NCBI GenBank assembly: GCA_963841915.1
Contig: CAWJEN010000005.1
Coordinates: 832,001 to 896,000 of the forward strand
DNA length: 64,000 nt
From: an uncultured Planctomycetota bacterium
GTDB lineage: Bacteria; Planctomycetota; Phycisphaerae; Tepidisphaerales; Tepidisphaeraceae
Reading direction: 5' to 3'
Numbering within the stretch: position 1 is the first letter of the stretch; each line of letters starts with the position of its first letter. Shown piece by piece: positions 1 through 64,000 of the stretch. A program made the translations under genes and the position numbers. The notes under the pieces are model-generated. The model did not search any database and was not told the DNA's origin. It worked only from the letters and a program-made list of their open reading frames with translations.

Positions 1-679
<679 letters not shown>

Positions 680-836
680 GGGCGACTCTATCGCCCTGCC
701 CAGCCGTGGGGTCACTGCAACCGCTGCTCAGGAATGAACAGAACCCGTACGGGCAAGGTCCGATAGTCTTTGCCCTGCCGAACGCGCTGCGCGAATGTGG
801 CCGCCGTGGCTGATCGGTCCTTAGGGGCCGGGACAA

Positions 837-1341
837 TGTTCCACGTGGAACATTGTCGAGCCCCCGCCATTGACAGCGAAGCAGGTTTTTAGTCGCCGAA
901 ATGTTCCACGTGGAACATTCTGGGGTCGTGACACGTCGCCGAGTGCGGTGGCGGGTCGTCCATACTACAGGCGAATGCACACGTTTGCTACAGGAGACAG
1001 TCCTGCTTTCGGGTACCTACTGCGACTGGGGTCGTCGGCCGTGGGAGTTTCCGCCCAGGCGCGAAAGTGGCCGCGGCGGCAATTGTTCCACGTGGAACAA
1101 TTTGACCCGAGTTGGCTCCGAACCAAAATACCAGTGCCCGCCCTACCGACCGGCGAGCCACGTGCGGAGCATCCGTGAGTGTCCGGCAGACGCAAACAGA
1201 CGGGCGAATGTTCCACGTGGAACATTCGCCCGTCGGCACCACTTCATGATGTGGCCGCTGTTCGTTGGCCTCGCCCAGGCGGGCTGGGCAGATCGCCCAC
1301 AAACGTTCGCGTGTCGACTGAGCCATGTTCCACGTGGAACA
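837..1341. promoter_or_regulatory. Cluster of five perfect parS sites (837-852, 902-917, 1084-1099, 1209-1224, 1326-1341)
   Basis: TGTTCCACGTGGAACA matches the canonical chromosomal parS consensus and lies directly downstream of parB. Confidence 0.95.
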
Positions 1342-1352
1342 TTGCCCCGCTG

Positions 1353-2327
1353 CTACGACTCGGTTTGCACCTTCAGCCGCTCCATGAGCTGGTCGAACTG
1401 CTCGGCGTTCTTGAGTGTCAGCGTCAGCTTGTAACCGCCCTTACCGGCTGCGGCGACCGTGCAAGGCGTGCCGACGGCCTTTGTCAGCGTCTCTGCCAAA
1501 CGGTTCAGATAGGTCGCACGGACCTGCGCCTCCGACTGGCCGGCTGATCCGGGCTTCGATGCCGTCATCTTCTCGAGCTGGCGGACCGACAGGTTCTCGG
1601 CCACCGCCAGCTTGGCGAGCTTGAGCTGCAGATCACGGTCGTCGACACCGGCCAGCACCTTGGCATGCCCGAGCGGCAGTTTGCCGTCCCGTGCCAGCTC
1701 AACGACCTCACCCGGCAGATCGAGCAAACGCAGGTAGTTGGCGACGCTGGTGCGTTCTTCCCCGAGTCGCCCAGCCAGTTGAGCCTGCGTCATGCCGAGC
1801 TGTCGCTGCAAATCTCGATAGGCTTCAGCCCGGTCGATCGGGTTGAGATCCTCGCGGTGAATGTTCTCGACAAGCGCCATCTCCGCCTGGGCGGCGCGTT
1901 CCACGTGGCGAACGAGGCAGGGCACCGTCTCGAGTTCGGCGAGCTTGGCTGCCCGTAGCCTTCGCTCGCCTGCGATGAGCTCGTACTTGCCGTCGTCGAG
2001 CGGGCGGACAAAGAGCGGTTGAATCACGCCGTTGACTTTGAGTGATGCAGCGAGTTCAGCCAGGGCGACAGGTCCGAAGACGCGGCGGGGCTGGTGCGGG
2101 TTGGGAACAATGTCCGCGGGCTTGAGCTGCCGAAGGACACCCGTTCGGTAGTCCGGCTCGGCTTCCTTGACTGCTTCCGCTGCAGGCGGGGTGCTGCGCA
2201 GGACCGGCTTCGACGGCGGGGCGGCCTCGTCGTCCAGCTGCATCAGGCTGCTGAGACCGCGGCCCAGGCGTGACTTGCGGTTGCCCGCGGGAGCAGAGTC
2301 TGACTTGTCCGTGTTCTTCGACGCCAT
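1353..2327 (-). CDS. parB: ParB/Spo0J chromosome partition protein
   Basis: LGRGLSSL ParA-interaction peptide, PNPHQPRR, YELIAGERRLRAA (GxRR box), ENIHREDLNP, HTH region. Confidence 0.97.
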   Translation of the reverse strand: MASKNTDKSDSAPAGNRKSRLGRGLSSLMQLDDEAAPPSKPVLRSTPPAAEAVKEAEPDYRTGVLRQLKPADIVPNPHQPRRVFGPVALAELAASLKVNGVIQPLFVRPLDDGKYELIAGERRLRAAKLAELETVPCLVRHVERAAQAEMALVENIHREDLNPIDRAEAYRDLQRQLGMTQAQLAGRLGEERTSVANYLRLLDLPGEVVELARDGKLPLGHAKVLAGVDDRDLQLKLAKLAVAENLSVRQLEKMTASKPGSAGQSEAQVRATYLNRLAETLTKAVGTPCTVAAAGKGGYKLTLTLKNAEQFDQLMERLKVQTES

Positions 2328-2340
2328 GCCAGGACATTAA

Positions 2341-2356
2341 TGTTCCACGTGGAACA
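2341..2356. promoter_or_regulatory. parS site immediately upstream of the parB start
   Basis: TGTTCCACGTGGAACA, 13 bp from the parB ATG. Confidence 0.92.
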
Positions 2357-2660
2357 TCTCAATGTTCGGCGGCGGGAACGTGGGTGTGCCTCGACAGCGC
2401 AGCGGAACAGGTCGCAGGTCCGTATCGCCTGAAACGTCCGGGGTACCGATGAGCATGGCCCAAGGTCTCGTCGTTGAGCGCAAGGTGACGATCAAGGCTA
2501 CAACAGATGGGCGGTTTTAGTTAGGTTAATGTTCGGATCTGACTCGTCACTTCTGAACGGTGCAGGGTGGGGGTCAGGCGTCTACACTTTCGACAGCAGC
2601 GGGGCGTCAACGCCTTCCGCATCAATCGAAGCGCGTCCATACGAAGCTGAACTACCCGTC

Positions 2661-3941
2661 ATGCCTTACACCTTAGAAGAAGCCCCGGCCCAGCTCCTTG
2701 TCTCCGACGGCGACACCGAAGGGGATGTCGGCTCCAACCGCTGGACGCTCAACTTTGGCCCGCAGCACCCGGCAACGCACACCACGCTTCGACTCGTCCT
2801 CGAGCTCGACGGCGAGCGCGTCGTCAAGTGCACGCCGCACATCGGCTACCTGCACAGCGGCTTCGAGAAGCTTGGCGAGCATCTCAACTACAACCAGTAT
2901 GTCACCATCGTCGACCGGATGGACTACTCGGCTCCGATCTACAACGAGCTGGCTTGGCACGATGCGGCAGAGCGGCTGATGGGTGTCCAGCTCACGCCCC
3001 GATGCACGGCACTGCGCACCATCGCCGGCGAACTGGGGCGAATTCAGAGTCACTTGCTGTGCGTCGGTGCGGTGGGGCTGGACCTCGGTGCGTTCACGAG
3101 CTTCCTGTACGGCTTCAACCAGCGCGAGCACATCTACGACATCGTCGAGTTCATGACGGGTCAGCGGTACCACACCGGCTGGACCCGCGTCGGTGGTCTC
3201 AACCAGGATCTGCCCGACGAGCACACGTTCGTCCGCATGGTCAAGAACTTCATCAACGACTCGCTGCCCGAGGCGATCGCTGACATGGAGAAGCTGCTCA
3301 ACCGCAACCGCATCTTCGTCGAGCGGACCAAGGGCATCGGCGTGCTCAGCCCCGAAGACGCCACCGCATGGGGTGTCACCGGCCCGATGGCCCGGGCCAG
3401 CGGCATCAAGCGTGACCTCCGCAAGGAAGAGCCGTACCTCTGCTTCAAGAACAACTGGGACGGAATGGGGGCCGAGGCCCCCGAGTTCACGGTCCCGGTG
3501 ATGGAGACCGGCGACGCCTATGCGCGGTTCCTGGTCCGTTGCGAAGAGATGAAGCAGTCGGCCAGCATCATCCGCCAGCTCATCGACAAGATCCCCGAAG
3601 GGCCGGTGAACGTTAGCCCCGAGGGCAAGGAGACGCTGCCGCCGAAGGACCAGGTCTACTCGAGCATCGAGGGTCTCATCCAGCACTTCGAGATGATCAT
3701 GACCAACCGCGGCTTCGAGGCCCCGCGCGGCGAGGCCTACGGCCGCATCGAAAGCGCCAACGGCGAGCTCGGTTACTACATCGTCAGCGACGGCACGAAC
3801 GTCCCGTGGCGTGTCCGCACCCGCGGCCCGATCTTCTTCAACTACCAGACCTTCGCGAAGCTGATCGAAGGCCACACGATCAGCGACGTGGTGGCGGTGC
3901 TCGGCAGCATCAACGTCATCGCCGCGGAGCTGGACCGGTGA
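2661..3941 (+). CDS. nuoD: NADH-quinone oxidoreductase subunit D
   Basis: NFGPQHPATHTTLRL, IGYLHSGFEKL, DRMDY and C-terminal GSINVIAAELDR; start taken at ATG 2661. Confidence 0.95.
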   Translation: MPYTLEEAPAQLLVSDGDTEGDVGSNRWTLNFGPQHPATHTTLRLVLELDGERVVKCTPHIGYLHSGFEKLGEHLNYNQYVTIVDRMDYSAPIYNELAWHDAAERLMGVQLTPRCTALRTIAGELGRIQSHLLCVGAVGLDLGAFTSFLYGFNQREHIYDIVEFMTGQRYHTGWTRVGGLNQDLPDEHTFVRMVKNFINDSLPEAIADMEKLLNRNRIFVERTKGIGVLSPEDATAWGVTGPMARASGIKRDLRKEEPYLCFKNNWDGMGAEAPEFTVPVMETGDAYARFLVRCEEMKQSASIIRQLIDKIPEGPVNVSPEGKETLPPKDQVYSSIEGLIQHFEMIMTNRGFEAPRGEAYGRIESANGELGYYIVSDGTNVPWRVRTRGPIFFNYQTFAKLIEGHTISDVVAVLGSINVIAAELDR

Positions 3942-3985
3942 GCGGTTCCGAGCAGGAGTCTCATGGCGATCCCGCTGTACCGCCT

Positions 3986-4259
3986 GGTGCCACGGTTTGA
4001 GCCGCATTCTGATGCGGGCAAACCGTGTCGGTGATGGTGTTTGGACAACACGGGTTCCGGACACTGGTTGAGCCGCATCAGAATGCGACCCAATCAGTGG
4101 CACCAGATGTGGCATCCGACGAGTAGGTCGAGCTACTCCAACGGTCTGGTGCCTGGTGCCACGGTTTGAGCCGCATTCTGATGCGGGCAAACCGTGTCGG
4201 GGATCGGGCGTCACCGACACGGTTTGCCCGCCGCAGACGGCGGCTCAAACCGTGGCACC
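3986..4259. repeat. Four ~44-bp REP-like palindromic units in two inverted pairs (3986-4029, 4060-4104, 4155-4198, 4216-4259)
   Basis: GGTGCCACGGTTTGAGCCGCATTCTGATGCGGGCAAACCGTGTC occurs twice, plus two diverged inverted copies; a further copy at 34772-34815. Confidence 0.85.
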
Positions 4260-4325
4260 GTTCGTCCACCTCTGTCGCACCGTTCGTCCACCTCTGTGGC
4301 ACCGTTCGTCTACCTTTGTGGCACC
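4260..4325. repeat. Three 22-bp tandem repeats
   Basis: GTTCGTCCACCTCTGTGGCACC x3 with 1-2 mismatches each. Confidence 0.9.
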
Positions 4326-4335
4326 GACGCAAAAT

Positions 4336-5091
4336 CTACGGATAATCCTGCCCGACCGGCCGGAGCGTGAGTTGATTCACGTGCACGTTCGGCGGCTGAT
4401 CGACCGTGAATTTGATCGCCCGGGCCACGTCTTCGGGCTCGAGCATGGCGCCGTACTTCTCGACGACTTTGCCGAAGGTCTCGTGGTCGTAGCCGGCGAC
4501 GTCCTGGAACTCGGTTTTGACGATGCCGGGCTTGATGGTCGTCACGCGGACGCCGCTCTTGCCGACTTCGCGGCGAAGCGCTTCGGCAGCGGCTTCGACG
4601 GCGAACTTCGTGCTGCCGTACGCGCCGCTGAAGGGCGAGACGTTTGTGCCGACGACGCTGCCAAGGACGACGATGTCGCGTGGTCCTGTGCCGTCTTTCA
4701 AGGCGTCGGCGGCGATGCGCATGAGGTGCATCGCGCCCAGCACGTTGACCTGCACCATGCTTTGCCAGGCCGATTCGTCGCTCGAGAGGATACCGCCTTG
4801 CAACCCGCGGCCGGCGTTGATGATGACGATGTCCGGCGGGCCGTCCAGTGCGACACGCGTCTCCTTCCACAGCCGATCGATGTCGGCTGTCTCGCCCGCG
4901 TCGGCGGCGATGGCGGTCGCGTCGCCGCCGACGCTTTTGATCTCGTCGACGAGTTCGTCGAGCCGTTGCTTGCGTCGGGCGCTGACGACCACGCGTGCTC
5001 CGGTCTCGGCCAGCAGCAGGGCGGTTGATCGGCCGATACCGGCCGACGCACCGGTGACAAGGGCGGTTCTGCCTTTCAGTGTTTTGCTCAC
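4336..5091 (-). CDS. SDR-family oxidoreductase
   Basis: TGASAGIG, INAG and YGSTK catalytic motif. Confidence 0.92.
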   Translation of the reverse strand: MSKTLKGRTALVTGASAGIGRSTALLLAETGARVVVSARRKQRLDELVDEIKSVGGDATAIAADAGETADIDRLWKETRVALDGPPDIVIINAGRGLQGGILSSDESAWQSMVQVNVLGAMHLMRIAADALKDGTGPRDIVVLGSVVGTNVSPFSGAYGSTKFAVEAAAEALRREVGKSGVRVTTIKPGIVKTEFQDVAGYDHETFGKVVEKYGAMLEPEDVARAIKFTVDQPPNVHVNQLTLRPVGQDYP

Positions 5092-5129
5092 GATCCAGCC
5101 TATTCCGCGCCGGGTCGTAGCATGGGCCG

Positions 5130-6381
5130 TTGTTCCCGCGGGCCCTCATCACCGGTATCGGCTGCGTTTCGCCCAACGGCGTTGGTCGTGAAGCGTTCGG
5201 CGACGCGTGCGTCGGCGGTACCAGCGGACTCAAGCGACCGACAGGCGAGGCGTATGAAGGGCTGCGGACGAGCAGCGTCGGGCAGATCTCGCCGGAGCAG
5301 TTCGATCCCGAGAGCGTGCTGCCTGCGGCGGAATTGAAGCGTTTGCCGCGGGTCGTGCCGCTGGCGTTGGCGGCAGCGACCGAGGCGCAACAACAGGCCG
5401 GGCTTGATGTCTCTGACGAATCCGTCAGCCGACGCGTCGGGCTCGTTCTCGGCACAGGCGGTGGCGGACTCGCCTTCGTCGAAGAGCAGTACAAAGGCTT
5501 TTTCACCGGCCGGCACGGTGGCAGCCCGTTCGCCATCACCGGTGGCACGCACGGCAACCTCGCCGGTGAGCTGTCCATTGCCATGGGTCTTCGCGGGCCC
5601 AGTCATGTTGTCTCCACCGGATGCGCCAGCTCGACCGACGCGCTGGGCTACGCACTCATGCTCATTCGTGCGGGCCGATGTGACGCCGTCGTGTGCGGCG
5701 GGGCGGATGCGCCGATCGCGCCCGGGATCCTGCGTGGCTTCGAACGTATGGGCGTCATCAGCACGCTTCGTTGGGATGACGCGACGTCAGTCGTGTCGGC
5801 CTTTCGATACAGATCGGGATGGTCTTGTGTTGGGCGAAGGCAGTTGGATGTTCGTCGTCGAACGCGAGGGTTGGCGAAAGGGCGTCACGCCGTTGGCACA
5901 AGTGGCCGGGTATGGCAGCACGAGCGACGCGTACCACCGCGTGCGGATCGACCCGGACGTGACCGAGTGCGTCCGAGCGATGAGCGACGCCCTGGCCGAT
6001 GCCGGCGTAACGGCAGCCGACGTCGACGCGGTGAATCTGCACGGCACGGGAACGGAAATGAACGATCGCCTCGAAACGGCGGCATTGCACAAGCTGTTGG
6101 GCGGCAGGGCGGGCGACGTGCCGATGAGCGCGACAAAGAGCCTGATCGGCCACCCGCAGGGCGCCGGCGGCAGCGCGGGCGTGGCGGCGGCTGTGCTGTC
6201 GGCACGGCGTGGTGTGGTTCACCCGACGCTTAACCTCGACACCCCCGACCCGGCGTGTGACCTCGATTACGTCCCGGGCGAAGCGCGATGCGTCGACGTG
6301 CGGACGCTGCTCTGCAACTGCATCGCGTTCGGCAGCAAGAACAGTGCACTCGTGCTGAAGGTGCACGAACCCGTCGACTGA
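5130..6381 (+). CDS. fabF: Beta-ketoacyl-ACP synthase (FabF-like); +1 frameshift near 5790; start uncertain
   Basis: Frame 1 has ITGIGCVSPNG and STGCASS (active Cys); frame 2 has RPFDTDRDGLVLGEG, HGTGT, KSLIGH and AFGSKN. Confidence 0.8.
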
Positions 6382-6412
6382 CGCCTCGACGCGGCTGCGT
6401 TACCATGCGGGC

Positions 6413-7054
6413 ATGCCTGACGACGCACCCAAGGCCCAGCCGCAGAAGACACGACCCGCGGCCCGCGTGGCGGCGGAGTTTGTGGGGCTGTCGCCTTGGA
6501 AGAAAAAGCTGCTGAGCCTCTTCATCGTCGTCGCCTCGATCGGCGGTTTGATGTGGACGCACGCGACCTTTATCAGCGAAAGCAACGCGACGCCGCCCGC
6601 GTTCATGAGCGGTGACGACACGCGACCCAACGCCGACCTGCCGCCAAACAGCCGGGGCTTTATCGACGACACGAGCGACGGCCTGGCCGAAGCGGCGGAT
6701 GAGGCCGGCGTGACGGAGGGGCAAAGCGACTGGAAGCTGCCCTGGCACGGTCGCCTCGGCGGGTGGCTGGCACGGCTGGGCGTCAGCTTCGCCGTCGGCC
6801 TGATCGTCGGTGTCTTCTTTCGAGCTTTCCTGAAGACCATGGCCGCCGTGACAGCTGTCGTCGTCGGTGGCATCGTGTGTCTGAGCTACTTCGAGGTATT
6901 CGACATCGACTTCGACGCGATGCGCCAGAACGCCGACACCGCCAGCGGCTGGGCCAAGGACCAGGCGGGCGGCCTGAAGAACATCGTCGTCAACTTCTTA
7001 CCAAGTGCGACGGCTGCGACGGTTGGTGGATTTACTGGATTCCTCCGTCGGTGA
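6413..7054 (+). CDS. Membrane protein with a FUN14-like C-terminal domain
   Basis: N-terminal TM segment; GVSFAVGLIVGVFFRAFLK...LSYFEVFDIDF...LPSATAATVGGFTG pattern. Confidence 0.65.
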   Translation: MPDDAPKAQPQKTRPAARVAAEFVGLSPWKKKLLSLFIVVASIGGLMWTHATFISESNATPPAFMSGDDTRPNADLPPNSRGFIDDTSDGLAEAADEAGVTEGQSDWKLPWHGRLGGWLARLGVSFAVGLIVGVFFRAFLKTMAAVTAVVVGGIVCLSYFEVFDIDFDAMRQNADTASGWAKDQAGGLKNIVVNFLPSATAATVGGFTGFLRR

Positions 7055-7075
7055 AAATCGTCTACAACTTTAGAT

Positions 7076-7237
7076 ATGAACAAGTCCTTCGCCCGCAAGC
7101 TCCTCTCCGTCTGTTGCCTTTTCACCCTGGCGATCATCCTCACCGGCTGTCAGTCGAACGACGGCGAAGGCAAGATGGACAACGCCGTCGACACGGATTC
7201 CGATGTCGAAGCTCGGGCCAGAGAGATCGCCAAGTAG
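7076..7237 (+). CDS. Small lipoprotein (53 aa), not in the ORF track
   Basis: MNKSFARKLLSVCCLFTLAIILTG-C signal peptide with lipobox, then QSNDGEGKMDNAVDTDSDVEARAREIAK. Confidence 0.7.
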   Translation: MNKSFARKLLSVCCLFTLAIILTGCQSNDGEGKMDNAVDTDSDVEARAREIAK

Positions 7238-7335
7238 CTCACCGGTGCCCTCCTGGGCTCGGAAGCGATCGCCTTGTCCTCAGTCCGTCCACAGTGATCT
7301 GACGCTGCTTCGCCCCAAGCCTCAGCTCAACGCAA

Positions 7336-7363
7336 AGCCCGCGGGACGATCGTCCCGCGGGCT
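7336..7363. terminator. Perfect 28-bp palindrome between convergent genes; probable bidirectional terminator
   Basis: AGCCCGCGGGACGA-TCGTCCCGCGGGCT, flanked by an A run and CTTT. Confidence 0.6.
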
Positions 7364-7445
7364 CTTTCGTGCGCCCTATAGCCCGGCATGCTTCACAGCC
7401 CAAGCCGTTAGCGCGTCGAATGTGTCTTGTTCTTCACCAGAATCT

Positions 7446-7871
7446 TCACCGGCTGGCCTGCCACAGGCGTGTCGCAACGATGGCCAGATATGACGCGAGT
7501 ACGAGGTGGAAGACGATCGGGATCATTCCCGGTGGCAGCCATCGGCGGTCCGGGTGCAGATGACCCGAGATGCCATAGCGGACGATCATTCCGCCGGCGT
7601 AGACGATTGCGAAGGCGGCTGTCGCCGTCGCTAATCGAACCCGACGCCGATCGAATGGCCACCGACCAAACGACGCGGCCACGTCGAGCTTGGCCATCGC
7701 TCCCAGGATCAGCACCTGTGCCGTCAGCAGCACAGGATACGGCAGCAGTCCCGACTGCCACTCGTCCATCGCCGGCAACCATTGCGGAGTCGCGACGACG
7801 ACCACGATCTGCCCGACGACGCGGAGCAGGAACAACGCCGACAGCAGCCACATCGCGGCTGCGGCAGTCAC
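7446..7871 (-). CDS. Small multi-pass membrane protein, function unknown
   Basis: About four hydrophobic segments; the GTG start overlaps the argH TGA (GTGA coupling). Confidence 0.65.
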   Translation of the reverse strand: MTAAAAMWLLSALFLLRVVGQIVVVVATPQWLPAMDEWQSGLLPYPVLLTAQVLILGAMAKLDVAASFGRWPFDRRRVRLATATAAFAIVYAGGMIVRYGISGHLHPDRRWLPPGMIPIVFHLVLASYLAIVATRLWQASR

Positions 7872-9297
7872 AGCCCGAGCCGCTCTTTCCACTCGGCGAG
7901 CTGCTTCTTCAGCGGCTCGCCACCGGCGGCGCCGGCCGATTGGTAGCGGGCGACGACGTTCCTCGCGCCGAGACACTCGAACACGTCGCCTTCGATCTTG
8001 TCGCTCGCCGCCTGGAACTCGTCGAGCGTCAGGTCTTGCGAGCCGTCGTCTTGCCCTCCTTCTCGCACTTGGCGACGAGGCCGCCGACGACCTGGTGGGC
8101 GGTGCGGAACGGCACGCCCTTGACGACGAGGTACTCGGCGAGGCTGGTGGCGTCCATGAACCCGCCCTCGCACGCGGCCTCGCACTTGTCCTTGACGAAC
8201 TCGGTGTTGTTCACGATCGCCGCGGCCATCGTGAGGCAGGAGCTGACGGTGTCGTAGGCGGCGAAGACGTGCCGTTTGTCTTCCTGCAGGTCGCGGTTGT
8301 AGCCGATGGGCAACCCCTTGCAGATGGTCAGCAGGGCGACGAGGTTGCCGTAGACGTTGCCGCAGCGGCCGCGGATGAGCTCGAGCATGTCCGGGTTGCG
8401 CTTCTGCGGCATCATCGAGCTGCCGGTGGTGTACTTGTCGCGCGGTCTTGATGAAGCCGAACTCGGCGGAGCAGTAGATGATCCACTGCTCGGCCCAGCG
8501 GGAGAGGTGCATCGCGGTCATCGCGCAGGCGTAGACGAAGTCGAGGGCGGCGTCGCGAGAGGCGGTGCGTTCAATGCTGCTTCGAGGTGAGGCTTCGAAG
8601 CGATAACTTGCCAGCGACGAAGCGTCGAGCCGCGTCATTGCAGGATCAAGCGGTAGCGATGAACCGGCGATCGCACCACTTCCGAGGGAGTCGCAGATCG
8701 TGTCGATGACGTGTCCTGCGCGTAGCCGATAGCGGTATTCGATCGGATGCGATCATCTCTGTCCACGCCAGAGCCTCTGCAGCCGCCGAGATTGGCTGTG
8801 CTCGTTGAAGGTGCGTGTACGACGGCATCACGACGTCTGCTGACTGCGATCCGCGAGACGCACAAAGCACGTTGAGCAGGTTGCAAAGCGTTCCAAAGCT
8901 CAAGCGAGCTGCGTCTTGTAGCCACATGCACCAGGTCCGTCGCCACCTGATCGTTCCGGCTGCGCCCCGTGTGCAGCTTGCGGCCCGGCTCGCCGACCTT
9001 GTCGATCAGGGCCTTCTCCACGCACATGTGGATGTCCTCGTACTGCTTGTCGAAGCCCGCCCAGTCCGGGCCGGCCTCGTCGATCTCGGCCTCGATCTCG
9101 CGGAGGCCGCGCTCGATGGCGGCGCGGTCGTCCTCGGTGATGAGGCCGACCTTGGCGAGCATCGCGGCGTGGGCGAGGCTGCCGGCGACGTCCTGCTTGT
9201 ACAGCCGCCAGTCGTAGCTGACGCTCTCGACGAAGTCCTGCCCAAGGGCGTCGGTCGCCTCGGCGATGCGGGCCTGCCAGCTCTTTTGTTCGCTCAT
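7868..9297 (-). CDS. argH: Argininosuccinate lyase with several frameshifts (assembly error or pseudogene)
   Basis: EDIHM, LHTGRSRNDQVATD, MPSYTHLQRAQP, SSMMPQKRNPD and YNRDLQEDK motifs spread over different frames. Confidence 0.92.
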
Positions 9298-9321
9298 GCT
9301 CGACCGTAGCAACAGCACGAA

Positions 9322-9402
9322 GCGAGCCCCGACCGTCAGGAAGGGGTTCCGGTCGGTGCCAATGCACGTTCCGAAACCCGCTCCCTCACGGTCGGGGCTC
9401 GC
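9322..9402. repeat. REP-like inverted repeat between the capsid gene and argH
   Basis: GCGAGCCCCGACCGTCAGGAAGGGGTT ... AACCCGCTCCCTCACGGTCGGGGCTCGC. Confidence 0.75.
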
Positions 9403-9426
9403 GCTCCCGACATGATGTCGATCGCC

Positions 9427-10578
9427 TTAGCTCAGTCCGGTGATGAGGCCGTGGCAGTTCTCGTTGCGGAGCTCCATCGTGTACTCACCAATGACCTGAC
9501 CGGCCTCGCGGTCGCCGGTGCGGGCCAGCGGCTTGTAGCCGAAGCTGCGACCGGCCAACGGCAGCACGCTCGCCCGGCTGCTGTCGAGCAACAGCACCGA
9601 GCCGCTTGGCATTGCCCGGCTGAGGACGACGCGGCAGACACCGAAGTCGCTTTCGTAGACGCCGATGCCGTCGCGGAACGTCTCGGCAGAGCTGGCGAAC
9701 CGCCGACCGGCGTCGGTGAACTGGTTGATGGCCCGCTTCTGCCTGCCGCCGACGACGATGGTGTCGACGGTCGTCCCGCCGCCTTGCCAGATGGTGCGGA
9801 GTGCAAGGTTGAGCTGCTCTTCGGTCAGCGTCGCATCGGCCGGAAAACCGTCGGTGTTGGGGACGAAGCGGTGCGTGGCGACGCTGGCGATGATGCCGCG
9901 CATCGTCCGCGGCGTGTAGGCGTCACCCGCCGGATTGCCGCTCGGCGGGTTGGCGTCGGCGGCACCGAGCAACAGGCTCGTCTCGAGTTCACGAAGCAGC
10001 TCGCGCAGACGCATCGCCTTCTGGTACTCGAGTTCGTCGGCCACGCCGGCTTGTCGGACGGCCAGCTCGCTGCCACTGACCTCGACGCTGGCGGCAAAGA
10101 TCTGCGTCGTGTTGGAGCGACGCGTCCGGTTGGTGAATCGGGCCGCCGCAGCGTCTGCGCCTTCGAGCTGCGGGGCTGCGATGACGATAAGGGCATCACC
10201 GACGGCCGGGTCTGCACCGACGGGCGTGCCGCCGTAACCGCGGGTCACGCGAAACTCACTGGCACCAGCGAGCTCTTCGACCCGCATGACCTCGGCCGAG
10301 TCACCGACCCGGACGAGGTCGTTGATGCGGACAAGGTCTGCCGCTTCGATGGTGATCCAGACGCCCGCGTCGAAGACGGTGACGACGGATCGATCCGGAA
10401 GCGGCGCATCTTCGAGCCATTCGTGAACAACGCCGCGGGCCGGGCGGCCGGGATCACCCAGCAGGTCGAGCAACGGCGTCTCCGTGGCGGCGGCGATGGC
10501 GACGAGATCGGCAACGTCTTCGACGTGCTCGGGCAGCTCGGCACCGGCAGAATAAGTGGCTTTTCCAGTAAAAGGCAT
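9427..10578 (-). CDS. Phage-type major capsid protein (SU10-like/DUF5309, HK97 fold inferred)
   Basis: EDVADLV...ETPLL...HEWLED, NTTQIF..SVEVSGS, RELETSLL.G, RTMRGI, YESDFG, LARTGD and GEYTMELRNE..HG.I; RBS AAGGA upstream. Confidence 0.85.
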   Translation of the reverse strand: MPFTGKATYSAGAELPEHVEDVADLVAIAAATETPLLDLLGDPGRPARGVVHEWLEDAPLPDRSVVTVFDAGVWITIEAADLVRINDLVRVGDSAEVMRVEELAGASEFRVTRGYGGTPVGADPAVGDALIVIAAPQLEGADAAAARFTNRTRRSNTTQIFAASVEVSGSELAVRQAGVADELEYQKAMRLRELLRELETSLLLGAADANPPSGNPAGDAYTPRTMRGIIASVATHRFVPNTDGFPADATLTEEQLNLALRTIWQGGGTTVDTIVVGGRQKRAINQFTDAGRRFASSAETFRDGIGVYESDFGVCRVVLSRAMPSGSVLLLDSSRASVLPLAGRSFGYKPLARTGDREAGQVIGEYTMELRNENCHGLITGLS

Positions 10579-10632
10579 GGGTTCCTTGTGAGGGTTGAGA
10601 AGCGAGGAAAGAATGACGACAAGGGCTGCGGA

Positions 10633-10866
10633 TCAGCCGCCGCGGGCGAAACGGGCGCGGAGGCTGAGGTACTCGCGGAGCAGGCCGGCGGCGGGTCGCG
10701 GACGGCTCAGCGCCTCGGCAAGCGTCGAGAAGCGGCGACGCTCCGGATCGATCGGCTCGTCCGCCGGTGGCCGCTTCGTGGGAGGCGGGCCGAGGTCTTC
10801 GCCTACGGGCTGGTGTGCGGGTGTGCCCGGCTCGACGGGTTCGGGAGGTGTGGGTTGGTCTTGCAT
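10633..10866 (-). CDS. Small Pro-rich protein (77 aa) at the scaffold-gene position between portal and capsid
   Basis: Co-oriented ORF with a disordered Pro-rich N-terminus and a helical C-terminus LAEAL...LLREYLSLRARF; function inferred from position only. Confidence 0.45.
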   Translation of the reverse strand: MQDQPTPPEPVEPGTPAHQPVGEDLGPPPTKRPPADEPIDPERRRFSTLAEALSRPRPAAGLLREYLSLRARFARGG

Positions 10867-11077
10867 GGATGTGACGTTGGAGAGGACCGAGGGCGGCCGG
10901 GGCGAACGCGTGGCGGCAGGGGGAAGTGAGTTGCGCCGGGCCAACAAGTGCGGCTCGCGACGCGTCGAGGAACGCCTTCCACGCGCCCGCCCCGGCCGTC
11001 GTCGGCGGGAGCGGAGGGAGAATGAAAACGGCAAAGGAGACGGAGCGGCCAAGGCGAACCGGTGGCTCTGGGAGGAA

Positions 11078-12694
11078 CTAATCGGGACTTGCTGCGAACT
11101 GCGGTGCTTCGTCTGTCGCGGCAGCTTCGCCGCCGTAGCCGAGCTCGCGGAGGATGACGTCCTGCGAGACACCGATGTCGCGTTTGAGCCGTGCCTGCTC
11201 AAGCCGATCGGCATCGTCGGCGGGAATCGGGTCGGGCCAGGTGATGCGGACGCGACGTTCCTGCGGCGTCGTGGCGAACAGGCCCAGCGCGTCGAGAGAG
11301 GCGAGTGCGAGCTGACAGATGTTGGCGATGCCGTTGCCGTAGTTGGCCCGCTTGCGGTCGGTACGGGCCAGCAGCGACTGGAAGGTCAGGCGCAGTGCCG
11401 AGGCGCTGGTGAGATTGCCGATGCGGCCGCGGATCGCGCCACTGGCGGCCGGGTTGACGCCGCTTGCCTTGTCGAGCGCTTCGCGTGCTTCACGGATGGC
11501 GTCGTTTTCACCGGGATTGGTTGCGCTACCACCAAACTCGAAGACGCGGGCGTCGGGGTTGTCGGCCTGCCACATCTGGCCCGGTGCGATCTTCTGGTCG
11601 AGGAAGTTGTCGATGCCGACACCGAGGTACATGCGGCTGGCCTGCAGGGCGATGCGGCCGGCGCGGTCACTGAGTCGTGTGTTGAGTTCATCCTGCAGCG
11701 GGATGAGCGGCTCGACGTCACCCGCTCCGGACCAGGCGAACGGTCGGGCAACGTTTTGCACGTGCGCCAGCGGCAGGCGGCCTAGCGGGTTGGTTCCTTC
11801 GTCCACCAGGCGGCCGTCGCGGTAAACCTGCCAGCCGCGCGGGCCGACGGCTTCGACGATGAGTGCTTCTCGAGGGTTCTTCGTCGTCGACTTCGGGAAG
11901 AAGCGGACGAGCCAGTCGCGATGGGGCGATGTCGGTTCATCGACATCGAGCGGCACGCTGTAGGCCTGCAAGTACGCGCAGGCCCGGCTGCCGTCGTCGG
12001 GGTGAAGGATTGGCAGTGACCGAGCGGGCTCGACGAGTTCGAGCCGAACGCGATTGGCCAGGGCGGTGGTTTCTGCATCGCCGTCACCGATGCCACCACC
12101 AAACGGGGCGACGTCGCAGGCTTGGATTTCAGACTCGGGCACGACCTTCACGAGCACGTCGGCTGAGCCGTAGATGCTGCCGACGAGTGCGAAGGTCTGA
12201 AGGAAGCCGAGTCCGCCGTTGCTGGCGATCATGGAGCGGAGCAGGTCACCGATGACCTTGGCTCGCTTGGGATCGGGTGCGATTGATTCGAGCGTGAACG
12301 GGCGGCCGAAGAGGAAGTCGACGTTGGTGTCGATCCTCCAGCCGATGTCGTTCTCGACGACGACCTCCTTGCGACTCATCGTTGTCGGCACGCCACCGAA
12401 CGGTTCGCGGCCGGCGGTGAAGCCGGTGATGCGGGGCGGCATGCCCCATTCCTGGGCTTGCCTGTAAGAGCGGGCCGAGCCGTCGGTCGGGGTGAAGGCC
12501 CGGTGCGGGTTGCTGTAGTACGACCAAAGGCGGCGGTAGCGGACCGCGTCATCGTCGAGCAGCTCGCGGGCGGCCTTGTCGATCCGTTTGGCGGCGGCGA
12601 GGGAACCATCGAGCATCGGGTGACCGGCGTCGGTGGGTTGGGCGATGTCTCGCAGGTCGTACCGTGGTGGTCGGTCGCTAGTTCGGTGCGGCAT
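11078..12694 (-). CDS. Phage portal protein, SPP1 gp6-like
   Basis: ENDIGWRIDTNVDFLFGRP, NPLGRLPLAHVQN...GDVEPLIPLQDELNTRLSD, SASALRL...LLARTDRKR and ITWPDPIP...GVSQDVILRELGY; start uncertain (12616-12727). Confidence 0.87.
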   Translation of the reverse strand: MPHRTSDRPPRYDLRDIAQPTDAGHPMLDGSLAAAKRIDKAARELLDDDAVRYRRLWSYYSNPHRAFTPTDGSARSYRQAQEWGMPPRITGFTAGREPFGGVPTTMSRKEVVVENDIGWRIDTNVDFLFGRPFTLESIAPDPKRAKVIGDLLRSMIASNGGLGFLQTFALVGSIYGSADVLVKVVPESEIQACDVAPFGGGIGDGDAETTALANRVRLELVEPARSLPILHPDDGSRACAYLQAYSVPLDVDEPTSPHRDWLVRFFPKSTTKNPREALIVEAVGPRGWQVYRDGRLVDEGTNPLGRLPLAHVQNVARPFAWSGAGDVEPLIPLQDELNTRLSDRAGRIALQASRMYLGVGIDNFLDQKIAPGQMWQADNPDARVFEFGGSATNPGENDAIREAREALDKASGVNPAASGAIRGRIGNLTSASALRLTFQSLLARTDRKRANYGNGIANICQLALASLDALGLFATTPQERRVRITWPDPIPADDADRLEQARLKRDIGVSQDVILRELGYGGEAAATDEAPQFAASPD

Positions 12695-13070
12695 GACCGG
12701 CCGAATGCGTTGCGCCGATTTGGCCAAATCGGCGCAACAGGCCGCGATTTTCAGAAGCGAGGGCGAATCTGGCGCAGCTACAAGGGTTCAAGCTGATCGA
12801 TGCGCGCTGCGCGTATTTGGCCGCAGACGCGCTTTACAGACTCGGCGGCCGTTGCAATGTGGCAGAACGCGTCGCGGGTACAGCACTATCGGTCGCCGAT
12901 GTGGTGTGGGCGATGGTTGATTCACGTCGCATGGGCCGGTAGGGTCGCTGTCCCGCCCGCGTCGGCTCATCTCGCTGTGCCGCACCCGAGCGGCGGCGGG
13001 CCGACGTTCCTGCCAGTTACCGGTAAGCGTCGTCTTACGGGTGATTGCCCCCGCTACCGTTCGCCGCGTC

Positions 13071-14270
13071 ATGCCCCGCGACCCGTCGACCCTTCTTAAC
13101 GTCAAGCTTGCCTCGGCCGCCGCTGCCGTCGCACTCTTCGCCTCCGTCGCCCACGGTCAGGATGCCCCTGCGCCGGTCAACGACGTCCCGACCAACGTCC
13201 GCAACAGCAGTGACGCGTCGGGGATACGTCAGCAGTTGGATGGTTTCTTTACGACGCAGGTCGGCAAGCTGCGTGGCGAGGACCACGCTGCCGCCGCCAG
13301 CGCCGGGCGAGCCATCGCCGCCGCCGCCGGTGGTGACACGAGTCCGACCTACCGCGATCAATACACCCGCGCCGCTGCCGACGCCTTGTCGCCGTTGTTC
13401 GAGGCTGGCGACACGAAGGCAGACCTGCCCGCCCGCCTGGCCGCAGCCGTGGCGATGGAGTCGGTCGCCCGTCAGACGTCCAACGCGCGCCTCATCAAGC
13501 CGGTCGAGAGCATTATCGCCGACGAGCACCCGGCGGTGGCCTTGTGGGGCATCCGCGCGTCGCAACCGCTCATCGCCACCAGCGTGCGTCAGGCCATGGT
13601 TGGTCGTGAACCGCTCGTCGAGGCCATCGTCAAGTCCGTCGAGCAGCACCCGACGCAGGGGTACATTGCCCACGAGGCGTACATCGTGCTCCGCGACGTC
13701 GGTGGCGGCGGCTTTGTCCAGGGAAATGCAGACTTTGTTGTGCCCAGTTCAGGCCGGGCGCAGGTGATCGATGCGACGCTCAGCCTGATCGAGACGCGGC
13801 TTGGCGCTTATGGCCCACCCAAGGACGTGGAGGTCAGCCCGCTGCCGCAGACGCCGCCCGTGCCGCTGGCCGAGCGACCGGCGACGCAGCTTCTGGCCAG
13901 CGGAGCCGTTTATCCGTCGCTCGACGCTGCCCAGCAGACGCGGATCCGCGTGGTGTTGCGTGACCTGGCCAAGGCCAGCGGCGAAGCGGCGGCCGTCGCT
14001 GCCGGGGCCACATCAGAGGCCGAGAGCGAAGACCGTGAGCCACTTTCGCAAGCTCGAGACGAATTACGTAACCTGCTGACAGTCACCGCACAGGCGACCG
14101 CTTCGCTTGCTGGCACGTCGTTCGAGAACAAGCCGACGGTTGCCGAAGAGGGCCAGCGAGTTTCGGAACTGCCTCGCAGTGCGACGGCTGAGACGATCCG
14201 CGAGCGGATGGAATCCTTTATGGCGTCGTTGAGCGAGGCATATCCCGATTTGCCTGCTGCTTCGGAGTAA
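13071..14270 (+). CDS. Secreted alpha-helical (HEAT-like) hypothetical protein
   Basis: Signal peptide ending VAHG-QD; Ala-rich helical repeats. Confidence 0.7.
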   Translation: MPRDPSTLLNVKLASAAAAVALFASVAHGQDAPAPVNDVPTNVRNSSDASGIRQQLDGFFTTQVGKLRGEDHAAAASAGRAIAAAAGGDTSPTYRDQYTRAAADALSPLFEAGDTKADLPARLAAAVAMESVARQTSNARLIKPVESIIADEHPAVALWGIRASQPLIATSVRQAMVGREPLVEAIVKSVEQHPTQGYIAHEAYIVLRDVGGGGFVQGNADFVVPSSGRAQVIDATLSLIETRLGAYGPPKDVEVSPLPQTPPVPLAERPATQLLASGAVYPSLDAAQQTRIRVVLRDLAKASGEAAAVAAGATSEAESEDREPLSQARDELRNLLTVTAQATASLAGTSFENKPTVAEEGQRVSELPRSATAETIRERMESFMASLSEAYPDLPAASE

Positions 14271-14323
14271 CTCCGAGTGCGACGGGTTCATCTGACGAGC
14301 CGGCCCGGCTGGCGTACCGTGTT

Positions 14324-14356
14324 CGATCCACCTTCGGGTGGATCGCTTTGTTTCTT
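14324..14356 (+). terminator. Intrinsic terminator-like hairpin with a UUCG loop
   Basis: CGATCCACC-TTCG-GGTGGATCG followed by CTTTGTTTCTT. Confidence 0.6.
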
Positions 14357-14380
14357 CACAGCCTCACGCCCCTGCCACGC

Positions 14381-16183
14381 ATGCCAAGCCCGACAAGCAC
14401 AAATCGCCGGACGTTCTCGAAGTGGATGCTCGTCCTCGCCGCCTCTCTGGCCACGGCCGGTTGCGGGAACGACTACGAGTCCGATGCCAACGGTGGTGGG
14501 GCCGGCAAGGTCGCCTCGCCCGACGCAGAGGCCGAGTTCGTCTTTGCCAACCGCGGCGAGGTCACGCAGCTCGATCCGAACCAGATGTCGTGGATGCAGG
14601 ACATTCGCGTCGGCCAAGCGCTCTTCGAAGGCGTCTACACGCTCGACCCCAACACCCTCGAGTCGATCCTGGGCACAGGCGAAGAGGTCACGCACAACGA
14701 CAATTACACGCAGTGGACGATCAAGCTCAAGCCCAACGCCAAATGGTCCAACGGCGACCCGGTGACGGCGAACGATTTCGTCTTCTCATGGCGTCGCAAT
14801 ATGCGTGAACCGGGCGATTACAGCTACCTCGTCAACGAGTACATCACCGGTGCCAAGGCGTACAGCGAGGCGTACGGCGAGAACCCAGAAGCCGCTGAGG
14901 GTGACGCCTGGAGCGCGGTCGGCATTGAAGTCGTCGACGAGCTCACGCTGGTGGTGGATCTCGATTATCCGGTGCCTTACTTCCCCGATCTGCTCGGGTT
15001 CGTGACGTACTGGCCGATGCATGAGGGCTCGATGAAGGCCTTCGAAGAGGTCGCCGACAACGGTGCGATCACGTACGACCCGTCGTTCACGCAGGCAGGC
15101 AACCTGGTGGGTAACGGCGCGTACCGCCTCGACCGCTGGGACCTCAAGCAGGGCCAGACGCTCGTCGCCAGCGAGCACTACTGGGACGCAAAGAACGTCA
15201 AGAGCAACACGATCCGCTCGCTCGACCTGCCGAACCACGATTTAGCGTTTCAGCGGTACGAGAAGGGGACGATCGACTGGATCACCGATGTTCCAGGACA
15301 GTTTGCCTCTGACATGAACGCTGCCGGCCGACCCGATCTGGAAGTCGGACCTGCGTTTGGCACGTACTTCTGGTCGTTCAACACCTCCGAGAAGCGCAGC
15401 GACGGCAGCGACAACCCGCTGGCCGACGTGCGTGTGCGTCAGGCCCTGACCGCCGCCATCGACAAGCAGGAGATCGTCAACACCATCACGAAGATGGACC
15501 AGATGCCGACGGACGTGTACGTGCCGAAGAACCAGGAGTACTTCAAGGGCTACAAGCACCCGACCACCGGCATCGCCTACGACGTTGAAAAGGCCCGCCA
15601 GCTGCTCGCCGATGCCGGCTATCCGGACGGCAAGGGCTTCCCAAGGCTCAAGTTGCTGCACAACACCGAGACCGGCAACCACGCAGATATCGCCCAGAAC
15701 CTCAACCGCCAATGGCGTGAAAAGCTGGGCGTCGAATTCGACCTCGACGGCGTCGAGATGGCCCAGTTCAAGGATCGCTACAGCCCCTCGACCGTCACCC
15801 GCCCGGACGGCACCGTCTACCTCGTGGCCGGTGACTTCGACATCGCACGCGGCAGCTGGTACGGCGACTACATGGATGTCAGCACCTTCACCGATAAGTA
15901 CCTGCCCACCAGCGGCAACAACGACGCGGTCTGGATCAACGCCGAGTACGCCGACCTGCTCGCCCGCGCCAAGAAGGAAGGCGACGCCCAGAAGCGTCTC
16001 GACCTGCTGAGTGAGGCCGAGTCGATCCTGGTGCGAGAGGTGCCGATCATTCCGCTGTTCCACTACACAAACACGTTCATCAAGGCCCCGTACGTCGAAG
16101 GCATCCCGCTGAACCCGCGGATGTTCGTGATGCTCAAGAACGTCGAAACGCCTCGCTCGACCGGCCCGGGCGCTTCCAAGTAG
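14381..16183 (+). CDS. oppA: Peptide ABC transporter substrate-binding lipoprotein (OppA-like)
   Basis: NRRTFS...LATAG-C signal; LDP, WSNGDPVTANDFVFSW, VRQAL..AID and WYGDY motifs. Confidence 0.9.
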   Translation: MPSPTSTNRRTFSKWMLVLAASLATAGCGNDYESDANGGGAGKVASPDAEAEFVFANRGEVTQLDPNQMSWMQDIRVGQALFEGVYTLDPNTLESILGTGEEVTHNDNYTQWTIKLKPNAKWSNGDPVTANDFVFSWRRNMREPGDYSYLVNEYITGAKAYSEAYGENPEAAEGDAWSAVGIEVVDELTLVVDLDYPVPYFPDLLGFVTYWPMHEGSMKAFEEVADNGAITYDPSFTQAGNLVGNGAYRLDRWDLKQGQTLVASEHYWDAKNVKSNTIRSLDLPNHDLAFQRYEKGTIDWITDVPGQFASDMNAAGRPDLEVGPAFGTYFWSFNTSEKRSDGSDNPLADVRVRQALTAAIDKQEIVNTITKMDQMPTDVYVPKNQEYFKGYKHPTTGIAYDVEKARQLLADAGYPDGKGFPRLKLLHNTETGNHADIAQNLNRQWREKLGVEFDLDGVEMAQFKDRYSPSTVTRPDGTVYLVAGDFDIARGSWYGDYMDVSTFTDKYLPTSGNNDAVWINAEYADLLARAKKEGDAQKRLDLLSEAESILVREVPIIPLFHYTNTFIKAPYVEGIPLNPRMFVMLKNVETPRSTGPGASK

Positions 16184-16196
16184 TTGAACAACCCGG

Positions 16197-16351
16197 AGCC
16201 GCGGTTCCACGGACCGCCGGCCTGATGGTCGTAAAAAATCCACGCGTGCGTCTTCCCGGAGTTGACGACGCGCAGCGGAAAACCCTCGCCGGAACCCCGC
16301 ATCCGTCGCACGAGTTGCCTCGTCAGACCAGCGGTCCGTGGGACCGCGGCT
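16197..16351. repeat. 31-bp imperfect inverted repeat enclosing ~93 bp between oppA and oppB
   Basis: AGCCGCGGTTCCACGGACCGCCGGCCTGATG versus CGTCAGACCAGCGGTCCGTGGGACCGCGGCT (4 mismatches, two of them G-U compatible). Confidence 0.7.
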
Positions 16352-16403
16352 TGTTTGCTCCATACGGTCAGCACCTCTCGTCCCTCCGTAACCGCTCCCG
16401 ACG

Positions 16404-17414
16404 TTGCTTCGCTATCTCGCTACACGCATCGCGCAGGTCCCGCTGATCCTGGCGATCATCTATGTGGCGACGGTTGCCCTCGTCTGGGTCGCGCCGGGTG
16501 ATCCGTTTGCCGCCTCGAGTGAGAAGATCTCTCAGGAAAAGGTCGAGGCCCTCCAGGAGCGGTACCACACCGACACGTTCCTCAATTTCCTGACGCACTA
16601 CGGCACCAACGCCCTCAAGGGTGACCTTGGGCCCAGCCTGAGCAGTCGCGGGTACGACGTTGTCGACATCTTGGCCGATCGGCTGCCGGTGAGTCTGGCC
16701 ATCGGTGCACTTGCGATTGTCCTGGCCACCTTCGCGGGTGTCGCCATCGGCACGTTGGCTGCCGTTCGACGCAACGGCGTGCTGGACTACATTTCGCTCG
16801 GCATCGCCCTCATCGGGGTGAGTGTGCCGAGCTTTGTCGTCGCGACCGGTTTGCTCGGTGCCTTCGCCTACAACGAGACGACCGGCTTCCTGCCGCTGGG
16901 CGGGTGGCCGGGGACAGAAGGGCGAGGGTACGAGAACCTCGAGGCGTATGGCTCGGCGGTGCCGATCATCGCAGCAACACTCGACTACCTGAACCACATG
17001 ATCCTACCGGCGGCGGCATTGTCGCTGCTGCCGATGGCCTACATCACGCGGCTGACACGCGTGAGCATGATCGACGTGCTCGGCAGCGACTACGTCCGAA
17101 CGGCCCGCGCTAAAGGCCTTGCCAAGCGGAACGTCATCTTCAAGCACTGCCTGCGTAATGCGTTCTTGCCGGTTCTGAGCTTCCTGGGCCCGGCGGCGGC
17201 GAATGTGCTCGTCGGCAGCTTCGTCGTCGAAACCATCTTCCACCTGCCGGGTCTGGGGCCCTACTTCATCCAGAGCGTGCAGTTCCGGGATCAACCCATG
17301 ATTCTCGGCACCGTGCTCGTCTACAGCATTCTTCTATTGACGCTGAATCTGTTGGTCGACGTGCTGTACGGCGTGATCGATCCACGCATCAGTGTTGCCG
17401 GAGGTGGCTCTTGA
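16404..17414 (+). CDS. oppB: Peptide ABC transporter permease (OppB-like)
   Basis: APGDP, GDLGPS and DYVRTARAKGL EAA-region motif. Confidence 0.9.
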   Translation: MLRYLATRIAQVPLILAIIYVATVALVWVAPGDPFAASSEKISQEKVEALQERYHTDTFLNFLTHYGTNALKGDLGPSLSSRGYDVVDILADRLPVSLAIGALAIVLATFAGVAIGTLAAVRRNGVLDYISLGIALIGVSVPSFVVATGLLGAFAYNETTGFLPLGGWPGTEGRGYENLEAYGSAVPIIAATLDYLNHMILPAAALSLLPMAYITRLTRVSMIDVLGSDYVRTARAKGLAKRNVIFKHCLRNAFLPVLSFLGPAAANVLVGSFVVETIFHLPGLGPYFIQSVQFRDQPMILGTVLVYSILLLTLNLLVDVLYGVIDPRISVAGGGS

Positions 17415-18418
17415 GCAGTCCCAGCACGACAATGGATGCGGTGGCCGAATACGAGGCCCCGGCTCAGCGGCTCATGACGCCGCCGCAGACCTGGTGGCGG
17501 CAGGCGCTTGCGATGCCGCGGATCACGCTCGGGGGTGGCGTGCTGCTGCTGATCGTTCTGCTGTGCGTCGGCTCGATGCCGTGGACGATCTTCTCGAGTA
17601 CCGGCACGTTCTTCTACGACGCCGCCAGTGGCCCAAACTCCAATGCCGCGCCCGCCACAGGTGGCCTTGCCGGGCTGTTCGGGTGGGACCTGCAGGCGCG
17701 CTCGATGCTCTCCCGCGTCTTGCTGGGTGGTGTTGTCTCGCTCACCGTCGGACTCTGTGCAGCCCTCATCAGCGTCATTCTCGGCGTCAGTGTCGGCCTT
17801 GTCGCCGGCTACGCGGGTGGGCGCGTAGACCAGGCGCTCATGCGGTTTGTCGACGTGATGTACGGATTGCCGTACATCTTGCTCGTCATCCTGTTCAAGG
17901 TTGCGTTGCAGTCGCCGCTGGAAACTCTGTTCGACTGGAGCGGCCTGTTCCGCAGCCCGGCCAGTGCGGCATCGCTGGCGGTGATGTTCCTGGCGATCGG
18001 GCTGGTGAGCTGGCTGACAATGGCCCGCGTGGTGCGCGGACAGGTGCTGAGTCTGCGGGAGATGCCCTTCGTCGAAGCCGCCCAGGCGGGTGGCGTGAGT
18101 CGGTTTGGCATCTTCCGTCGGCATTTGCTGCCGAACCTGGTGGGGCCGATCATGGTCTACGCGACGCTGACGGTGCCGCAGGCGATTTTGCAGGAGAGTT
18201 TCCTGAGTTTTCTTGGCATCGGCGTGGTTCCGCCGCTCCCGAGCTGGGGCAGCCTTGCCGCCGACGGGCTCGAGCCGGCGTTTAACGTGTTCCGCAGCTA
18301 CTGGTGGCAACTGGTCTTCCCGTGCGCCGCACTTGCGATCACGCTGCTAAGCCTTAACTTCCTAGGCGACGGCCTCCGCGACCTGTTCGACCCGAAGCGA
18401 GAAGGGGCGAAGCTGTGA
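17411..18418 (+). CDS. oppC: Peptide ABC transporter permease (OppC-like)
   Basis: ARVVRGQVLSLRE.PFVEAA, ESFLSFLG and GDGLRDLFDPK. Confidence 0.9.
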   Translation: MSSPSTTMDAVAEYEAPAQRLMTPPQTWWRQALAMPRITLGGGVLLLIVLLCVGSMPWTIFSSTGTFFYDAASGPNSNAAPATGGLAGLFGWDLQARSMLSRVLLGGVVSLTVGLCAALISVILGVSVGLVAGYAGGRVDQALMRFVDVMYGLPYILLVILFKVALQSPLETLFDWSGLFRSPASAASLAVMFLAIGLVSWLTMARVVRGQVLSLREMPFVEAAQAGGVSRFGIFRRHLLPNLVGPIMVYATLTVPQAILQESFLSFLGIGVVPPLPSWGSLAADGLEPAFNVFRSYWWQLVFPCAALAITLLSLNFLGDGLRDLFDPKREGAKL

Positions 18419-18449
18419 AGCCAAAGCCCGCGAAACCAACCAAGACGTC

Positions 18450-20327
18450 ATGGAAAACCGCTTCGGCCTCAAAGACTTCTTCCTCTTCGCGCTCATCGGC
18501 ATCGCGCTTGTCCTGATGGGCCTGCTGATGGTGCAAACCGACCGTCAGTGGGACGTCGTTCAAGACATTCAAGACCAGAACAATCGCCTCGCCGGCGACG
18601 TCAGTCGGCTGACCGACAAGATCAACAGCGGCAGCTTTGCCGTGTCGAACGCGGGGCAGAACCCGTCTGATGCCGTTGCATCCAGCGCCAGCTTCGGTGA
18701 GACGTTTTCCCTCATCAACGAGGCCGAAGCACAGCCGGGATTCAGCCGCGAGGGGACGTTTCTTGACAACTTTGGCACGAAGATCGGCCGCCTCACGCCG
18801 CTTGTCTCGAGCGACGTCTACCAGACGTGGGTCGAGTACCTCGTGCTCGAAAGCCTGGCCCAGCGAAACCCGCAAACGCTGGAGTTCGAACCGAAGCTGG
18901 CCGAGTCGTGGGAGATCAGCGAAGACGGCCTGACGATGACGTTCACGCTGCGCGACGGCCTGCGTTTCAGCGACGGCGAGCCGCTGACGGCGGATGACGT
19001 CGTCTTCACGTTCGACTGGATCCGCAACCCCGAGGTTCAAGCCGAGCGGGCTCGCTCGTACATGACGACGCTGTCGACCGTCGAGGCACTCGATGATCGG
19101 CAGGTCAGGTTCACGTTCACCGAACCATACTTCCTGAACTTTGAAACGGCCGCCGGTTACGGGATCATGCCGGAGCACTTCTATTCGAAGTACACGCCCA
19201 CGCAGTACAACGAGTCGATCGGCCTTCTGATGGGCAGCGGGCAGTACATGCTGCCGAACCCGACCGACTGGACGCCTGCCGACGACGTGACGCTGGTCCG
19301 CAACCCGCGTTACTGGGGTCCGCCGGCCACGCTTGCGACGATCAACTTCAAGCAGATCAGCGAGGAAGCGGTCGAGGAAGTCATGTTCCGCAACGGCGAG
19401 CTCGACCGCCTGGGAGCTACACCAGAGGTTTTCGACAAGCTCAAGAGCGACAGCGAGATCATGGCCAACAGCCAGGCCTTTGACTATCTGTCGCCTTTTG
19501 GCGGGTACACGTACATTGGCTGGAATCAGCTGTACCGCGACGACGCCGGCAACGAGACGGAGACCAGGTTCGCCGACGCTCGGGTCCGCCGGGCCCTGAC
19601 GATGCTGACCGACCGGGAACGTCTGGCCGAGGAGCTTTACCGCGGGTATGGCCAGGTGGCATCGGGTCCATTCGCCGTCGGCTCGCCGCAGGAAAACCCC
19701 TCCATCGAGCCGTGGCCGCGTGACGTCGAAGCCGCCAAGGAGCTTCTGGCCGAGGCCGGTTGGACCGACACGAACAACGACGGCATCCTTGACGACGGCC
19801 GAGGCAACGACTTCAGCTTCAAGCTCATGTACCCAGGCGGCAGTGACCTGACAGAGCAGATCGTCCTGAGCCTGCGTGACGACATGGCCGAGGGTGGCGT
19901 GCTGCTTGTTCCGGAGCGGACCGACTGGCCCGTGCTTGTCGAGCGACTGAGGAACAGCGACTTCGAGGCGGCCACGCTCGGCTGGTCGGGCAGCGTCGAA
20001 AGCGACCCGTACCAGATCTTCCACAGCGAGCAGGCCAAACCCAAAGGCGACAACCGCACCGGCTACCGCTCGCCACGCCTCGATGCCGTCATTGACGACG
20101 CGCGGACGACGGTCGACCCGGCCGAACGGATGCCCAAGTGGCATGAAGCACACCGGATTCTGCACGAGGAACAGCCGTACACGTTCCTCCTGAATCGCAA
20201 GGCCCTTCGGCTGTTCAACGACCGCGTGGGTAACGTCGAGACGAGCCCGCTGGGTCTGAACTACGAGTACCTCAATGGCGGCGTGTTGCCTTGGTTCGTC
20301 AACGACGGCCAGCAGATGACCCGCTGA
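18450..20327 (+). CDS. Second peptide ABC substrate-binding protein, with an N-terminal TM anchor
   Basis: PKLAESWEISEDGLT.TF.LR, FSDGEPLTADDVVFT and FADARVRRAL. Confidence 0.88.
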   Translation: MENRFGLKDFFLFALIGIALVLMGLLMVQTDRQWDVVQDIQDQNNRLAGDVSRLTDKINSGSFAVSNAGQNPSDAVASSASFGETFSLINEAEAQPGFSREGTFLDNFGTKIGRLTPLVSSDVYQTWVEYLVLESLAQRNPQTLEFEPKLAESWEISEDGLTMTFTLRDGLRFSDGEPLTADDVVFTFDWIRNPEVQAERARSYMTTLSTVEALDDRQVRFTFTEPYFLNFETAAGYGIMPEHFYSKYTPTQYNESIGLLMGSGQYMLPNPTDWTPADDVTLVRNPRYWGPPATLATINFKQISEEAVEEVMFRNGELDRLGATPEVFDKLKSDSEIMANSQAFDYLSPFGGYTYIGWNQLYRDDAGNETETRFADARVRRALTMLTDRERLAEELYRGYGQVASGPFAVGSPQENPSIEPWPRDVEAAKELLAEAGWTDTNNDGILDDGRGNDFSFKLMYPGGSDLTEQIVLSLRDDMAEGGVLLVPERTDWPVLVERLRNSDFEAATLGWSGSVESDPYQIFHSEQAKPKGDNRTGYRSPRLDAVIDDARTTVDPAERMPKWHEAHRILHEEQPYTFLLNRKALRLFNDRVGNVETSPLGLNYEYLNGGVLPWFVNDGQQMTR

Positions 20328-20354
20328 TTCGGCGACCTCTCGATCCACTCGCCG

Positions 20355-21602
20355 ATGTTGACGTACGTCATTCGCCGCCTGCTCCTGTTCGTGCCGACGA
20401 TTCTCGGCGCGACGTTGCTCGTATTCACGCTGCTTTTCTACGCGCCGGGTGCGATTACCGACACAGTCGCCGACGCAGGCGGAAACATGCGGCCTGAAGC
20501 CCGGGCGGCGAAAGAGGCCTACATCAACGAGCGGTTCGGCCTGAACGATCCGTTCATCCTGCAGTACCTCCGGTGGCTCAACAACGCCTCGCCGATCGGC
20601 CTGCACATGCACCGGTACAACGACCCGGATGTCGTGGCCGTACGTGAGAAGCGTCGGGAATTTGAAGCTCCACTGCGAGCCGAACTGCTGGCGGAGAACC
20701 CGTCGATGCCGTACGAGGAGCAGCGGGACAAGCTGCAAGCCGCCGCCGACGAGGCAGGCAAGTCGTTTACACCGGAGGCGGGCGACTTTCGCTTTGACAA
20801 GCTGCCGATCAAGGTGCCAGACCTTGGGTACAGCTTTGTGTTCCAGAGGCCGTCGATCGATCTCATTGCCGAGCGGTTGCCGATCACGCTGCTGCTCAAC
20901 GCGATTTCACTGCCGCTGGCGATAGGGGTGAGCATCGTCACGGGCGTCTGGTCGGCCAAGCATCGAGGCGGCTGGCAGGACCTTCTCAGCGGGTTCGTCC
21001 TGCTGGCGCTTTACAGCCTGCCCGTCATTTGGATCGGCGTGATGCTGATCGGCTTTCTGGCCAACGCTCAGCAGTATTTCGGCCTCTTCCCGCCGGGCGA
21101 GCTGGTGTCGCTAGCGGGCGAAAGCCAGCCGTTCCTGCCGAGTACCGGGCCCGACGGAGCGTTTCGCGTGGGTTACCTGCTCGACACCGCCTGGCACCTG
21201 GTGTTGCCTGTCATTTGCCTGAGCTATACGCAGTTTGCCTACCTGAGCAAGCTCAGCCGCACCAGCCTCCTGGAAGTGCTCGGCAGCGACTACGTCCGCA
21301 CTGCCCGTGCCAAAGGCCTGTCGGCCCGCGTCGTTCTGTGGCGACACGCGTTCCGCAATGCGCTCGGGCCGATCATCACTTTTCTGGCGGCGTTGCTGCC
21401 GGCCATCATCGTGGGCAGCGTCGTCGTCGAGCGCATCTTTACCATCGGCGGCATGGGCGACCTGGCGATCGAGTCGCTGCTTCGGCGTGATCGCGAGTTG
21501 TTCCTGAGTCTGTCGCTCGTCACGCTCCTGCTGACAATCGCCAGCTACCTCATCGCCGACCTGGCCTATGCCGCGGCTGACCCTCGGGTGACTTACGACT
21601 AA
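20355..21602 (+). CDS. Peptide ABC permease (DppB/OppB-like) with a large loop insertion
   Basis: MLTYVIRRLL, DYVRTARAKGL and ADPRV. Confidence 0.88.
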   Translation: MLTYVIRRLLLFVPTILGATLLVFTLLFYAPGAITDTVADAGGNMRPEARAAKEAYINERFGLNDPFILQYLRWLNNASPIGLHMHRYNDPDVVAVREKRREFEAPLRAELLAENPSMPYEEQRDKLQAAADEAGKSFTPEAGDFRFDKLPIKVPDLGYSFVFQRPSIDLIAERLPITLLLNAISLPLAIGVSIVTGVWSAKHRGGWQDLLSGFVLLALYSLPVIWIGVMLIGFLANAQQYFGLFPPGELVSLAGESQPFLPSTGPDGAFRVGYLLDTAWHLVLPVICLSYTQFAYLSKLSRTSLLEVLGSDYVRTARAKGLSARVVLWRHAFRNALGPIITFLAALLPAIIVGSVVVERIFTIGGMGDLAIESLLRRDRELFLSLSLVTLLLTIASYLIADLAYAAADPRVTYD

Positions 21603-21608
21603 CTGCCG

Positions 21609-22883
21609 ATGACGCTCGACGCTACCGAAGCTCGCCAGCCCCAGACGCCCGACCCGGCCTACGCCGCAGTAGAGGATGCTGCGCGTCGCGAACAGGGCGG
21701 GCGTTCGTTGTGGATCGTCGCCATGATCGACGCCTCAAAGCGGCCGACGGCCCGGATCGGACTGATCTGGGTCGTCATGCTGCTGCTCGTGGCGATTTTT
21801 GCTCCATTTTTGGCCAACACGCGACCGCTGTTGGCCAGAACCGCCGACGGTTGGACCTCGCCGGCATGGGCCGGGTTGACGTTTGTCGACATCGCGCTGC
21901 CGTTGACGTTGCTGGGCCTGATCGGCCTCTTTTTCTTCGCGAGACGTTGGGGCAATCTTCGACCGCTCGCGACGCTCGGCATCGCGCTGGGCGTGGTGGC
22001 TGCATCTTTCTTCGTCGGCATGGTCATCGCCGACCCGCCGCGTGTCGAGCAGTATTCTCACTACCGCGCAGTGGGCGAGTACGAGTCTGTGATTCTTGCA
22101 CCGGTGCCTTACAGCCCAAATGACACGCTGCGAGACTTGGGCCGGGCTCGCACCGCAGCGCCGTTCTGGCTGCCTAACGAGAATGCCAAAAACCTGCAGA
22201 GCAAGCACTGGCTCGGCACGACCATCAACGGCGAAGACATGGCAAGCCGCATGATTCACGCGACGCGGGTCGCATTAGCGATCGGCTTTGTCGCGACCGG
22301 CATCTCGACGATCATCGGCATCGCCGTTGGCGCCGTCATGGGCTACGCGGGCGGCACCGTGGATCTGCTGGCAATGCGATTCGTGGAAATCGTCCAAGCC
22401 ATCCCGGTGCTGATCATTCTGCTCATCGTCATGACGTTCTACGGCAAGAACATCTGGCTCATGATGGCGACGATCGGCGTGATGAGCTGGACCGGCGACG
22501 CGCGGTTCATCAGGGCCGAATTCCTGCGGCTTCGCAACCAGGAATTCGTTCAGGCAGCCCGTGCGGCGGGCCTGCCGACTTGGAGCCTGCTGTTTCGCCA
22601 CATGCTGCCCAATGGCATCGCGCCGGTCCTGGTCAACGCCTCCTTCGGCATCGCATCGGCCATCCTGCTCGAAAGCACGCTTAGCTTTCTCGGCCTCGGC
22701 CTTGAGGCCGTCGACCCTTCGTGGGGTGCGCTCCTGAACCAGGCCCGCAGTGGCGGCAGCGGCTTTAACTGGTGGATCGCAGCCTTCCCGGGGCTTGCGA
22801 TCTTCCTGACCGTGTTCGCTTACATCCTCATCGGCGAAAGCCTGCGTGATGCCCTCGATCCGAAGCTGAAGAAGGTCGGATGA
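21609..22883 (+). CDS. Peptide ABC permease (DppC/OppC-like)
   Basis: HWLGT...GED, FVQAARAAG and GESLRDALDPK. Confidence 0.88.
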   Translation: MTLDATEARQPQTPDPAYAAVEDAARREQGGRSLWIVAMIDASKRPTARIGLIWVVMLLLVAIFAPFLANTRPLLARTADGWTSPAWAGLTFVDIALPLTLLGLIGLFFFARRWGNLRPLATLGIALGVVAASFFVGMVIADPPRVEQYSHYRAVGEYESVILAPVPYSPNDTLRDLGRARTAAPFWLPNENAKNLQSKHWLGTTINGEDMASRMIHATRVALAIGFVATGISTIIGIAVGAVMGYAGGTVDLLAMRFVEIVQAIPVLIILLIVMTFYGKNIWLMMATIGVMSWTGDARFIRAEFLRLRNQEFVQAARAAGLPTWSLLFRHMLPNGIAPVLVNASFGIASAILLESTLSFLGLGLEAVDPSWGALLNQARSGGSGFNWWIAAFPGLAIFLTVFAYILIGESLRDALDPKLKKVG

Positions 22884-22906
22884 GCGGCTCTTGGGAGCAA
22901 AGTCAC

Positions 22907-24286
22907 TCAAGTAGCTTTGCCATCTGAGCCAAACACGTGTTGCAGGATCACTTCGTGGACCTGCGTGCTGTCGAGTCGATCTGCTGTCGGCCCGAGCTTG
23001 GTCATGAGCAGCGGCCCTTCATCGACTTGGACGTCAGCCAGGCCGTGGCTGCCGCGGACGAGGGTGGCATCGAGCGGGATGACGTCGAGCAGGTTGCGAA
23101 TGCCAGCCTTTCTTGCGGCCAGCTTTGCCAGAAGGCGAGGCTTGGTGAGGCGGCCGGGGGCAAGGAACAGCTCGACCGGGTCGTATCCCGGTTTTCGGTG
23201 GATGTCGACGGTCCGGGCGTAGTCGGGGGCGAGCGTGTCGTCGTGCCAGAAGTAGTACGTAAACCAGCAGCCAGGCTCAGCGAGGCAGACGAGCTCGCCG
23301 CTGCGCGGGTGGTCCAAGTCGCCCCGGTCACGACCGGCAAGGACGCGACCGACGCCGGGCGTTGCTTGGAGTCGCTTGTGCACGTCTGACAGGTCTGCCG
23401 GGTCGCGCACGTACACGTGAGCAACCTGGTGATCTGCGACTGCAAAGGCCCGCGACGCACCAGCGTCGAGTCGCTCCGTGCCCAACTCGCTCCGCACCGA
23501 CAGGAAGCCGCCGTCACGCAGGACGCGATTCAGGTGGACCGGCGTGTCGACCGCCGCAACGCCGTACTCGCTGAGGATGATGACGCTGGTCCCGCGTGCT
23601 TCGTAGTGGTCCAGCAACCGTCCGACAACGGTGTCAATCTCGGCAAGCTCTTTGTTCAGAAACGGTGTCAAACCGGGCCCTTGTTTCTGCAGCGCGTAAT
23701 CGAGGTGCGGCAGATACACGAGCGTCAGCGTCGGATCGTGCTGCTCGTCGAGACGAATGGCGGCATCGGCGATCCAACGGGAGCAGGCGATGTCGGCAGC
23801 GGGTCCCCAGAACTTGAACAGTGGGAATCGCCCCAGCTCGGCCTGCAGCGAGTCCCGAAGGTCAGGCGGGTGGGCCCAGACGTCCGGCACCTTCCGCCCG
23901 TCGGCCGGGTACATCGGTCGCGGCGTCACGGTGTAGTTGGCCCTGCAATACATCGCGTACCACCAGAACAGATTTGCACACGTGAACGCCTGATCCCGTC
24001 GTTTGCCCTCCTCCCAAATGCGTGGCGACTGCACCAAACCGTCGGCCTGCTGCCACAGGCGAATCTCCTGCGTGTCGCGGAAGTACCAACCATTGCCGAC
24101 GATGCCGTGCTCGCGTGGCGACATGCCGGTGAGGTAATTCGCCTGAGCCGTGCACGTCACGGCCGGCGTCGCCGATCGAATCGTCGCCAAGTGTCCGGCG
24201 TCGTAGAACGCCTTGAGCCGCGGCGTGCTGTCGCCGATGAGCGACGGCGTCAGACCCACGACGTTGAGGACGACCGTCTTGTGCAC
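22907..24286 (-). CDS. Alkaline phosphatase-superfamily nucleotide pyrophosphatase (EboF-like)
   Basis: VVLNVVGLT, PAVTCTAQ, HGIVGNGWYFR, YLPHLDY, SEYG, DIHRKPGYDP and GSHG. Confidence 0.82.
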   Translation of the reverse strand: MHKTVVLNVVGLTPSLIGDSTPRLKAFYDAGHLATIRSATPAVTCTAQANYLTGMSPREHGIVGNGWYFRDTQEIRLWQQADGLVQSPRIWEEGKRRDQAFTCANLFWWYAMYCRANYTVTPRPMYPADGRKVPDVWAHPPDLRDSLQAELGRFPLFKFWGPAADIACSRWIADAAIRLDEQHDPTLTLVYLPHLDYALQKQGPGLTPFLNKELAEIDTVVGRLLDHYEARGTSVIILSEYGVAAVDTPVHLNRVLRDGGFLSVRSELGTERLDAGASRAFAVADHQVAHVYVRDPADLSDVHKRLQATPGVGRVLAGRDRGDLDHPRSGELVCLAEPGCWFTYYFWHDDTLAPDYARTVDIHRKPGYDPVELFLAPGRLTKPRLLAKLAARKAGIRNLLDVIPLDATLVRGSHGLADVQVDEGPLLMTKLGPTADRLDSTQVHEVILQHVFGSDGKAT

Positions 24287-24361
24287 GTTGAACTTTAAGC
24301 ACAGCTCAGCTGGCGGGTCGGTGGTGCCCGAGTGGGCTCAGGCCGCTACACTGCCTCACCC

Positions 24362-25003
24362 ATGGCCTGGATTGCCGAAGATACACGTCGTACGCGGGTC
24401 GAGGCGGGCGAGCCGCTTCTGACCGAAAAGCTCAAGTCGCACCTGCGCGACGTCCACTTCCCGCGCTACCCGACCAAGCGGGCGTGTCTGCTGCCCGCGT
24501 TGCACCTCGTGCAGCACGAATACGGCCACATCGACCCCAAAGCGCTGCAAGAAATCGGCGAGTTCCTGGAGGTCGCACCTGCTGAGGTTTTCGACACGGC
24601 CACGTTCTACGAAGAGTACTGGCTGCGACCCAAGGGCAAGTACCTTGTCGCTATCTGCCGCAGTCTTGCCTGTGAGATCACCGGGGCCAACGACATCATC
24701 GAAGGCCTGATGGAGAAGATGGAGCTGCTCGACGTCGGGGAGACGACCGACGACGGCCGATTCACGCTCGTCGCCCTGGAGTGTCTTGGCTCCTGCGGCA
24801 CGGCACCGGTCGCACTCGTCAACGATGTCCTCCACGAAGACATCACGCTCGATTCGATCAGCTCGTTCATCGAGGGGCTGCCCGACGACCCGCACGATTA
24901 CGCCGATCCTTCAGTCGATTTCGAGGTGCCGCACGACAACCCGCCTAACGCGGCGACAACGCACCCGGACGGGGCCAATCTGGCACCGGCCGGTGGCGGT
25001 TAG
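24362..25003 (+). CDS. nuoE: NADH-quinone oxidoreductase subunit E
   Basis: LLPALHLVQ, ATFY, and 2Fe-2S ligands CRSLAC and CLGSC. Confidence 0.92.
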   Translation: MAWIAEDTRRTRVEAGEPLLTEKLKSHLRDVHFPRYPTKRACLLPALHLVQHEYGHIDPKALQEIGEFLEVAPAEVFDTATFYEEYWLRPKGKYLVAICRSLACEITGANDIIEGLMEKMELLDVGETTDDGRFTLVALECLGSCGTAPVALVNDVLHEDITLDSISSFIEGLPDDPHDYADPSVDFEVPHDNPPNAATTHPDGANLAPAGGG

Positions 25004-26577
25004 GCCGCTCGGGCAATGAGTTCGCCGCAGCCCGGTAGAAGCGACTGCACGGCCAATTTCAGATCGCCGCTGTGCGACATTTCACCGTCCGCGGCTGCAA
25101 TTCTGCTGGAGAACGTCGCTGCGTCGCATCGCCTTGCCGCGATGATCGGCAATCCGAGTGACGAGATGGCCGCAAGGCCGTTCGGCGTCGGATCGATGAC
25201 GGCTGCGTGACGTTCTGCCAAGGCTTTGAGCTCATTCAATGTAGCTGACGTGACCACCGTCACGCCCTTGCACCACCTGGCGGCCAAAGCAATGCCGCGA
25301 GCGAAGGCCGGCGTGACGAGGCGCTCGATCCACATCGCCGCATCGACGTCGACCAGCGCGATGTTGGCCGCTGACAGACGCTTCGTCAGGTAGCCCGCCG
25401 CACCACCAGCGGCTGTCACGGCAAAAGGCTCGTCGGCAAGCTCGGCGGAAATGCAGGCCCAGATCGTGCCAAGACTGCTGTACTGCTTGACCGACTCCGG
25501 CGGCGTCGGCTCGCGTGCTTCCCAAGCCAGCAACACGCCCGAGTCGCCGGACGCTTCTGTCAGGTGCGGCCACCCGGCGACGGTCACGCGGTCGGGTGAC
25601 CAACCTGCCGCGACCCAGGCGGGCACCCAGGCCGCGTCGGCGAGCACCAAACCGTCACCGGTGGCACGCGATGGCACAGGAGCACGGTCGCGGCTGATCC
25701 AGGAAATGATCGGCGTAGCCGGCATCCAGTCGCCGATGTCATTGCGGGTGACGTCACAAAGCACCACGCTCGACGCCGCGGCGGCGGCGTCAGTGAGGAA
25801 CAGCGTCGAGGCTGTCTTCGGGTCGTACGGGTCGAGCCGTTTGCCGCCGAGGCAAGCCGCCAACCGTTCACCGGCGTCGGCCCACAATGCCCCGCCCGAC
25901 GCAGCAACGACGAGCGTCTTGCCATCAACAGCCCTAGTGGAGCACCCTGCGGCCTGTACCGCCGCTTGGCGGTAGGTTGACGCTTCTTCGAGTGCTGCCT
26001 TCGTCTCCTGAAGCAACGCCTTGACGCTCGGGCCCTGCACCGCCTCGGTGTCGGCTGCCAAGTGCAGCGTCGTCGGCACCGCCCACCCCGGCCGCCCGTG
26101 GGCAGTCGAGACGATCCCTGATAATCCGCTGAAGCACAACAGGCGACCGGCGACGATGTCTTCTGACACGTCGCCGCACGACAAGGCGCGCAGCATCGCG
26201 TCATCGTCCGGCCATACCACGCTCAAACTGCCGCCCGCGGGCAGCTTGCCGAGGAGCGCGACGACGTGGCCCAGCGTGTTGGGCGCGACGAGCGCAATCG
26301 AGCTGCCTGCACCGTTGGCATCGGCGGTGACGTCGCTCATCATCGACAGGCCGACGAGTCGGGGCATCGACGTGCCACCGAGCCACAAGCCGTCGCGACG
26401 CCCGGTCAGACTGCCGTCGCGGCCGTAGGTCCACGTCACGTCGGCCGGTGACGGGGCGTCTGGTAGTCCGAGCGCATGAAGGTTTGCCGACAGGGCAGAT
26501 CGAGCGGCTATGGAAGCGGATGGGCGCACCTTCGAGCTATCGGACGTCGCTTTGCCTGAGCGTGAGACGCGTGACAT
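25000..26577 (-). CDS. Hypothetical protein; start uncertain
   Basis: Long ORF filling the gap between nuoE and the divergent epimerase gene; no motif recognised. Confidence 0.6.
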   Translation of the reverse strand: MSRVSRSGKATSDSSKVRPSASIAARSALSANLHALGLPDAPSPADVTWTYGRDGSLTGRRDGLWLGGTSMPRLVGLSMMSDVTADANGAGSSIALVAPNTLGHVVALLGKLPAGGSLSVVWPDDDAMLRALSCGDVSEDIVAGRLLCFSGLSGIVSTAHGRPGWAVPTTLHLAADTEAVQGPSVKALLQETKAALEEASTYRQAAVQAAGCSTRAVDGKTLVVAASGGALWADAGERLAACLGGKRLDPYDPKTASTLFLTDAAAAASSVVLCDVTRNDIGDWMPATPIISWISRDRAPVPSRATGDGLVLADAAWVPAWVAAGWSPDRVTVAGWPHLTEASGDSGVLLAWEAREPTPPESVKQYSSLGTIWACISAELADEPFAVTAAGGAAGYLTKRLSAANIALVDVDAAMWIERLVTPAFARGIALAARWCKGVTVVTSATLNELKALAERHAAVIDPTPNGLAAISSLGLPIIAARRCDAATFSSRIAAADGEMSHSGDLKLAVQSLLPGCGELIARAA

Positions 26578-26598
26578 CGTCGCGCTACGCTGGGGCCG

Positions 26599-27549
26599 AT
26601 GAACATTGTCGTGACTGGTGGCAGCGGGAATGTGGGCAGGCCGGTCGTTCAGCGACTGACCGCCGCCGGGCACGACGTGCTGAACCTCGATAAGCGGCGT
26701 CCGCCCAAAGACGCCCCAGGCCAGTATCTGCACACGGACCTGGCTCGCCGAGATGTTCTTGAACCACGCCTCGAAGCGTTCGGCACCGAGGCCATCATCC
26801 ACCTCGGTGAGCTCCCGCACGTCGGGCACGGCGGCGAGGTCAACGTGTACGGCACGAACGCAGCATCGACCGGCACCTTGCTCGCCACGGCCTACGACCT
26901 CGGCATTCGACGAATCGTCTATTCGAGCAGCGTGCAGGTATACGGCCAATTCGGATTACATGGCTTTGGAGGCCGGTTCCGGCCTGAGCCGCTACCGCCG
27001 ATTAAGCTTCCGCTGGATGAGGACGAGCCGACGCGTCCGAGCAACGCCTATGGCGTGCAGAAGGTGGCGGCGGAGCTATTCCTGGCCGCCTTGTCGGATC
27101 GCACGGGAGGCCCATTCGGCGTGGCCATCCGGTTGCCGGGCGTCATCCACCCCGGCATGTTGCGGTGGGTTACGAAGAGACTGCAGGAGCCGCCTGTCGG
27201 CGTCTACGAGTTCGAGGCCTGGATCAGTGATACCGATGCAGCATCGGCTTTGGAGCTGGCGGTGACATGGCCCGGTGACGCCCCGCCCTGGGCCACGGGT
27301 GACGGCCAGACGGGAGAGTTCCGCGCGTTCAACGTCGCTTCGGACGACGTGACGACGGCAGAGGGCGTCAAGCCGATCGCCCAGCGGCTTCGCGAAGAAC
27401 AGCCCAAGTTCCCGCACCTCCCGAGCGACTGGCCGGCCGGGAAGGCACCGTACAGCAGCGACCGCTTCCGCGCCGCGACCGGCTGGCGGAGCGAGTACAC
27501 GCTCGACGCCCTGCAGAAAGACGCCGCCGAGCAGGAGGCAAGTCGGTAG
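26599..27549 (+). CDS. NAD-dependent epimerase/dehydratase
   Basis: VTGGSGNVG, SSSVQVYG and YGVQK. Confidence 0.88.
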   Translation: MNIVVTGGSGNVGRPVVQRLTAAGHDVLNLDKRRPPKDAPGQYLHTDLARRDVLEPRLEAFGTEAIIHLGELPHVGHGGEVNVYGTNAASTGTLLATAYDLGIRRIVYSSSVQVYGQFGLHGFGGRFRPEPLPPIKLPLDEDEPTRPSNAYGVQKVAAELFLAALSDRTGGPFGVAIRLPGVIHPGMLRWVTKRLQEPPVGVYEFEAWISDTDAASALELAVTWPGDAPPWATGDGQTGEFRAFNVASDDVTTAEGVKPIAQRLREEQPKFPHLPSDWPAGKAPYSSDRFRAATGWRSEYTLDALQKDAAEQEASR

Positions 27550-27588
27550 CCGTGCGAAACGATCGGCTTCGGGTAGAGTGTCCTGAGC

Positions 27589-28512
27589 ATGGCCGTCGCA
27601 GAAGCACCCAGCCCGTCGAAGCCGACCGCGTTGTTGCCGTTGAAGCTCGACGCCGGCTTCATGGCCAAGCTCGACAAGCTCGACCTCGTCAGCCGTAAGT
27701 TGCTTAACGGCAAGATGAAGGGCGAACGTCGCAGCAAGCGGCGTGGCCAGAGCGTCGAGTTCGCCGACTTCCGCAATTACGTCCCGGGGGATGACCTTCG
27801 CTTTATCGACTGGAATGTTTACGCACGACTCGAAAAGCTGTTCCTCAAGCTCTTCCTCGAAGAAGAGGATCTGGCCCTGTACATCCTTGTCGATGCCAGC
27901 AAAAGCACCGACTACGGCGACCCGCACAAGCTGGCGTACATGCAACGCGTCGCCGCGGCATTGGGGTACATCGGGCTCGTCAACTACAACCGCGTTCACC
28001 TGTGTGCGATAGCTGACGGCGTGGTGGCCGAGACGGGTGGCTTGCGTGGCCGCCGCAGCGTGCCGCGAATGATCGAGTTCCTCGACGGCCTGAAACCCGA
28101 TGGCACGAGCGACTTCGCAGAAGCCTGCCGCAAGTTCGCCCTCCGCCATCGCAACAAAGGCGTCTGCGTCGTCCTCAGCGACTTTTTCGACAAGGCGGGC
28201 TATGACAACGGCCTCCGCTACGTCGCCAACACGCGGTACGACCTGTTCGCCCTGCAGGTCTTGAGTCCGCAGGAGATTGAACCGACGTTTACGGGTGACT
28301 TGCGGTTGATCGACATGGAGGACAAGGACCACGCCGAGGTGAGCGTCAATCCGCCGCTGATTAAGCGCTACAAGGCCAACCTCAACGCTTACTGCACCGG
28401 TCTGAAGGACTACGTGACCCGCCGCGGCGGGACGTACCTGTTCGCCAGCACTGAAGTGCCTTTCGAGTCACTCGTCCTGAACTATCTGCGGAAACACGCG
28501 TTGGTAGGATAA
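27589..28512 (+). CDS. DUF58 (vWA-like) protein, a MoxR partner
   Basis: GQSVEFADFRNYVPGDDLRFIDWN, DASKS and SDFF. Confidence 0.92.
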   Translation: MAVAEAPSPSKPTALLPLKLDAGFMAKLDKLDLVSRKLLNGKMKGERRSKRRGQSVEFADFRNYVPGDDLRFIDWNVYARLEKLFLKLFLEEEDLALYILVDASKSTDYGDPHKLAYMQRVAAALGYIGLVNYNRVHLCAIADGVVAETGGLRGRRSVPRMIEFLDGLKPDGTSDFAEACRKFALRHRNKGVCVVLSDFFDKAGYDNGLRYVANTRYDLFALQVLSPQEIEPTFTGDLRLIDMEDKDHAEVSVNPPLIKRYKANLNAYCTGLKDYVTRRGGTYLFASTEVPFESLVLNYLRKHALVG

Positions 28513-28521
28513 AGCGACGTC

Positions 28522-29388
28522 CTACCGCAGCGATTCATCGGTCAGGACCATCACCTCGCGTAGTGCGTCCGCGTCGATCACCGTCGACAGCACGACGCGG
28601 CTGAATCCCGGCTCGCGCGGTAGCGCCTCGACCGCCGCCACCCGACCGACACGCATACCGGCCAGCAGGGCGGGCCAGTCGGCGTCATCCAACACGGCCA
28701 CGATGCCGGTGACGACGCCTGCCGCTTCGAGATCAGCCGTCCGGTGCCGCGCGATGCTCAGCCCGCCGCCCGTTCCGACGATCACGAACGGCTCGGTCGG
28801 CAGCGACAAGAGCGTGCCAGCCGTCTCGTCGAATCGGACAAACCGCGCCCCGAAAGGTCGCATTTGTTGGTCCGTTGTCAGTCGAACGCGACCAATCGGC
28901 CCAGCTGTGCTTATGACCCGACCGACGGCTGCGACATGGCCGTCGACCACGCCGACTGCCGCCTGACCCGCTTTTAAGCCACCGGCCGCTGCGATCTGCA
29001 GAACGTCGGCCTCGCCGTCCACGCGAGCGACGACAGCGGCTGGAACCATCCGGTCGCGCAAATCCGTCCCCAGCGCCGCGCGGTCGGCGTTGAGCTGTTT
29101 GAGCGATTCGAGCTGGACGTACAGCCGTTCGAGCTGCTGCCGAAGACTCTGGTTCTCGCGGGCGATGGCCGCAAGTTCGCGTGGAGCATCGGGTGACTCG
29201 GGATCCGTCGACGCGTCATCACCAAACCAGCCCGCCGCCACATCACCACCAAGCTTGGCCGGATGACTTACAGGCAGAAACACGGCCGCGACAACGGTCT
29301 GCACCACGCCAGGCACCGGCACAAGCGCCAGACCTGCCGCAGCGACAAGCAGCACCGCAAAGGTTGTCGTCGGGTTCCGCCTGGACAC
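28522..29388 (-). CDS. mreC: Rod shape-determining protein MreC-like
   Basis: Downstream of mreB; TM segment, coiled coil (ENQSLRQQL), beta domain (VGRV...RVRLTTD). Confidence 0.7.
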   Translation of the reverse strand: MSRRNPTTTFAVLLVAAAGLALVPVPGVVQTVVAAVFLPVSHPAKLGGDVAAGWFGDDASTDPESPDAPRELAAIARENQSLRQQLERLYVQLESLKQLNADRAALGTDLRDRMVPAAVVARVDGEADVLQIAAAGGLKAGQAAVGVVDGHVAAVGRVISTAGPIGRVRLTTDQQMRPFGARFVRFDETAGTLLSLPTEPFVIVGTGGGLSIARHRTADLEAAGVVTGIVAVLDDADWPALLAGMRVGRVAAVEALPREPGFSRVVLSTVIDADALREVMVLTDESLR

Positions 29389-29414
29389 GCCTCAGCTTAG
29401 AGCCTTCGGGTGAC

Positions 29415-30482
29415 CTAGTAGTCGTCCTCGTCCGACTCCATCGCTTGCTTGAAGATCTCCAGGTTCTCGATGAAGATCGCCGTTCCGCGGGCCACGCACG
29501 TCAGCGGGTCGTCGGCCAGGCGTGTCTCCAGGCCGGTTGCCGTTTCGATGATCTGTGGCAGGCCACGGAGCAGGGCACTACCGCCGGCCAGAGTAATACC
29601 GTTCTGCACAAGGTCTGCCGACAGCTCGGCCGGACAGACTTCGAGCGTTTTCGTCACCGCTTCGACGATTTGGCCGACAGGCTCTTGCAGGGCTTCGCGA
29701 ATCTCGGCCACGTTCACCCGTGTCCGCCGCGGCAGGCCGCCGATGAGGTCTCGGCCGCGGACTTCCATCGTCGCCTCTTCGTCGAGTCCTTCCGCCGGGG
29801 CAGCAGAGCCGATCTCGATCTTGATCTGCTCGGCCATCGTCGGGCCGATCGCCATGTTGTACGACTTCTTCATGTGCACGACAATGGCGTCGTCGAAGTC
29901 GTCACCGGCCACGCGGACGCTCTCGCTTACACTCACGTCCGCCAGCGAGATGATCGCCACGTCCGTGGTACCGCCGCCGATGTCGATGATCATCGACGCT
30001 GTCGGATCGCTCACCGGCAGGCCAGCTCCGATGGCCGCCGCAAACGGCTCTGCGACGAGATAAACGCGACGTCCTCCCGCTCGCTCTGCCGCGAGCTTGA
30101 CGGCCCGCTTCTCGACCTGCGTGATGCCACCGGGAATAGCCACAACGACGCGCGGGCTGATCCAACGCGACGCGACGGCCTTGCGAATGAAGTACCGCAA
30201 CATCGCTTCAGTGACTTCGAAGTCGCTGATCACGCCGTCCTTGAGCGGCCGAACGGCCTCGATGCCGCCCGGCGTTTTGCCGAGCATCTCCTTGGCGACG
30301 CGTCCGACGGCGTCGCCGTCACTGGTCTTCATGACCTTGCCGGTGCGTGTGTTGACCGCCACAACGCTGGGCTCGTTGAGGACAATGCCGCTCTCGCGGG
30401 TACAGACAAGGGTGTTGGCGGTGCCCAGGTCGATGCCCAGGTCCATGCTGAACATTTTGAGCAAGCGGTCGAGTAGCTGCAC
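29415..30482 (-). CDS. mreB: Actin-like rod shape-determining protein
   Basis: IDLGTANT, RPLKDGVI, EPFAAAIGAG, DIGGGTT and LAGGSALL. Confidence 0.96.
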   Translation of the reverse strand: MQLLDRLLKMFSMDLGIDLGTANTLVCTRESGIVLNEPSVVAVNTRTGKVMKTSDGDAVGRVAKEMLGKTPGGIEAVRPLKDGVISDFEVTEAMLRYFIRKAVASRWISPRVVVAIPGGITQVEKRAVKLAAERAGGRRVYLVAEPFAAAIGAGLPVSDPTASMIIDIGGGTTDVAIISLADVSVSESVRVAGDDFDDAIVVHMKKSYNMAIGPTMAEQIKIEIGSAAPAEGLDEEATMEVRGRDLIGGLPRRTRVNVAEIREALQEPVGQIVEAVTKTLEVCPAELSADLVQNGITLAGGSALLRGLPQIIETATGLETRLADDPLTCVARGTAIFIENLEIFKQAMESDEDDY

Positions 30483-30555
30483 GCGGTGGTTCTCCGGAAA
30501 ATGCCTGCTCAAACAGCACGCGTCCTGCGTGCTTCTACACGGTTAAGGTAGGAGC

Positions 30556-30792
30556 GTGAGCGACCAGCCGCAAACTTCCACCTCAAACGCCCTCATCCAC
30601 CTCACCGTCAACGGTGAGCCGTGCGAGGTCGCGGCCGGCACGTCGGTCACGATGCTACTGGCAAAGGCCGGCCTCAAGCCGCGGCAGGTCGCCGTCGAGG
30701 TCAACAAACGCCTCCGCCGCGGCGACCGATACGACGACCGGCTGGTCGACGGTGATCGCATTGAAGTCGTCACCTTCGTCGGCGGCGGGTGA
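30556..30792 (+). CDS. thiS: Sulfur carrier protein ThiS
   Basis: VNGE...VAVEVN...GDRIEVVTFVGGG C-terminus. Confidence 0.92.
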   Translation: MSDQPQTSTSNALIHLTVNGEPCEVAAGTSVTMLLAKAGLKPRQVAVEVNKRLRRGDRYDDRLVDGDRIEVVTFVGGG

Positions 30793-31095
30793 GCGACCTG
30801 AGAAGCCTCCCGATGCACGTGCGGCGAAGCTCAACGCCAAGATCAGGGCTTCAGCCATCGCCGTTCTCCTTCACGCGTCGCTCTTTTGCATCATCGTCTT
30901 CGACCCAAATGCCTTCGATGTCCACGAAGTGATGTGTCACCGACTGGTAGACCACACAATGCTTCACCGTAAATCGATCAACACTTGTCGCTTTGTTGCA
31001 GCCGCTGGCTGATGCTGGTAGCTTTGTCGACAACGGGGGCGACAGGTACGTGAAGCCCCCGAGAACCTCTATGAACTCTCTCGGTCGATCTTCTC

Positions 31096-31779
31096 ATGCA
31101 TCTCGCTCATCGCCTCATTGCTCTCTCATCCGTCCTTTCCGTCGGCGGCTCGATTCTGCTCGTCACCGGCTGCGAGACGCTCGAAGATCTAACGCCGACC
31201 CAAGCCAAAGAGTGGATCGACCGCAAAGATGTTCAGTCGTCGCTGGGTGAATTGCGTGGCAAGCAGGCCGAATCGAAGGCCGAGGTGCAAGACACCTATG
31301 CCGCCCTGCAGGCGATGGCGGACGCGCCGGCCGAGGAGGCCGAGGTCTACTACGCCCAGTACAACGAAGCGTCGGCCGAGCTTCGCAGCCACATCAACGG
31401 CTACGCCGAGCTCATCAATGATGTTGAAACAGACATCGATGCCGAGGTCAGCAAGATGATGGCCAAGATCGAGCGTGAAACCAATGTCGCCGCCCGCAAG
31501 ATGACCGAGCGAAACGTCGAATCGCTGCGCGACAGCTCGGACTCGCTGTTCGATCAGAGTCGACAGATCACCGCACGTCTTGTGCCGCTCGCTGACCAAC
31601 TGGACGCTCAGGCTCGTGAGGTTCACCAGAGCCTTGTCTCCGGCACGAGCGGCACGGCCAACACCAACCTTTCGGCGGTCAAGAATGAAGTCGACAAGCT
31701 CATCGCCGAGTTCGATGAAGGCGCAGACGATCTCGAAGAAGTCGTCGACGAGGTGACGAACGACGGTCAGACCCAGTAG
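31096..31779 (+). CDS. Coiled-coil lipoprotein, function unknown
   Basis: Lipobox LVTG-C; all-helical heptad composition. Confidence 0.75.
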   Translation: MHLAHRLIALSSVLSVGGSILLVTGCETLEDLTPTQAKEWIDRKDVQSSLGELRGKQAESKAEVQDTYAALQAMADAPAEEAEVYYAQYNEASAELRSHINGYAELINDVETDIDAEVSKMMAKIERETNVAARKMTERNVESLRDSSDSLFDQSRQITARLVPLADQLDAQAREVHQSLVSGTSGTANTNLSAVKNEVDKLIAEFDEGADDLEEVVDEVTNDGQTQ

Positions 31780-31818
31780 CGTCCGCGAACTCGGCCGCCT
31801 TCGTCTCTACCGTCGGGC

Positions 31819-32655
31819 ATGCCTGACCCCAAGCCGCTGACGATCGGCGACGTGACGCTCGACGCTCTCGAGCACCGACTGTTCGCCGGGACCGGCAAAT
31901 ACGCCGACCCGCAGACGATGGCCAACGCCCTCGACGCGTCGGGCTGTCGCGTCGTCACGGTGGCCGTCCGTCGCGAACGCCTCATCGGGGCCGACGGCAA
32001 AAGCCTGTTCGACCACCTCGACACGGGCCGCTACACCATCCTGCCCAACACCGCCGGCTGCTTCAGCGCCGACGACGCCGTCCGCGTCAGCCTGCTCGGC
32101 CGCGAACTGCTCGAAAAACAAGGCAACGCCGGCGCGGGCTGGGTCAAACTCGAGGTGCTCGGAGACAAGAAGACCCTCCTGCCCGACCCGCACGGCACGC
32201 TCGAAGCCACGAAGGAACTGGTGAAGGAGGGCTTCACCGTCCTGGCCTACACGAGCGACGACCCGATCGCGGCCCTTCGCCTCAAGGAGGCCGGGGCCGC
32301 CAGCGTGATGCCCGCCGGCAGCCCGATCGGCAGCGGCCAGGGCGTGCTCAACCCGCTCAACATCAGCCTCTGCCTCGAACTGCTCAAGGAGGGCGACGCG
32401 AGCTACCCCGTGATCGTCGATGCCGGCGTCGGCACGCCCAGCGACGTCGCGATCGCCATGGAGTGCGGCGCCGACGGCGTCCTGCTCAACACCGGCATCG
32501 CCCACGCGACCGACCCGGTCACGATGGCCACCGCCATGCGCCACGCGCTGCTCGCCGGCTACCACGGCGCCCGCGCCGGCCGCATCCCGAAGAAGCGCTA
32601 CGCGACGGCCAGCAGCCCGATGCAGGGGACGATCGGGTACATTCCGGGGGAATGA
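31819..32655 (+). CDS. thiG: Thiazole synthase
   Basis: [35 protein letters not shown] and ATASSP. Confidence 0.97.
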
Positions 32656-32723
32656 GTGCGGTGTTGAGCGCGACCATCTTTGTCGCAGCGTCAAAGGCTG
32701 GAACGTGATGTGCGGAGAAAGCG

Positions 32724-33203
32724 GTGTTCCAAATTGGCTACATCCTCAACGGTTCCGGATGGGCGACTGCTTCCGTCAGCGACGGAGACGCCTCGATCGA
32801 CATGAATGTCTCGTATCTGAGTGATGGTCTTGGTGACTTTGCACGCGCCGCGCGAGGGACCCTCCGCGGCATGAACGAGACGACGTTCAACTTTGAACAG
32901 GAACCGGGGGAACATCGGTTCATCGTGACGCGGGAAGGCGGCAATGTGCAAGTTGAGATCTATCGGTTTGCCGACACCTTCTCGCGTTCGCGAGCGGGTG
33001 AGCTGGTCATGGTCGCCAGATGCACGCTTCGGGAGTTCGCGAACACGTGCATTAACTGCCTACGCCACGTCTTGGATGAGCACGGGGAAGCGGGCTACCG
33101 CCAAATGTGGAAGAGTCACGACTTTCCGATCCGGGAGTACCGTGATCTGCTGTCGCTCCGACGCGAATTGCCATCGGTGGAGGATGAGGTGAGTTCGGGA
33201 TAG
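32724..33203 (+). CDS. Hypothetical protein, cassette ORF 1
   Basis: GTG start after GGAGA; more A/T-ending codons than thiG; SGWA...SYLSD...EPGE motifs, unassigned. Confidence 0.75.
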   Translation: MFQIGYILNGSGWATASVSDGDASIDMNVSYLSDGLGDFARAARGTLRGMNETTFNFEQEPGEHRFIVTREGGNVQVEIYRFADTFSRSRAGELVMVARCTLREFANTCINCLRHVLDEHGEAGYRQMWKSHDFPIREYRDLLSLRRELPSVEDEVSSG

Positions 33204-33210
33204 GCCTCAG

Positions 33211-33557
33211 CCCAGCTTACAACTGATGGCGGACGCCGAAGGCGGCGAAGCGGGTCCGCTGCCCCGCATGACGACCACCCCCACCACCCCCACCACCCCG
33301 GAGCACGACGCCCGCATCGCGGGGATGACGTTCGCCGCCGCCGATCCGCACGACGTCGCGAAGGTCGAGACGAAGGGCCGGACGGTCGCGGAGCGGCGCG
33401 AGGTTCTCGCCCGGCCGAACGGCCACGCCGAGGCCGACCTGCGGCGGCTGAAACGCAGCGAGGCCACGCCGCCCGCGCCGGCCGCATCCCGAAGAAGCGC
33501 TACGCAACGGCCAGCAGCCCGATGCAGGGGACGATCGGGTACATTCCGGGGGAGTAG
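33211..33557 (+). repeat. Repeat unit A: REP remnant, degenerate DUF2200-like 5' fragment, and a 90-bp copy of the thiG 3' end (33464-33553)
   Basis: Tail differs from thiG 32562-32651 at 2 of 90 nt; the upstream peptide TTPEHDARIAGMTFA..PH.V.KVETKGRT resembles DUF2200 N-termini. Confidence 0.85.
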
Positions 33558-33559
33558 CA

Positions 33560-33916
33560 ATGACATCGCTCCAAAATGCTTCAGCTTCAGAAGAAGGCGT
33601 CATTGGTTCCGATGCGGCGCGGCGTATGTTTCTGATCGCGGTCGTGACCATTGTGGCGACACCAATATGGCTTTTCCTTTACCCGTCGCTCGTGAGTAGC
33701 CTGCCGCGTCCCATGCAAGGTGAGGCGGTACGCGTCCCATTCATTCTTTGCGCTGCCGCGTACCTGCTTGTTCCCGTTTTGCTTCCAGCACTCACATTGC
33801 GTCGCCCCTCATCACGCGTGCTCTGCCTGATCGTCCTCACTGTACTTGCTCTCATCTGGTACTTTGGCCTTGGCTTCGATGATCTGTTGTCAAAAGCTTG
33901 GCGACGAGGTTTATGA
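33560..33916 (+). CDS. Small membrane protein (about 3 TM), cassette ORF 2
   Basis: Starts 2 nt after the duplicated thiG stop; low GC; hydrophobic. Confidence 0.6.
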   Translation: MTSLQNASASEEGVIGSDAARRMFLIAVVTIVATPIWLFLYPSLVSSLPRPMQGEAVRVPFILCAAAYLLVPVLLPALTLRRPSSRVLCLIVLTVLALIWYFGLGFDDLLSKAWRRGL

Positions 33917-33921
33917 GTGAA

Positions 33922-33983
33922 GTAGGGTGGGCCCCGGCCCACCATCTGGCGCGAGCGACGAGGTGGGCCGGGGCCCAACCTAC
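33922..33983. repeat. GTAG-type REP inverted pair (REPIN)
   Basis: GTAGGGTGGGCCCCGGCCCACC ... GGTGGGCCGGGGCCCAACCTAC. Confidence 0.85.
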
Positions 33984-34320
33984 AGCGGACGGCAGACGCC
34001 GGACGCGGCGGCGATGCTAATCTGCCCCGCGTGTCGACCACCCCCGCCACCCCGGAGCGCGGCGTCCGCGTCGCGGGGATAACATTCGCCGCCGTCGATC
34101 CGCGCGATGCGCGCGAAGGTCGAGACGAAGGGCCGGACGGTCGCGGAGCGGCGCGAGATCCTCGCCCGGCCGACCGGCCACGCCAAGGCCGACCTGCGGC
34201 GGCGGATCCGCAGCGTGGCCACGGCGCCCGCGCCGGCCGCATCCCGAAGCAGCGTTACGCGACGGCCAGCAGCCCGATGCAGGGTGGTGGGGGGACGATC
34301 GGGTGCATTCCGGGGAGTAA
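33974..34320 (+). repeat. Repeat unit B: diverged copy of unit A with the thiG 3' end at 34219-34320
   Basis: Colinear with 33211-33557, same DUF2200-fragment/thiG-tail junction, small indels. Confidence 0.85.
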
Positions 34321-34380
34321 ATTCAGACACTTTATGTGTTCGAGGATGACACCTGATGGCTGAAATCAAGGCAGGTAACC

Positions 34381-34701
34381 ATGAAAGGCACCAACTTACT
34401 TCTGTCTTTTGGCGGAGCTTTCGCCCTCGGTTCTATAATTGCGACGGCCATCGGCCTTACGCTTGTTCTTCCTGCAGCACGTGAGGCGTGGCAAGTCAAT
34501 ATTGACAGCGACGCGTATAGAGGCATCCAAGGTGCAATGGTAGAGGTGGAGCAGTCCGCAGTAGAGGGCGACTGCGAAAAGGCCGCCGCTCAGCTCAAGG
34601 TGTTCAACGACCGCTTCGCAGAGTACCGTGAGGGTGGCCCAATCCCCGCAGACTGGTATCAGGACGTCATCTCTGCGCAACCGGCGAGATCCGAGCAGTG
34701 A
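34381..34701 (+). CDS. Membrane-anchored hypothetical protein, cassette ORF 3
   Basis: ATG with upstream AGGT/AAGG; N-terminal TM segment; low GC. Confidence 0.7.
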   Translation: MKGTNLLLSFGGAFALGSIIATAIGLTLVLPAAREAWQVNIDSDAYRGIQGAMVEVEQSAVEGDCEKAAAQLKVFNDRFAEYREGGPIPADWYQDVISAQPARSEQ

Positions 34702-34702
34702 A

Positions 34703-34815
34703 GTAGGGTGGGCCCCGGCCCACCATCGGTGGCGGGCGACGTGGTGGGGGTGTCGGGGTCGGGGCGTCACAGACACGGGTTGTCCGCATCAGAATGCGGC
34801 TCAATCCGTGACACC
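34703..34815. repeat. Composite REP: GTAG unit (34703-34724) plus an inverted copy of the 44-bp REP family (34772-34815)
   Basis: 34698-34727 is identical to 33917-33946; 34750-34815 resembles 4194-4259. Confidence 0.8.
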
Positions 34816-34840
34816 AGGCGAGAGGCCGAGGGACTCGGCC

Positions 34841-35092
34841 GTTCGAACGTGATTCGTGCTCAATCGACAACGGAAGGAGGACCTTCGACAACGGCTTTCG
34901 ATCGTTGAATGTTTGCGGTCCAGCCTTAGATAAACGTTGTCGCACGTTGGAACACGCCGTTCGAGCCTTTGAAACCGGCGGTCGCACGTTGGAAAGCGAC
35001 GGTCGAACCTTCGAACGAGCTTTTCGCACGTTGGAACGTTTCTTTCGAAGGTTGGAAACTCACGTTCGGAGGTTCGAAAGTGCGAGTTCTCG
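34841..35092. repeat. Twelve degenerate 21-bp tandem repeats
   Basis: Strict 21-bp period, consensus approximately STTSGAA-N7-KTCGMAC, e.g. GTTGGAAAGCGACGGTCGAAC and CTTCGAACGAGCTTTTCGCAC. Confidence 0.85.
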
Positions 35093-35459
35093 GACCCCGC
35101 ATCGCGTTGGCGCTGCGTCAGGGCGGTTTCGAGCAAAATCACGCCTCGACTTAAGCGGTCCGGTGGCGGGGTCGATGGCTCGGTTGGGGTGGGTCGGCGA
35201 CGATTCAACGTCCGCTTCGGCATGGCCCCCCCCACCCCCACCAACTCCACGCTCCGCGGGACGACCGCAGCCGTGACCGACCACGTGCAGCCCGTGAAGC
35301 TCGCGGCGTAGTGGTCGGGGATGAGCGCAGCTGAAACCTCATTCACTCGGCCGACCGTTGCAGGCCTGATCAGGCGTTCGACGCACGGTCGAGAGTGAGG
35401 CAAGGCCAGGCTATTCCCTGCAACATGCACGGCGGCGGCGGTTGCGGTAACGTGAACCC

Positions 35460-37631
35460 ATGGGCTTTCCGCAGTTGCTCAACCCGACAGCCGCTCTTAT
35501 CGCTGCGGCGATTGCGGTGCCCCTGCTTCTGTTGCTCTACTTCCTGAAGCTCAGGCGGTCGCCGGCTCCGGTGTCATCGACGCTTCTGTGGAAGCGCAGC
35601 GTCGAAGACCTGCAGGTCAACGCGCCGTTCCAGTGGATCCGCCGGAACCTTTTGCTGTTGTTGCAGCTTCTGGTTCTGCTGGCGTTGTTGCTGGCGCTCG
35701 CACGGCCGGTCGGTGATGCGGCTCAACAGGCGGGGGAGCGATCGATCCTGCTCATCGACCGCAGTGCCAGCATGAACGCCGATGACGGTAACGGCGGCAC
35801 GCGGCTCGACGAAGCCAAGGAGCGGGCCAAGGGCGTCGTTGACACGATGCGTCGCGGCGACCAGGCGATGGTCATTGCCTTCAGCGACGACACCGGCACC
35901 AGCCCGGTCCAGAAGTTCACCGAGTCGGCCGGCCAGATCAAGGACGCCATCGACGGCATCGAGCCGAGCGATCGCCTCACGAAGCCGGCTGCCGCCTACA
36001 AGCAGGCCAACGCGTCGTCTTCCTTCATGGACGTGCGGCTGCGGCCCGACGAGTTGCAGGCGGCGACGGTCTTCCTGTTCAGCGACGGCCGCGTGAGCGA
36101 GGCTGACATCGGCGAATTGTCGATCCGCGGCGAACTGCGGTACGAGCGGCTCGGCACGCCGACAGCGAAGAACCTGGCCGTCGTCGCGGCGAGCGTTAAA
36201 CGCAACTACGAGCGGCCCGACGAGGCGCAAGTCTTCGCCCGCGTCGCCAACTTCGGCGACACGTACGAGAAGGCGAACCTGCGGGTCAGCGTCGCAGCGA
36301 TCAACGAGGACGGGACGCTCGGCGACTTCGAACCGACGGCCAGCGGGCCGGTGCGTGTCTCGCTGCCGCCCAAGCGGTGGACGGACGCGGCGTGGCGGGA
36401 GGCGGCGGAGGAAACCAACGCCGAGGCACTCGCCGCCGCCGACCGTCAGCTCGCCGAAGACCCGCCGCGCGAAGGCGTTGATGTCCGTTTGTCGCTGCCG
36501 GTGGCGAGCGTGGTGCGGGTCGAGATCGTCGACGACCAGGGTCGTCCCGTGGAGGATGCGCTCAAGGCTGATGACGAGGCCTACGTCGTCGTTCCGCCGC
36601 CCGAGCCGTTGCGGGTGTTGCTGGTCACGCGTGGCACGTACTGGCTTCGGCTGCTCGTCGAGACGCAACGTCTTGACGACCCGAAGATCGTTTCGCCCGC
36701 CGAGTACGAAGCACTGCTCGCCGACGGCGGCGACGACGGGGCGGCCACGTACGACGTGACGATCTTCGACAACTATCAGCCGACGGCGTTGCCCGAGGCC
36801 GGCACGTTCGTCTTCAGCGGGCAGCTTCCACCGGAGGGGGCAACGGAAATCGAGGCGATCACGGGTGACGACGGCGTTGCACTCTTCTACGAAGGCAGCG
36901 GCGTCCTCGACTGGGACCGCGACCACCCGATGCTGGCAGGGCTCAACCTCAACCGTTTGTGGGCGGCAGAGGGGCGTCGGGTCCCGGTCCCGACGGCTGC
37001 TGAAATGCTCATCGAAGGTGTCGACGGTCCGATGGCCATCCTGGAGCGTCTTGGCCGCCGAACGAACCTTGTCTTCACCTTTGATCTGGCTCAAAGCAAC
37101 TGGCCACGGCACCGGACCTTTCCGATCTTCTTTTACCTGGCCTTTGAGTACTTCACACAGAGCGGCGACGTCGGGACACGCGAGTCGTTCCGCCCGGGCG
37201 AAGTCGTGGCGGTGCCTCCCGTAGCCCTGGAGCGGGCGGACGTTGAGGACGGTGTGGCGTTGCTGGGGCCGAACGGCTCGCGGCTGACGGCCCGTGTCGA
37301 TTCAACGGGGGGCCTGACGCTGGGGCCGCTGCCGACGGTCGGTTTGTACCGCACGCAGCCGCCGGTGCCGGGCTTCGAGCAGATTGCCGTCAGCCTGCTC
37401 GACGCGAACGAGAGCAACCTGCTGCCGGGCGCAACGGATCCTGGGAACCTGTCTGCCAGCGACGAGACGACCGGAGCCGCCGCCTACGCCTCGGCAGCCG
37501 GCCTGGCGGAGGACGCGTCACCCGATGATTCGGCCGTCGGCTACGCCGAATGGTGGTGGTGGCTCGTCGCCGCAGGCGTGGGAATGTTGATGATCGAGTG
37601 GTTCGTGTACACGCGGCGGGTCGGCGGGTGA
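35460..37631 (+). CDS. BatA N-terminal/vWA domain membrane protein
   Basis: PLLLLYFLKLRR...SSTLLW...ALARP BatA motif; MIDAS DRSASM; C-terminal TM WWWL...EW. Confidence 0.88.
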   Translation: MGFPQLLNPTAALIAAAIAVPLLLLLYFLKLRRSPAPVSSTLLWKRSVEDLQVNAPFQWIRRNLLLLLQLLVLLALLLALARPVGDAAQQAGERSILLIDRSASMNADDGNGGTRLDEAKERAKGVVDTMRRGDQAMVIAFSDDTGTSPVQKFTESAGQIKDAIDGIEPSDRLTKPAAAYKQANASSSFMDVRLRPDELQAATVFLFSDGRVSEADIGELSIRGELRYERLGTPTAKNLAVVAASVKRNYERPDEAQVFARVANFGDTYEKANLRVSVAAINEDGTLGDFEPTASGPVRVSLPPKRWTDAAWREAAEETNAEALAAADRQLAEDPPREGVDVRLSLPVASVVRVEIVDDQGRPVEDALKADDEAYVVVPPPEPLRVLLVTRGTYWLRLLVETQRLDDPKIVSPAEYEALLADGGDDGAATYDVTIFDNYQPTALPEAGTFVFSGQLPPEGATEIEAITGDDGVALFYEGSGVLDWDRDHPMLAGLNLNRLWAAEGRRVPVPTAAEMLIEGVDGPMAILERLGRRTNLVFTFDLAQSNWPRHRTFPIFFYLAFEYFTQSGDVGTRESFRPGEVVAVPPVALERADVEDGVALLGPNGSRLTARVDSTGGLTLGPLPTVGLYRTQPPVPGFEQIAVSLLDANESNLLPGATDPGNLSASDETTGAAAYASAAGLAEDASPDDSAVGYAEWWWWLVAAGVGMLMIEWFVYTRRVGG

Positions 37632-37636
37632 GGGGT

Positions 37637-39364
37637 TTAGTCCGCAGCGGATAATCCTGCCTCCTGCCGGTACTCTGCCAGCTCCGCCGGGTCGCTGATC
37701 GTTCGCAAGCTGCCGTCGCCGAAGCCGACGAAGACGGGGGTGCCCTGGCTGGTCTCGGACATGTCGGCGCTGAAGAGGACCGGCCCGAAGGTCGCCCGCG
37801 GCGACTTCGGGTCGAAGGGTGGCGGCGGGACATACACCATCGTCGGCGGCAGGTTTTTCAACTTCCGCAGTGATGGGGCGGAGGCGTAGATCGTCTCAAG
37901 ATCCGCCGGAAGCTCGTCGTTGTGGTCGATTTCGTACTGCCGAAACACCATCAATACCTGCCGCATGGCCGAGGCGATTGCCTGACGATCGGGATCGGCC
38001 CACGGAGTGCCGTTCATCTGTTTCTGATCGACTCTTTCTGCGACCGATTGGCCTTCGCCGCGGGTCAGAATGCGATAGCGCAGCCGGACGCCCATCACCT
38101 CGCGTCCCTCGTCCCCCTCGCCCACGTCGGTCGGGATCGCCTCGACGATTTGCAACACGCCACCCGCGCCGTGCGTCGTGCGGAACAGGTACGTCTGCGG
38201 CAAATGGTCGGCCAGCAGCGTGAAGCCCTGCAGATCGAAGCCACGTTGCCGCCAAAGCTCGGCCACCGCCTCGGCACCCGGTTCGAGATCGAACGCGGCG
38301 GCAACGGCAGGCTTGAACTCCGGACCAAATCCCCAAAGGCCCGGCGACAGTGCCTCCCAATTGATCCAGAGGTCGGTCGCCTCTCCCGTCACATCAAAAG
38401 CATCGTTGGTCAGACGATTCCGCCCAAAGGTAAGGCCCGTGTCGAGGTCGAGCTGCTCGGCATCGCCCGACTGTGGCAACAGCGTCCGCTCGATGACGAA
38501 GCCGTCTGCAGGCAGGTTTTGGGCATCCAACGCCGCGGCGCGTTCGAGGAGCGTCGGCTCTGCCGCGACCGCCTCCGCCGATTGCGTTGCGGGCTGCGTC
38601 GTCGGCTCGCCGTGCACGGCGTCGCCGACGGCCGTCAGCATCAGGCCGCCGCACGCGAGGGTCATGGTCAGTTTCAAGGTCATCGAGGCTCCGGTGGTCA
38701 GTGGAAGAGACGACGCGCTGCCGAGCGTCATCGCCCGGCAGGCGGCGAGGGTTGCAGGCGACGCGGCGGTCGAGGCGTGACGCAGCAGGGCAGACGCCAA
38801 TATCACGGCGGGCAGTTCGACGCCGCGCGACGCCAGCTTGCGACGCAGGCTCTCCAGCGCCCGCGACACCCGCTGCCTCGCAGCAGGGGAGGAGCAGTCA
38901 AGTTCCCGCGCTACCTCGACCGTCGGCATCTGCTCGAAGTATCGCAGCACCAACACCCGACGGTGAGCCGCCGGCAGCGTCGCCAGTGCGTCATCGAGAA
39001 CACCTTTGAGTTCCTGCCACGCGAGTGCTTCTGCCGGGTCGCTGCCGACGAAATCGATCGTGGCCCGATGCTCGTGGTACGTGCGACGCCTTTGCCGCTT
39101 CTGATGGTTTCGCGCCAGGTTCCGCACGGTCGCCAGCAGCCACGCAGACAAGCCACCTGGCCGCGAGGCTGCCCGATCCGCTGCCGACGGGCGCCGAAGC
39201 AGAACGAGAAAGGTCGCCTGCGTCAGGTCGTCCGCCGCGTCCGGTGCCAGCCGCATCGCGGCCGCGTGGACGAGGTGCACGTGCCGTTCAACACGCTCGG
39301 TGAAGTTGGTCTCGCACGCGGTTGCCACAACCTCCCAATGCACGGTCGGCCTGTTGTGTGACAT
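37637..39364 (-). CDS. ECF sigma-70 factor with a TM segment and a large C-terminal extension
   Basis: Region 2 ADDLTQATFLVL/AWL; region 4 LVLRYFE...EVAREL...RVSRALESLR; then hydrophobic segment and PTTQPATQ linker. Confidence 0.85.
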   Translation of the reverse strand: MSHNRPTVHWEVVATACETNFTERVERHVHLVHAAAMRLAPDAADDLTQATFLVLLRRPSAADRAASRPGGLSAWLLATVRNLARNHQKRQRRRTYHEHRATIDFVGSDPAEALAWQELKGVLDDALATLPAAHRRVLVLRYFEQMPTVEVARELDCSSPAARQRVSRALESLRRKLASRGVELPAVILASALLRHASTAASPATLAACRAMTLGSASSLPLTTGASMTLKLTMTLACGGLMLTAVGDAVHGEPTTQPATQSAEAVAAEPTLLERAAALDAQNLPADGFVIERTLLPQSGDAEQLDLDTGLTFGRNRLTNDAFDVTGEATDLWINWEALSPGLWGFGPEFKPAVAAAFDLEPGAEAVAELWRQRGFDLQGFTLLADHLPQTYLFRTTHGAGGVLQIVEAIPTDVGEGDEGREVMGVRLRYRILTRGEGQSVAERVDQKQMNGTPWADPDRQAIASAMRQVLMVFRQYEIDHNDELPADLETIYASAPSLRKLKNLPPTMVYVPPPPFDPKSPRATFGPVLFSADMSETSQGTPVFVGFGDGSLRTISDPAELAEYRQEAGLSAAD

Positions 39365-39451
39365 TCGCTCGGCTGGAGGCGCGTGAATCCTGCCGGGCTT
39401 GATTTTCCGCCAAATGTTCGACCGGGGGCTGAATTCGTTCGAGGCTGCCCG

Positions 39452-40720
39452 TCAGAACCGCGTCGGCGAAAACGCCTCGACTGGCACGTGCGTCGGCTCG
39501 TCGCTCAAGATCTCCCGGACCAGGCGACCCGTGCCGGTGGCGAGCGAGAGGCCGAGCATGTTGTGACCGGCGGCCAGGACCACGTTCTTCAGGCCCGGCA
39601 CGCGGCCGATCATCGGCAGGCTGTCCGGCGTCATTGGTCGCCAGCCGAACCAACGCTCTGCCACCGGCGCTTCGGCCGACGGCTTAAGGTACTTGTCGCT
39701 GGCACGCTTCAAGTTCGCCAGCCGACGCTCGTTCATCGTCGTGTCATAGCCGGCAAACTCCATCGTGCTACCGACGCGGTAGCCGCTCTTCCACGGCGTG
39801 ACAGCGACATGATCCTCCTCGAAGATCATCGGCAATCGCGGGCAGTACGTCGGCCGCTTCGTCGTATAGCTGTAGCCCTTGCCCGGCTGAATCGGCAGAT
39901 TCAGCTCGAGCTTGAGCGTCTTCTTCAGCAGCGGCGTCATGGCACCGGTCGCCACCACAAACGCGTCCGCCCGTAAGTCGCCTTCGGTCGTTTCTGCGGT
40001 CGTCCACGCGCCACCGTCATGACGCATGCCGCTCAATTCGCGTCGCTCGAGAAGCACGACGCCCTTGGCTTCCAGCACGCGCCGCAGAGCAACCATCAGC
40101 TTGTCGGGTCGCAGGTGCGCGTTGCGCGGGAACGTCCACGCGCCGGAGATGGCCTCGGGTTTGAGTGCCGGCTCGGAGGCGACGAGTGCGTCGCGGTCGA
40201 GTCGCTCGGTGACCAAGCCGTACCGTTCGAGCAACAGGTCCGCCGTTTTCGAGAAGCTGTCGTGGGCGGCCTCGGTCTCGTAGATGTATTGCAGGCCACC
40301 TTGCTCGAAGTCGCAGTCGATGCCGTACGTCTCGATGATCTGCGTGTACAGATCGCGCGAGCTTTCGAGCAGCGGGTGCAGGGCGCTCGCTGCGGCCAGC
40401 ATGTCGCGCTTATTGCACCGCCGCATGAACCGCCATAGCCACGCGATCAGCGTCGGATCGAGGCGTGGTTTGATGTAGAGCGCGTTTGACGGGAACAGCG
40501 ACTTGAGCGCGTTCTGCCGAATCGCGCCGGGCCTGGCCAGCGGCAGGGCGTGGCTGGGGCAGACGTAGCCGCAGTTGCCGTGACTGCAGGCGGCGCCGAA
40601 GGTGCTGCGGTCGAGGATGGCGACGCTTTGGCCGGTCTGTGCGAGTTCCAGCGCGCAACACGCACCTATCACACCACCGCCGATGATGCAGACGTCGAAG
40701 CGGTCATGGGCGTCATTCAT
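39452..40720 (-). CDS. FAD-dependent D-amino acid dehydrogenase (probable D-hydroxyproline dehydrogenase)
   Basis: IGGGVIG, CSHGNCG, QPGKGYS, GWRPMTPD and GHNMLG; operon context. Confidence 0.85.
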   Translation of the reverse strand: MNDAHDRFDVCIIGGGVIGACCALELAQTGQSVAILDRSTFGAACSHGNCGYVCPSHALPLARPGAIRQNALKSLFPSNALYIKPRLDPTLIAWLWRFMRRCNKRDMLAAASALHPLLESSRDLYTQIIETYGIDCDFEQGGLQYIYETEAAHDSFSKTADLLLERYGLVTERLDRDALVASEPALKPEAISGAWTFPRNAHLRPDKLMVALRRVLEAKGVVLLERRELSGMRHDGGAWTTAETTEGDLRADAFVVATGAMTPLLKKTLKLELNLPIQPGKGYSYTTKRPTYCPRLPMIFEEDHVAVTPWKSGYRVGSTMEFAGYDTTMNERRLANLKRASDKYLKPSAEAPVAERWFGWRPMTPDSLPMIGRVPGLKNVVLAAGHNMLGLSLATGTGRLVREILSDEPTHVPVEAFSPTRF

Positions 40721-40904
40721 AGATGCAGTCTGCTGGCTGGTGCTCTGGAACACGAACGCCGATCGGGCTCAGACGATACGCCTGCGTCATGACTGCGTGG
40801 GTGCGTTGCCGGCCACCCTCATTTCGCGTCGTTGCCTACAGGCGACGGTGGCCGACCAAGTGCCGGATGGCGACCGAGATGCCACCTTGGCTGCGGATGC
40901 TGTC

Positions 40905-41831
40905 TTAGAAGCCTCTGCCGAGCTCGTCGTCGGGATCGACGACGACGGTGGTTTCACCGGTGATGAAAGCGCGGCCTGTGATGGTCGGGATGACGCCGCC
41001 GTCGGCGCGTTCGTATCTCGCCTCGAAGACGCTGCCGACAGGTGACATCGTCCGCCACGTCTGGCCGGGCTGCAACATTCCGTCTGCGGCAAGGCACGCG
41101 ATCTTGGCGCTGCAGCCTGTGCCGCAGGGCGAGCGATCCCAGGCGCCGCCGGGGCACATGACGAAGTTGCGTGCGTCGGCGTCGCCCGATCCACCGCCGA
41201 CGAATTCGATGTGATCGATCCGCCCGCCGTCGCTGCCGGTGATGCCGCTTGCTTCAAGGGCGGCCATAATTGCTACGGATTCGCGTGCACGCTCATCGAC
41301 ACACTGCAGCGTCAGGTCGCGTTGCGTCGCGACCAGGAAGAACCAGTTGCCGCCCCACGCGATGTCGCCGACAACGCGGCCAAGATTCGGCACGTGGACC
41401 TCGACGCCCTTGGCATGTCGGTAGGCCAACACATTGCGAACGCTCGCCCGCAGGTCGTCATGCAGGGTGGCTTCGACGATGCCGACCGGTGTCTCAACGC
41501 GCAGCCGCCCGGGCGAGAGGCGGCCGAGGTGGCGGAGGGTCTCAACAAGGCCGATGGTCCCGTGCCCGCACATCCCGAGCGTGCCGACGTTGTTGAAGAA
41601 GATGACGCCCGTGTCGCACGTCGGGTCGTGCGGCTCGACGAGCAAGCCACCGACCATGACGTCACTGCCGCGCGGTTCGTTGCACAGGCAACGTCGGTAG
41701 TCGTCGAAGTCGCGAGAGAAGCGTGTTTGACGCTCTGCAAGCGGACCCGTGCCGAGGTCCGGGCCGCCGTCGATGATGAGTCGCGTCGCTTCGCCGCCGG
41801 TGTGGGAGTCGATGACCTTGAACGGCTTCAT
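40905..41831 (-). CDS. Proline racemase family, 4-hydroxyproline 2-epimerase
   Basis: IDSHTGGE, EPRG, GMCGHG and DRSPCGTG two-cysteine motifs. Confidence 0.92.
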   Translation of the reverse strand: MKPFKVIDSHTGGEATRLIIDGGPDLGTGPLAERQTRFSRDFDDYRRCLCNEPRGSDVMVGGLLVEPHDPTCDTGVIFFNNVGTLGMCGHGTIGLVETLRHLGRLSPGRLRVETPVGIVEATLHDDLRASVRNVLAYRHAKGVEVHVPNLGRVVGDIAWGGNWFFLVATQRDLTLQCVDERARESVAIMAALEASGITGSDGGRIDHIEFVGGGSGDADARNFVMCPGGAWDRSPCGTGCSAKIACLAADGMLQPGQTWRTMSPVGSVFEARYERADGGVIPTITGRAFITGETTVVVDPDDELGRGF

Positions 41832-43219
41832 GAGACGTCAACCTTTGGAAACTGCTGCAGCATGCCACCGTCTGGGGCTTTAGCCATGCCCGCTTCGATG
41901 TCGTCGATCGTCAGCGGGCAGTTCGTCAGCACCTCGCAGCCGTCTTTAGTGACGGCGACGGTGTCTTCGCTTCGGACGTAGCGACGCTGCTTGCGGTCGA
42001 AGAGTTCGGGGTCGACGCTGAAAACGTCGCCGACCTGCAGCTCGCGGTTGGCGGTGCGCTGATTACCGGGATCGTGAATGGCCATGCCGACCGGATGGCT
42101 CAGCGGCCGCGGGCTGTCGACAAGGTCATGTCCCGCCTGCTTCGCTTCGTCGTCGGGGAAGTCCCAATCGTCGACGATGCTCTTAAAGCGTGGTCGCGCT
42201 GCTGCGTAAACGTCATCAATCGTTCGGCCAGCTCGAATTTCTTCCAGCAGGATCACGTGGTAAGCCACAGCCAGTCCGTACATCGATCGCTGCACGCGGT
42301 CGTACTTGCCGTCGACGGGCCACATGCGACCGATGTCGCTTGTGTAGTACCGGTAGTCGGGGGCGTAGTCCATCAGGACGAAGTCACCGGCGTTGAGCTT
42401 GCCCGTGAGTCGCCAGTAATGCATGGCGTAGATGTTGGTCCAGCCACTGGCGATGATCGGGTTGTGCGAGCCACCGAAGCTGTGGCCGCGGCGAAACACG
42501 TACTCAGCAACGGCCGCAAGATCACTCTCACTGACGCCTTGCCGCGTCGACCGCATGGCCTCGACGACGGCCGCGCCCGACAGCTTGCCGGCGACGCGCA
42601 TCAGATCCAGCTCTGCGGGGCTCTTCGTCAGCCGCACGTCGTGCAACGGCACCGACAGATCGTTCAGCGAGCACGCCGGCGCCAGTGCCGACAGCACGGC
42701 ATGCAGGTGAGGCTCGGGCCAGACGTAGCCGCTCATCAACGGATCTGCCGCGACGGTTCGGCGGCGGGCGGTGTGCACGTCGACGTAGGTTCGCAACCCC
42801 TCTGCCCCGCGACGCGGTACGTGCAGAAGCTGCTCGTTCTTCAGATCGTCGGGCAATTCCGCGAGCGGTCGAACGTGCTCTATACCGGCCACGTCATGGA
42901 TGAAGCTGTCGTCCTCGTGGCTCAGTTCCGGGCCGTCGACATCCTCGCGCCTGGCATCGCGCGGCCCAAGGTAGATCGTCGTTTCGCCACCGCGTTCGCA
43001 ATCGACGAGCAGGTAGGCCGTCGCCGGGTCGAGTCCGGCGAGGTAGTAGAAGTCGTTGGACTGTCGCGGCAGTGGCGAGCCTTCGAGTGCGACGGTGCCG
43101 GGCACGAGTGCCTTGCCACGCCCCGCAAGCTTGTCGGCGAGCTTCTGTCGACGCCGTTGCAGCTCGTCAACGGTGAAGTCACGGAACGCAAAGAGCTGCG
43201 AAGCGCGGTCGTCGGTCAT
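41828..43219 (-). CDS. Xaa-Pro aminopeptidase/prolidase (M24)
   Basis: RQSNDFYYLAG, KSPAEL, MDYAPDYRYYTSDIGR, HPVGMAIHD and RSED. Confidence 0.85.
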   Translation of the reverse strand: MTDDRASQLFAFRDFTVDELQRRRQKLADKLAGRGKALVPGTVALEGSPLPRQSNDFYYLAGLDPATAYLLVDCERGGETTIYLGPRDARREDVDGPELSHEDDSFIHDVAGIEHVRPLAELPDDLKNEQLLHVPRRGAEGLRTYVDVHTARRRTVAADPLMSGYVWPEPHLHAVLSALAPACSLNDLSVPLHDVRLTKSPAELDLMRVAGKLSGAAVVEAMRSTRQGVSESDLAAVAEYVFRRGHSFGGSHNPIIASGWTNIYAMHYWRLTGKLNAGDFVLMDYAPDYRYYTSDIGRMWPVDGKYDRVQRSMYGLAVAYHVILLEEIRAGRTIDDVYAAARPRFKSIVDDWDFPDDEAKQAGHDLVDSPRPLSHPVGMAIHDPGNQRTANRELQVGDVFSVDPELFDRKQRRYVRSEDTVAVTKDGCEVLTNCPLTIDDIEAGMAKAPDGGMLQQFPKVDVS

Positions 43220-43250
43220 GGCACTTGAGCAGAGTTGAAGGCGAGACGGC

Positions 43251-44750
43251 TCAAACGCGAAGTACGGCCGGCAGGCGGTCGCCCTTGACGTTGTCGTAAC
43301 AGCGAAGCTGGCTGAACCGTCGAAGCGTTGCCGGCGGACCGACAGCGGTGAAGCCGCCGTGACCGGTGCTCGGGAAGGGCCCGCCGTGGACCATGGCCGG
43401 GCTGACCGCGACGCCGGTCGGCATCTTGTCGTTCAGCAGCCGGCCTACGCGGCCGCGCAGGATGCGTTCGACGAGGTCGTAGTCGTCGCTGTCGTCGGCA
43501 TAGATACTGCCGGTCAGGTTGCCCTCGACGTGCTTCAGGCACGCAGCCAGCTCGGCGACGCCGTTGCAGAGCACGATCAAACCCGCCGGGCCAAAGGCCT
43601 CGGTCTGCATCGCCTCGGGGTTGTCGAGGAAGGTCTTGCCGTTTGTTTGGAGAAGCGTGTTGGCAATCTGCGTGTCGCCAAGACGATTGCCTCCGGTGAC
43701 AATTGTCGCGCCCGATGAGGTCAGCTTGTCGATGGCCGCAGCGAGTCCGTCTGCCGGTGCCTTGCCGAACAAGGTGCCGACCGGCGCTTCTTCGAACTTG
43801 GTCGCGACGGTCTTGATAAAGGCATCTGCGTCGTCACCTGCGACGGCGAAGACGAGGCCAGGGTTGGTGCAGAACTGCCCGACGCCCAGCAGGCATGAAT
43901 TGGCGTACGCCTCGGCAATGGCGTCGCCACGACTCGCCATCGCGCCCGGCATGAAGACCACAGGATTGACGCTGCTCATCTCGAGGTAGATGGGCGTGCC
44001 GACTTTGTCGGCGGCGGTCTTGAGAGCGAGGCCGCCCGCCTTGCTGCCGGTGAAACCGACGGCCTTGAGCCGTGTGTCGCTGACGAGGCGGGTACCGTCC
44101 TCCTTCGACAGGCCATAGAGCAGCTGCACGGTCGCGGCCGGAAGCTTGCTTCCTTCGAGCGCCTGCTTGGCGAGAAGGGCAAGGTGTCGCGTCGTCTCCG
44201 GGTGCAGCGGGTGCGCTTTGGCGAGAACCGGATTGCCCGCTGCGATGGCGGCCGCAAAGTCACCGCCGGCAATCGGGTTGTACGCGAACGGGAAGTTGTT
44301 CGGCCCGAACACCGCGACCGGCCCAACGGGCACGTGCATTGACGCGACGCCCGCCTCGGCATCAACCGTCGGAAGAGCCCAGCCGCCGTCGCGGGCGGCC
44401 TTGGCTGACAGCCGCATCTGGTTGCTCGTCCGCGGAATCTCGATCGACTTCAGTCGCGTCGGTGCAGGCAACGCCGTCTCCTCGGCAGCGACAGTTGCCA
44501 GGTCGTCGACATTGGCATCGATCAGGTCGGCGTAAGCCTCGAGGAAGTCGGCAACGTCTGCCGCATCGCTACCGTCCATCTGCTCGAACGCGGTTGCCGC
44601 TGCCTCAAGTGCCGCGTCGGCGTCGGCCCACGTGCTCACCGGGAACATCGAGCCGATCGCCTCGTTCGTCACCGGATTGCGTGCCTGATAGGTTCCACTG
44701 GCGTCGGCTACACGCCACTCGCCATTAATAAGGATTTGAGCCGGCTTCAA
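43251..44750 (-). CDS. Alpha-ketoglutaric semialdehyde dehydrogenase (NADP+ ALDH)
   Basis: VFGPNNFPFA, FTGS, EMSSVNP, GQFCTNPG and HGGPFPSTG. Confidence 0.88.
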   Translation of the reverse strand: MKPAQILINGEWRVADASGTYQARNPVTNEAIGSMFPVSTWADADAALEAAATAFEQMDGSDAADVADFLEAYADLIDANVDDLATVAAEETALPAPTRLKSIEIPRTSNQMRLSAKAARDGGWALPTVDAEAGVASMHVPVGPVAVFGPNNFPFAYNPIAGGDFAAAIAAGNPVLAKAHPLHPETTRHLALLAKQALEGSKLPAATVQLLYGLSKEDGTRLVSDTRLKAVGFTGSKAGGLALKTAADKVGTPIYLEMSSVNPVVFMPGAMASRGDAIAEAYANSCLLGVGQFCTNPGLVFAVAGDDADAFIKTVATKFEEAPVGTLFGKAPADGLAAAIDKLTSSGATIVTGGNRLGDTQIANTLLQTNGKTFLDNPEAMQTEAFGPAGLIVLCNGVAELAACLKHVEGNLTGSIYADDSDDYDLVERILRGRVGRLLNDKMPTGVAVSPAMVHGGPFPSTGHGGFTAVGPPATLRRFSQLRCYDNVKGDRLPAVLRV

Positions 44751-45658
44751 AGGGTCACCTCCGGTCGATTGCTGATGGCGTGGTGGATCATGTCGAGCAC
44801 TTCTTTACGTTCGTCGCCTTCGATGTTGAGCCGCGGTGCGCGGCACCGCTCGTTGCCGTAGCCGCACTCCTGGGCCGCGAGCTTGATGTACTGCACGAGC
44901 TTGGGCAGCGTGTCGAGGTGCAGAAGGGGCGTGTACCAGCGATACACCTGCCGCGCCTCTTCCCATTTGCCGGCCCCCATGAGGTCCCAAAGCAGTCGGT
45001 TCTCCTTGGGAAACGCATTGACGAGGCCGCTGATCCAGCCGTCGATGCCGAGCACGAAGCTTTCCATGATAAGGTCGTCCACGCCGCACAGCAGCCTGAA
45101 GCGGTTTCCGTGTGCGTTGTGCAGATCAGTGATCCGGCGTGGATCGCTACTGCTTTCCTTGATCGCGACGATGTTGTCGACCTCAGCCAGGTGATCAAAG
45201 TCGCGCGGTTTAAGGTCAACGCGGTAGCTCACCGGGTTGTTGTAGATCATGACGCCCTTACCCCCGGCGGCTTGAGCGACAGCCTTGAAGTGGTGCACGT
45301 TCTCGCGGACATCACTGACGTACACCAAGGCCGGCATGACCATGAAACCGTCGATGCCGAGGTCTACAGACGCTTTGGTGAAGTCGGTTGCGAGCTTCGT
45401 CGTCGTCTCTGCAACGCCCGTGACGACCGGCACACGCCCATTGACGTGCTCGACCGTGCGACGCAGCAAAGCCAGCTTTTCGTCGGCATCAAGGGCGTAG
45501 TTCTCACCGACCGTGCCGAGCATGACGAGGGCGTGGATGCCCCCGTCGATCATGACGTCGAGGTGTGCCATCGTGGCGTCATGATCAACGGACTCGTCAG
45601 CCTTGAACTGTGTACAAGCCGCCGGCAGGACGCCGGCGAACGGATTGTGACGCGACAT
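44747..45658 (-). CDS. DHDPS-family protein, probable pyrroline-hydroxy-carboxylate deaminase
   Basis: GTVGE, MIYNNPVSY, IKESS, CGVDD and KLVQYIK; operon context. Confidence 0.85.
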   Translation of the reverse strand: MSRHNPFAGVLPAACTQFKADESVDHDATMAHLDVMIDGGIHALVMLGTVGENYALDADEKLALLRRTVEHVNGRVPVVTGVAETTTKLATDFTKASVDLGIDGFMVMPALVYVSDVRENVHHFKAVAQAAGGKGVMIYNNPVSYRVDLKPRDFDHLAEVDNIVAIKESSSDPRRITDLHNAHGNRFRLLCGVDDLIMESFVLGIDGWISGLVNAFPKENRLLWDLMGAGKWEEARQVYRWYTPLLHLDTLPKLVQYIKLAAQECGYGNERCRAPRLNIEGDERKEVLDMIHHAISNRPEVTL

Positions 45659-45757
45659 GATCGCACGATACGACGCGACAAGTTGTTGTCGAACAACCAG
45701 TCACGGTGCCGCAAATGAGAAGGAGTTTGGAAAAACCGTTACCAGTTCGCGGCGATG

Positions 45758-46618
45758 CTACTCGTTGATCGTCCAGTAGTTGACGCGGTCGAGGTCGGCC
45801 AGCTCGTACGTCTGCCCATCGACGCCGTCGTAGCTGATCATGACGTGCCTGCGGTCGGTGGCGAAGACGAAGCTGCCGTAGAGCTTGCCGTCGACAACGA
45901 GGTCGAGCTGATGTCCTTCGTCCGTTGCGGCGGCATACTCAATGACGGCGTCGACCGGCTGCGGGTCGGTCGCTCGGTTGCTGCGTTGTTCGGGAAGCAT
46001 CTGGAATCTGAAGTCCTGCTTCGCCTCAAAGTCATAGCCGCGCAAGGCTAGCGGCAGGCTGTTAAATGGCAACGTCTTAAGCGAAACGGACTCGACCGTT
46101 GCCGACTGACGCCCGGCCTCTGGCATGTAGCTGAAGCCGAAGAAGTCCCAGCCGGTCCGCCCGCGGGTCTCGGGGAGCTTTATGAATTGGTGGAAGCTCG
46201 TGCCGCACCACTCCTGGCTGGTCGCGTCGAGCCGGGTCAGCGTCAGGTCGTCGGCCGTTAAGTGACTGGTCGTGACGTGCTTGTAGTCGTAATTGGGCGT
46301 GGGCATGACTTCGATCTGGTTGTGCTTCCAGACGAGCGTCCCGGTGCCGCTCAGCGACTTGGTCCAGGTGTCAGGGTCGTGCGTCTCGCGATTGGTGAGA
46401 AATGTTGCCTCGTACTCGCGGGACCGGCCGTAGATGACACGGGTCGCGTCGTACGTCGCCTTTTCGACAAGTCCGTCACCCCAGGCCGAGTCCTCGGCCC
46501 ACTCGCCGGCGGGCAGCAGGGGGTCGTCCGCCGCCGACGCTGCTGCGTCAGAAAAGGCGACGAGGGCGGTGGTGCCGACGAAGGCGGTCAGTACGGCAGC
46601 AGCAAGAATTGTCTTCAT
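45758..46618 (-). CDS. Secreted hypothetical protein
   Basis: RBS GGAGA; signal peptide MKTILAAAVL...; WGDG, QEWCG and YW motifs. Confidence 0.78.
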   Translation of the reverse strand: MKTILAAAVLTAFVGTTALVAFSDAAASAADDPLLPAGEWAEDSAWGDGLVEKATYDATRVIYGRSREYEATFLTNRETHDPDTWTKSLSGTGTLVWKHNQIEVMPTPNYDYKHVTTSHLTADDLTLTRLDATSQEWCGTSFHQFIKLPETRGRTGWDFFGFSYMPEAGRQSATVESVSLKTLPFNSLPLALRGYDFEAKQDFRFQMLPEQRSNRATDPQPVDAVIEYAAATDEGHQLDLVVDGKLYGSFVFATDRRHVMISYDGVDGQTYELADLDRVNYWTINE

Positions 46619-46684
46619 GGTGTCTCCTATCGAGGATAGGTTGATACGCCGTCGAAGCAGCAAGGTTGCTTCCTCGCCGCCGGT

Positions 46685-47371
46685 TCACCACCGCGTCCCG
46701 CAGGTTCGGCAGTGACGTCTGGCCACCGTCGCCGCCAACCATCCGCGGAGTCGACCCGCGTCGCCGCGCGGGCCGTGGGCCAATGCGCGGCGCCAGTCGG
46801 TGCGCGACCGGTTGCCGCCGCACGACAGGCACGGCTGCCGCGCGAGCAGGTGAAAGCCGATGTCGCTGAGCCCGCCACCGAACGGCGAATCCGCCAATGC
46901 CCGAGCCGCGGCAACTTCGCCTTCTGCCTCCACGCGGAGCGACCACGACGCCCCACAGTCGCTCAACGTCACGACGCCACCCACGGCCTCGGCCACGCAC
47001 GCGGCCATCGTCGCCAACTTCCGCGTTCGGTACGACGCCAACGGCGGCACCATCTCGGGCATGAAACGGCGGAGCAAGATCCCCGCCCGCTCGGCATCGG
47101 CGGCAGGCACTTGCAACTTCACGCCCCCGATCGCAAGCGCCAGGCAATTGGTGGCCGCCATCATCTCGTCGAGCAGCACACACGCCACACCCGCCGCTTC
47201 GAGGCGGAGTCGCGCAATGTGCGCCTCTGCCGGGTGCAGGAACGAAGCGAGCGTGACCCACCTGCCACGGTCACCGGGCGACGGGTCTCCGTCGCCGCCG
47301 TCACCGGTGGGTGTTTCGGGCGGGTGTCCGCCGCGACGAACGTCCGACGGCGGCTCGGCGGTTGCGGCCAT
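46685..47371 (-). CDS. DUF2007 putative signal-transducing protein with a C-terminal zinc ribbon
   Basis: WVTLASF..PAEAHIARLRLEAAGV...GGVKLQV; CLSC...CRTC. Confidence 0.75.
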   Translation of the reverse strand: MAATAEPPSDVRRGGHPPETPTGDGGDGDPSPGDRGRWVTLASFLHPAEAHIARLRLEAAGVACVLLDEMMAATNCLALAIGGVKLQVPAADAERAGILLRRFMPEMVPPLASYRTRKLATMAACVAEAVGGVVTLSDCGASWSLRVEAEGEVAAARALADSPFGGGLSDIGFHLLARQPCLSCGGNRSRTDWRRALAHGPRGDAGRLRGWLAATVARRHCRTCGTRW

Positions 47372-47440
47372 GGGGCAAGCGTAATCAAATCGCCTCTGCC
47401 GCGGAACGCTTGCGGGCATTGTGGTTCTACCGTCACCTCC

Positions 47441-47911
47441 ATGCCGGGTGACGATGCCTTCGAGCCCGCTGTGGCACTTGCCGACTACCTGGCACAACAT
47501 CTGCCACTGGTCAAGGCACTTGGCGTGCGGGTGGCAGAGGCGTCCGACGCGACCGTCCGCCTGGAGGTGCCGCTCGAACCGAACCTCAACCACGAGCAGA
47601 CGGCGTTCGGTGGATCCATCGCGGCCGTCGGCATGCTCGGCGGTTGGGGACTCATCTGGGTGCGGGCACGATCGCTCGGTGTCATGCCGCGACTCGTCAT
47701 CGCCGAGAGTCAAACGCGATACATCCGGCCGATCGACCAGGACTTCGCGGCCGAATGCACCTGGCCGGGCGACGACGTCTGGCGCCAGTCGGCCGTCGCA
47801 CTGCGGCGGCATGGTCGCGCCCGCATCGAACTCCGCACCGAACTTTCCGTCGACGGTAAGGTCGCAGCCGTCCACGACGGCACGTTCGCCGTCCTGCGAC
47901 CGCAAATCTGA
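47441..47911 (+). CDS. YiiD C-terminal-like thioesterase (hotdog fold)
   Basis: LPLVKALGV...PLEPNLNHEQTAFGGS. Confidence 0.82.
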   Translation: MPGDDAFEPAVALADYLAQHLPLVKALGVRVAEASDATVRLEVPLEPNLNHEQTAFGGSIAAVGMLGGWGLIWVRARSLGVMPRLVIAESQTRYIRPIDQDFAAECTWPGDDVWRQSAVALRRHGRARIELRTELSVDGKVAAVHDGTFAVLRPQI

Positions 47912-47997
47912 TGACGCACGAGCAGGCGGAGAAAACATGCGTCGCTGCGCATGGAAACGGATCGTCTCCACTTCGTGACGCATTACATTCTCCTGCA

Positions 47998-48663
47998 GTG
48001 AGCGACGACGTGACATCCGAGGCGACGCAGCGGGCTCGGCAGCGGGTGCGGGAGGCGTTTGCGTCGCTAAACGCTCATGCTCCGACAGGCGGCATCGACC
48101 CGGGCGGCAGCGCGCAGATGCCGTCGCCCGTGACGCAGCAGCAGGCGATGCGGCCGATCAACTTCAATGCCGCCATGGTCAGAGCGCTGATCGCCGGGCA
48201 CAAGACGCAGACGCGTCGGCCGATCCGACCGATGCCGACGGGCGAGGCAAAGGGCCATCCCATCGGGCCGGATGGTGAACCCGCACGATGCACGCTTGCC
48301 GCGACAGGTGACGCGCTGTTTGTCCGCGAGCCGTGGGCGCTGGAAGGTTCGACCCGCGTGTTCGAGGCCGATCTGGGTCCGGCGGTGGCGAAAAAGCGGG
48401 CCTGGCAGCCCGGTCGTCTGCTACCGGCCGACGCGTCTCGAATAACGCTGAAGGTCACGGGTGTCAAAGCCGAGAAGTTGTCGGCCTTGCGGGACGGGGA
48501 CGCGCGGGCAGAGGGCATGCCGCCGGGCCTGTTCGACGAAGTGCCGACGATGTGGTTCCGCTCGCTTTGGGACTCGATCTACGGCAGCAACGAGTTTGCA
48601 TGGGACGCCGATCCGTGGGTGTGGGTCATCTCGTTCCGTGCGCTGCCGAAGGGCAAGCGGTGA
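47998..48663 (+). CDS. Phage-type ASCH-like protein; start uncertain
   Basis: RPINFNAAMVRALIAGHKTQTRR, GD.LFVRE.W, ASRITL.V..V..E.L, ARAEG and PWVWVISF, typical of a prophage-borne family. Confidence 0.75.
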   Translation: MSDDVTSEATQRARQRVREAFASLNAHAPTGGIDPGGSAQMPSPVTQQQAMRPINFNAAMVRALIAGHKTQTRRPIRPMPTGEAKGHPIGPDGEPARCTLAATGDALFVREPWALEGSTRVFEADLGPAVAKKRAWQPGRLLPADASRITLKVTGVKAEKLSALRDGDARAEGMPPGLFDEVPTMWFRSLWDSIYGSNEFAWDADPWVWVISFRALPKGKR

Positions 48664-49358
48664 GTGTGCCGCGTGTGCTGGTCGAGCTGCCGCCGGACGC
48701 CGGTGCGGCGACGCGCGTGGCGCTGCCGGAGGCGTCGCGACGGCACGTGCTGAAGGCGCTGCGGCTCGGTGACGGCGACAACGTCGTCGCCTTCGACGGC
48801 AGCGGCCGATCGGCGATGGGGCGGCTCGTGCGAACTGGCCAACACTGGCAAATCGAGCTGACCGAAGCACCCACGTCGGTATCGGCGTTGCCCGCCTTGA
48901 CCATCTGCTGTGCAGTGCCCAAGGGCCAGCGGGCCGACTGGCTGGCGGAGAAGCTCGGCGAACTCGGCGTCACGCGGTTGGTGCCGTTGCTGACGGATCG
49001 CGGCGTCGTCGAGCCGGGAGCGGGCAAAATCGAGCGGTGGCGTCGATTGGCCGAGTCGGCCGCAAGGCAGAGTCGTGCACCGACGGTGCTGGACGTGGCC
49101 CAGCCGGTGAAGCTCGCCACCGCGATCGAGAGCGAAGGGCAGGGCGTGGTGCTGACGACGGAGCGACCGGCGGCCCGTTGGGCTGGCGAGGCCACGGTGC
49201 TTTACGTCGGCCCTGAAGGCGGTTGGTCGCCCGTGGAGCTGGAGGCCTTCGACGCCGCGGGAAGCGGGTTTGCGACGCTGGGCTCGACGGTGCTCCGCGT
49301 CGAGACGGCTGCGGTCGTGGCAGCGGGGCTGGCCCGGGCGCTGGGCAAAGCCGTTTAG
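48660..49358 (+). CDS. rsmE: 16S rRNA m3U1498 methyltransferase
   Basis: HVLKALRL, PKG.R.DW..EK..ELG, AARQS, VGPEGG and VLRVETA; GTGA overlap with the upstream gene. Confidence 0.9.
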   Translation: MSVPRVLVELPPDAGAATRVALPEASRRHVLKALRLGDGDNVVAFDGSGRSAMGRLVRTGQHWQIELTEAPTSVSALPALTICCAVPKGQRADWLAEKLGELGVTRLVPLLTDRGVVEPGAGKIERWRRLAESAARQSRAPTVLDVAQPVKLATAIESEGQGVVLTTERPAARWAGEATVLYVGPEGGWSPVELEAFDAAGSGFATLGSTVLRVETAAVVAAGLARALGKAV

Positions 49359-49402
49359 GAGGGTTTGCCCCAGAGGCTCGATGTCGCACGTAACGGCCGT
49401 GC

Positions 49403-50245
49403 TCACACGCCGATGGTGTAGAACACCCACGTGAACCCGAGGTCGACGATCGCGATCGCGACGATGGTCAGGACAACGGTCCGGGTGGTCGCGTCGCCGA
49501 CGCCTTGAGCGCCGCCGCGGACGCCGAGACCGAGATAGCAGGCCAGGCCGCTGATGATCGTGCCGAAGACGAAGGCCTTGAACAGGCCGGTCAGGAAGTC
49601 ACGGACGACGATCGCCTCGATCGTGCGGGAGAGGTACAGCTCTGGCGACAGATCCTGCACCGTGACGGCCACGACCATGCCGCCCGCGACGCCAACGAGG
49701 TTGGCGATGATGGCCAAACACGTTGTCATCAGGGCCGTCGCAATCATGCGTGGCACGACGAGGAAGCCGGTGGGGTCGATCGCGTGCGTCTCCATGGCCT
49801 CGATTTCTTCGCCGACGACCATGGTGCCGAGCTCTGCGGCGATGCTGGCACCTGCAAAGCCTGTCAGCACGATGGCCCCGACGAGCGGGCCGAGCTCGCG
49901 GAACATGGCGATCGAGATGATGCGGGCGACCTCGTCCTGTGCGCCGTACTGCCGAAGAATCGGAACGATTTGCAGCGAGAGGATCGCACCGATGGCAAAG
50001 ACGACGAGCGAGACGACCGGAATCGCCCGCACGCCGACGCGGACCATCTGGTAGGTCAGGTTGCGGTAGGCCAGCGACTTACCGCGTCCGCCCAGGAAGT
50101 AGACGAAGCCGATGCGGCTGACGGCCTTGTAGACGAGGAGGCCGACACCACCGGTCGAGATGATGGCAGAGCGGGCCAGTTCACCGATTGATTCGAGCGG
50201 GGCGGCGATGAAGCCGGGTACCTTTTGGTAAGCCTCGTCGCGCAC
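49403..50245 (-). CDS. mlaE: MlaE-family lipid ABC permease; start uncertain
   Basis: RELGPL, AELGTM...EEIEA and GVG.ATT.TVV. Confidence 0.88.
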   Translation of the reverse strand: MRDEAYQKVPGFIAAPLESIGELARSAIISTGGVGLLVYKAVSRIGFVYFLGGRGKSLAYRNLTYQMVRVGVRAIPVVSLVVFAIGAILSLQIVPILRQYGAQDEVARIISIAMFRELGPLVGAIVLTGFAGASIAAELGTMVVGEEIEAMETHAIDPTGFLVVPRMIATALMTTCLAIIANLVGVAGGMVVAVTVQDLSPELYLSRTIEAIVVRDFLTGLFKAFVFGTIISGLACYLGLGVRGGAQGVGDATTRTVVLTIVAIAIVDLGFTWVFYTIGV

Positions 50246-50352
50246 GGAGCGACTGTAGCTTGATGAGTCGCAAAGCACATCATGGTGCGGATCGGGTGAA
50301 ACTTCGATGCAGCTATTGACAACGGTGTCGCGGCCTGACAGAGTTATCGGTC

Positions 50353-50487
50353 TTGACGCATCGCCTCGCGATTGTTCTTCCGCGTACCACCGTTGTTGCA
50401 ACGGCTGGTGTGTCGGATGTTCTGGTCGGTGTGTCTGACGTTCTGGTTATTGTTAGCTAGCCGGCGAGGAGTGTTCTCCCCGCCGGC
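50353..50487 (+). promoter_or_regulatory. Ile/Leu/Val-rich leader peptide (50353-50460) and hairpin (50460-50487); putative ilvB attenuator
   Basis: MTHRLAIVLPRTTVVATAGVSDVLVGVSDVLVIVS* has 16/35 ILV codons; GC stem right after the stop; TTGACA at 50316. Confidence 0.7.
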
Positions 50488-50597
50488 CGCACCGACGACC
50501 TGCCCCCGGCAGGCCGCCCGCTCGACCACCGCCCGTCACTCGACCCCTGCCTGCCACATCGCCGACAAAGACTTTTCAGCGACCTCCAGCCCCCGCC

Positions 50598-52355
50598 ATG
50601 CACGCCGCCTCCACCGCTACCGACACCATCAAGCCGAAATCGACCAACGGCCCCAGCCCCGTCTTCAAAGGCCGTAGCGGTGCGCAGATCCTGTGCGACA
50701 TGCTCGTCGATCAGCACGGCGTTGACACGATGTTCGGCTACCCGGGCGGGGCGATCCTGCCCGTCTTCGACGCGCTGTACGACACGAAGGCCAACTTCAT
50801 TCTCAACCGCCACGAGCAAGCCAGCGGCCACGCGGCTGACGGTTACGCACGCGTCACCGGCAAGTGCGGCGTCGCCATCGTCACCAGCGGTCCGGGCGCG
50901 ACCAACACCGTCACGCCGCTGGCGACGGCACAAATGGATTCGATCCCGATGATCGTCTTCAGCGGTCAGGTCGCCACCGCCGTCATCGGTAACGACGCCT
51001 TCCAGGAGGCGGACGTCACCGGCATCACGCGGCCCTGCACGAAGTGGAACTACCTCGTCAAGGACGTCCGCGAGCTGCCTCGCGTCATCAACGAGGCGTT
51101 TCTGATTGCCACCAGCGGTCGGCCGGGTCCGGTGCTGATCGACCTGCCCAAGGACGTGACGACGGCCGTGCTGAAGGAAGAGGTCGATGACACGCCGCGG
51201 AATCACATTCTGGCCCGGCAGTTCTTTGGTGCGGCAGGCGGTGACGAGTCGAGCCTGAACACCGCCGCGGAGCTGATCAACAACGCCGAGCGGCCCGTGC
51301 TCTACGTCGGCGGTGGCGCGATCATCGCCAACGCGTGGAAGGAAGTTCGAGCCTGCAGCGACAAGGGCAACATCCCGTGCACCACGACGCTGCTGGGCAT
51401 GGGCGCGTACGACGAGCACGACCCCAAGAGCCTGCACATGCTCGGCATGCACGGCAGCGCCTACGCCAACTACGCCGTCCAGGAGAGCGACGTGCTCATT
51501 GCCGTCGGTGCTCGTTTCGACGACCGCGTCACGGGCAACCTGGCCAGCTTCGCGCCCAACGCCAAGATCATCCACATCGACATCGATCCGTCGAGCATCA
51601 GCAAGAACGTGGATGTCGACTGTGCCGTCATCGGCGACGCCAAGGCGTCGATGGCCGCGCTGGCCGAGCGTCTCGAGTTCCGCGAGCGTGGGACGTGGTT
51701 CGACAAGATCAACACCTGGAAGCAGAAGCACCCGTTCGCGTTCGTCGACGACACTGACCACGCCAAGCCGCAGTACGTGATCGAAGAGCTGCACCGCCAG
51801 ACCAACGGCGAGGCGATCATCACGACGGGCGTCGGTCAGCACCAGATGTGGGCCGCCCAGCATTACCGCTGGCGGTTCCCACGGCAGATGATCACGTCAG
51901 GCGGGCTCGGCACGATGGGCTTTGGCCTGCCATCGGCGCTGGGTGCACAGCTCGGTGCGCCGGACAAGGTCGTCGTCGACATCGACGGCGACGCCAGCTA
52001 CCTCATGACGTGCTACGAGCTGGCGACGCTTGCCGAGTACAACATCCCGGCCAAGATCATGATCCTGAACAACGACTTCCAGGGCATGGTCAAGCAGTGG
52101 CAGGACCTGTTCTACGACAAGCGGTACAGCAACACCCGCATGAAGAACCCGGACTTTGCCGCGATGGCCGAGAGCTTCGGCGTCAAGGGCGTCAAGTGCC
52201 GGGACAAGAAGGAAGTGCCCGCCGCCATCGACGCGATGTTGAGCCACGACGGCCCGGTGGTGGCCGACATTTTCGTCGACCCCGAGGAGCACGTCTACCC
52301 GATGGTGCCCGCCGGTAAGGGTCTGCACGAGATGAAGCTCGGCTCGCTGGCGTGA
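50598..52355 (+). CDS. ilvB: Acetolactate synthase large subunit
   Basis: FGYPGGA, RHEQ, TSGPGATN, GQHQMW, GGLGTMG and GDAS...NN ThDP motif. Confidence 0.96.
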   Translation: MHAASTATDTIKPKSTNGPSPVFKGRSGAQILCDMLVDQHGVDTMFGYPGGAILPVFDALYDTKANFILNRHEQASGHAADGYARVTGKCGVAIVTSGPGATNTVTPLATAQMDSIPMIVFSGQVATAVIGNDAFQEADVTGITRPCTKWNYLVKDVRELPRVINEAFLIATSGRPGPVLIDLPKDVTTAVLKEEVDDTPRNHILARQFFGAAGGDESSLNTAAELINNAERPVLYVGGGAIIANAWKEVRACSDKGNIPCTTTLLGMGAYDEHDPKSLHMLGMHGSAYANYAVQESDVLIAVGARFDDRVTGNLASFAPNAKIIHIDIDPSSISKNVDVDCAVIGDAKASMAALAERLEFRERGTWFDKINTWKQKHPFAFVDDTDHAKPQYVIEELHRQTNGEAIITTGVGQHQMWAAQHYRWRFPRQMITSGGLGTMGFGLPSALGAQLGAPDKVVVDIDGDASYLMTCYELATLAEYNIPAKIMILNNDFQGMVKQWQDLFYDKRYSNTRMKNPDFAAMAESFGVKGVKCRDKKEVPAAIDAMLSHDGPVVADIFVDPEEHVYPMVPAGKGLHEMKLGSLA

Positions 52356-52382
52356 GCCGGCTGAGGCCTTATTGAGCACGAA

Positions 52383-52409
52383 GCCGCGTCCTCGGACGCG
52401 GCCTTTTTT
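52383..52409 (+). terminator. Rho-independent terminator after ilvB
   Basis: GCCGCGTC-CTCG-GACGCGGC followed by CTTTTTT. Confidence 0.85.
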
Positions 52410-52423
52410 GCTGGACGCAAGAT

Positions 52424-52831
52424 CTACTCCTGCGATGGCGTGTGACTCTGCAGGAATCGCAACAGCATGTCCGCATCGCCAAAGCCGCCACGGGCGACGA
52501 CGTCGGCATCTTGCACGACGATGATTGTGGGTATCGACTCGACGCCGTACTTCGCCGCGAGTTCAGGCTGTTGATCGATGTCGATGTAGACTGGAATGTA
52601 CTGCTCGCGGATGACCGCTTCCACGCGATCGTCCGGCCAGGCGTTGGCCTTCATCGTCTTGCAAGGCGGGCACCAGTCGGCGGTGAAATACAGCAGCGAC
52701 GGCTTGGCCATGTTGACCGGGATCGACGTCTGCCACTCAATGTCGGCCGGGCCCTTGCTCGCACCGCGGATGGCCGAGCCGACCGCCAGCAGGGCCACGA
52801 CGGACCCGACGATGATGAGCGGCTTGTTCAT
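52424..52831 (-). CDS. Membrane-anchored thioredoxin-family protein
   Basis: FTADWCPPC and IPT cis-Pro motif. Confidence 0.9.
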   Translation of the reverse strand: MNKPLIIVGSVVALLAVGSAIRGASKGPADIEWQTSIPVNMAKPSLLYFTADWCPPCKTMKANAWPDDRVEAVIREQYIPVYIDIDQQPELAAKYGVESIPTIIVVQDADVVARGGFGDADMLLRFLQSHTPSQE

Positions 52832-52855
52832 AGTTGTTACGTTACGCCGCCTCTC

Positions 52856-53863
52856 TCACGCCGCGTCGAGCAGGGCCCGCACCCGTGGCACGTAGCGGCG
52901 CACCGCTTCGTACACGCCGTCGTTGTCGTTGCTCGGGGCAACCCATTTTGCAATCGCTTTGCACTCGTCGCAGCCGTTGCTCATGGCAACAGGCGTGCCG
53001 GCACTCTTGAGCATGTCGAGATCGTTGATCGCGTCTCCGACAGCCATCGCGTTGCGTGGGTCGACGCCATACCGGTCGCATACGAGTCGAAGCGCCACAT
53101 CTTTACCGGCCTCGAAGCTCATGACCTGCACGAGGTCTGGGTCCGCGTGCACGACCTTGGCCACATCGCCGAACTTGGCCCGCAGTGCCTCACGCACGCG
53201 TGCCACTTTCCGCGGCTCGGCCAGGAACATCAGCTTCGTCGTCGGCTGGCGGCCCCAACTGCTCAGCGGCGCGACCACGTCAGGCCGAAACAATCGCCCG
53301 GTCACCGTCGTGCGATAAGGGTCGTGACGGTCGGTGTACCAGCGATCGACCACCTCGGCGGCGACCTGCACGTTTGGCACGACATCACGCGCCAGCTTCG
53401 CCATCTCCCACACGAGCGGCCCCTGCATCGGCCAGTGGTGCACGGGCCTGCCTGCCTTGGGATCCCACAGCAACGCACCGTTATAATTGATCTGCCACGT
53501 GTCGAGGCCAAGCCCTTCGTAGATTGCCCGGCAGCTCCGCGGCGGCCTGGCGCTGGCGAGCACGACCTTAATGCCGTGCCGCTCGAGCAGTCGCAACGCC
53601 TTGACCGTCGGACCGCTGATGCGCTTCTTGCTGTCGAGCAACGTGCCGTCGAGATCCAGCGCGACGAGCTCGACCGGCCGATTGACGAGACCGAGCCGTA
53701 GCCCGAGCCAGCCCAGTCCTCGCCGCAGGGCTGTCTGCTTCGGCGAACTGCTGTGCCGCGGCGGCGTGTTCGGGGCGACGATGGGCGGCGGATCGCGACG
53801 CACCGGCCGTGCCGGGGGCACGGGGGTGGCAGGTCGGGCTGGTGCGGTGGCCGTCTTGATCAC
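52856..53863 (-). CDS. Cof-type HAD-IIB hydrolase; start uncertain
   Basis: DLDGTLL, NGA, K motif, GDAIND and NDNDGV. Confidence 0.9.
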   Translation of the reverse strand: MIKTATAPARPATPVPPARPVRRDPPPIVAPNTPPRHSSSPKQTALRRGLGWLGLRLGLVNRPVELVALDLDGTLLDSKKRISGPTVKALRLLERHGIKVVLASARPPRSCRAIYEGLGLDTWQINYNGALLWDPKAGRPVHHWPMQGPLVWEMAKLARDVVPNVQVAAEVVDRWYTDRHDPYRTTVTGRLFRPDVVAPLSSWGRQPTTKLMFLAEPRKVARVREALRAKFGDVAKVVHADPDLVQVMSFEAGKDVALRLVCDRYGVDPRNAMAVGDAINDLDMLKSAGTPVAMSNGCDECKAIAKWVAPSNDNDGVYEAVRRYVPRVRALLDAA

Positions 53864-53938
53864 GGGGTTGCGTTCCGTTCGCGGGATAAGCGGGCGCCTC
53901 CTTGGCCCGCTGACAGTCTCCGACCCTCCGTGGCGGCA

Positions 53939-56900
53939 TCATCCGCCTTCGACGGTTGCCGCGTCAAGTACGACGCGTTGGCAGTGCCGATCCTGAACGC
54001 GAATCAGCCACGCCTCCACCGCCCGGCCTGTGCCGGCCGCGCAGGCCATGGCCAATGCCGCAGCCCGACCGACCGTTGCCGAGGGCTCTGCCCACACGAC
54101 ATCGACCATCACGAGCGGCCGCTTGACGTCGTTTGTCTCGATGAGCAACCCTGCCCGCCCACGCACCATCGGCCGGTCCCACGTCTCGCCATCGCCCGCC
54201 AGCAATAGCGGCACGTCCACCAATGCCCGCGCTCCCTGCTCCAACGCCCGCAACGGCTCCGTCGCCGCGAGCCAGTCGGCCGCCTCCCGGTCCTTGTCGT
54301 CGATATCCAAAGCTTCACCCGTCTCGGCAGCGACGATCAGCTTCCGCACCCAGTCGAGCACGATCTGCTCATTCGTTGACGCCACTCGCGGCGATAGATC
54401 GACCGCCGCCTCGCGGCGCGTTGCTTCTACGAATCTGTACGACGCTGCGAGCCGACGAACCGTTGAAGCCGTTTCATCATCAACATCACCCTCGGCCTCG
54501 ACGGCTTCGAGACGCTTCACGCTAAGCGGGACCGCTTCTCGATCGCTCGCGTCGACGATCACATCATGATCAACCGCCGCCTCGACGCGGATGGCCAGGT
54601 GCTCCGCCCGGCCCGCCGCCGCCCAAACGAGCCACTCGAGGAATGATCGCCCCTTGAGCACGTCGCTGCCGTCGAGGCGATCGACCGCCGCGTAGGCCTC
54701 GGCCACCTCGAGTAGTTTCACCGCCGACCGTGCGTGCCCGATGCACACGAGGTGCTCCCGGGCCCGCGTCATGGCCACGTACAGAAGTCGAAGCTCCTCA
54801 GCCAGCGCCGCCTTCGTCAACAACCGGCCGGCAATGAACGACTGCGGTGACTCGAAGCGCACTTGTTTAGCACGGTCGACGGCCGGCACCGCCAACGCCA
54901 CGTCGGCGTGGACCCGCACCTTTGCCTGCACCGACCGCATGTTGTGCGCTTTGCCACACCCGGCGACGAACACAATCGGGAACTCCAGCCCCTTGGCCGC
55001 GTGGATGCTCATGAGGCGAACCACGTTGTCTGCCGCCTCGCCACTCGTCGCCTGACCGACCTCGCCCGCTTCGTCGATCGCCGCGAGGTAGCTGACGAAG
55101 TCACCCACACCCGCGCCACGGCGACCGGCATCAAAGGCGATCGCCCGCTCGTGCAGATCAATCAGGTTTGCATGTCTCTGGCTTCCGTCCCGTAACCCCG
55201 TGACGTACGCGAGGTAGCCGCTGTGGGTCAGCACACGCCACACCGTGTCGGCCACCGGTCGCGACTGCCCATACGCCGCCCACTCGTCCAGCTGACCAAG
55301 CGCTTGCTGCACAGCGGGATCGGTTGCCGCATACGCATCAACAGCGTCGGCGAAATGTCGCGCCTCCGGCCCGGCGACGCGACAACGACCTAGCACGTCG
55401 GCCCCGTCCGTCAGCCCCGCGATCGGCGACCGCAGGTAGGCCGCAAGCTCCACGTCGCGTCTGCGGTTGTCGAGCAGACGCAGCACGCTGACGACATCAA
55501 GCACCTCGGTCGTCGAGAAGAAACCGGTACCGACCTCTGAGGTGCATGGAACGCCGCTGCGCCGCATGGCGGCCGTGAAGCGACGACTACCGAAACGCGG
55601 TGACCGCATGAGCACCGCGACGTGCCGCCAGTCAAGCGCGACCACCACGCCGTCAACTACGACCTGTCTACCTTCGTCTTGCCAGGCGTGCAACTGCTTC
55701 GCAATGGCGACGGCTTCGCGCTCGACCTGTTCGAGCTCGAGCGTCTGGTCGTCGGCCTCTTCGTCCGGTGCGCCGTCGAGTACCAGCACATCGATTGGCG
55801 ATCCGGCGAATCCTTGAGCCGGAGGGGCGTCATGCGTGCCGCCCGGTCGAAGCGCGTGGCCGTCGGCGTAGTCAATCCCGACGTCGCGCTCGCTCGTCAT
55901 CAAGCGAGACATCGCGACGTTGATCGCGCTCAACAGCGGCGGACGGCTGCGGAAGTTCGACTGCAGGTTGATCCGCAATCGGCCTTCCGTTGCGTCGGCA
56001 GCGTGCAGCCGATCAAGAAACCGTCGCGGCTCTGCGTGCCGAAAGCCGTAGACGCTCTGCTTGACATCGCCGACCGAGAACAGGTTTGCGTTGCCCGCAT
56101 CGGCGGGGCGGCTGATGAGCGACAACAAGGCATCCTGCAACGCGTTGAGGTCCTGCGACTCGTCAACGAGCACGTGGGCATACCGCTGTCGGAGTTCGCG
56201 GGCAACGGCCGTCGCCTTGCCTGTCTCATCCCGCAGCAGGTCGAGCGCGAGGTGCGAGACATCGGCAAAGTCGAGCGAGCGCAGCCGCCGCTTCTCGGCC
56301 GCGTACCGGTCGGCAAAGCTGTCGAGCAACGCCAGCAGCGTTCGCGTCGGCTGCACCGTCGACGCAAGCCCGCTCTGCCAAGCGTCACCGACCGACAGCA
56401 CCGCAGCGAGGTCGCTCTTGGTGATGGCCTCGCGCAGCGGCTCGAGGGCTTGCTTGATCGCCTCCTTCTCCGGCCCCTTCTTACCGAGCGCGAGTGTGCC
56501 GGTCGGTGTGACGACCGCCGCCGACGCGGCGGCAAGGTCACCCGCATCGAGTGCGGCCGCGACGGCATCGGCCACGTCGGACCAACCCTCGGCAAACGCG
56601 ATCAGCCTCGCCAGCTTCGGTTCAGATCGTCCCGCGTCGCAAGCCCAGCGCACGCGTCGGGCCATCATCGGCAGATCGGGTGTCGACTCCCGAACGGCCT
56701 CGAGAAACGCGCGGCCCAGCGTCGTCGTAAACAGGTCGCCCGACTCGGCCGCTTCTTCAACGTCACGCAGCGCCCGCGTCTTGCGATCGGCCGGATCGGG
56801 TAGGGCGGCCAGCGTCTCGTGCAGCGACACGATCGTCTGCGCCATCGCACGCAGGTTGCCGTCGAACAAGTCATCGGCAAGCTCGGCAACGGCCTCATCC

Positions 56901-57349
56901 TCGCCCAGCGCGATGTCGATCGTCTCACCCGCCGCTTGCCGTCGCAGCACCGCGGCCTGCTCGGCATCGAGTGTCGCAAATGCCGGATCCACCCCGGCCG
57001 CCTGATCATTGCGGCGTACCAGGTTTCCGCAGAAACCATCAATCGTCCCGATAAAGCCCCCGCTGAGTCGTTCGAGCTCATGGGCGAGATGGTCACGCAA
57101 AGACTCGTCGATCTGCGACTCGACGGACTCCGTCAGACGGCCGGCGATTCGACCCCGCATCTCATCGGCTGCAGCGTTGGTGAACGTGACGACGAGCAAA
57201 TCACCCACGCTGCAACCCGTCGACAGCAAGTGCACGTAGCGCTCGGCGAGCGTTGCCGTCTTGCCGCTACCGGCGGCAGCGCTGACGGCTAGCTCGACGC
57301 CCGTCGTCTCGATCGCTCGACGTTGATCGCTCGTCCAGTCGACGCTCAT
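53939..57349 (-). CDS. addA: AddA-like UvrD helicase with a degenerate C-terminal nuclease domain
   Basis: AAAGSGKT, TFTNAAA, VDESQD, VGDVKQSVYGFR, NFRS, SIHAAKGLEF and YVAMTRA. Confidence 0.9.
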   Translation of the reverse strand: MSVDWTSDQRRAIETTGVELAVSAAAGSGKTATLAERYVHLLSTGCSVGDLLVVTFTNAAADEMRGRIAGRLTESVESQIDESLRDHLAHELERLSGGFIGTIDGFCGNLVRRNDQAAGVDPAFATLDAEQAAVLRRQAAGETIDIALGEDEAVAELADDLFDGNLRAMAQTIVSLHETLAALPDPADRKTRALRDVEEAAESGDLFTTTLGRAFLEAVRESTPDLPMMARRVRWACDAGRSEPKLARLIAFAEGWSDVADAVAAALDAGDLAAASAAVVTPTGTLALGKKGPEKEAIKQALEPLREAITKSDLAAVLSVGDAWQSGLASTVQPTRTLLALLDSFADRYAAEKRRLRSLDFADVSHLALDLLRDETGKATAVARELRQRYAHVLVDESQDLNALQDALLSLISRPADAGNANLFSVGDVKQSVYGFRHAEPRRFLDRLHAADATEGRLRINLQSNFRSRPPLLSAINVAMSRLMTSERDVGIDYADGHALRPGGTHDAPPAQGFAGSPIDVLVLDGAPDEEADDQTLELEQVEREAVAIAKQLHAWQDEGRQVVVDGVVVALDWRHVAVLMRSPRFGSRRFTAAMRRSGVPCTSEVGTGFFSTTEVLDVVSVLRLLDNRRRDVELAAYLRSPIAGLTDGADVLGRCRVAGPEARHFADAVDAYAATDPAVQQALGQLDEWAAYGQSRPVADTVWRVLTHSGYLAYVTGLRDGSQRHANLIDLHERAIAFDAGRRGAGVGDFVSYLAAIDEAGEVGQATSGEAADNVVRLMSIHAAKGLEFPIVFVAGCGKAHNMRSVQAKVRVHADVALAVPAVDRAKQVRFESPQSFIAGRLLTKAALAEELRLLYVAMTRAREHLVCIGHARSAVKLLEVAEAYAAVDRLDGSDVLKGRSFLEWLVWAAAGRAEHLAIRVEAAVDHDVIVDASDREAVPLSVKRLEAVEAEGDVDDETASTVRRLAASYRFVEATRREAAVDLSPRVASTNEQIVLDWVRKLIVAAETGEALDIDDKDREAADWLAATEPLRALEQGARALVDVPLLLAGDGETWDRPMVRGRAGLLIETNDVKRPLVMVDVVWAEPSATVGRAAALAMACAAGTGRAVEAWLIRVQDRHCQRVVLDAATVEGG

Positions 57350-60300
57350 GCTTCTGCTTCCGGTAGAATCAGCTCAGGTCGGCGGTACTGATCGTCGGGC
57401 GGATCGAAGCGACAGACCGCCAGATACCCGCATCGGCCGCAGGGCGTCTCGTTGCCGAGCCGGTACGGATTCGGTCGGATGTCTCCGTCGAGGATGCCGT
57501 CGGCGAGCTTACCGATAAGGTCAGCGATCGCCTTCAGCACGTCGTCGAGACGACCCTCGGCCAGCAGGTCGCCGCCTTTGTAGGGTTCGCCTGACTTCTT
57601 CACCTGTGCGGAGAAGACGTCGCTTTTGCCTTGGTTGTGATGCTCTGCGTCGGGACGATCGTTGGCAAAGAAGCCGTCGAGTAACGGCAGGCCGTCGTAG
57701 GCGATGAGGCCGCGAGGCTTTTCTCTGAGGAAGAACGCATCTTCGGGCGGTGCGGGCTCGTCGGCCGGGTCGTCGACCGTGCGGAAGACGCGCCCGACGC
57801 CGACCTCCAACGCGGCGATGGGGTTGCCCCCGCCATCACCGAGTGCTTCGCCCTGATCTGTCAGAACCAGCAGGTTTGCCACGAGCTGCAGGGCCAGGCC
57901 GTACTCGACGCGTCGGGTGATCGCCTGGGCCGAGCCGCGATAATCGATCGCAGCCGCTCCGACGCCAGGTGCAATGTCGACGCGATCGATGTGCCCGCTG
58001 AGGTGCACGACGCGACCCTTGGGCGTGCTGATGGCGAGCGGTTTAAGCGCCGCGTCGTCGTGGTCGGCAAAGCTGACGCCTGTCGCCGCCGGACGCGTCA
58101 TGCCGCGAGACCATGCCGCCCGTTGTGCCTCCAGCACCTCGGCAAGCGTTTGCTCGACGCGAGCCAGCAGGTACCGCCCGCGACCGCTTTCGCCGAAGAT
58201 GTTGCCGCGAAGTTCCTTGGCCACTTCGCGTGCGACGGCTGGAAGTCGCTGCTTGAGCTGCTCGGCTCCGCCGGCAGTTGAAACGTCGACGCCTTCCTCG
58301 ATGGCATTGGAGACGAGTCGCTCGAGCACGCCGTGCGCGGCAAGGCCGACGTCGCGGGGCGTTGCTTCACCACCCATGGGTTCGGCAAGGCCCAGCGTGT
58401 CCTTGGCGAAGCCGCGAAACGGGCAGTGGGCGAATCGCTCAACCCGCGCGACGGTTGCCGACAGCTCGCCTGCGAAGAGCGCGTCACGCGTCGCCGGCTG
58501 CAACCGCGGGTCGTTCTCATAGGTGAGCGACCGCCACGCCTTGATGACGTTTGCCTGGTCGCGAAGCGCGTTGTACAGGTGCGTCTCAGGTGCCTGTGGA
58601 TTCGCCCCGTCTTTCGCCCACACCAGCAGGCGGCGGGTTGCGTCGCGCGTCGTCACCGTCGGCGAGGTGACCCGTGACGCCGTGACGCCGAGCGTCGTGG
58701 CGACGCGGGTCCAGAACGGCGATGCGACCCGCGACCGACCTGAAGTGTCAGTTGTCGGGCGGGTCAAGGTGAGTCGTGACGACGCGAGTGTCATCGCGCG
58801 GTACGCGTGTCGTCGCTCTTCGACGGCGACGTCGGCCGGATCATCGACGTCGATGCCGAGTTGCCTGAGTCGGCGGCGGTCCTCGTCGCTCAAGACCTCG
58901 ACCGCGCGGTCACCCGGCGGAAAGATGCCGTCACTGAGGCCTACCACCACGCACCGCTGCACACCTGCCGGTAAGACGGCGCGCGTCACATCGGCCAGCA
59001 GCACCGCGTCCACCGTCGGCGGCCGGACGGCGAATTCCAGCCGGTCCAGCGCCGCGTCGAGCATCGTCGCAAACCGCTTGCCCGACATCTCTTCGACGCC
59101 GATGAGGGCCGTCGCCTGGGCCATCGCGTTTGCGATGCCGGCAAACGCCTGTTTCCCTTCGTCGTCCTCTTTGAGCTGCGATGCAAGATCAAACCGCTCG
59201 ATCGTCTCGGTCATCGCCTCGGCGTGCCGTGCAAGTGGCCGGTCGCTGCCGTCGAAGGAGGCGAGGATCGGCTCGAGCATCGACACGAGCCGCCGTCTGG
59301 CCGCGTCGGCCATGTTCGCATCTTCGGGCGTATCAACCGAAAGCGACTGCCAATCCCCCGGCTGCTCCCAGGCACGACGGCCGTGCATGCGTCGGTCGTC
59401 GACAAAGGCTTCGAGCACATCTCGCTCCGCTTGCGTCAGGCCGGCCAGCGGGTTCTTGGCCAGATTCATCGCCTGCCGGTGCGGCCACGCGTCGGCCGCA
59501 CACGCCAAGGCCGCCCGTAGCAGCCGCACCACCGCATGATGCCGAGCCGGCCGACGCCTGTCGGTAAACGTTGCCAATCCCGCCTCGGCAAACAGCGGTT
59601 CGAGCAGCCCGACGTACGGCTCTGCTTTGCGAAACAGCACACAGCAGTCCCGCAGCCGCGCACCTTCGAGCGTCCAGTCCTGAATCTGTGCCACCGCGGC
59701 GGCGACCTCGGCCCGCTCGTCCGTCGCCTCCAGAAGCCGAACCGCACTTACGTTTATGCCAACCGCTCGCGACGGTCGCGGTTGCGGGAAATCCCGCTCG
59801 ATCGTCGCCAGGTCCGCCGTCGCGAACCGCGGCCGATCCTTGAGCAACGTCGGCTGCCCGACCGTCACACCCTCGCTGCGCAGCGCCTGCTGCAGTGCAA
59901 GCCGTTCGATCGTCGCCTTGCCGAAGAGGCTGTTCCGATCGGTCGTGTTGAGCGATGCCGGGTCGTCGGTAAAGGTGACGAGCGTCTGGTCGCAGTACCT
60001 AGCCATGCTGGCGATGAGCTGCCGCTCGAAGCCACGGATCGAGCGAAAGCCGTCGACGAACAACGTCGCACCGGCAAGGCCGGTCGCGTGCGGGATGCGC
60101 TCAAGGGCGTGGCCGAACCGGGCGTTGACATCGAGCCGGTCACCAAGCAGCGTCTCGTACCGGTCGGCGATAAGGGCCAAATCGTGGAGTTTGGCCAGCA
60201 GCTCCGGGTCGCCTTCCGGGTCGCCCGTAAGCCGGTCGGCCACGTTTTTGGCAGATTCGCCCGCCCGCTCAAGGTCAGCCAACGCCGCGTCCACGCGGGC

Positions 60301-60666
60301 GGTGGTTCCTTGCCGATTCGCTGCGTCGCGGAAGTGAAGCAAACGAGCATCAAGCGTGCGCAGTAGGTGGCCGATCAGCAGCTCGCGACCGACGCGGTCA
60401 ATGGTGACATCGCCCTGGCCGCCACTGTCGCGGACGATCCAGCCGGCCAGTGCTTCGGGGTCGACTACACGCACCCGCAACGTCGCAGCGCCTGCCGTCA
60501 AAGCCAGGTGCCGTTCCATCTCGAAGGTCGCCTGCTTCGGTACAAGCACGAAGATCGGCGGCCCCAGTGACGCGGCCTTTGTTGATGCGAGGACCCGATC
60601 GAGAACAAACCGACTCTTACCCGAACCGGCGCGCCCGATCACAAAGCTGGCTCGGGGTGACGGCAC
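57346..60666 (-). CDS. addB: AddB-like subunit with Fe-S cysteines
   Basis: GRAGSGKS, VPKQATF, CPF...CGRCGYLAVC and GHIDRVD; coupled to addA. Confidence 0.88.
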   Translation of the reverse strand: MPSPRASFVIGRAGSGKSRFVLDRVLASTKAASLGPPIFVLVPKQATFEMERHLALTAGAATLRVRVVDPEALAGWIVRDSGGQGDVTIDRVGRELLIGHLLRTLDARLLHFRDAANRQGTTARVDAALADLERAGESAKNVADRLTGDPEGDPELLAKLHDLALIADRYETLLGDRLDVNARFGHALERIPHATGLAGATLFVDGFRSIRGFERQLIASMARYCDQTLVTFTDDPASLNTTDRNSLFGKATIERLALQQALRSEGVTVGQPTLLKDRPRFATADLATIERDFPQPRPSRAVGINVSAVRLLEATDERAEVAAAVAQIQDWTLEGARLRDCCVLFRKAEPYVGLLEPLFAEAGLATFTDRRRPARHHAVVRLLRAALACAADAWPHRQAMNLAKNPLAGLTQAERDVLEAFVDDRRMHGRRAWEQPGDWQSLSVDTPEDANMADAARRRLVSMLEPILASFDGSDRPLARHAEAMTETIERFDLASQLKEDDEGKQAFAGIANAMAQATALIGVEEMSGKRFATMLDAALDRLEFAVRPPTVDAVLLADVTRAVLPAGVQRCVVVGLSDGIFPPGDRAVEVLSDEDRRRLRQLGIDVDDPADVAVEERRHAYRAMTLASSRLTLTRPTTDTSGRSRVASPFWTRVATTLGVTASRVTSPTVTTRDATRRLLVWAKDGANPQAPETHLYNALRDQANVIKAWRSLTYENDPRLQPATRDALFAGELSATVARVERFAHCPFRGFAKDTLGLAEPMGGEATPRDVGLAAHGVLERLVSNAIEEGVDVSTAGGAEQLKQRLPAVAREVAKELRGNIFGESGRGRYLLARVEQTLAEVLEAQRAAWSRGMTRPAATGVSFADHDDAALKPLAISTPKGRVVHLSGHIDRVDIAPGVGAAAIDYRGSAQAITRRVEYGLALQLVANLLVLTDQGEALGDGGGNPIAALEVGVGRVFRTVDDPADEPAPPEDAFFLREKPRGLIAYDGLPLLDGFFANDRPDAEHHNQGKSDVFSAQVKKSGEPYKGGDLLAEGRLDDVLKAIADLIGKLADGILDGDIRPNPYRLGNETPCGRCGYLAVCRFDPPDDQYRRPELILPEAEA

Positions 60667-60708
60667 GTCGCTAAGGCTACGGACGCCCGCGCGGGTGTAC
60701 CATCACGC

Positions 60709-61527
60709 ATGCACGTCGAACGCCTGCTCGATAACCGCTGCAAACTCGCAGAAGGTCCGGTGTGGCACGAGGGTGCGTTCTGGTTTGTCGACATCGAAGG
60801 CAAGGCGATCCATCGCATGGGCGACGGCGCGCATGAGACGTGGGACATGCCCTCGCGGGTCGGTGCCGCCTTGCCGGCACGGGGCGGGCGCTGGCTCGTC
60901 GCGCTCGAAGACGGCCTGCACGCCTGGACGCCCGGGCAGGTGCCGACGCTGCTGGTCGACCCAGAAGCCGACAAGCCGAACAACCGTTTCAACGACGCCA
61001 AAGCCGCGCCGGATGGAACCGTCTTTGCCGGCACGATGGCCATGGGCGACCCGCGCGACGGCCAGGGCACGTTGTGGCGCTACGACGGCCGCGACGCCAC
61101 CGCCGTCGTCGAGCAGGTCACGATCAGCAACGGCCTGGACTGGTCGAATGACCGCCGCACGATGTGGTTCATCGACACACCCACCGGCCGCGTCGACGCC
61201 TTCGACTACGACGCAGGCAACATGTCCAATCGACGCAAAGTCATCGACAACTTCCCGGGCAATCCCGACGGACTCTGCGCAGCGACCGACGACACGCTCT
61301 TCGTCGCCCAATGGGGCGGTGGGTGCGTCGTCCACTGCAACCCGGCCACCGGTGAGCACCTCCGCCGCATCGACCTCCCGGCGGACAACGTGACGAGTTG
61401 CTGCTTCGGGGGGACGAACTTGGACACGCTCTACATCACGACCGCAGCGGGCGGCGTCTTTGCCGTCCACGACGTCGGCTGCGTCGGCCGGCCCGTTACG
61501 CTGGCAACGTTGAACACAAGCAGCTAG
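60709..61527 (+). CDS. SMP-30/gluconolactonase/LRE family protein
   Basis: LAEGPVW, RFND, ISNG, PDG and FGG.NLDTLYITTA. Confidence 0.92.
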   Translation: MHVERLLDNRCKLAEGPVWHEGAFWFVDIEGKAIHRMGDGAHETWDMPSRVGAALPARGGRWLVALEDGLHAWTPGQVPTLLVDPEADKPNNRFNDAKAAPDGTVFAGTMAMGDPRDGQGTLWRYDGRDATAVVEQVTISNGLDWSNDRRTMWFIDTPTGRVDAFDYDAGNMSNRRKVIDNFPGNPDGLCAATDDTLFVAQWGGGCVVHCNPATGEHLRRIDLPADNVTSCCFGGTNLDTLYITTAAGGVFAVHDVGCVGRPVTLATLNTSS

Positions 61528-61538
61528 CGAGGCATTCG

Positions 61539-61580
61539 CCTTACGTGTGGTAGTCGGCGCCTTACGTGTGGTAGTCGGCG
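61539..61580. repeat. Perfect 21-bp tandem duplication of the argJ 3' end
   Basis: CCTTACGTGTGGTAGTCGGCG x2. Confidence 0.9.
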
Positions 61581-62806
61581 TTGATCGTGATGTACTCGCG
61601 TGACAAGTCACACGTGTAAACGTGGGCCGCAGCAGAGCCACTGGCAGCATCGAAGATGATCTCGACGTCACGCGCCTTCATCTGCTCCGACAACGCAGCG
61701 GCATCGAAAGCCAGTGGCAACCCGCCTGCGTAGACGGGTGTGCCGCAGATCGACAGGCGACATGCATCAGGGTCGAGTGCCAAGCTGTCCCGCGCCGCGG
61801 CCTTGCCGGCGATGCTGACGACGCGGCCCCAATTCGGGTCGTTGCCGTGCAATGCCGTCTTGACCAGCGGACTCTCGGCAATGGCCATGGCCATCGCAGC
61901 TGCTTCACCCTCGGTCGCTGCGCCGGCCACGCGGACAGTGACTGCCTTTGTCGCCCCCTCACCGTCTTGGGCGATCTGATACGCCAGTCGGTCGCAGACA
62001 AGCGTCAGCGCCTCTTCAAATTGATCGGCATTGGCATCGTCAACGGTCGCGTCACTGGCGCCGCTGGCGAGAACGAGCAGCGTGTCGTTCGTGCTGGCGT
62101 GCCCATCGATCGTGGTGCGGTTGAACGTGCGATTCGCAGCCCGAGCAACGATCGGGCGAAGAAGGGTTGCGTCGATGGCGGCATCAGTCGTGATGTACGC
62201 GAGCATCGTCGCCTGCGGGCCGGCATGGTCGACGCCGAGCATCGGGCCGATCATGCCGCTGCCTTTGCAGACGCCTGCGATGACGACTTCTTGGTCATCG
62301 AGTTGTAACAACGTCGCCGCCTGTTTGGGGACGAGGTCAGTCGTCAAGATCGCGCGGCCGAACGCGGCCGCGTGATCGGCCGTCGTGCCGAGATGCTCGT
62401 GCGCCAACGCAACGCCGGTTAGGAGCTTGGGCATGTCGAGGTGGTGACCGATGATGCCCGTCGAACTTGGCAGCACCTGGCGCTCGTCGCACCGCACGAG
62501 CTCACTGACGTGACGGCAGGTGTCGCGGGCGTCCCGCTCGCCGCGGTCTCCGGTGCAGGCGTTGGCGTTGCCGCTGTTGACAACCACAGCGCGGAGCAAG
62601 CCGTCGGCAAGGTGGTCGCGACCGACGGTGATGCTGGGCGAGACGATGCGATTTCGACTGAACGCCGCGACGGCGACGGCGGGGCGATCGGTCGTGCAGA
62701 CGAGCAGGCCGACATCGAGCTTGCCGCTCTTCTTGAGCCCGGCGGCCACACCGCTGGCAGTGAACCCGGCGGGGCTGAGCAGGTGCAGGTTCTCATCAGG
62801 ATTCAC
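61562..62806 (-). CDS. argJ: Ornithine acetyltransferase / N-acetylglutamate synthase
   Basis: NSGNANA, STGIIG, KGSGMI, ATML, STND, DGEGATK, DPNWGR and INADYHT. Confidence 0.95.
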   Translation of the reverse strand: MNPDENLHLLSPAGFTASGVAAGLKKSGKLDVGLLVCTTDRPAVAVAAFSRNRIVSPSITVGRDHLADGLLRAVVVNSGNANACTGDRGERDARDTCRHVSELVRCDERQVLPSSTGIIGHHLDMPKLLTGVALAHEHLGTTADHAAAFGRAILTTDLVPKQAATLLQLDDQEVVIAGVCKGSGMIGPMLGVDHAGPQATMLAYITTDAAIDATLLRPIVARAANRTFNRTTIDGHASTNDTLLVLASGASDATVDDANADQFEEALTLVCDRLAYQIAQDGEGATKAVTVRVAGAATEGEAAAMAMAIAESPLVKTALHGNDPNWGRVVSIAGKAAARDSLALDPDACRLSICGTPVYAGGLPLAFDAAALSEQMKARDVEIIFDAASGSAAAHVYTCDLSREYITINADYHT

Positions 62807-62907
62807 GCCGAAAGCCTACGACAAGACCGCAACCAGAACTTTGGCCGCCGCGCCCTGGCGTGCGACTTCGAGACATGAAGCAGCCTGTCGGGTCGTACCG
62901 TGTGTCA

Positions 62908-63966
62908 ATGCCGCGTGTGTTGCTGTTTGTGACCGATCTGGAAGTCGGGGGCACCCCCACGGTGGTGCGAGAGCTGGCGCGACGTTTGCCGGGTAACGGG
63001 TTCGAGGTCGGCGTCGCATGCTTGGCGCGGCAGGGGCCGACAGGTACGGCCATCGAAGCCGACGGTGGCGACGTCACCGCATTCGGCACGCGACTGCTGC
63101 AACTGCCCACTGCCGTGAAGCGGCTTCGCCGACTGGTTCTTGACGAGCGGTACGACACCGTGCTCAGCCTGCTCGTGCATGCAAACGTCGTCGCGTCGCT
63201 GGCGCGGCAAGCGGATGACGGTGTGCATTGGTGGCAGTCGATTCAGACCACGCAACCGCGGCCGCGATGGCATTGGCTCGCCCAACGATTCGCAGCAAGG
63301 CGGGCAGCGGGGATCATCGTGCCAAGCTCCAGCGTGGCGGCCGCCGCGGCGCATCGCAGCGGGATCGACATGAGCCAGCTTCACGTCATCGCCAACGGCA
63401 TCGATCAGCGTGACATTGCAACGACGCCGCGACCGGTGACAAGCGGGCCGCTGCGTGTCGTCTTCCTCGGCAGGCTCGACCCGGTGAAGCGGGTTCCAAT
63501 GTTGATGGCTGCGGTGCAAGACACGCAGGGCGTCACGCTCGACATCTTCGGCGACGGATCGGAACGACAACAGATCGAAGCGTCGACAAGCGACCGCATT
63601 CGCCTGCACGGCACGACGCCGCGAGACCAGGCGTTAGCGAGTGCCGACGTGCTCGTGCTGCCGAGCGAGGCTGAGGGATTTGGGCTCGTGCTGATCGAAG
63701 CGATGGCCGCCGGCGTGCCGGTGGCGGGGGCCGACGTGCCTGGCATCTGCGACGTGATCCGCCAAGGCCAAACCGGGCTGCTGTTCACGCCGGCGACACT
63801 GCGGCAGACGCTGGAGACGTTGCGTGATGATCGCGTCGCCTCGCAAGCTCGCGCAGCGATGGCGTTAGCGGATGTTCGCGAGCGGTTCACGTGGCAGGCA
63901 CTCGTGCCTCAGTACCGTCGGATGCTCGGCGGAACGACTTTGCCCTTGCGGGCCACGAAGAAGTAA
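62908..63966 (+). CDS. Glycosyltransferase family 4
   Basis: GRLDPVK and PSEAEGFGLVLIEAMAAG. Confidence 0.9.
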   Translation: MPRVLLFVTDLEVGGTPTVVRELARRLPGNGFEVGVACLARQGPTGTAIEADGGDVTAFGTRLLQLPTAVKRLRRLVLDERYDTVLSLLVHANVVASLARQADDGVHWWQSIQTTQPRPRWHWLAQRFAARRAAGIIVPSSSVAAAAAHRSGIDMSQLHVIANGIDQRDIATTPRPVTSGPLRVVFLGRLDPVKRVPMLMAAVQDTQGVTLDIFGDGSERQQIEASTSDRIRLHGTTPRDQALASADVLVLPSEAEGFGLVLIEAMAAGVPVAGADVPGICDVIRQGQTGLLFTPATLRQTLETLRDDRVASQARAAMALADVRERFTWQALVPQYRRMLGGTTLPLRATKK

Positions 63967-64000
63967 ATCACAAAGCCCAGCGGCACGAAGATAATGACCA
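63909..64000 (-). CDS. Possible 3' end of a small membrane protein entering from beyond the window
   Basis: VIIFVPLGFVIYFFVARKGK...RY*, resembling PLDc_N-type hairpins; overlaps the end of the glycosyltransferase gene. Confidence 0.35.
   Translation of the reverse strand, partial: VIIFVPLGFVIYFFVARKGKVVPPSIRRY

Follow-up and report, generated by a model that had tools for sequence, protein, structure and literature searches.

Head genes of a putative phage-derived particle system in a Tepidisphaeraceae genome of the Phycisphaerae

Introduction

The head of RcGTA is siphovirus-like and matured by a protease. Capsid-forming PICIs (cf-PICIs) have genes of their own for the terminase, the portal, the scaffold or head proteins and the capsid, but none for a tail; as mobile islands, they also carry integrase, regulation and replication modules and connectors that accept helper tails. 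Encapsulins, to our knowledge, have neither a portal nor a terminase.

Known GTA lineages include RcGTA, BaGTA, VSH-1, Dd1 and VTA, and verified GTAs are confined to a handful of lineages (PMC11841831). The passages of that review drawn on here contain no mention of Planctomycetes or Phycisphaerae, and raise the question of how often, and why, bacteria tame phage particles (PMC11841831). At the level of abstracts, and in the same passages, we found no description of a GTA-like system of Phycisphaerae. Here, we analyze three phage head genes of a Tepidisphaeraceae genome, which probably belong to such a system.

Results

The window, i.e., the whole stretch of DNA analyzed, comprises 64,000 nt of CAWJEN010000005.1 (positions 832,001-896,000; GCA_963841915.1, uncultured Planctomycetota bacterium, Tepidisphaeraceae). 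Its own 3.63-Mb genome is termed G000, and other G and L numbers denote the genomes and loci compared. As reported in a preliminary description of this DNA, three co-oriented and uninterrupted ORFs lie between argH and opp, all on the minus strand (Table 1). They had been placed among core genes: argH and opp do flank them, but the reading frame of argH (7868-9318) shifts about four times in the assembly, so the flanking core genes are not all intact. The GC content of the region is host-like (0.65-0.69, versus 0.60-0.69 across the window), and att-like repeats are lacking, the longest exact direct pairs being of 14 nt and none bracketing the module; both points agree with that description, which also recognised no terminase, prohead protease, tail, integrase, replication or lysis gene; the 64 kb hold no other phage gene. 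A Pfam scan of 46 further window proteins returned cellular families only (ParB, NuoD, FabG/F, opp, MreB, ThiG, AddAB, ArgJ and others), with terminase, protease, tail, integrase, replication and lysis families absent, and there are no tRNA genes in the 64-kb window. An active or recent prophage was rejected on these grounds (no tRNA, no bracketing repeats, no integrase, replication or lysis families in the window), and because the same site is occupied in three congeners.

Table 1. Features of the module, in window coordinates
Feature	Position	Strand	Remarks
Portal protein gene	11078..12727	-	549 aa from TTG; Pfam, PHROG, predicted fold
Predicted truncated ('mini') scaffolding protein gene, 77 aa	10633..10866	-	position and C-terminal motif
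Major capsid protein gene, SU10/DUF5309 type, 383 aa	9427..10578	-	Pfam, PHROG, solved-capsid profile matches
Perfect 30-nt palindrome	12709..12738	.	just upstream of portal ATG

The palindrome consists of two 15-nt arms, 100% complementary and without spacer. It occurs once in the G000 genome, and no counterpart was detected in the congeners at ≤4 mismatches. It may be a candidate operator or 5′ hairpin, its link to the capsid system being unproven. A scan of positions 9000-13300, uninformative for this host phylum, gave 0 sigma-70 promoters and one terminator-like site against 2.2 expected.

The capsid assignment to the SU10/DUF5309 type, already proposed, is borne out by a match to PF17236 (SU10_MCP) with an E value of 2.4e-79; at 267.4 bits it passes the gathering cut-off of 24.1 and covers profile positions 11-291 of 292. 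The protein also matches phrog_1328 (E 1.9e-70), and a profile of 21 capsid orthologues matches the solved capsids 9ny2_A (9.2e-34), 9in6_M and 7z45_A. All 78 columns that are invariant over these orthologues are kept in the window capsid, and no internal stop occurs among the 150 class-wide capsid matches listed. The clear ribosome-binding site that had been noted is AAGGAA, 6 nt upstream of the capsid ATG. Capsids of cultured phages are at most 34% identical, over partial length only, the best match (30.7%) spanning 88% of the capsid; Pseudomonas phages account for 99 of the 121 matching records. In G004, two small ORFs (127 and 96 aa) lie between argH and the capsid gene but seem to be spurious: they are of low complexity, belong to no family and have no conserved homologues.

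The portal was likewise recognised as SPP1 gp6-like; its match to PF05133 (SPP1_portal, E 1.8e-7) scores 31 bits, where the cut-off is 25.5, and it also matches phrog_104 at E 2.9e-18. The AlphaFold model (pLDDT 71.5), compared with the PDB by Foldseek, gave only phage portals among the 40 matches listed, the best being the 80alpha portal (E 2.4e-13; TM about 0.5). All 54 invariant columns of a 20-sequence portal alignment are kept, and cultured-phage portals are ≤31% identical, again over partial length only. Initiation at the first in-frame ATG, at 12694, would give 538 aa in place of 549; the end coordinate of the preliminary description corresponds to that ATG, and the TTG start extends the gene to 12727. 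Capsid and portal are each single-copy, with one match in the 3.63-Mb genome.

The small ORF between them is present as described, but its identity as a scaffold had been missed. The 77-aa protein has a proline-rich N-terminus and ends in the helix motif LLREYLSLRARF; it has no match in Pfam or PHROG. ORFs of 55-105 aa at the equivalent position in 12 other loci align with it, with P27, P28, L67 and R70 invariant, and the orthologue in G001 is recovered by the mini-scaffold HMM (6e-9) and shares 56% identity with the window protein over 45 aa. Scaffolds of ~185 aa in other Phycisphaerae, which match PF06810 and phrog_2303 weakly, end in the same C-terminal motif, and across Tepidisphaerales loci the scaffold is shortened to a short peptide with a conserved terminal helix. 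Of 31,578 ORFs of the genome only one ends in the motif, the mini-scaffold itself (shuffled mean 0.25). We conclude, from motif and position, that this small ORF encodes a scaffolding protein truncated from ~185 to 77 aa.

A large terminase gene (TerL) is located on another contig, at G000:C6:1187743-1189173, and is preceded by a gene for a TerS-like HTH protein. TerL matches phrog_2 (2.2e-18) and Terminase_6C (1.7e-6), is the sole Terminase_6C match in G000, and keeps the Walker A motif, the DE pair, the Cys4 cluster and the acidic residues of the nuclease. In G032, L059 and L061 its orthologue adjoins the portal. Among 40 relatives, 21 have capsid, portal and TerL, 12 have none of them, and seven have a partial set. 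Within family f1 (n=63), capsid and TerL are both present in 42 genomes and both absent in 18, with three discordant; in the class sample, the counts for capsid and TerL per family are 0/15 and 0/15 (f4), 0/22 and 0/22 (f14), 0/22 and 0/22 (f18), and 18/19 and 19/19 (f12). These patterns indicate that the TerS-like/TerL pair belongs to the capsid system and has been co-retained with it although unlinked. A separate lambda-type prophage-like region lies at G000:C5:181-201 kb and includes a tail tube and a collagen-like fibre; its portal system is of the lambda family and unrelated to the window portal.

The preliminary description had considered that the module might be part of a GTA whose genes are scattered through the genome. 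The TerS-like/TerL pair on another contig agrees with this, but adaptor, spanin-like and tail-like profiles find nothing in the genome. Other Phycisphaerae add a head-to-tail adaptor (D) and spanin-like genes (the E/F pair), and Phycisphaerae outside the window's family also have LamG, beta-helix and ~600-aa tail-like genes. When HMMs of D, E, F, G, the full scaffold, f7, f9, f10, f12, f13, f17, f18 and f22 were searched against G000 at E ≤ 1, nothing better than E = 0.04 was obtained, and the D and f9 profiles had no match in G000 or its congeners. Adaptor D was detected in 0 of 4 congeners, nor was it found in G019, G020 or G008; the D-less genomes keep capsid, portal and TerL, save the congener G002, with a capsid fragment and no portal. 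Within the lineage, D is absent from a subclade, E and G from G019, and F from the window's genus. Such gene-by-gene shedding also resembles slow decay. Capsid identity to the window is 55-61% for G019 and G020. From the shared absences we conclude that the reduced state of the module is probably an old one.

The assignment of D as an adaptor comes from its predicted fold. The model of D (pLDDT 89) had phage neck/adaptor proteins as its best matches in an exhaustive VIA-align search, at middling Z (6-8.4, top Mu 5ydn_A at 8.4), whereas Foldseek gave no match at E ≤ 0.001, and sequence-profile searches of the PDB with D, f9 and f10 yielded no match below E 0.1. PHROGs did not recognise any of the accessory families D, E, F, G, f7, f9, f10, f13, f17 and f22. 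PHROG matches among 59 proteins were to three scaffolds, two TerL, one weak spanin and two unrelated flank genes; structural-protein or unknown-function families were hit by 2/59 proteins, one of them LamG-bearing.

The capsid is found in 207/401 and TerL in 233/401 sampled Phycisphaerae genomes, and relatives are encoded in no fewer than 509 of 600 candidate stretches from species genomes; IMG/VR holds only six loci with relatives. The order argH-capsid-portal-409aa-opp is kept in three congeners, and argH is near the capsid in further loci of the same family. The flanks of the long clusters are housekeeping genes, without integrase, replication or lysis families.

The capsid and TerL trees follow taxonomy, the congruence that had been proposed as a check. 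Family f1 forms one side of a branch with support of 99 (capsid) and 94 (TerL), the genus is recovered as monophyletic with support of 100, and for either tree 0/500 label shuffles did equally well. Pairwise identities correlate with those of NuoD (r = 0.90 for TerL, 0.70 for the portal and 0.60 for the capsid). The branch to the genus in the capsid tree is long (0.5 versus 0.2 for NuoD), which could mean relaxed constraint. A patchy distribution, named beforehand as a sign of a decaying remnant, was observed in part, within the family. Presence and absence within the family require nine changes on the NuoD tree (shuffled mean 9.0), at least four of them forced by well-supported branches. In the congener G002, only capsid residues 186-383 are present, beside an N run, and the portal is absent.

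Within the genus, dN/dS (NG86), proposed beforehand as a check, is low: 0.23-0.29 for the capsid, 0.29-0.33 for the portal and 0.22-0.27 for TerL, similar to the neighbouring oppA (0.23-0.37) and as compared with 0.12-0.17 for NuoD; these ratios are rough, since dS (0.6-1.1) is near saturation and GC3 is extreme. The capsid, portal and TerL genes, of 1.1-1.6 kb, are open in G000, G001, G003, G004, G019 and G020. The earlier view of a maintained, host-owned head module thus agrees with its single copy, synteny, taxonomy-following trees, dN/dS of 0.22-0.33 and few viral-contig relatives. Our reading of the sequences is that the module is host-fixed, vertically inherited and kept by purifying selection.

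Discussion

We consider it probable, at roughly 0.6, that the three window genes make up the head portion of an ancient particle system of phage origin, a GTA-like 'viriform' fixed in Phycisphaerae and reduced here to five recognisable genes. These would be the portal, truncated scaffold and capsid genes at the argH-opp site and the TerS-like/TerL pair on another contig. Among the marks of a GTA (viriform), fixed phage structural and packaging genes without integration or replication genes were found, as were vertical descent and purifying selection, though presence is patchy within the family; a complete set of particle genes (neck, tail, release) is lacking among those recognisable in G000 by profile search. 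We conclude that, judged by its recognisable genes, G000 encodes no complete GTA.

In the proposed mechanism, the C-terminal helix of the scaffold would recruit capsid subunits around the portal dodecamer to form a procapsid, and TerS and TerL would pump DNA through the portal. The other option of the preliminary description, a tail-less portal-bearing compartment, may still apply; the co-retained terminase favours a DNA cargo over a protein cargo, and no further protein of the genome has the C-terminal motif of the scaffold. With adaptor, tail and lysis genes all undetected, one would expect a head that has no tail, neither an infectious nor an injecting particle. Phage heads without adaptor or plug normally leak packaged DNA, so that the proposed head may be unstable. 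The benefit to the cell could lie in protected release of DNA, in defence or in some role as yet unforeseen.

A bolder proposal, which we put forward only tentatively, is a functionally new type of virus-derived organelle: a capsid with a portal and a dedicated terminase, kept for family-level timescales after the loss of neck, tail and lysis genes, whose tail-less heads would be filled with cellular DNA for some end that is not injection (protected release or storage, or defence). The Phycisphaerae would then carry an undescribed class-wide GTA-like system of podovirus-like ancestry, with the terminase away from the head genes. If true, one whole class of Planctomycetota would join the GTA-like lineages. 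What would surprise most is a head-only state under selection, since GTAs are understood as delivery particles and such a state is at odds with that model. The shortened scaffold (77 versus ~185 aa) would also offer a compact natural case of a capsid-nucleating peptide.

The same genes could instead be the last intact pieces of a functionless remnant that erodes slowly, the apparent constraint being a product of saturated divergence estimates. The stepwise loss of D, E, F, G and all tail-like genes, the patchy presence in the family, the capsid fragment without portal in G002 and the long capsid branch to the genus would suit such decay, which we nevertheless regard as rather unlikely: three unlinked or loosely linked genes stay open in six genomes at dS 0.6-1.3 with dN/dS 0.22-0.54, TerL has preserved all its catalytic motifs, and capsid and portal every invariant column, and capsid and TerL are kept or lost together, which fits a functional unit and not independent decay. 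An exapted protein compartment with a non-DNA role, i.e., an encapsulin-like shell on the portal with the scaffold helix as cargo-loading peptide and a terminase that is unrelated or moonlighting, appears improbable. It would need neither the portal nor the TerL, catalytically intact by its motifs, that are co-retained, and the neighbourhood of the module contains no conserved gene for a cargo-like enzyme; the reduction of the scaffold to a short peptide with a conserved terminal helix across Tepidisphaerales loci, and the failure to find neck, tail and lysis genes, are the points in its favour. An encapsulin nanocompartment as such was rejected, as portal and TerL are conserved and the motif is carried by the mini-scaffold only (1/31,578 ORFs; shuffled mean 0.25).

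Very improbable is a satellite-like head kit in the style of cf-PICIs, whose own capsids would take helper tails, e.g., from the region at G000:C5:181-201 kb. TerS, TerL, portal, scaffold and capsid without a tail do resemble a cf-PICI head set, and that prophage-like region has a tail tube and a collagen-like fibre. However, its portal system is the unrelated lambda-family one, the position of the module is fixed and its descent vertical. A cf-PICI was rejected, as integrase, repressor and replication genes and att-like repeats were not found in the window, nor, by profile search of G000, a head-to-tail adaptor or connector to dock a tail.

The phage-derived head system that we favour shares with encapsulins a host-encoded shell protein of predicted HK97 fold, and the C-terminal peptide of the mini-scaffold is a possible analogue of the peptides that bind the shell interior; unlike in encapsulins, portal and TerL are present and conserved, and no cargo with the scaffold motif was found. 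With cf-PICIs it has in common its own terminase, portal, scaffold and capsid and the absence of a tail, but the window has no integrase, regulation, replication or connector genes, and synteny at the locus extends over the genus. The same capsid family occurs in SU10-like and LUZ24-like (Bruynoghevirus) podoviruses, and in the two IMG/VR phage contigs L183 and L184 TerL-portal-...-scaffold-capsid form one block, with a capsid 34% identical and a TerL that matches the family HMM. Those are complete phages with contiguous terminase and tail genes, whereas the window genes are distant from theirs in sequence and lie among housekeeping genes.

As in RcGTA-type GTAs, phage-derived structural and packaging genes are chromosomal, vertically inherited, under purifying selection and distributed over more than one locus, and integrase and replication genes are absent. 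The system differs from RcGTA in its SU10/DUF5309 capsid with a scaffold, podovirus-like in the long form, the gene families being unrelated. It also differs from the RcGTA-type GTAs of Alphaproteobacteria in its phylum and in that no adaptor, tail or lysis genes were found in G000. From the longer Phycisphaerae cluster (portal-scaffold-capsid-D-...-E-F-G), the window differs in its shortened scaffold and in having no D, E/F, G, LamG, beta-helix or ~600-aa tail-like genes. The long form with adaptor and tail-like genes, the short form with adaptor and spanin-like genes and the head-plus-terminase form of the window make up a natural series, whose comparison could show which parts the host uses. 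With this longer cluster the window shares orthologous parts: portals are 37-65% and capsids 49-79% identical, the scaffolds agree at the level of the motif, and the same unlinked TerL accompanies both.

A phage-type head module in host-like surroundings

The three uninterrupted, co-oriented ORFs of the preliminary description are present on the minus strand between argH and the opp region, and the end noted there, 12694, is the first ATG of the portal gene. Judged by profile matches (PF17236, E 2.4e-79; phrog_1328, E 1.9e-70), the capsid protein is unambiguously of the SU10/DUF5309 type of major capsid protein, and a profile of 21 orthologues matched the solved capsids 9ny2_A, 9in6_M and 7z45_A. 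The portal passed the Pfam SPP1_portal cut-off (31 bits; cut-off 25.5) and matched phrog_104 (E 2.9e-18). Its proposed fold was borne out by structure prediction: with a model from 20 orthologues (pLDDT 71.5), all of the best 40 PDB rows in Foldseek were phage portals (top E 2.4e-13). The palindrome near the portal start occurs once in the window's own genome (G000) and is not conserved in the congeners (G001-G004), where other palindromes lie near the portal starts.

Positions of the features in the window, elsewhere in G000 and in relatives
Feature	Location	Strand	Description
argH	7868-9318	minus	split by ~4 frame changes in the window assembly
Capsid gene	9427-10578	minus	383 aa; AAGGAA precedes start
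77-aa ORF	10633-10866	minus	uninterrupted, co-oriented with portal and capsid
Portal gene	11078-12727	minus	549 aa; TTG start, first ATG at 12694
Palindrome	12709-12738		perfect, 30 nt (GTTGCGCCGATTTGG/CCAAATCGGCGCAAC), 15 nt upstream of portal ATG
409-aa protein	13041-14270	plus	divergently transcribed; signal-peptide-like N-terminus
ATPase and acetyltransferase	G000:C6:1185161-1187026 (L035:7162-9027)		303-aa P-loop ATPase and GNAT acetyltransferase, directly upstream of TerS-like/TerL
TerL	G000:C6:1187743-1189173		476 aa; phrog_2 2.2e-18, Terminase_6C 1.7e-6
RHS-repeat protein	G000:C6:1192714-1197927 (L035:14715-19928)		1737 aa; 3.5 kb downstream of TerL
Prophage-like region	G000:C5:181000-200999 (L036)		~650 kb from the window
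Insert in a relative	L028 (G032:C13) 13178-14222		PemK/MazF-like toxin, 90-aa ORF and DUF6941 protein between TerL and portal
Divergent cluster version	L149 (G029:C3) 574-10855		in taxonomic family f6 genomes

The module region resembles host DNA, its GC content being host-like as had been claimed. None of the repeats found in the window brackets the module, and comparison of 46 further proteins with Pfam gave cellular families only, in keeping with the earlier remarks that no att-like repeats were seen and no terminase, prohead protease, tail, integrase, replication or lysis gene was recognised. A tRNA search of the 64-kb window found none. The argH gene is unbroken in G004 and changes frame once in G001; the changes in the window are either indel error or genuine decay beside the module. 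G000 and G001 are few-contig assemblies that may carry indel errors, and nuoD of G001 has two in-frame TGA codons. The 409-aa protein on the other side has no family match; its position is kept across the genus, and it evolves fast, as its identity is just 44-47% and its dN/dS 0.44-0.56 (NG86, within the genus).

The 77-aa ORF had no family match in Pfam or PHROG. Its C-terminus, LLREYLSLRARF, fits the motif LLxEYLRLRRAxR, which also ends ORFs of 55-105 aa that occupy the corresponding place at 12 further loci (Tepidisphaerales wherever labelled). The motif likewise ends the ~136-267-aa proteins encoded there in other Phycisphaerae, several of these proteins being weak matches to Phage_scaffold (PF06810) or scaffold PHROGs. 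The corresponding ORF of congener G001 matched the mini-scaffold HMM (6e-9), is 56% identical to the 77-aa ORF over 45 residues, and by this similarity links the latter with the mini-scaffold set. On sequence grounds, the 77-aa ORF is a truncated scaffold.

A terminase pair on another contig

TerL of G000 was located by tblastn with the TerL gene lying near the module in two relatives, G015 and G032. It is the genome's sole Terminase_6C match, and keeps the Walker A motif, DE pair, Cys4 cluster and nuclease acidic residues. A 172-aa HTH protein encoded 43 bp upstream is TerS-like, with a weak TerS PHROG match (7e-4) and with viral HTH_23/Terminase_5 proteins as its Atlas neighbours; a TerS-like small protein also precedes TerL in G019, G030 and G031. 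This TerL is associated with the capsid module by its position in relatives and by co-occurrence. The TerL orthologue adjoins the portal in G032 and at loci L059 and L061, and in single-contig genomes the TerL-capsid distance ranges from 10 kb to 1 Mb.

Capsid, portal and TerL were all found in 21 of 40 relatives, none in 12, and part of the set in seven (G002, G011, G018, G035, G029, G030 and G038). In the class sample, 233 of the 401 genomes have TerL, with per-family tallies that mirror those of the capsid; of the 63 genomes in taxonomic family f1, 42 carry capsid and TerL, 18 carry neither of them, and 3 are discordant. Because kin are not independent, these co-occurrence tallies are descriptive only; G006, an unpublished genome counted as 'neither', is used in these tallies and nowhere else.

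The ATPase upstream matched phrog_11143/phrog_293 and, weakly, nSTAND_NTPase5. Homologues (27-35% identity) adjoin TerL in G028, G030, G031 and G039, and G032 has a PHROG-matched ATPase near TerL; the ATPase may therefore be a further conserved component. Downstream of TerL, no synteny was found among congeners.

The prophage-like region on contig C5 is unrelated. It carries genes for a GpA-type terminase, a portal of the lambda family (E 1.6e-43), a head protease and a head-tail joining protein, and its GP7-type capsid is divided between ORFs of 134 and 191 aa. Also encoded are a tail tube, a collagen/C1q tail fibre and an HTH protein of excisionase-like kind; the weak second 'capsid' match of G000 falls within it.

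Short and long forms in relatives

Cluster forms were drawn from the clustered proteins of ~100 loci, some genomes being counted twice because two locus sets overlap. The short form, at loci labelled Tepidisphaerales, consists of portal, mini-scaffold, capsid and protein families D, E, F and G. D gave a confident model (pLDDT 89.3), and its best matches in an exhaustive structural search were phage neck/head-to-tail adaptors (Mu 5ydn_A, Z 8.4; Moo19; GP4; P74-26; SU10 7z47_A, Z 6.8; HK97 gp6, Z 6.0); the Z values are middling, though the rows are consistent, and a lead from a language model, to Mu Gp36, agrees with them. In E, a coiled coil follows a short hydrophobic segment, and F bears a lipoprotein signal; we infer that the two together are spanin-like. 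The long form, found in other orders, has additional genes after D and before E, namely protein families f36, f7, f10, f13, f23 (LamG), f9 (~600 aa), f17 and f22. Housekeeping genes (such as MurD, PurB, M16 peptidases, aminopeptidase, DksA and YacG) flank it, and no integrase, replication or lysis family was found in it.

The L028 genes between TerL and portal look like a toxin-antitoxin-like insert within a contiguous version of the cluster. L149 represents a far more divergent contiguous version: a TerL 32% identical is followed by a 473-aa portal-sized ORF, a D-like gene and an f18-like gene, and the window's capsid query found no capsid there.

HMMs of D, E, F, G, the full scaffold and protein families f7, f9, f10, f12, f13, f17, f18 and f22 were searched against 31,578 six-frame ORFs of G000 (E <= 1), and none gave a match better than E = 0.04. 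The suggestion of a GTA dispersed over the genome thus holds for the TerS-like/TerL pair on contig C6, and fails for the adaptor, spanin-like and tail-like profiles. The f9 profile matched 0 of 24 same-family genomes and 5 of 16 others. The D profile matched 8 of the 24 and none of the four congeners, nor did it match G019, G020 or G008, although these retain capsid, portal and TerL genes; the lack of a neck is therefore older than the genus.

Distribution, descent and selection

Capsid and portal were each found in 24 of the 40 nearest genomes. In an even class sample the capsid occurs in 207 of 401 genomes at E <= 1e-20 (187 of 353 high-quality ones), mostly as one match per genome and with no internal stop among the 150 matches listed. 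It is near-universal in taxonomic families f3 (21/22), f12 (18/19), f13 (25/28) and f22 (17/20), and absent from f4 (0/15), f14 (0/22) and f18 (0/22). Outside the class it was found in 31 of ~377 Planctomycetota genomes (E <= 1e-10), 17 in taxonomic family f76 and five in f59; a one-genome-per-species collection gave at least 509 of 600 candidate stretches. Six IMG/VR loci carry capsid relatives: three are 46-53% identical, one being a long-cluster copy, and three are 34% identical and look like real phages, their TerL, portal, scaffold and capsid genes forming a single block. Among cultured phages, the highest capsid identity was 30.7%, over 88% of the protein; portal identity did not exceed 31%, and spanned partial lengths only.

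Quick ML trees of capsid (21 rows, without G002, G008, G010 and G024) and TerL (24 rows, without the partial G008, G010 and G038) group by taxonomy: a single branch separates f1 from the other rows (support 99 for capsid, 94 for TerL), the genus forms a clade (100), the two f2 genomes pair as sisters, and 0 of 500 label shuffles did as well in either tree. Pairwise identity correlates with that of NuoD (r = 0.90 for TerL, 0.70 for portal, 0.60 for capsid). Within the genus, NG86 dN/dS is 0.23-0.29 for capsid, 0.29-0.33 for portal and 0.22-0.27 for TerL, comparable with host genes (neighbouring oppA, 0.23-0.37; NuoD, 0.12-0.17), and 0.45-0.58 for the TerS-like protein and 0.47-0.74 for the mini-scaffold (41-56 codons); the ratios are rough because dS is 0.6-1.7 and GC3 ~0.8, and YN00 gave no value for most pairs. 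Two of the checks proposed in the preliminary description, on phylogeny and on low dN/dS, came out in favor of a retained module.

Three observations count against a maintained function. When presence/absence is mapped on a NuoD tree (28 rows, poorly resolved within the family, and without G001 because its NuoD is broken), 9 changes are needed, equal to the shuffled mean of 9.0, and well-supported branches force at least 4. In congener G002, whose assembly is 89% complete, the capsid is represented by residues 186-383 alone, beside an N run; the portal is missing and TerL is intact, a pattern that may be due to loss or misassembly. Finally, the genus stem branch is long, at 0.5 for capsid and 0.41 for TerL, against 0.2 for NuoD.

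A probable reduced particle system

A compartment holding protein cargo is the less likely reading of the retained genes, because the C-terminal motif occurs on the mini-scaffold alone (1 of 31,578 ORFs), and because the terminase is co-retained. That terminase, unlinked yet co-inherited, also speaks against an empty shell. From the roles of the protein families, the mini-scaffold would nucleate a portal-bearing procapsid, which TerS/TerL would fill. A literature search found no publication describing this Phycisphaerae particle system, and a 2024 GTA review (PMC11841831) does not mention the phylum. The findings accord with an ancient particle system of Phycisphaerae that derives from phage and is passed on vertically, GTA-like in its genomic behaviour, and cut down in the window's lineage to head and packaging genes that are still under selection.
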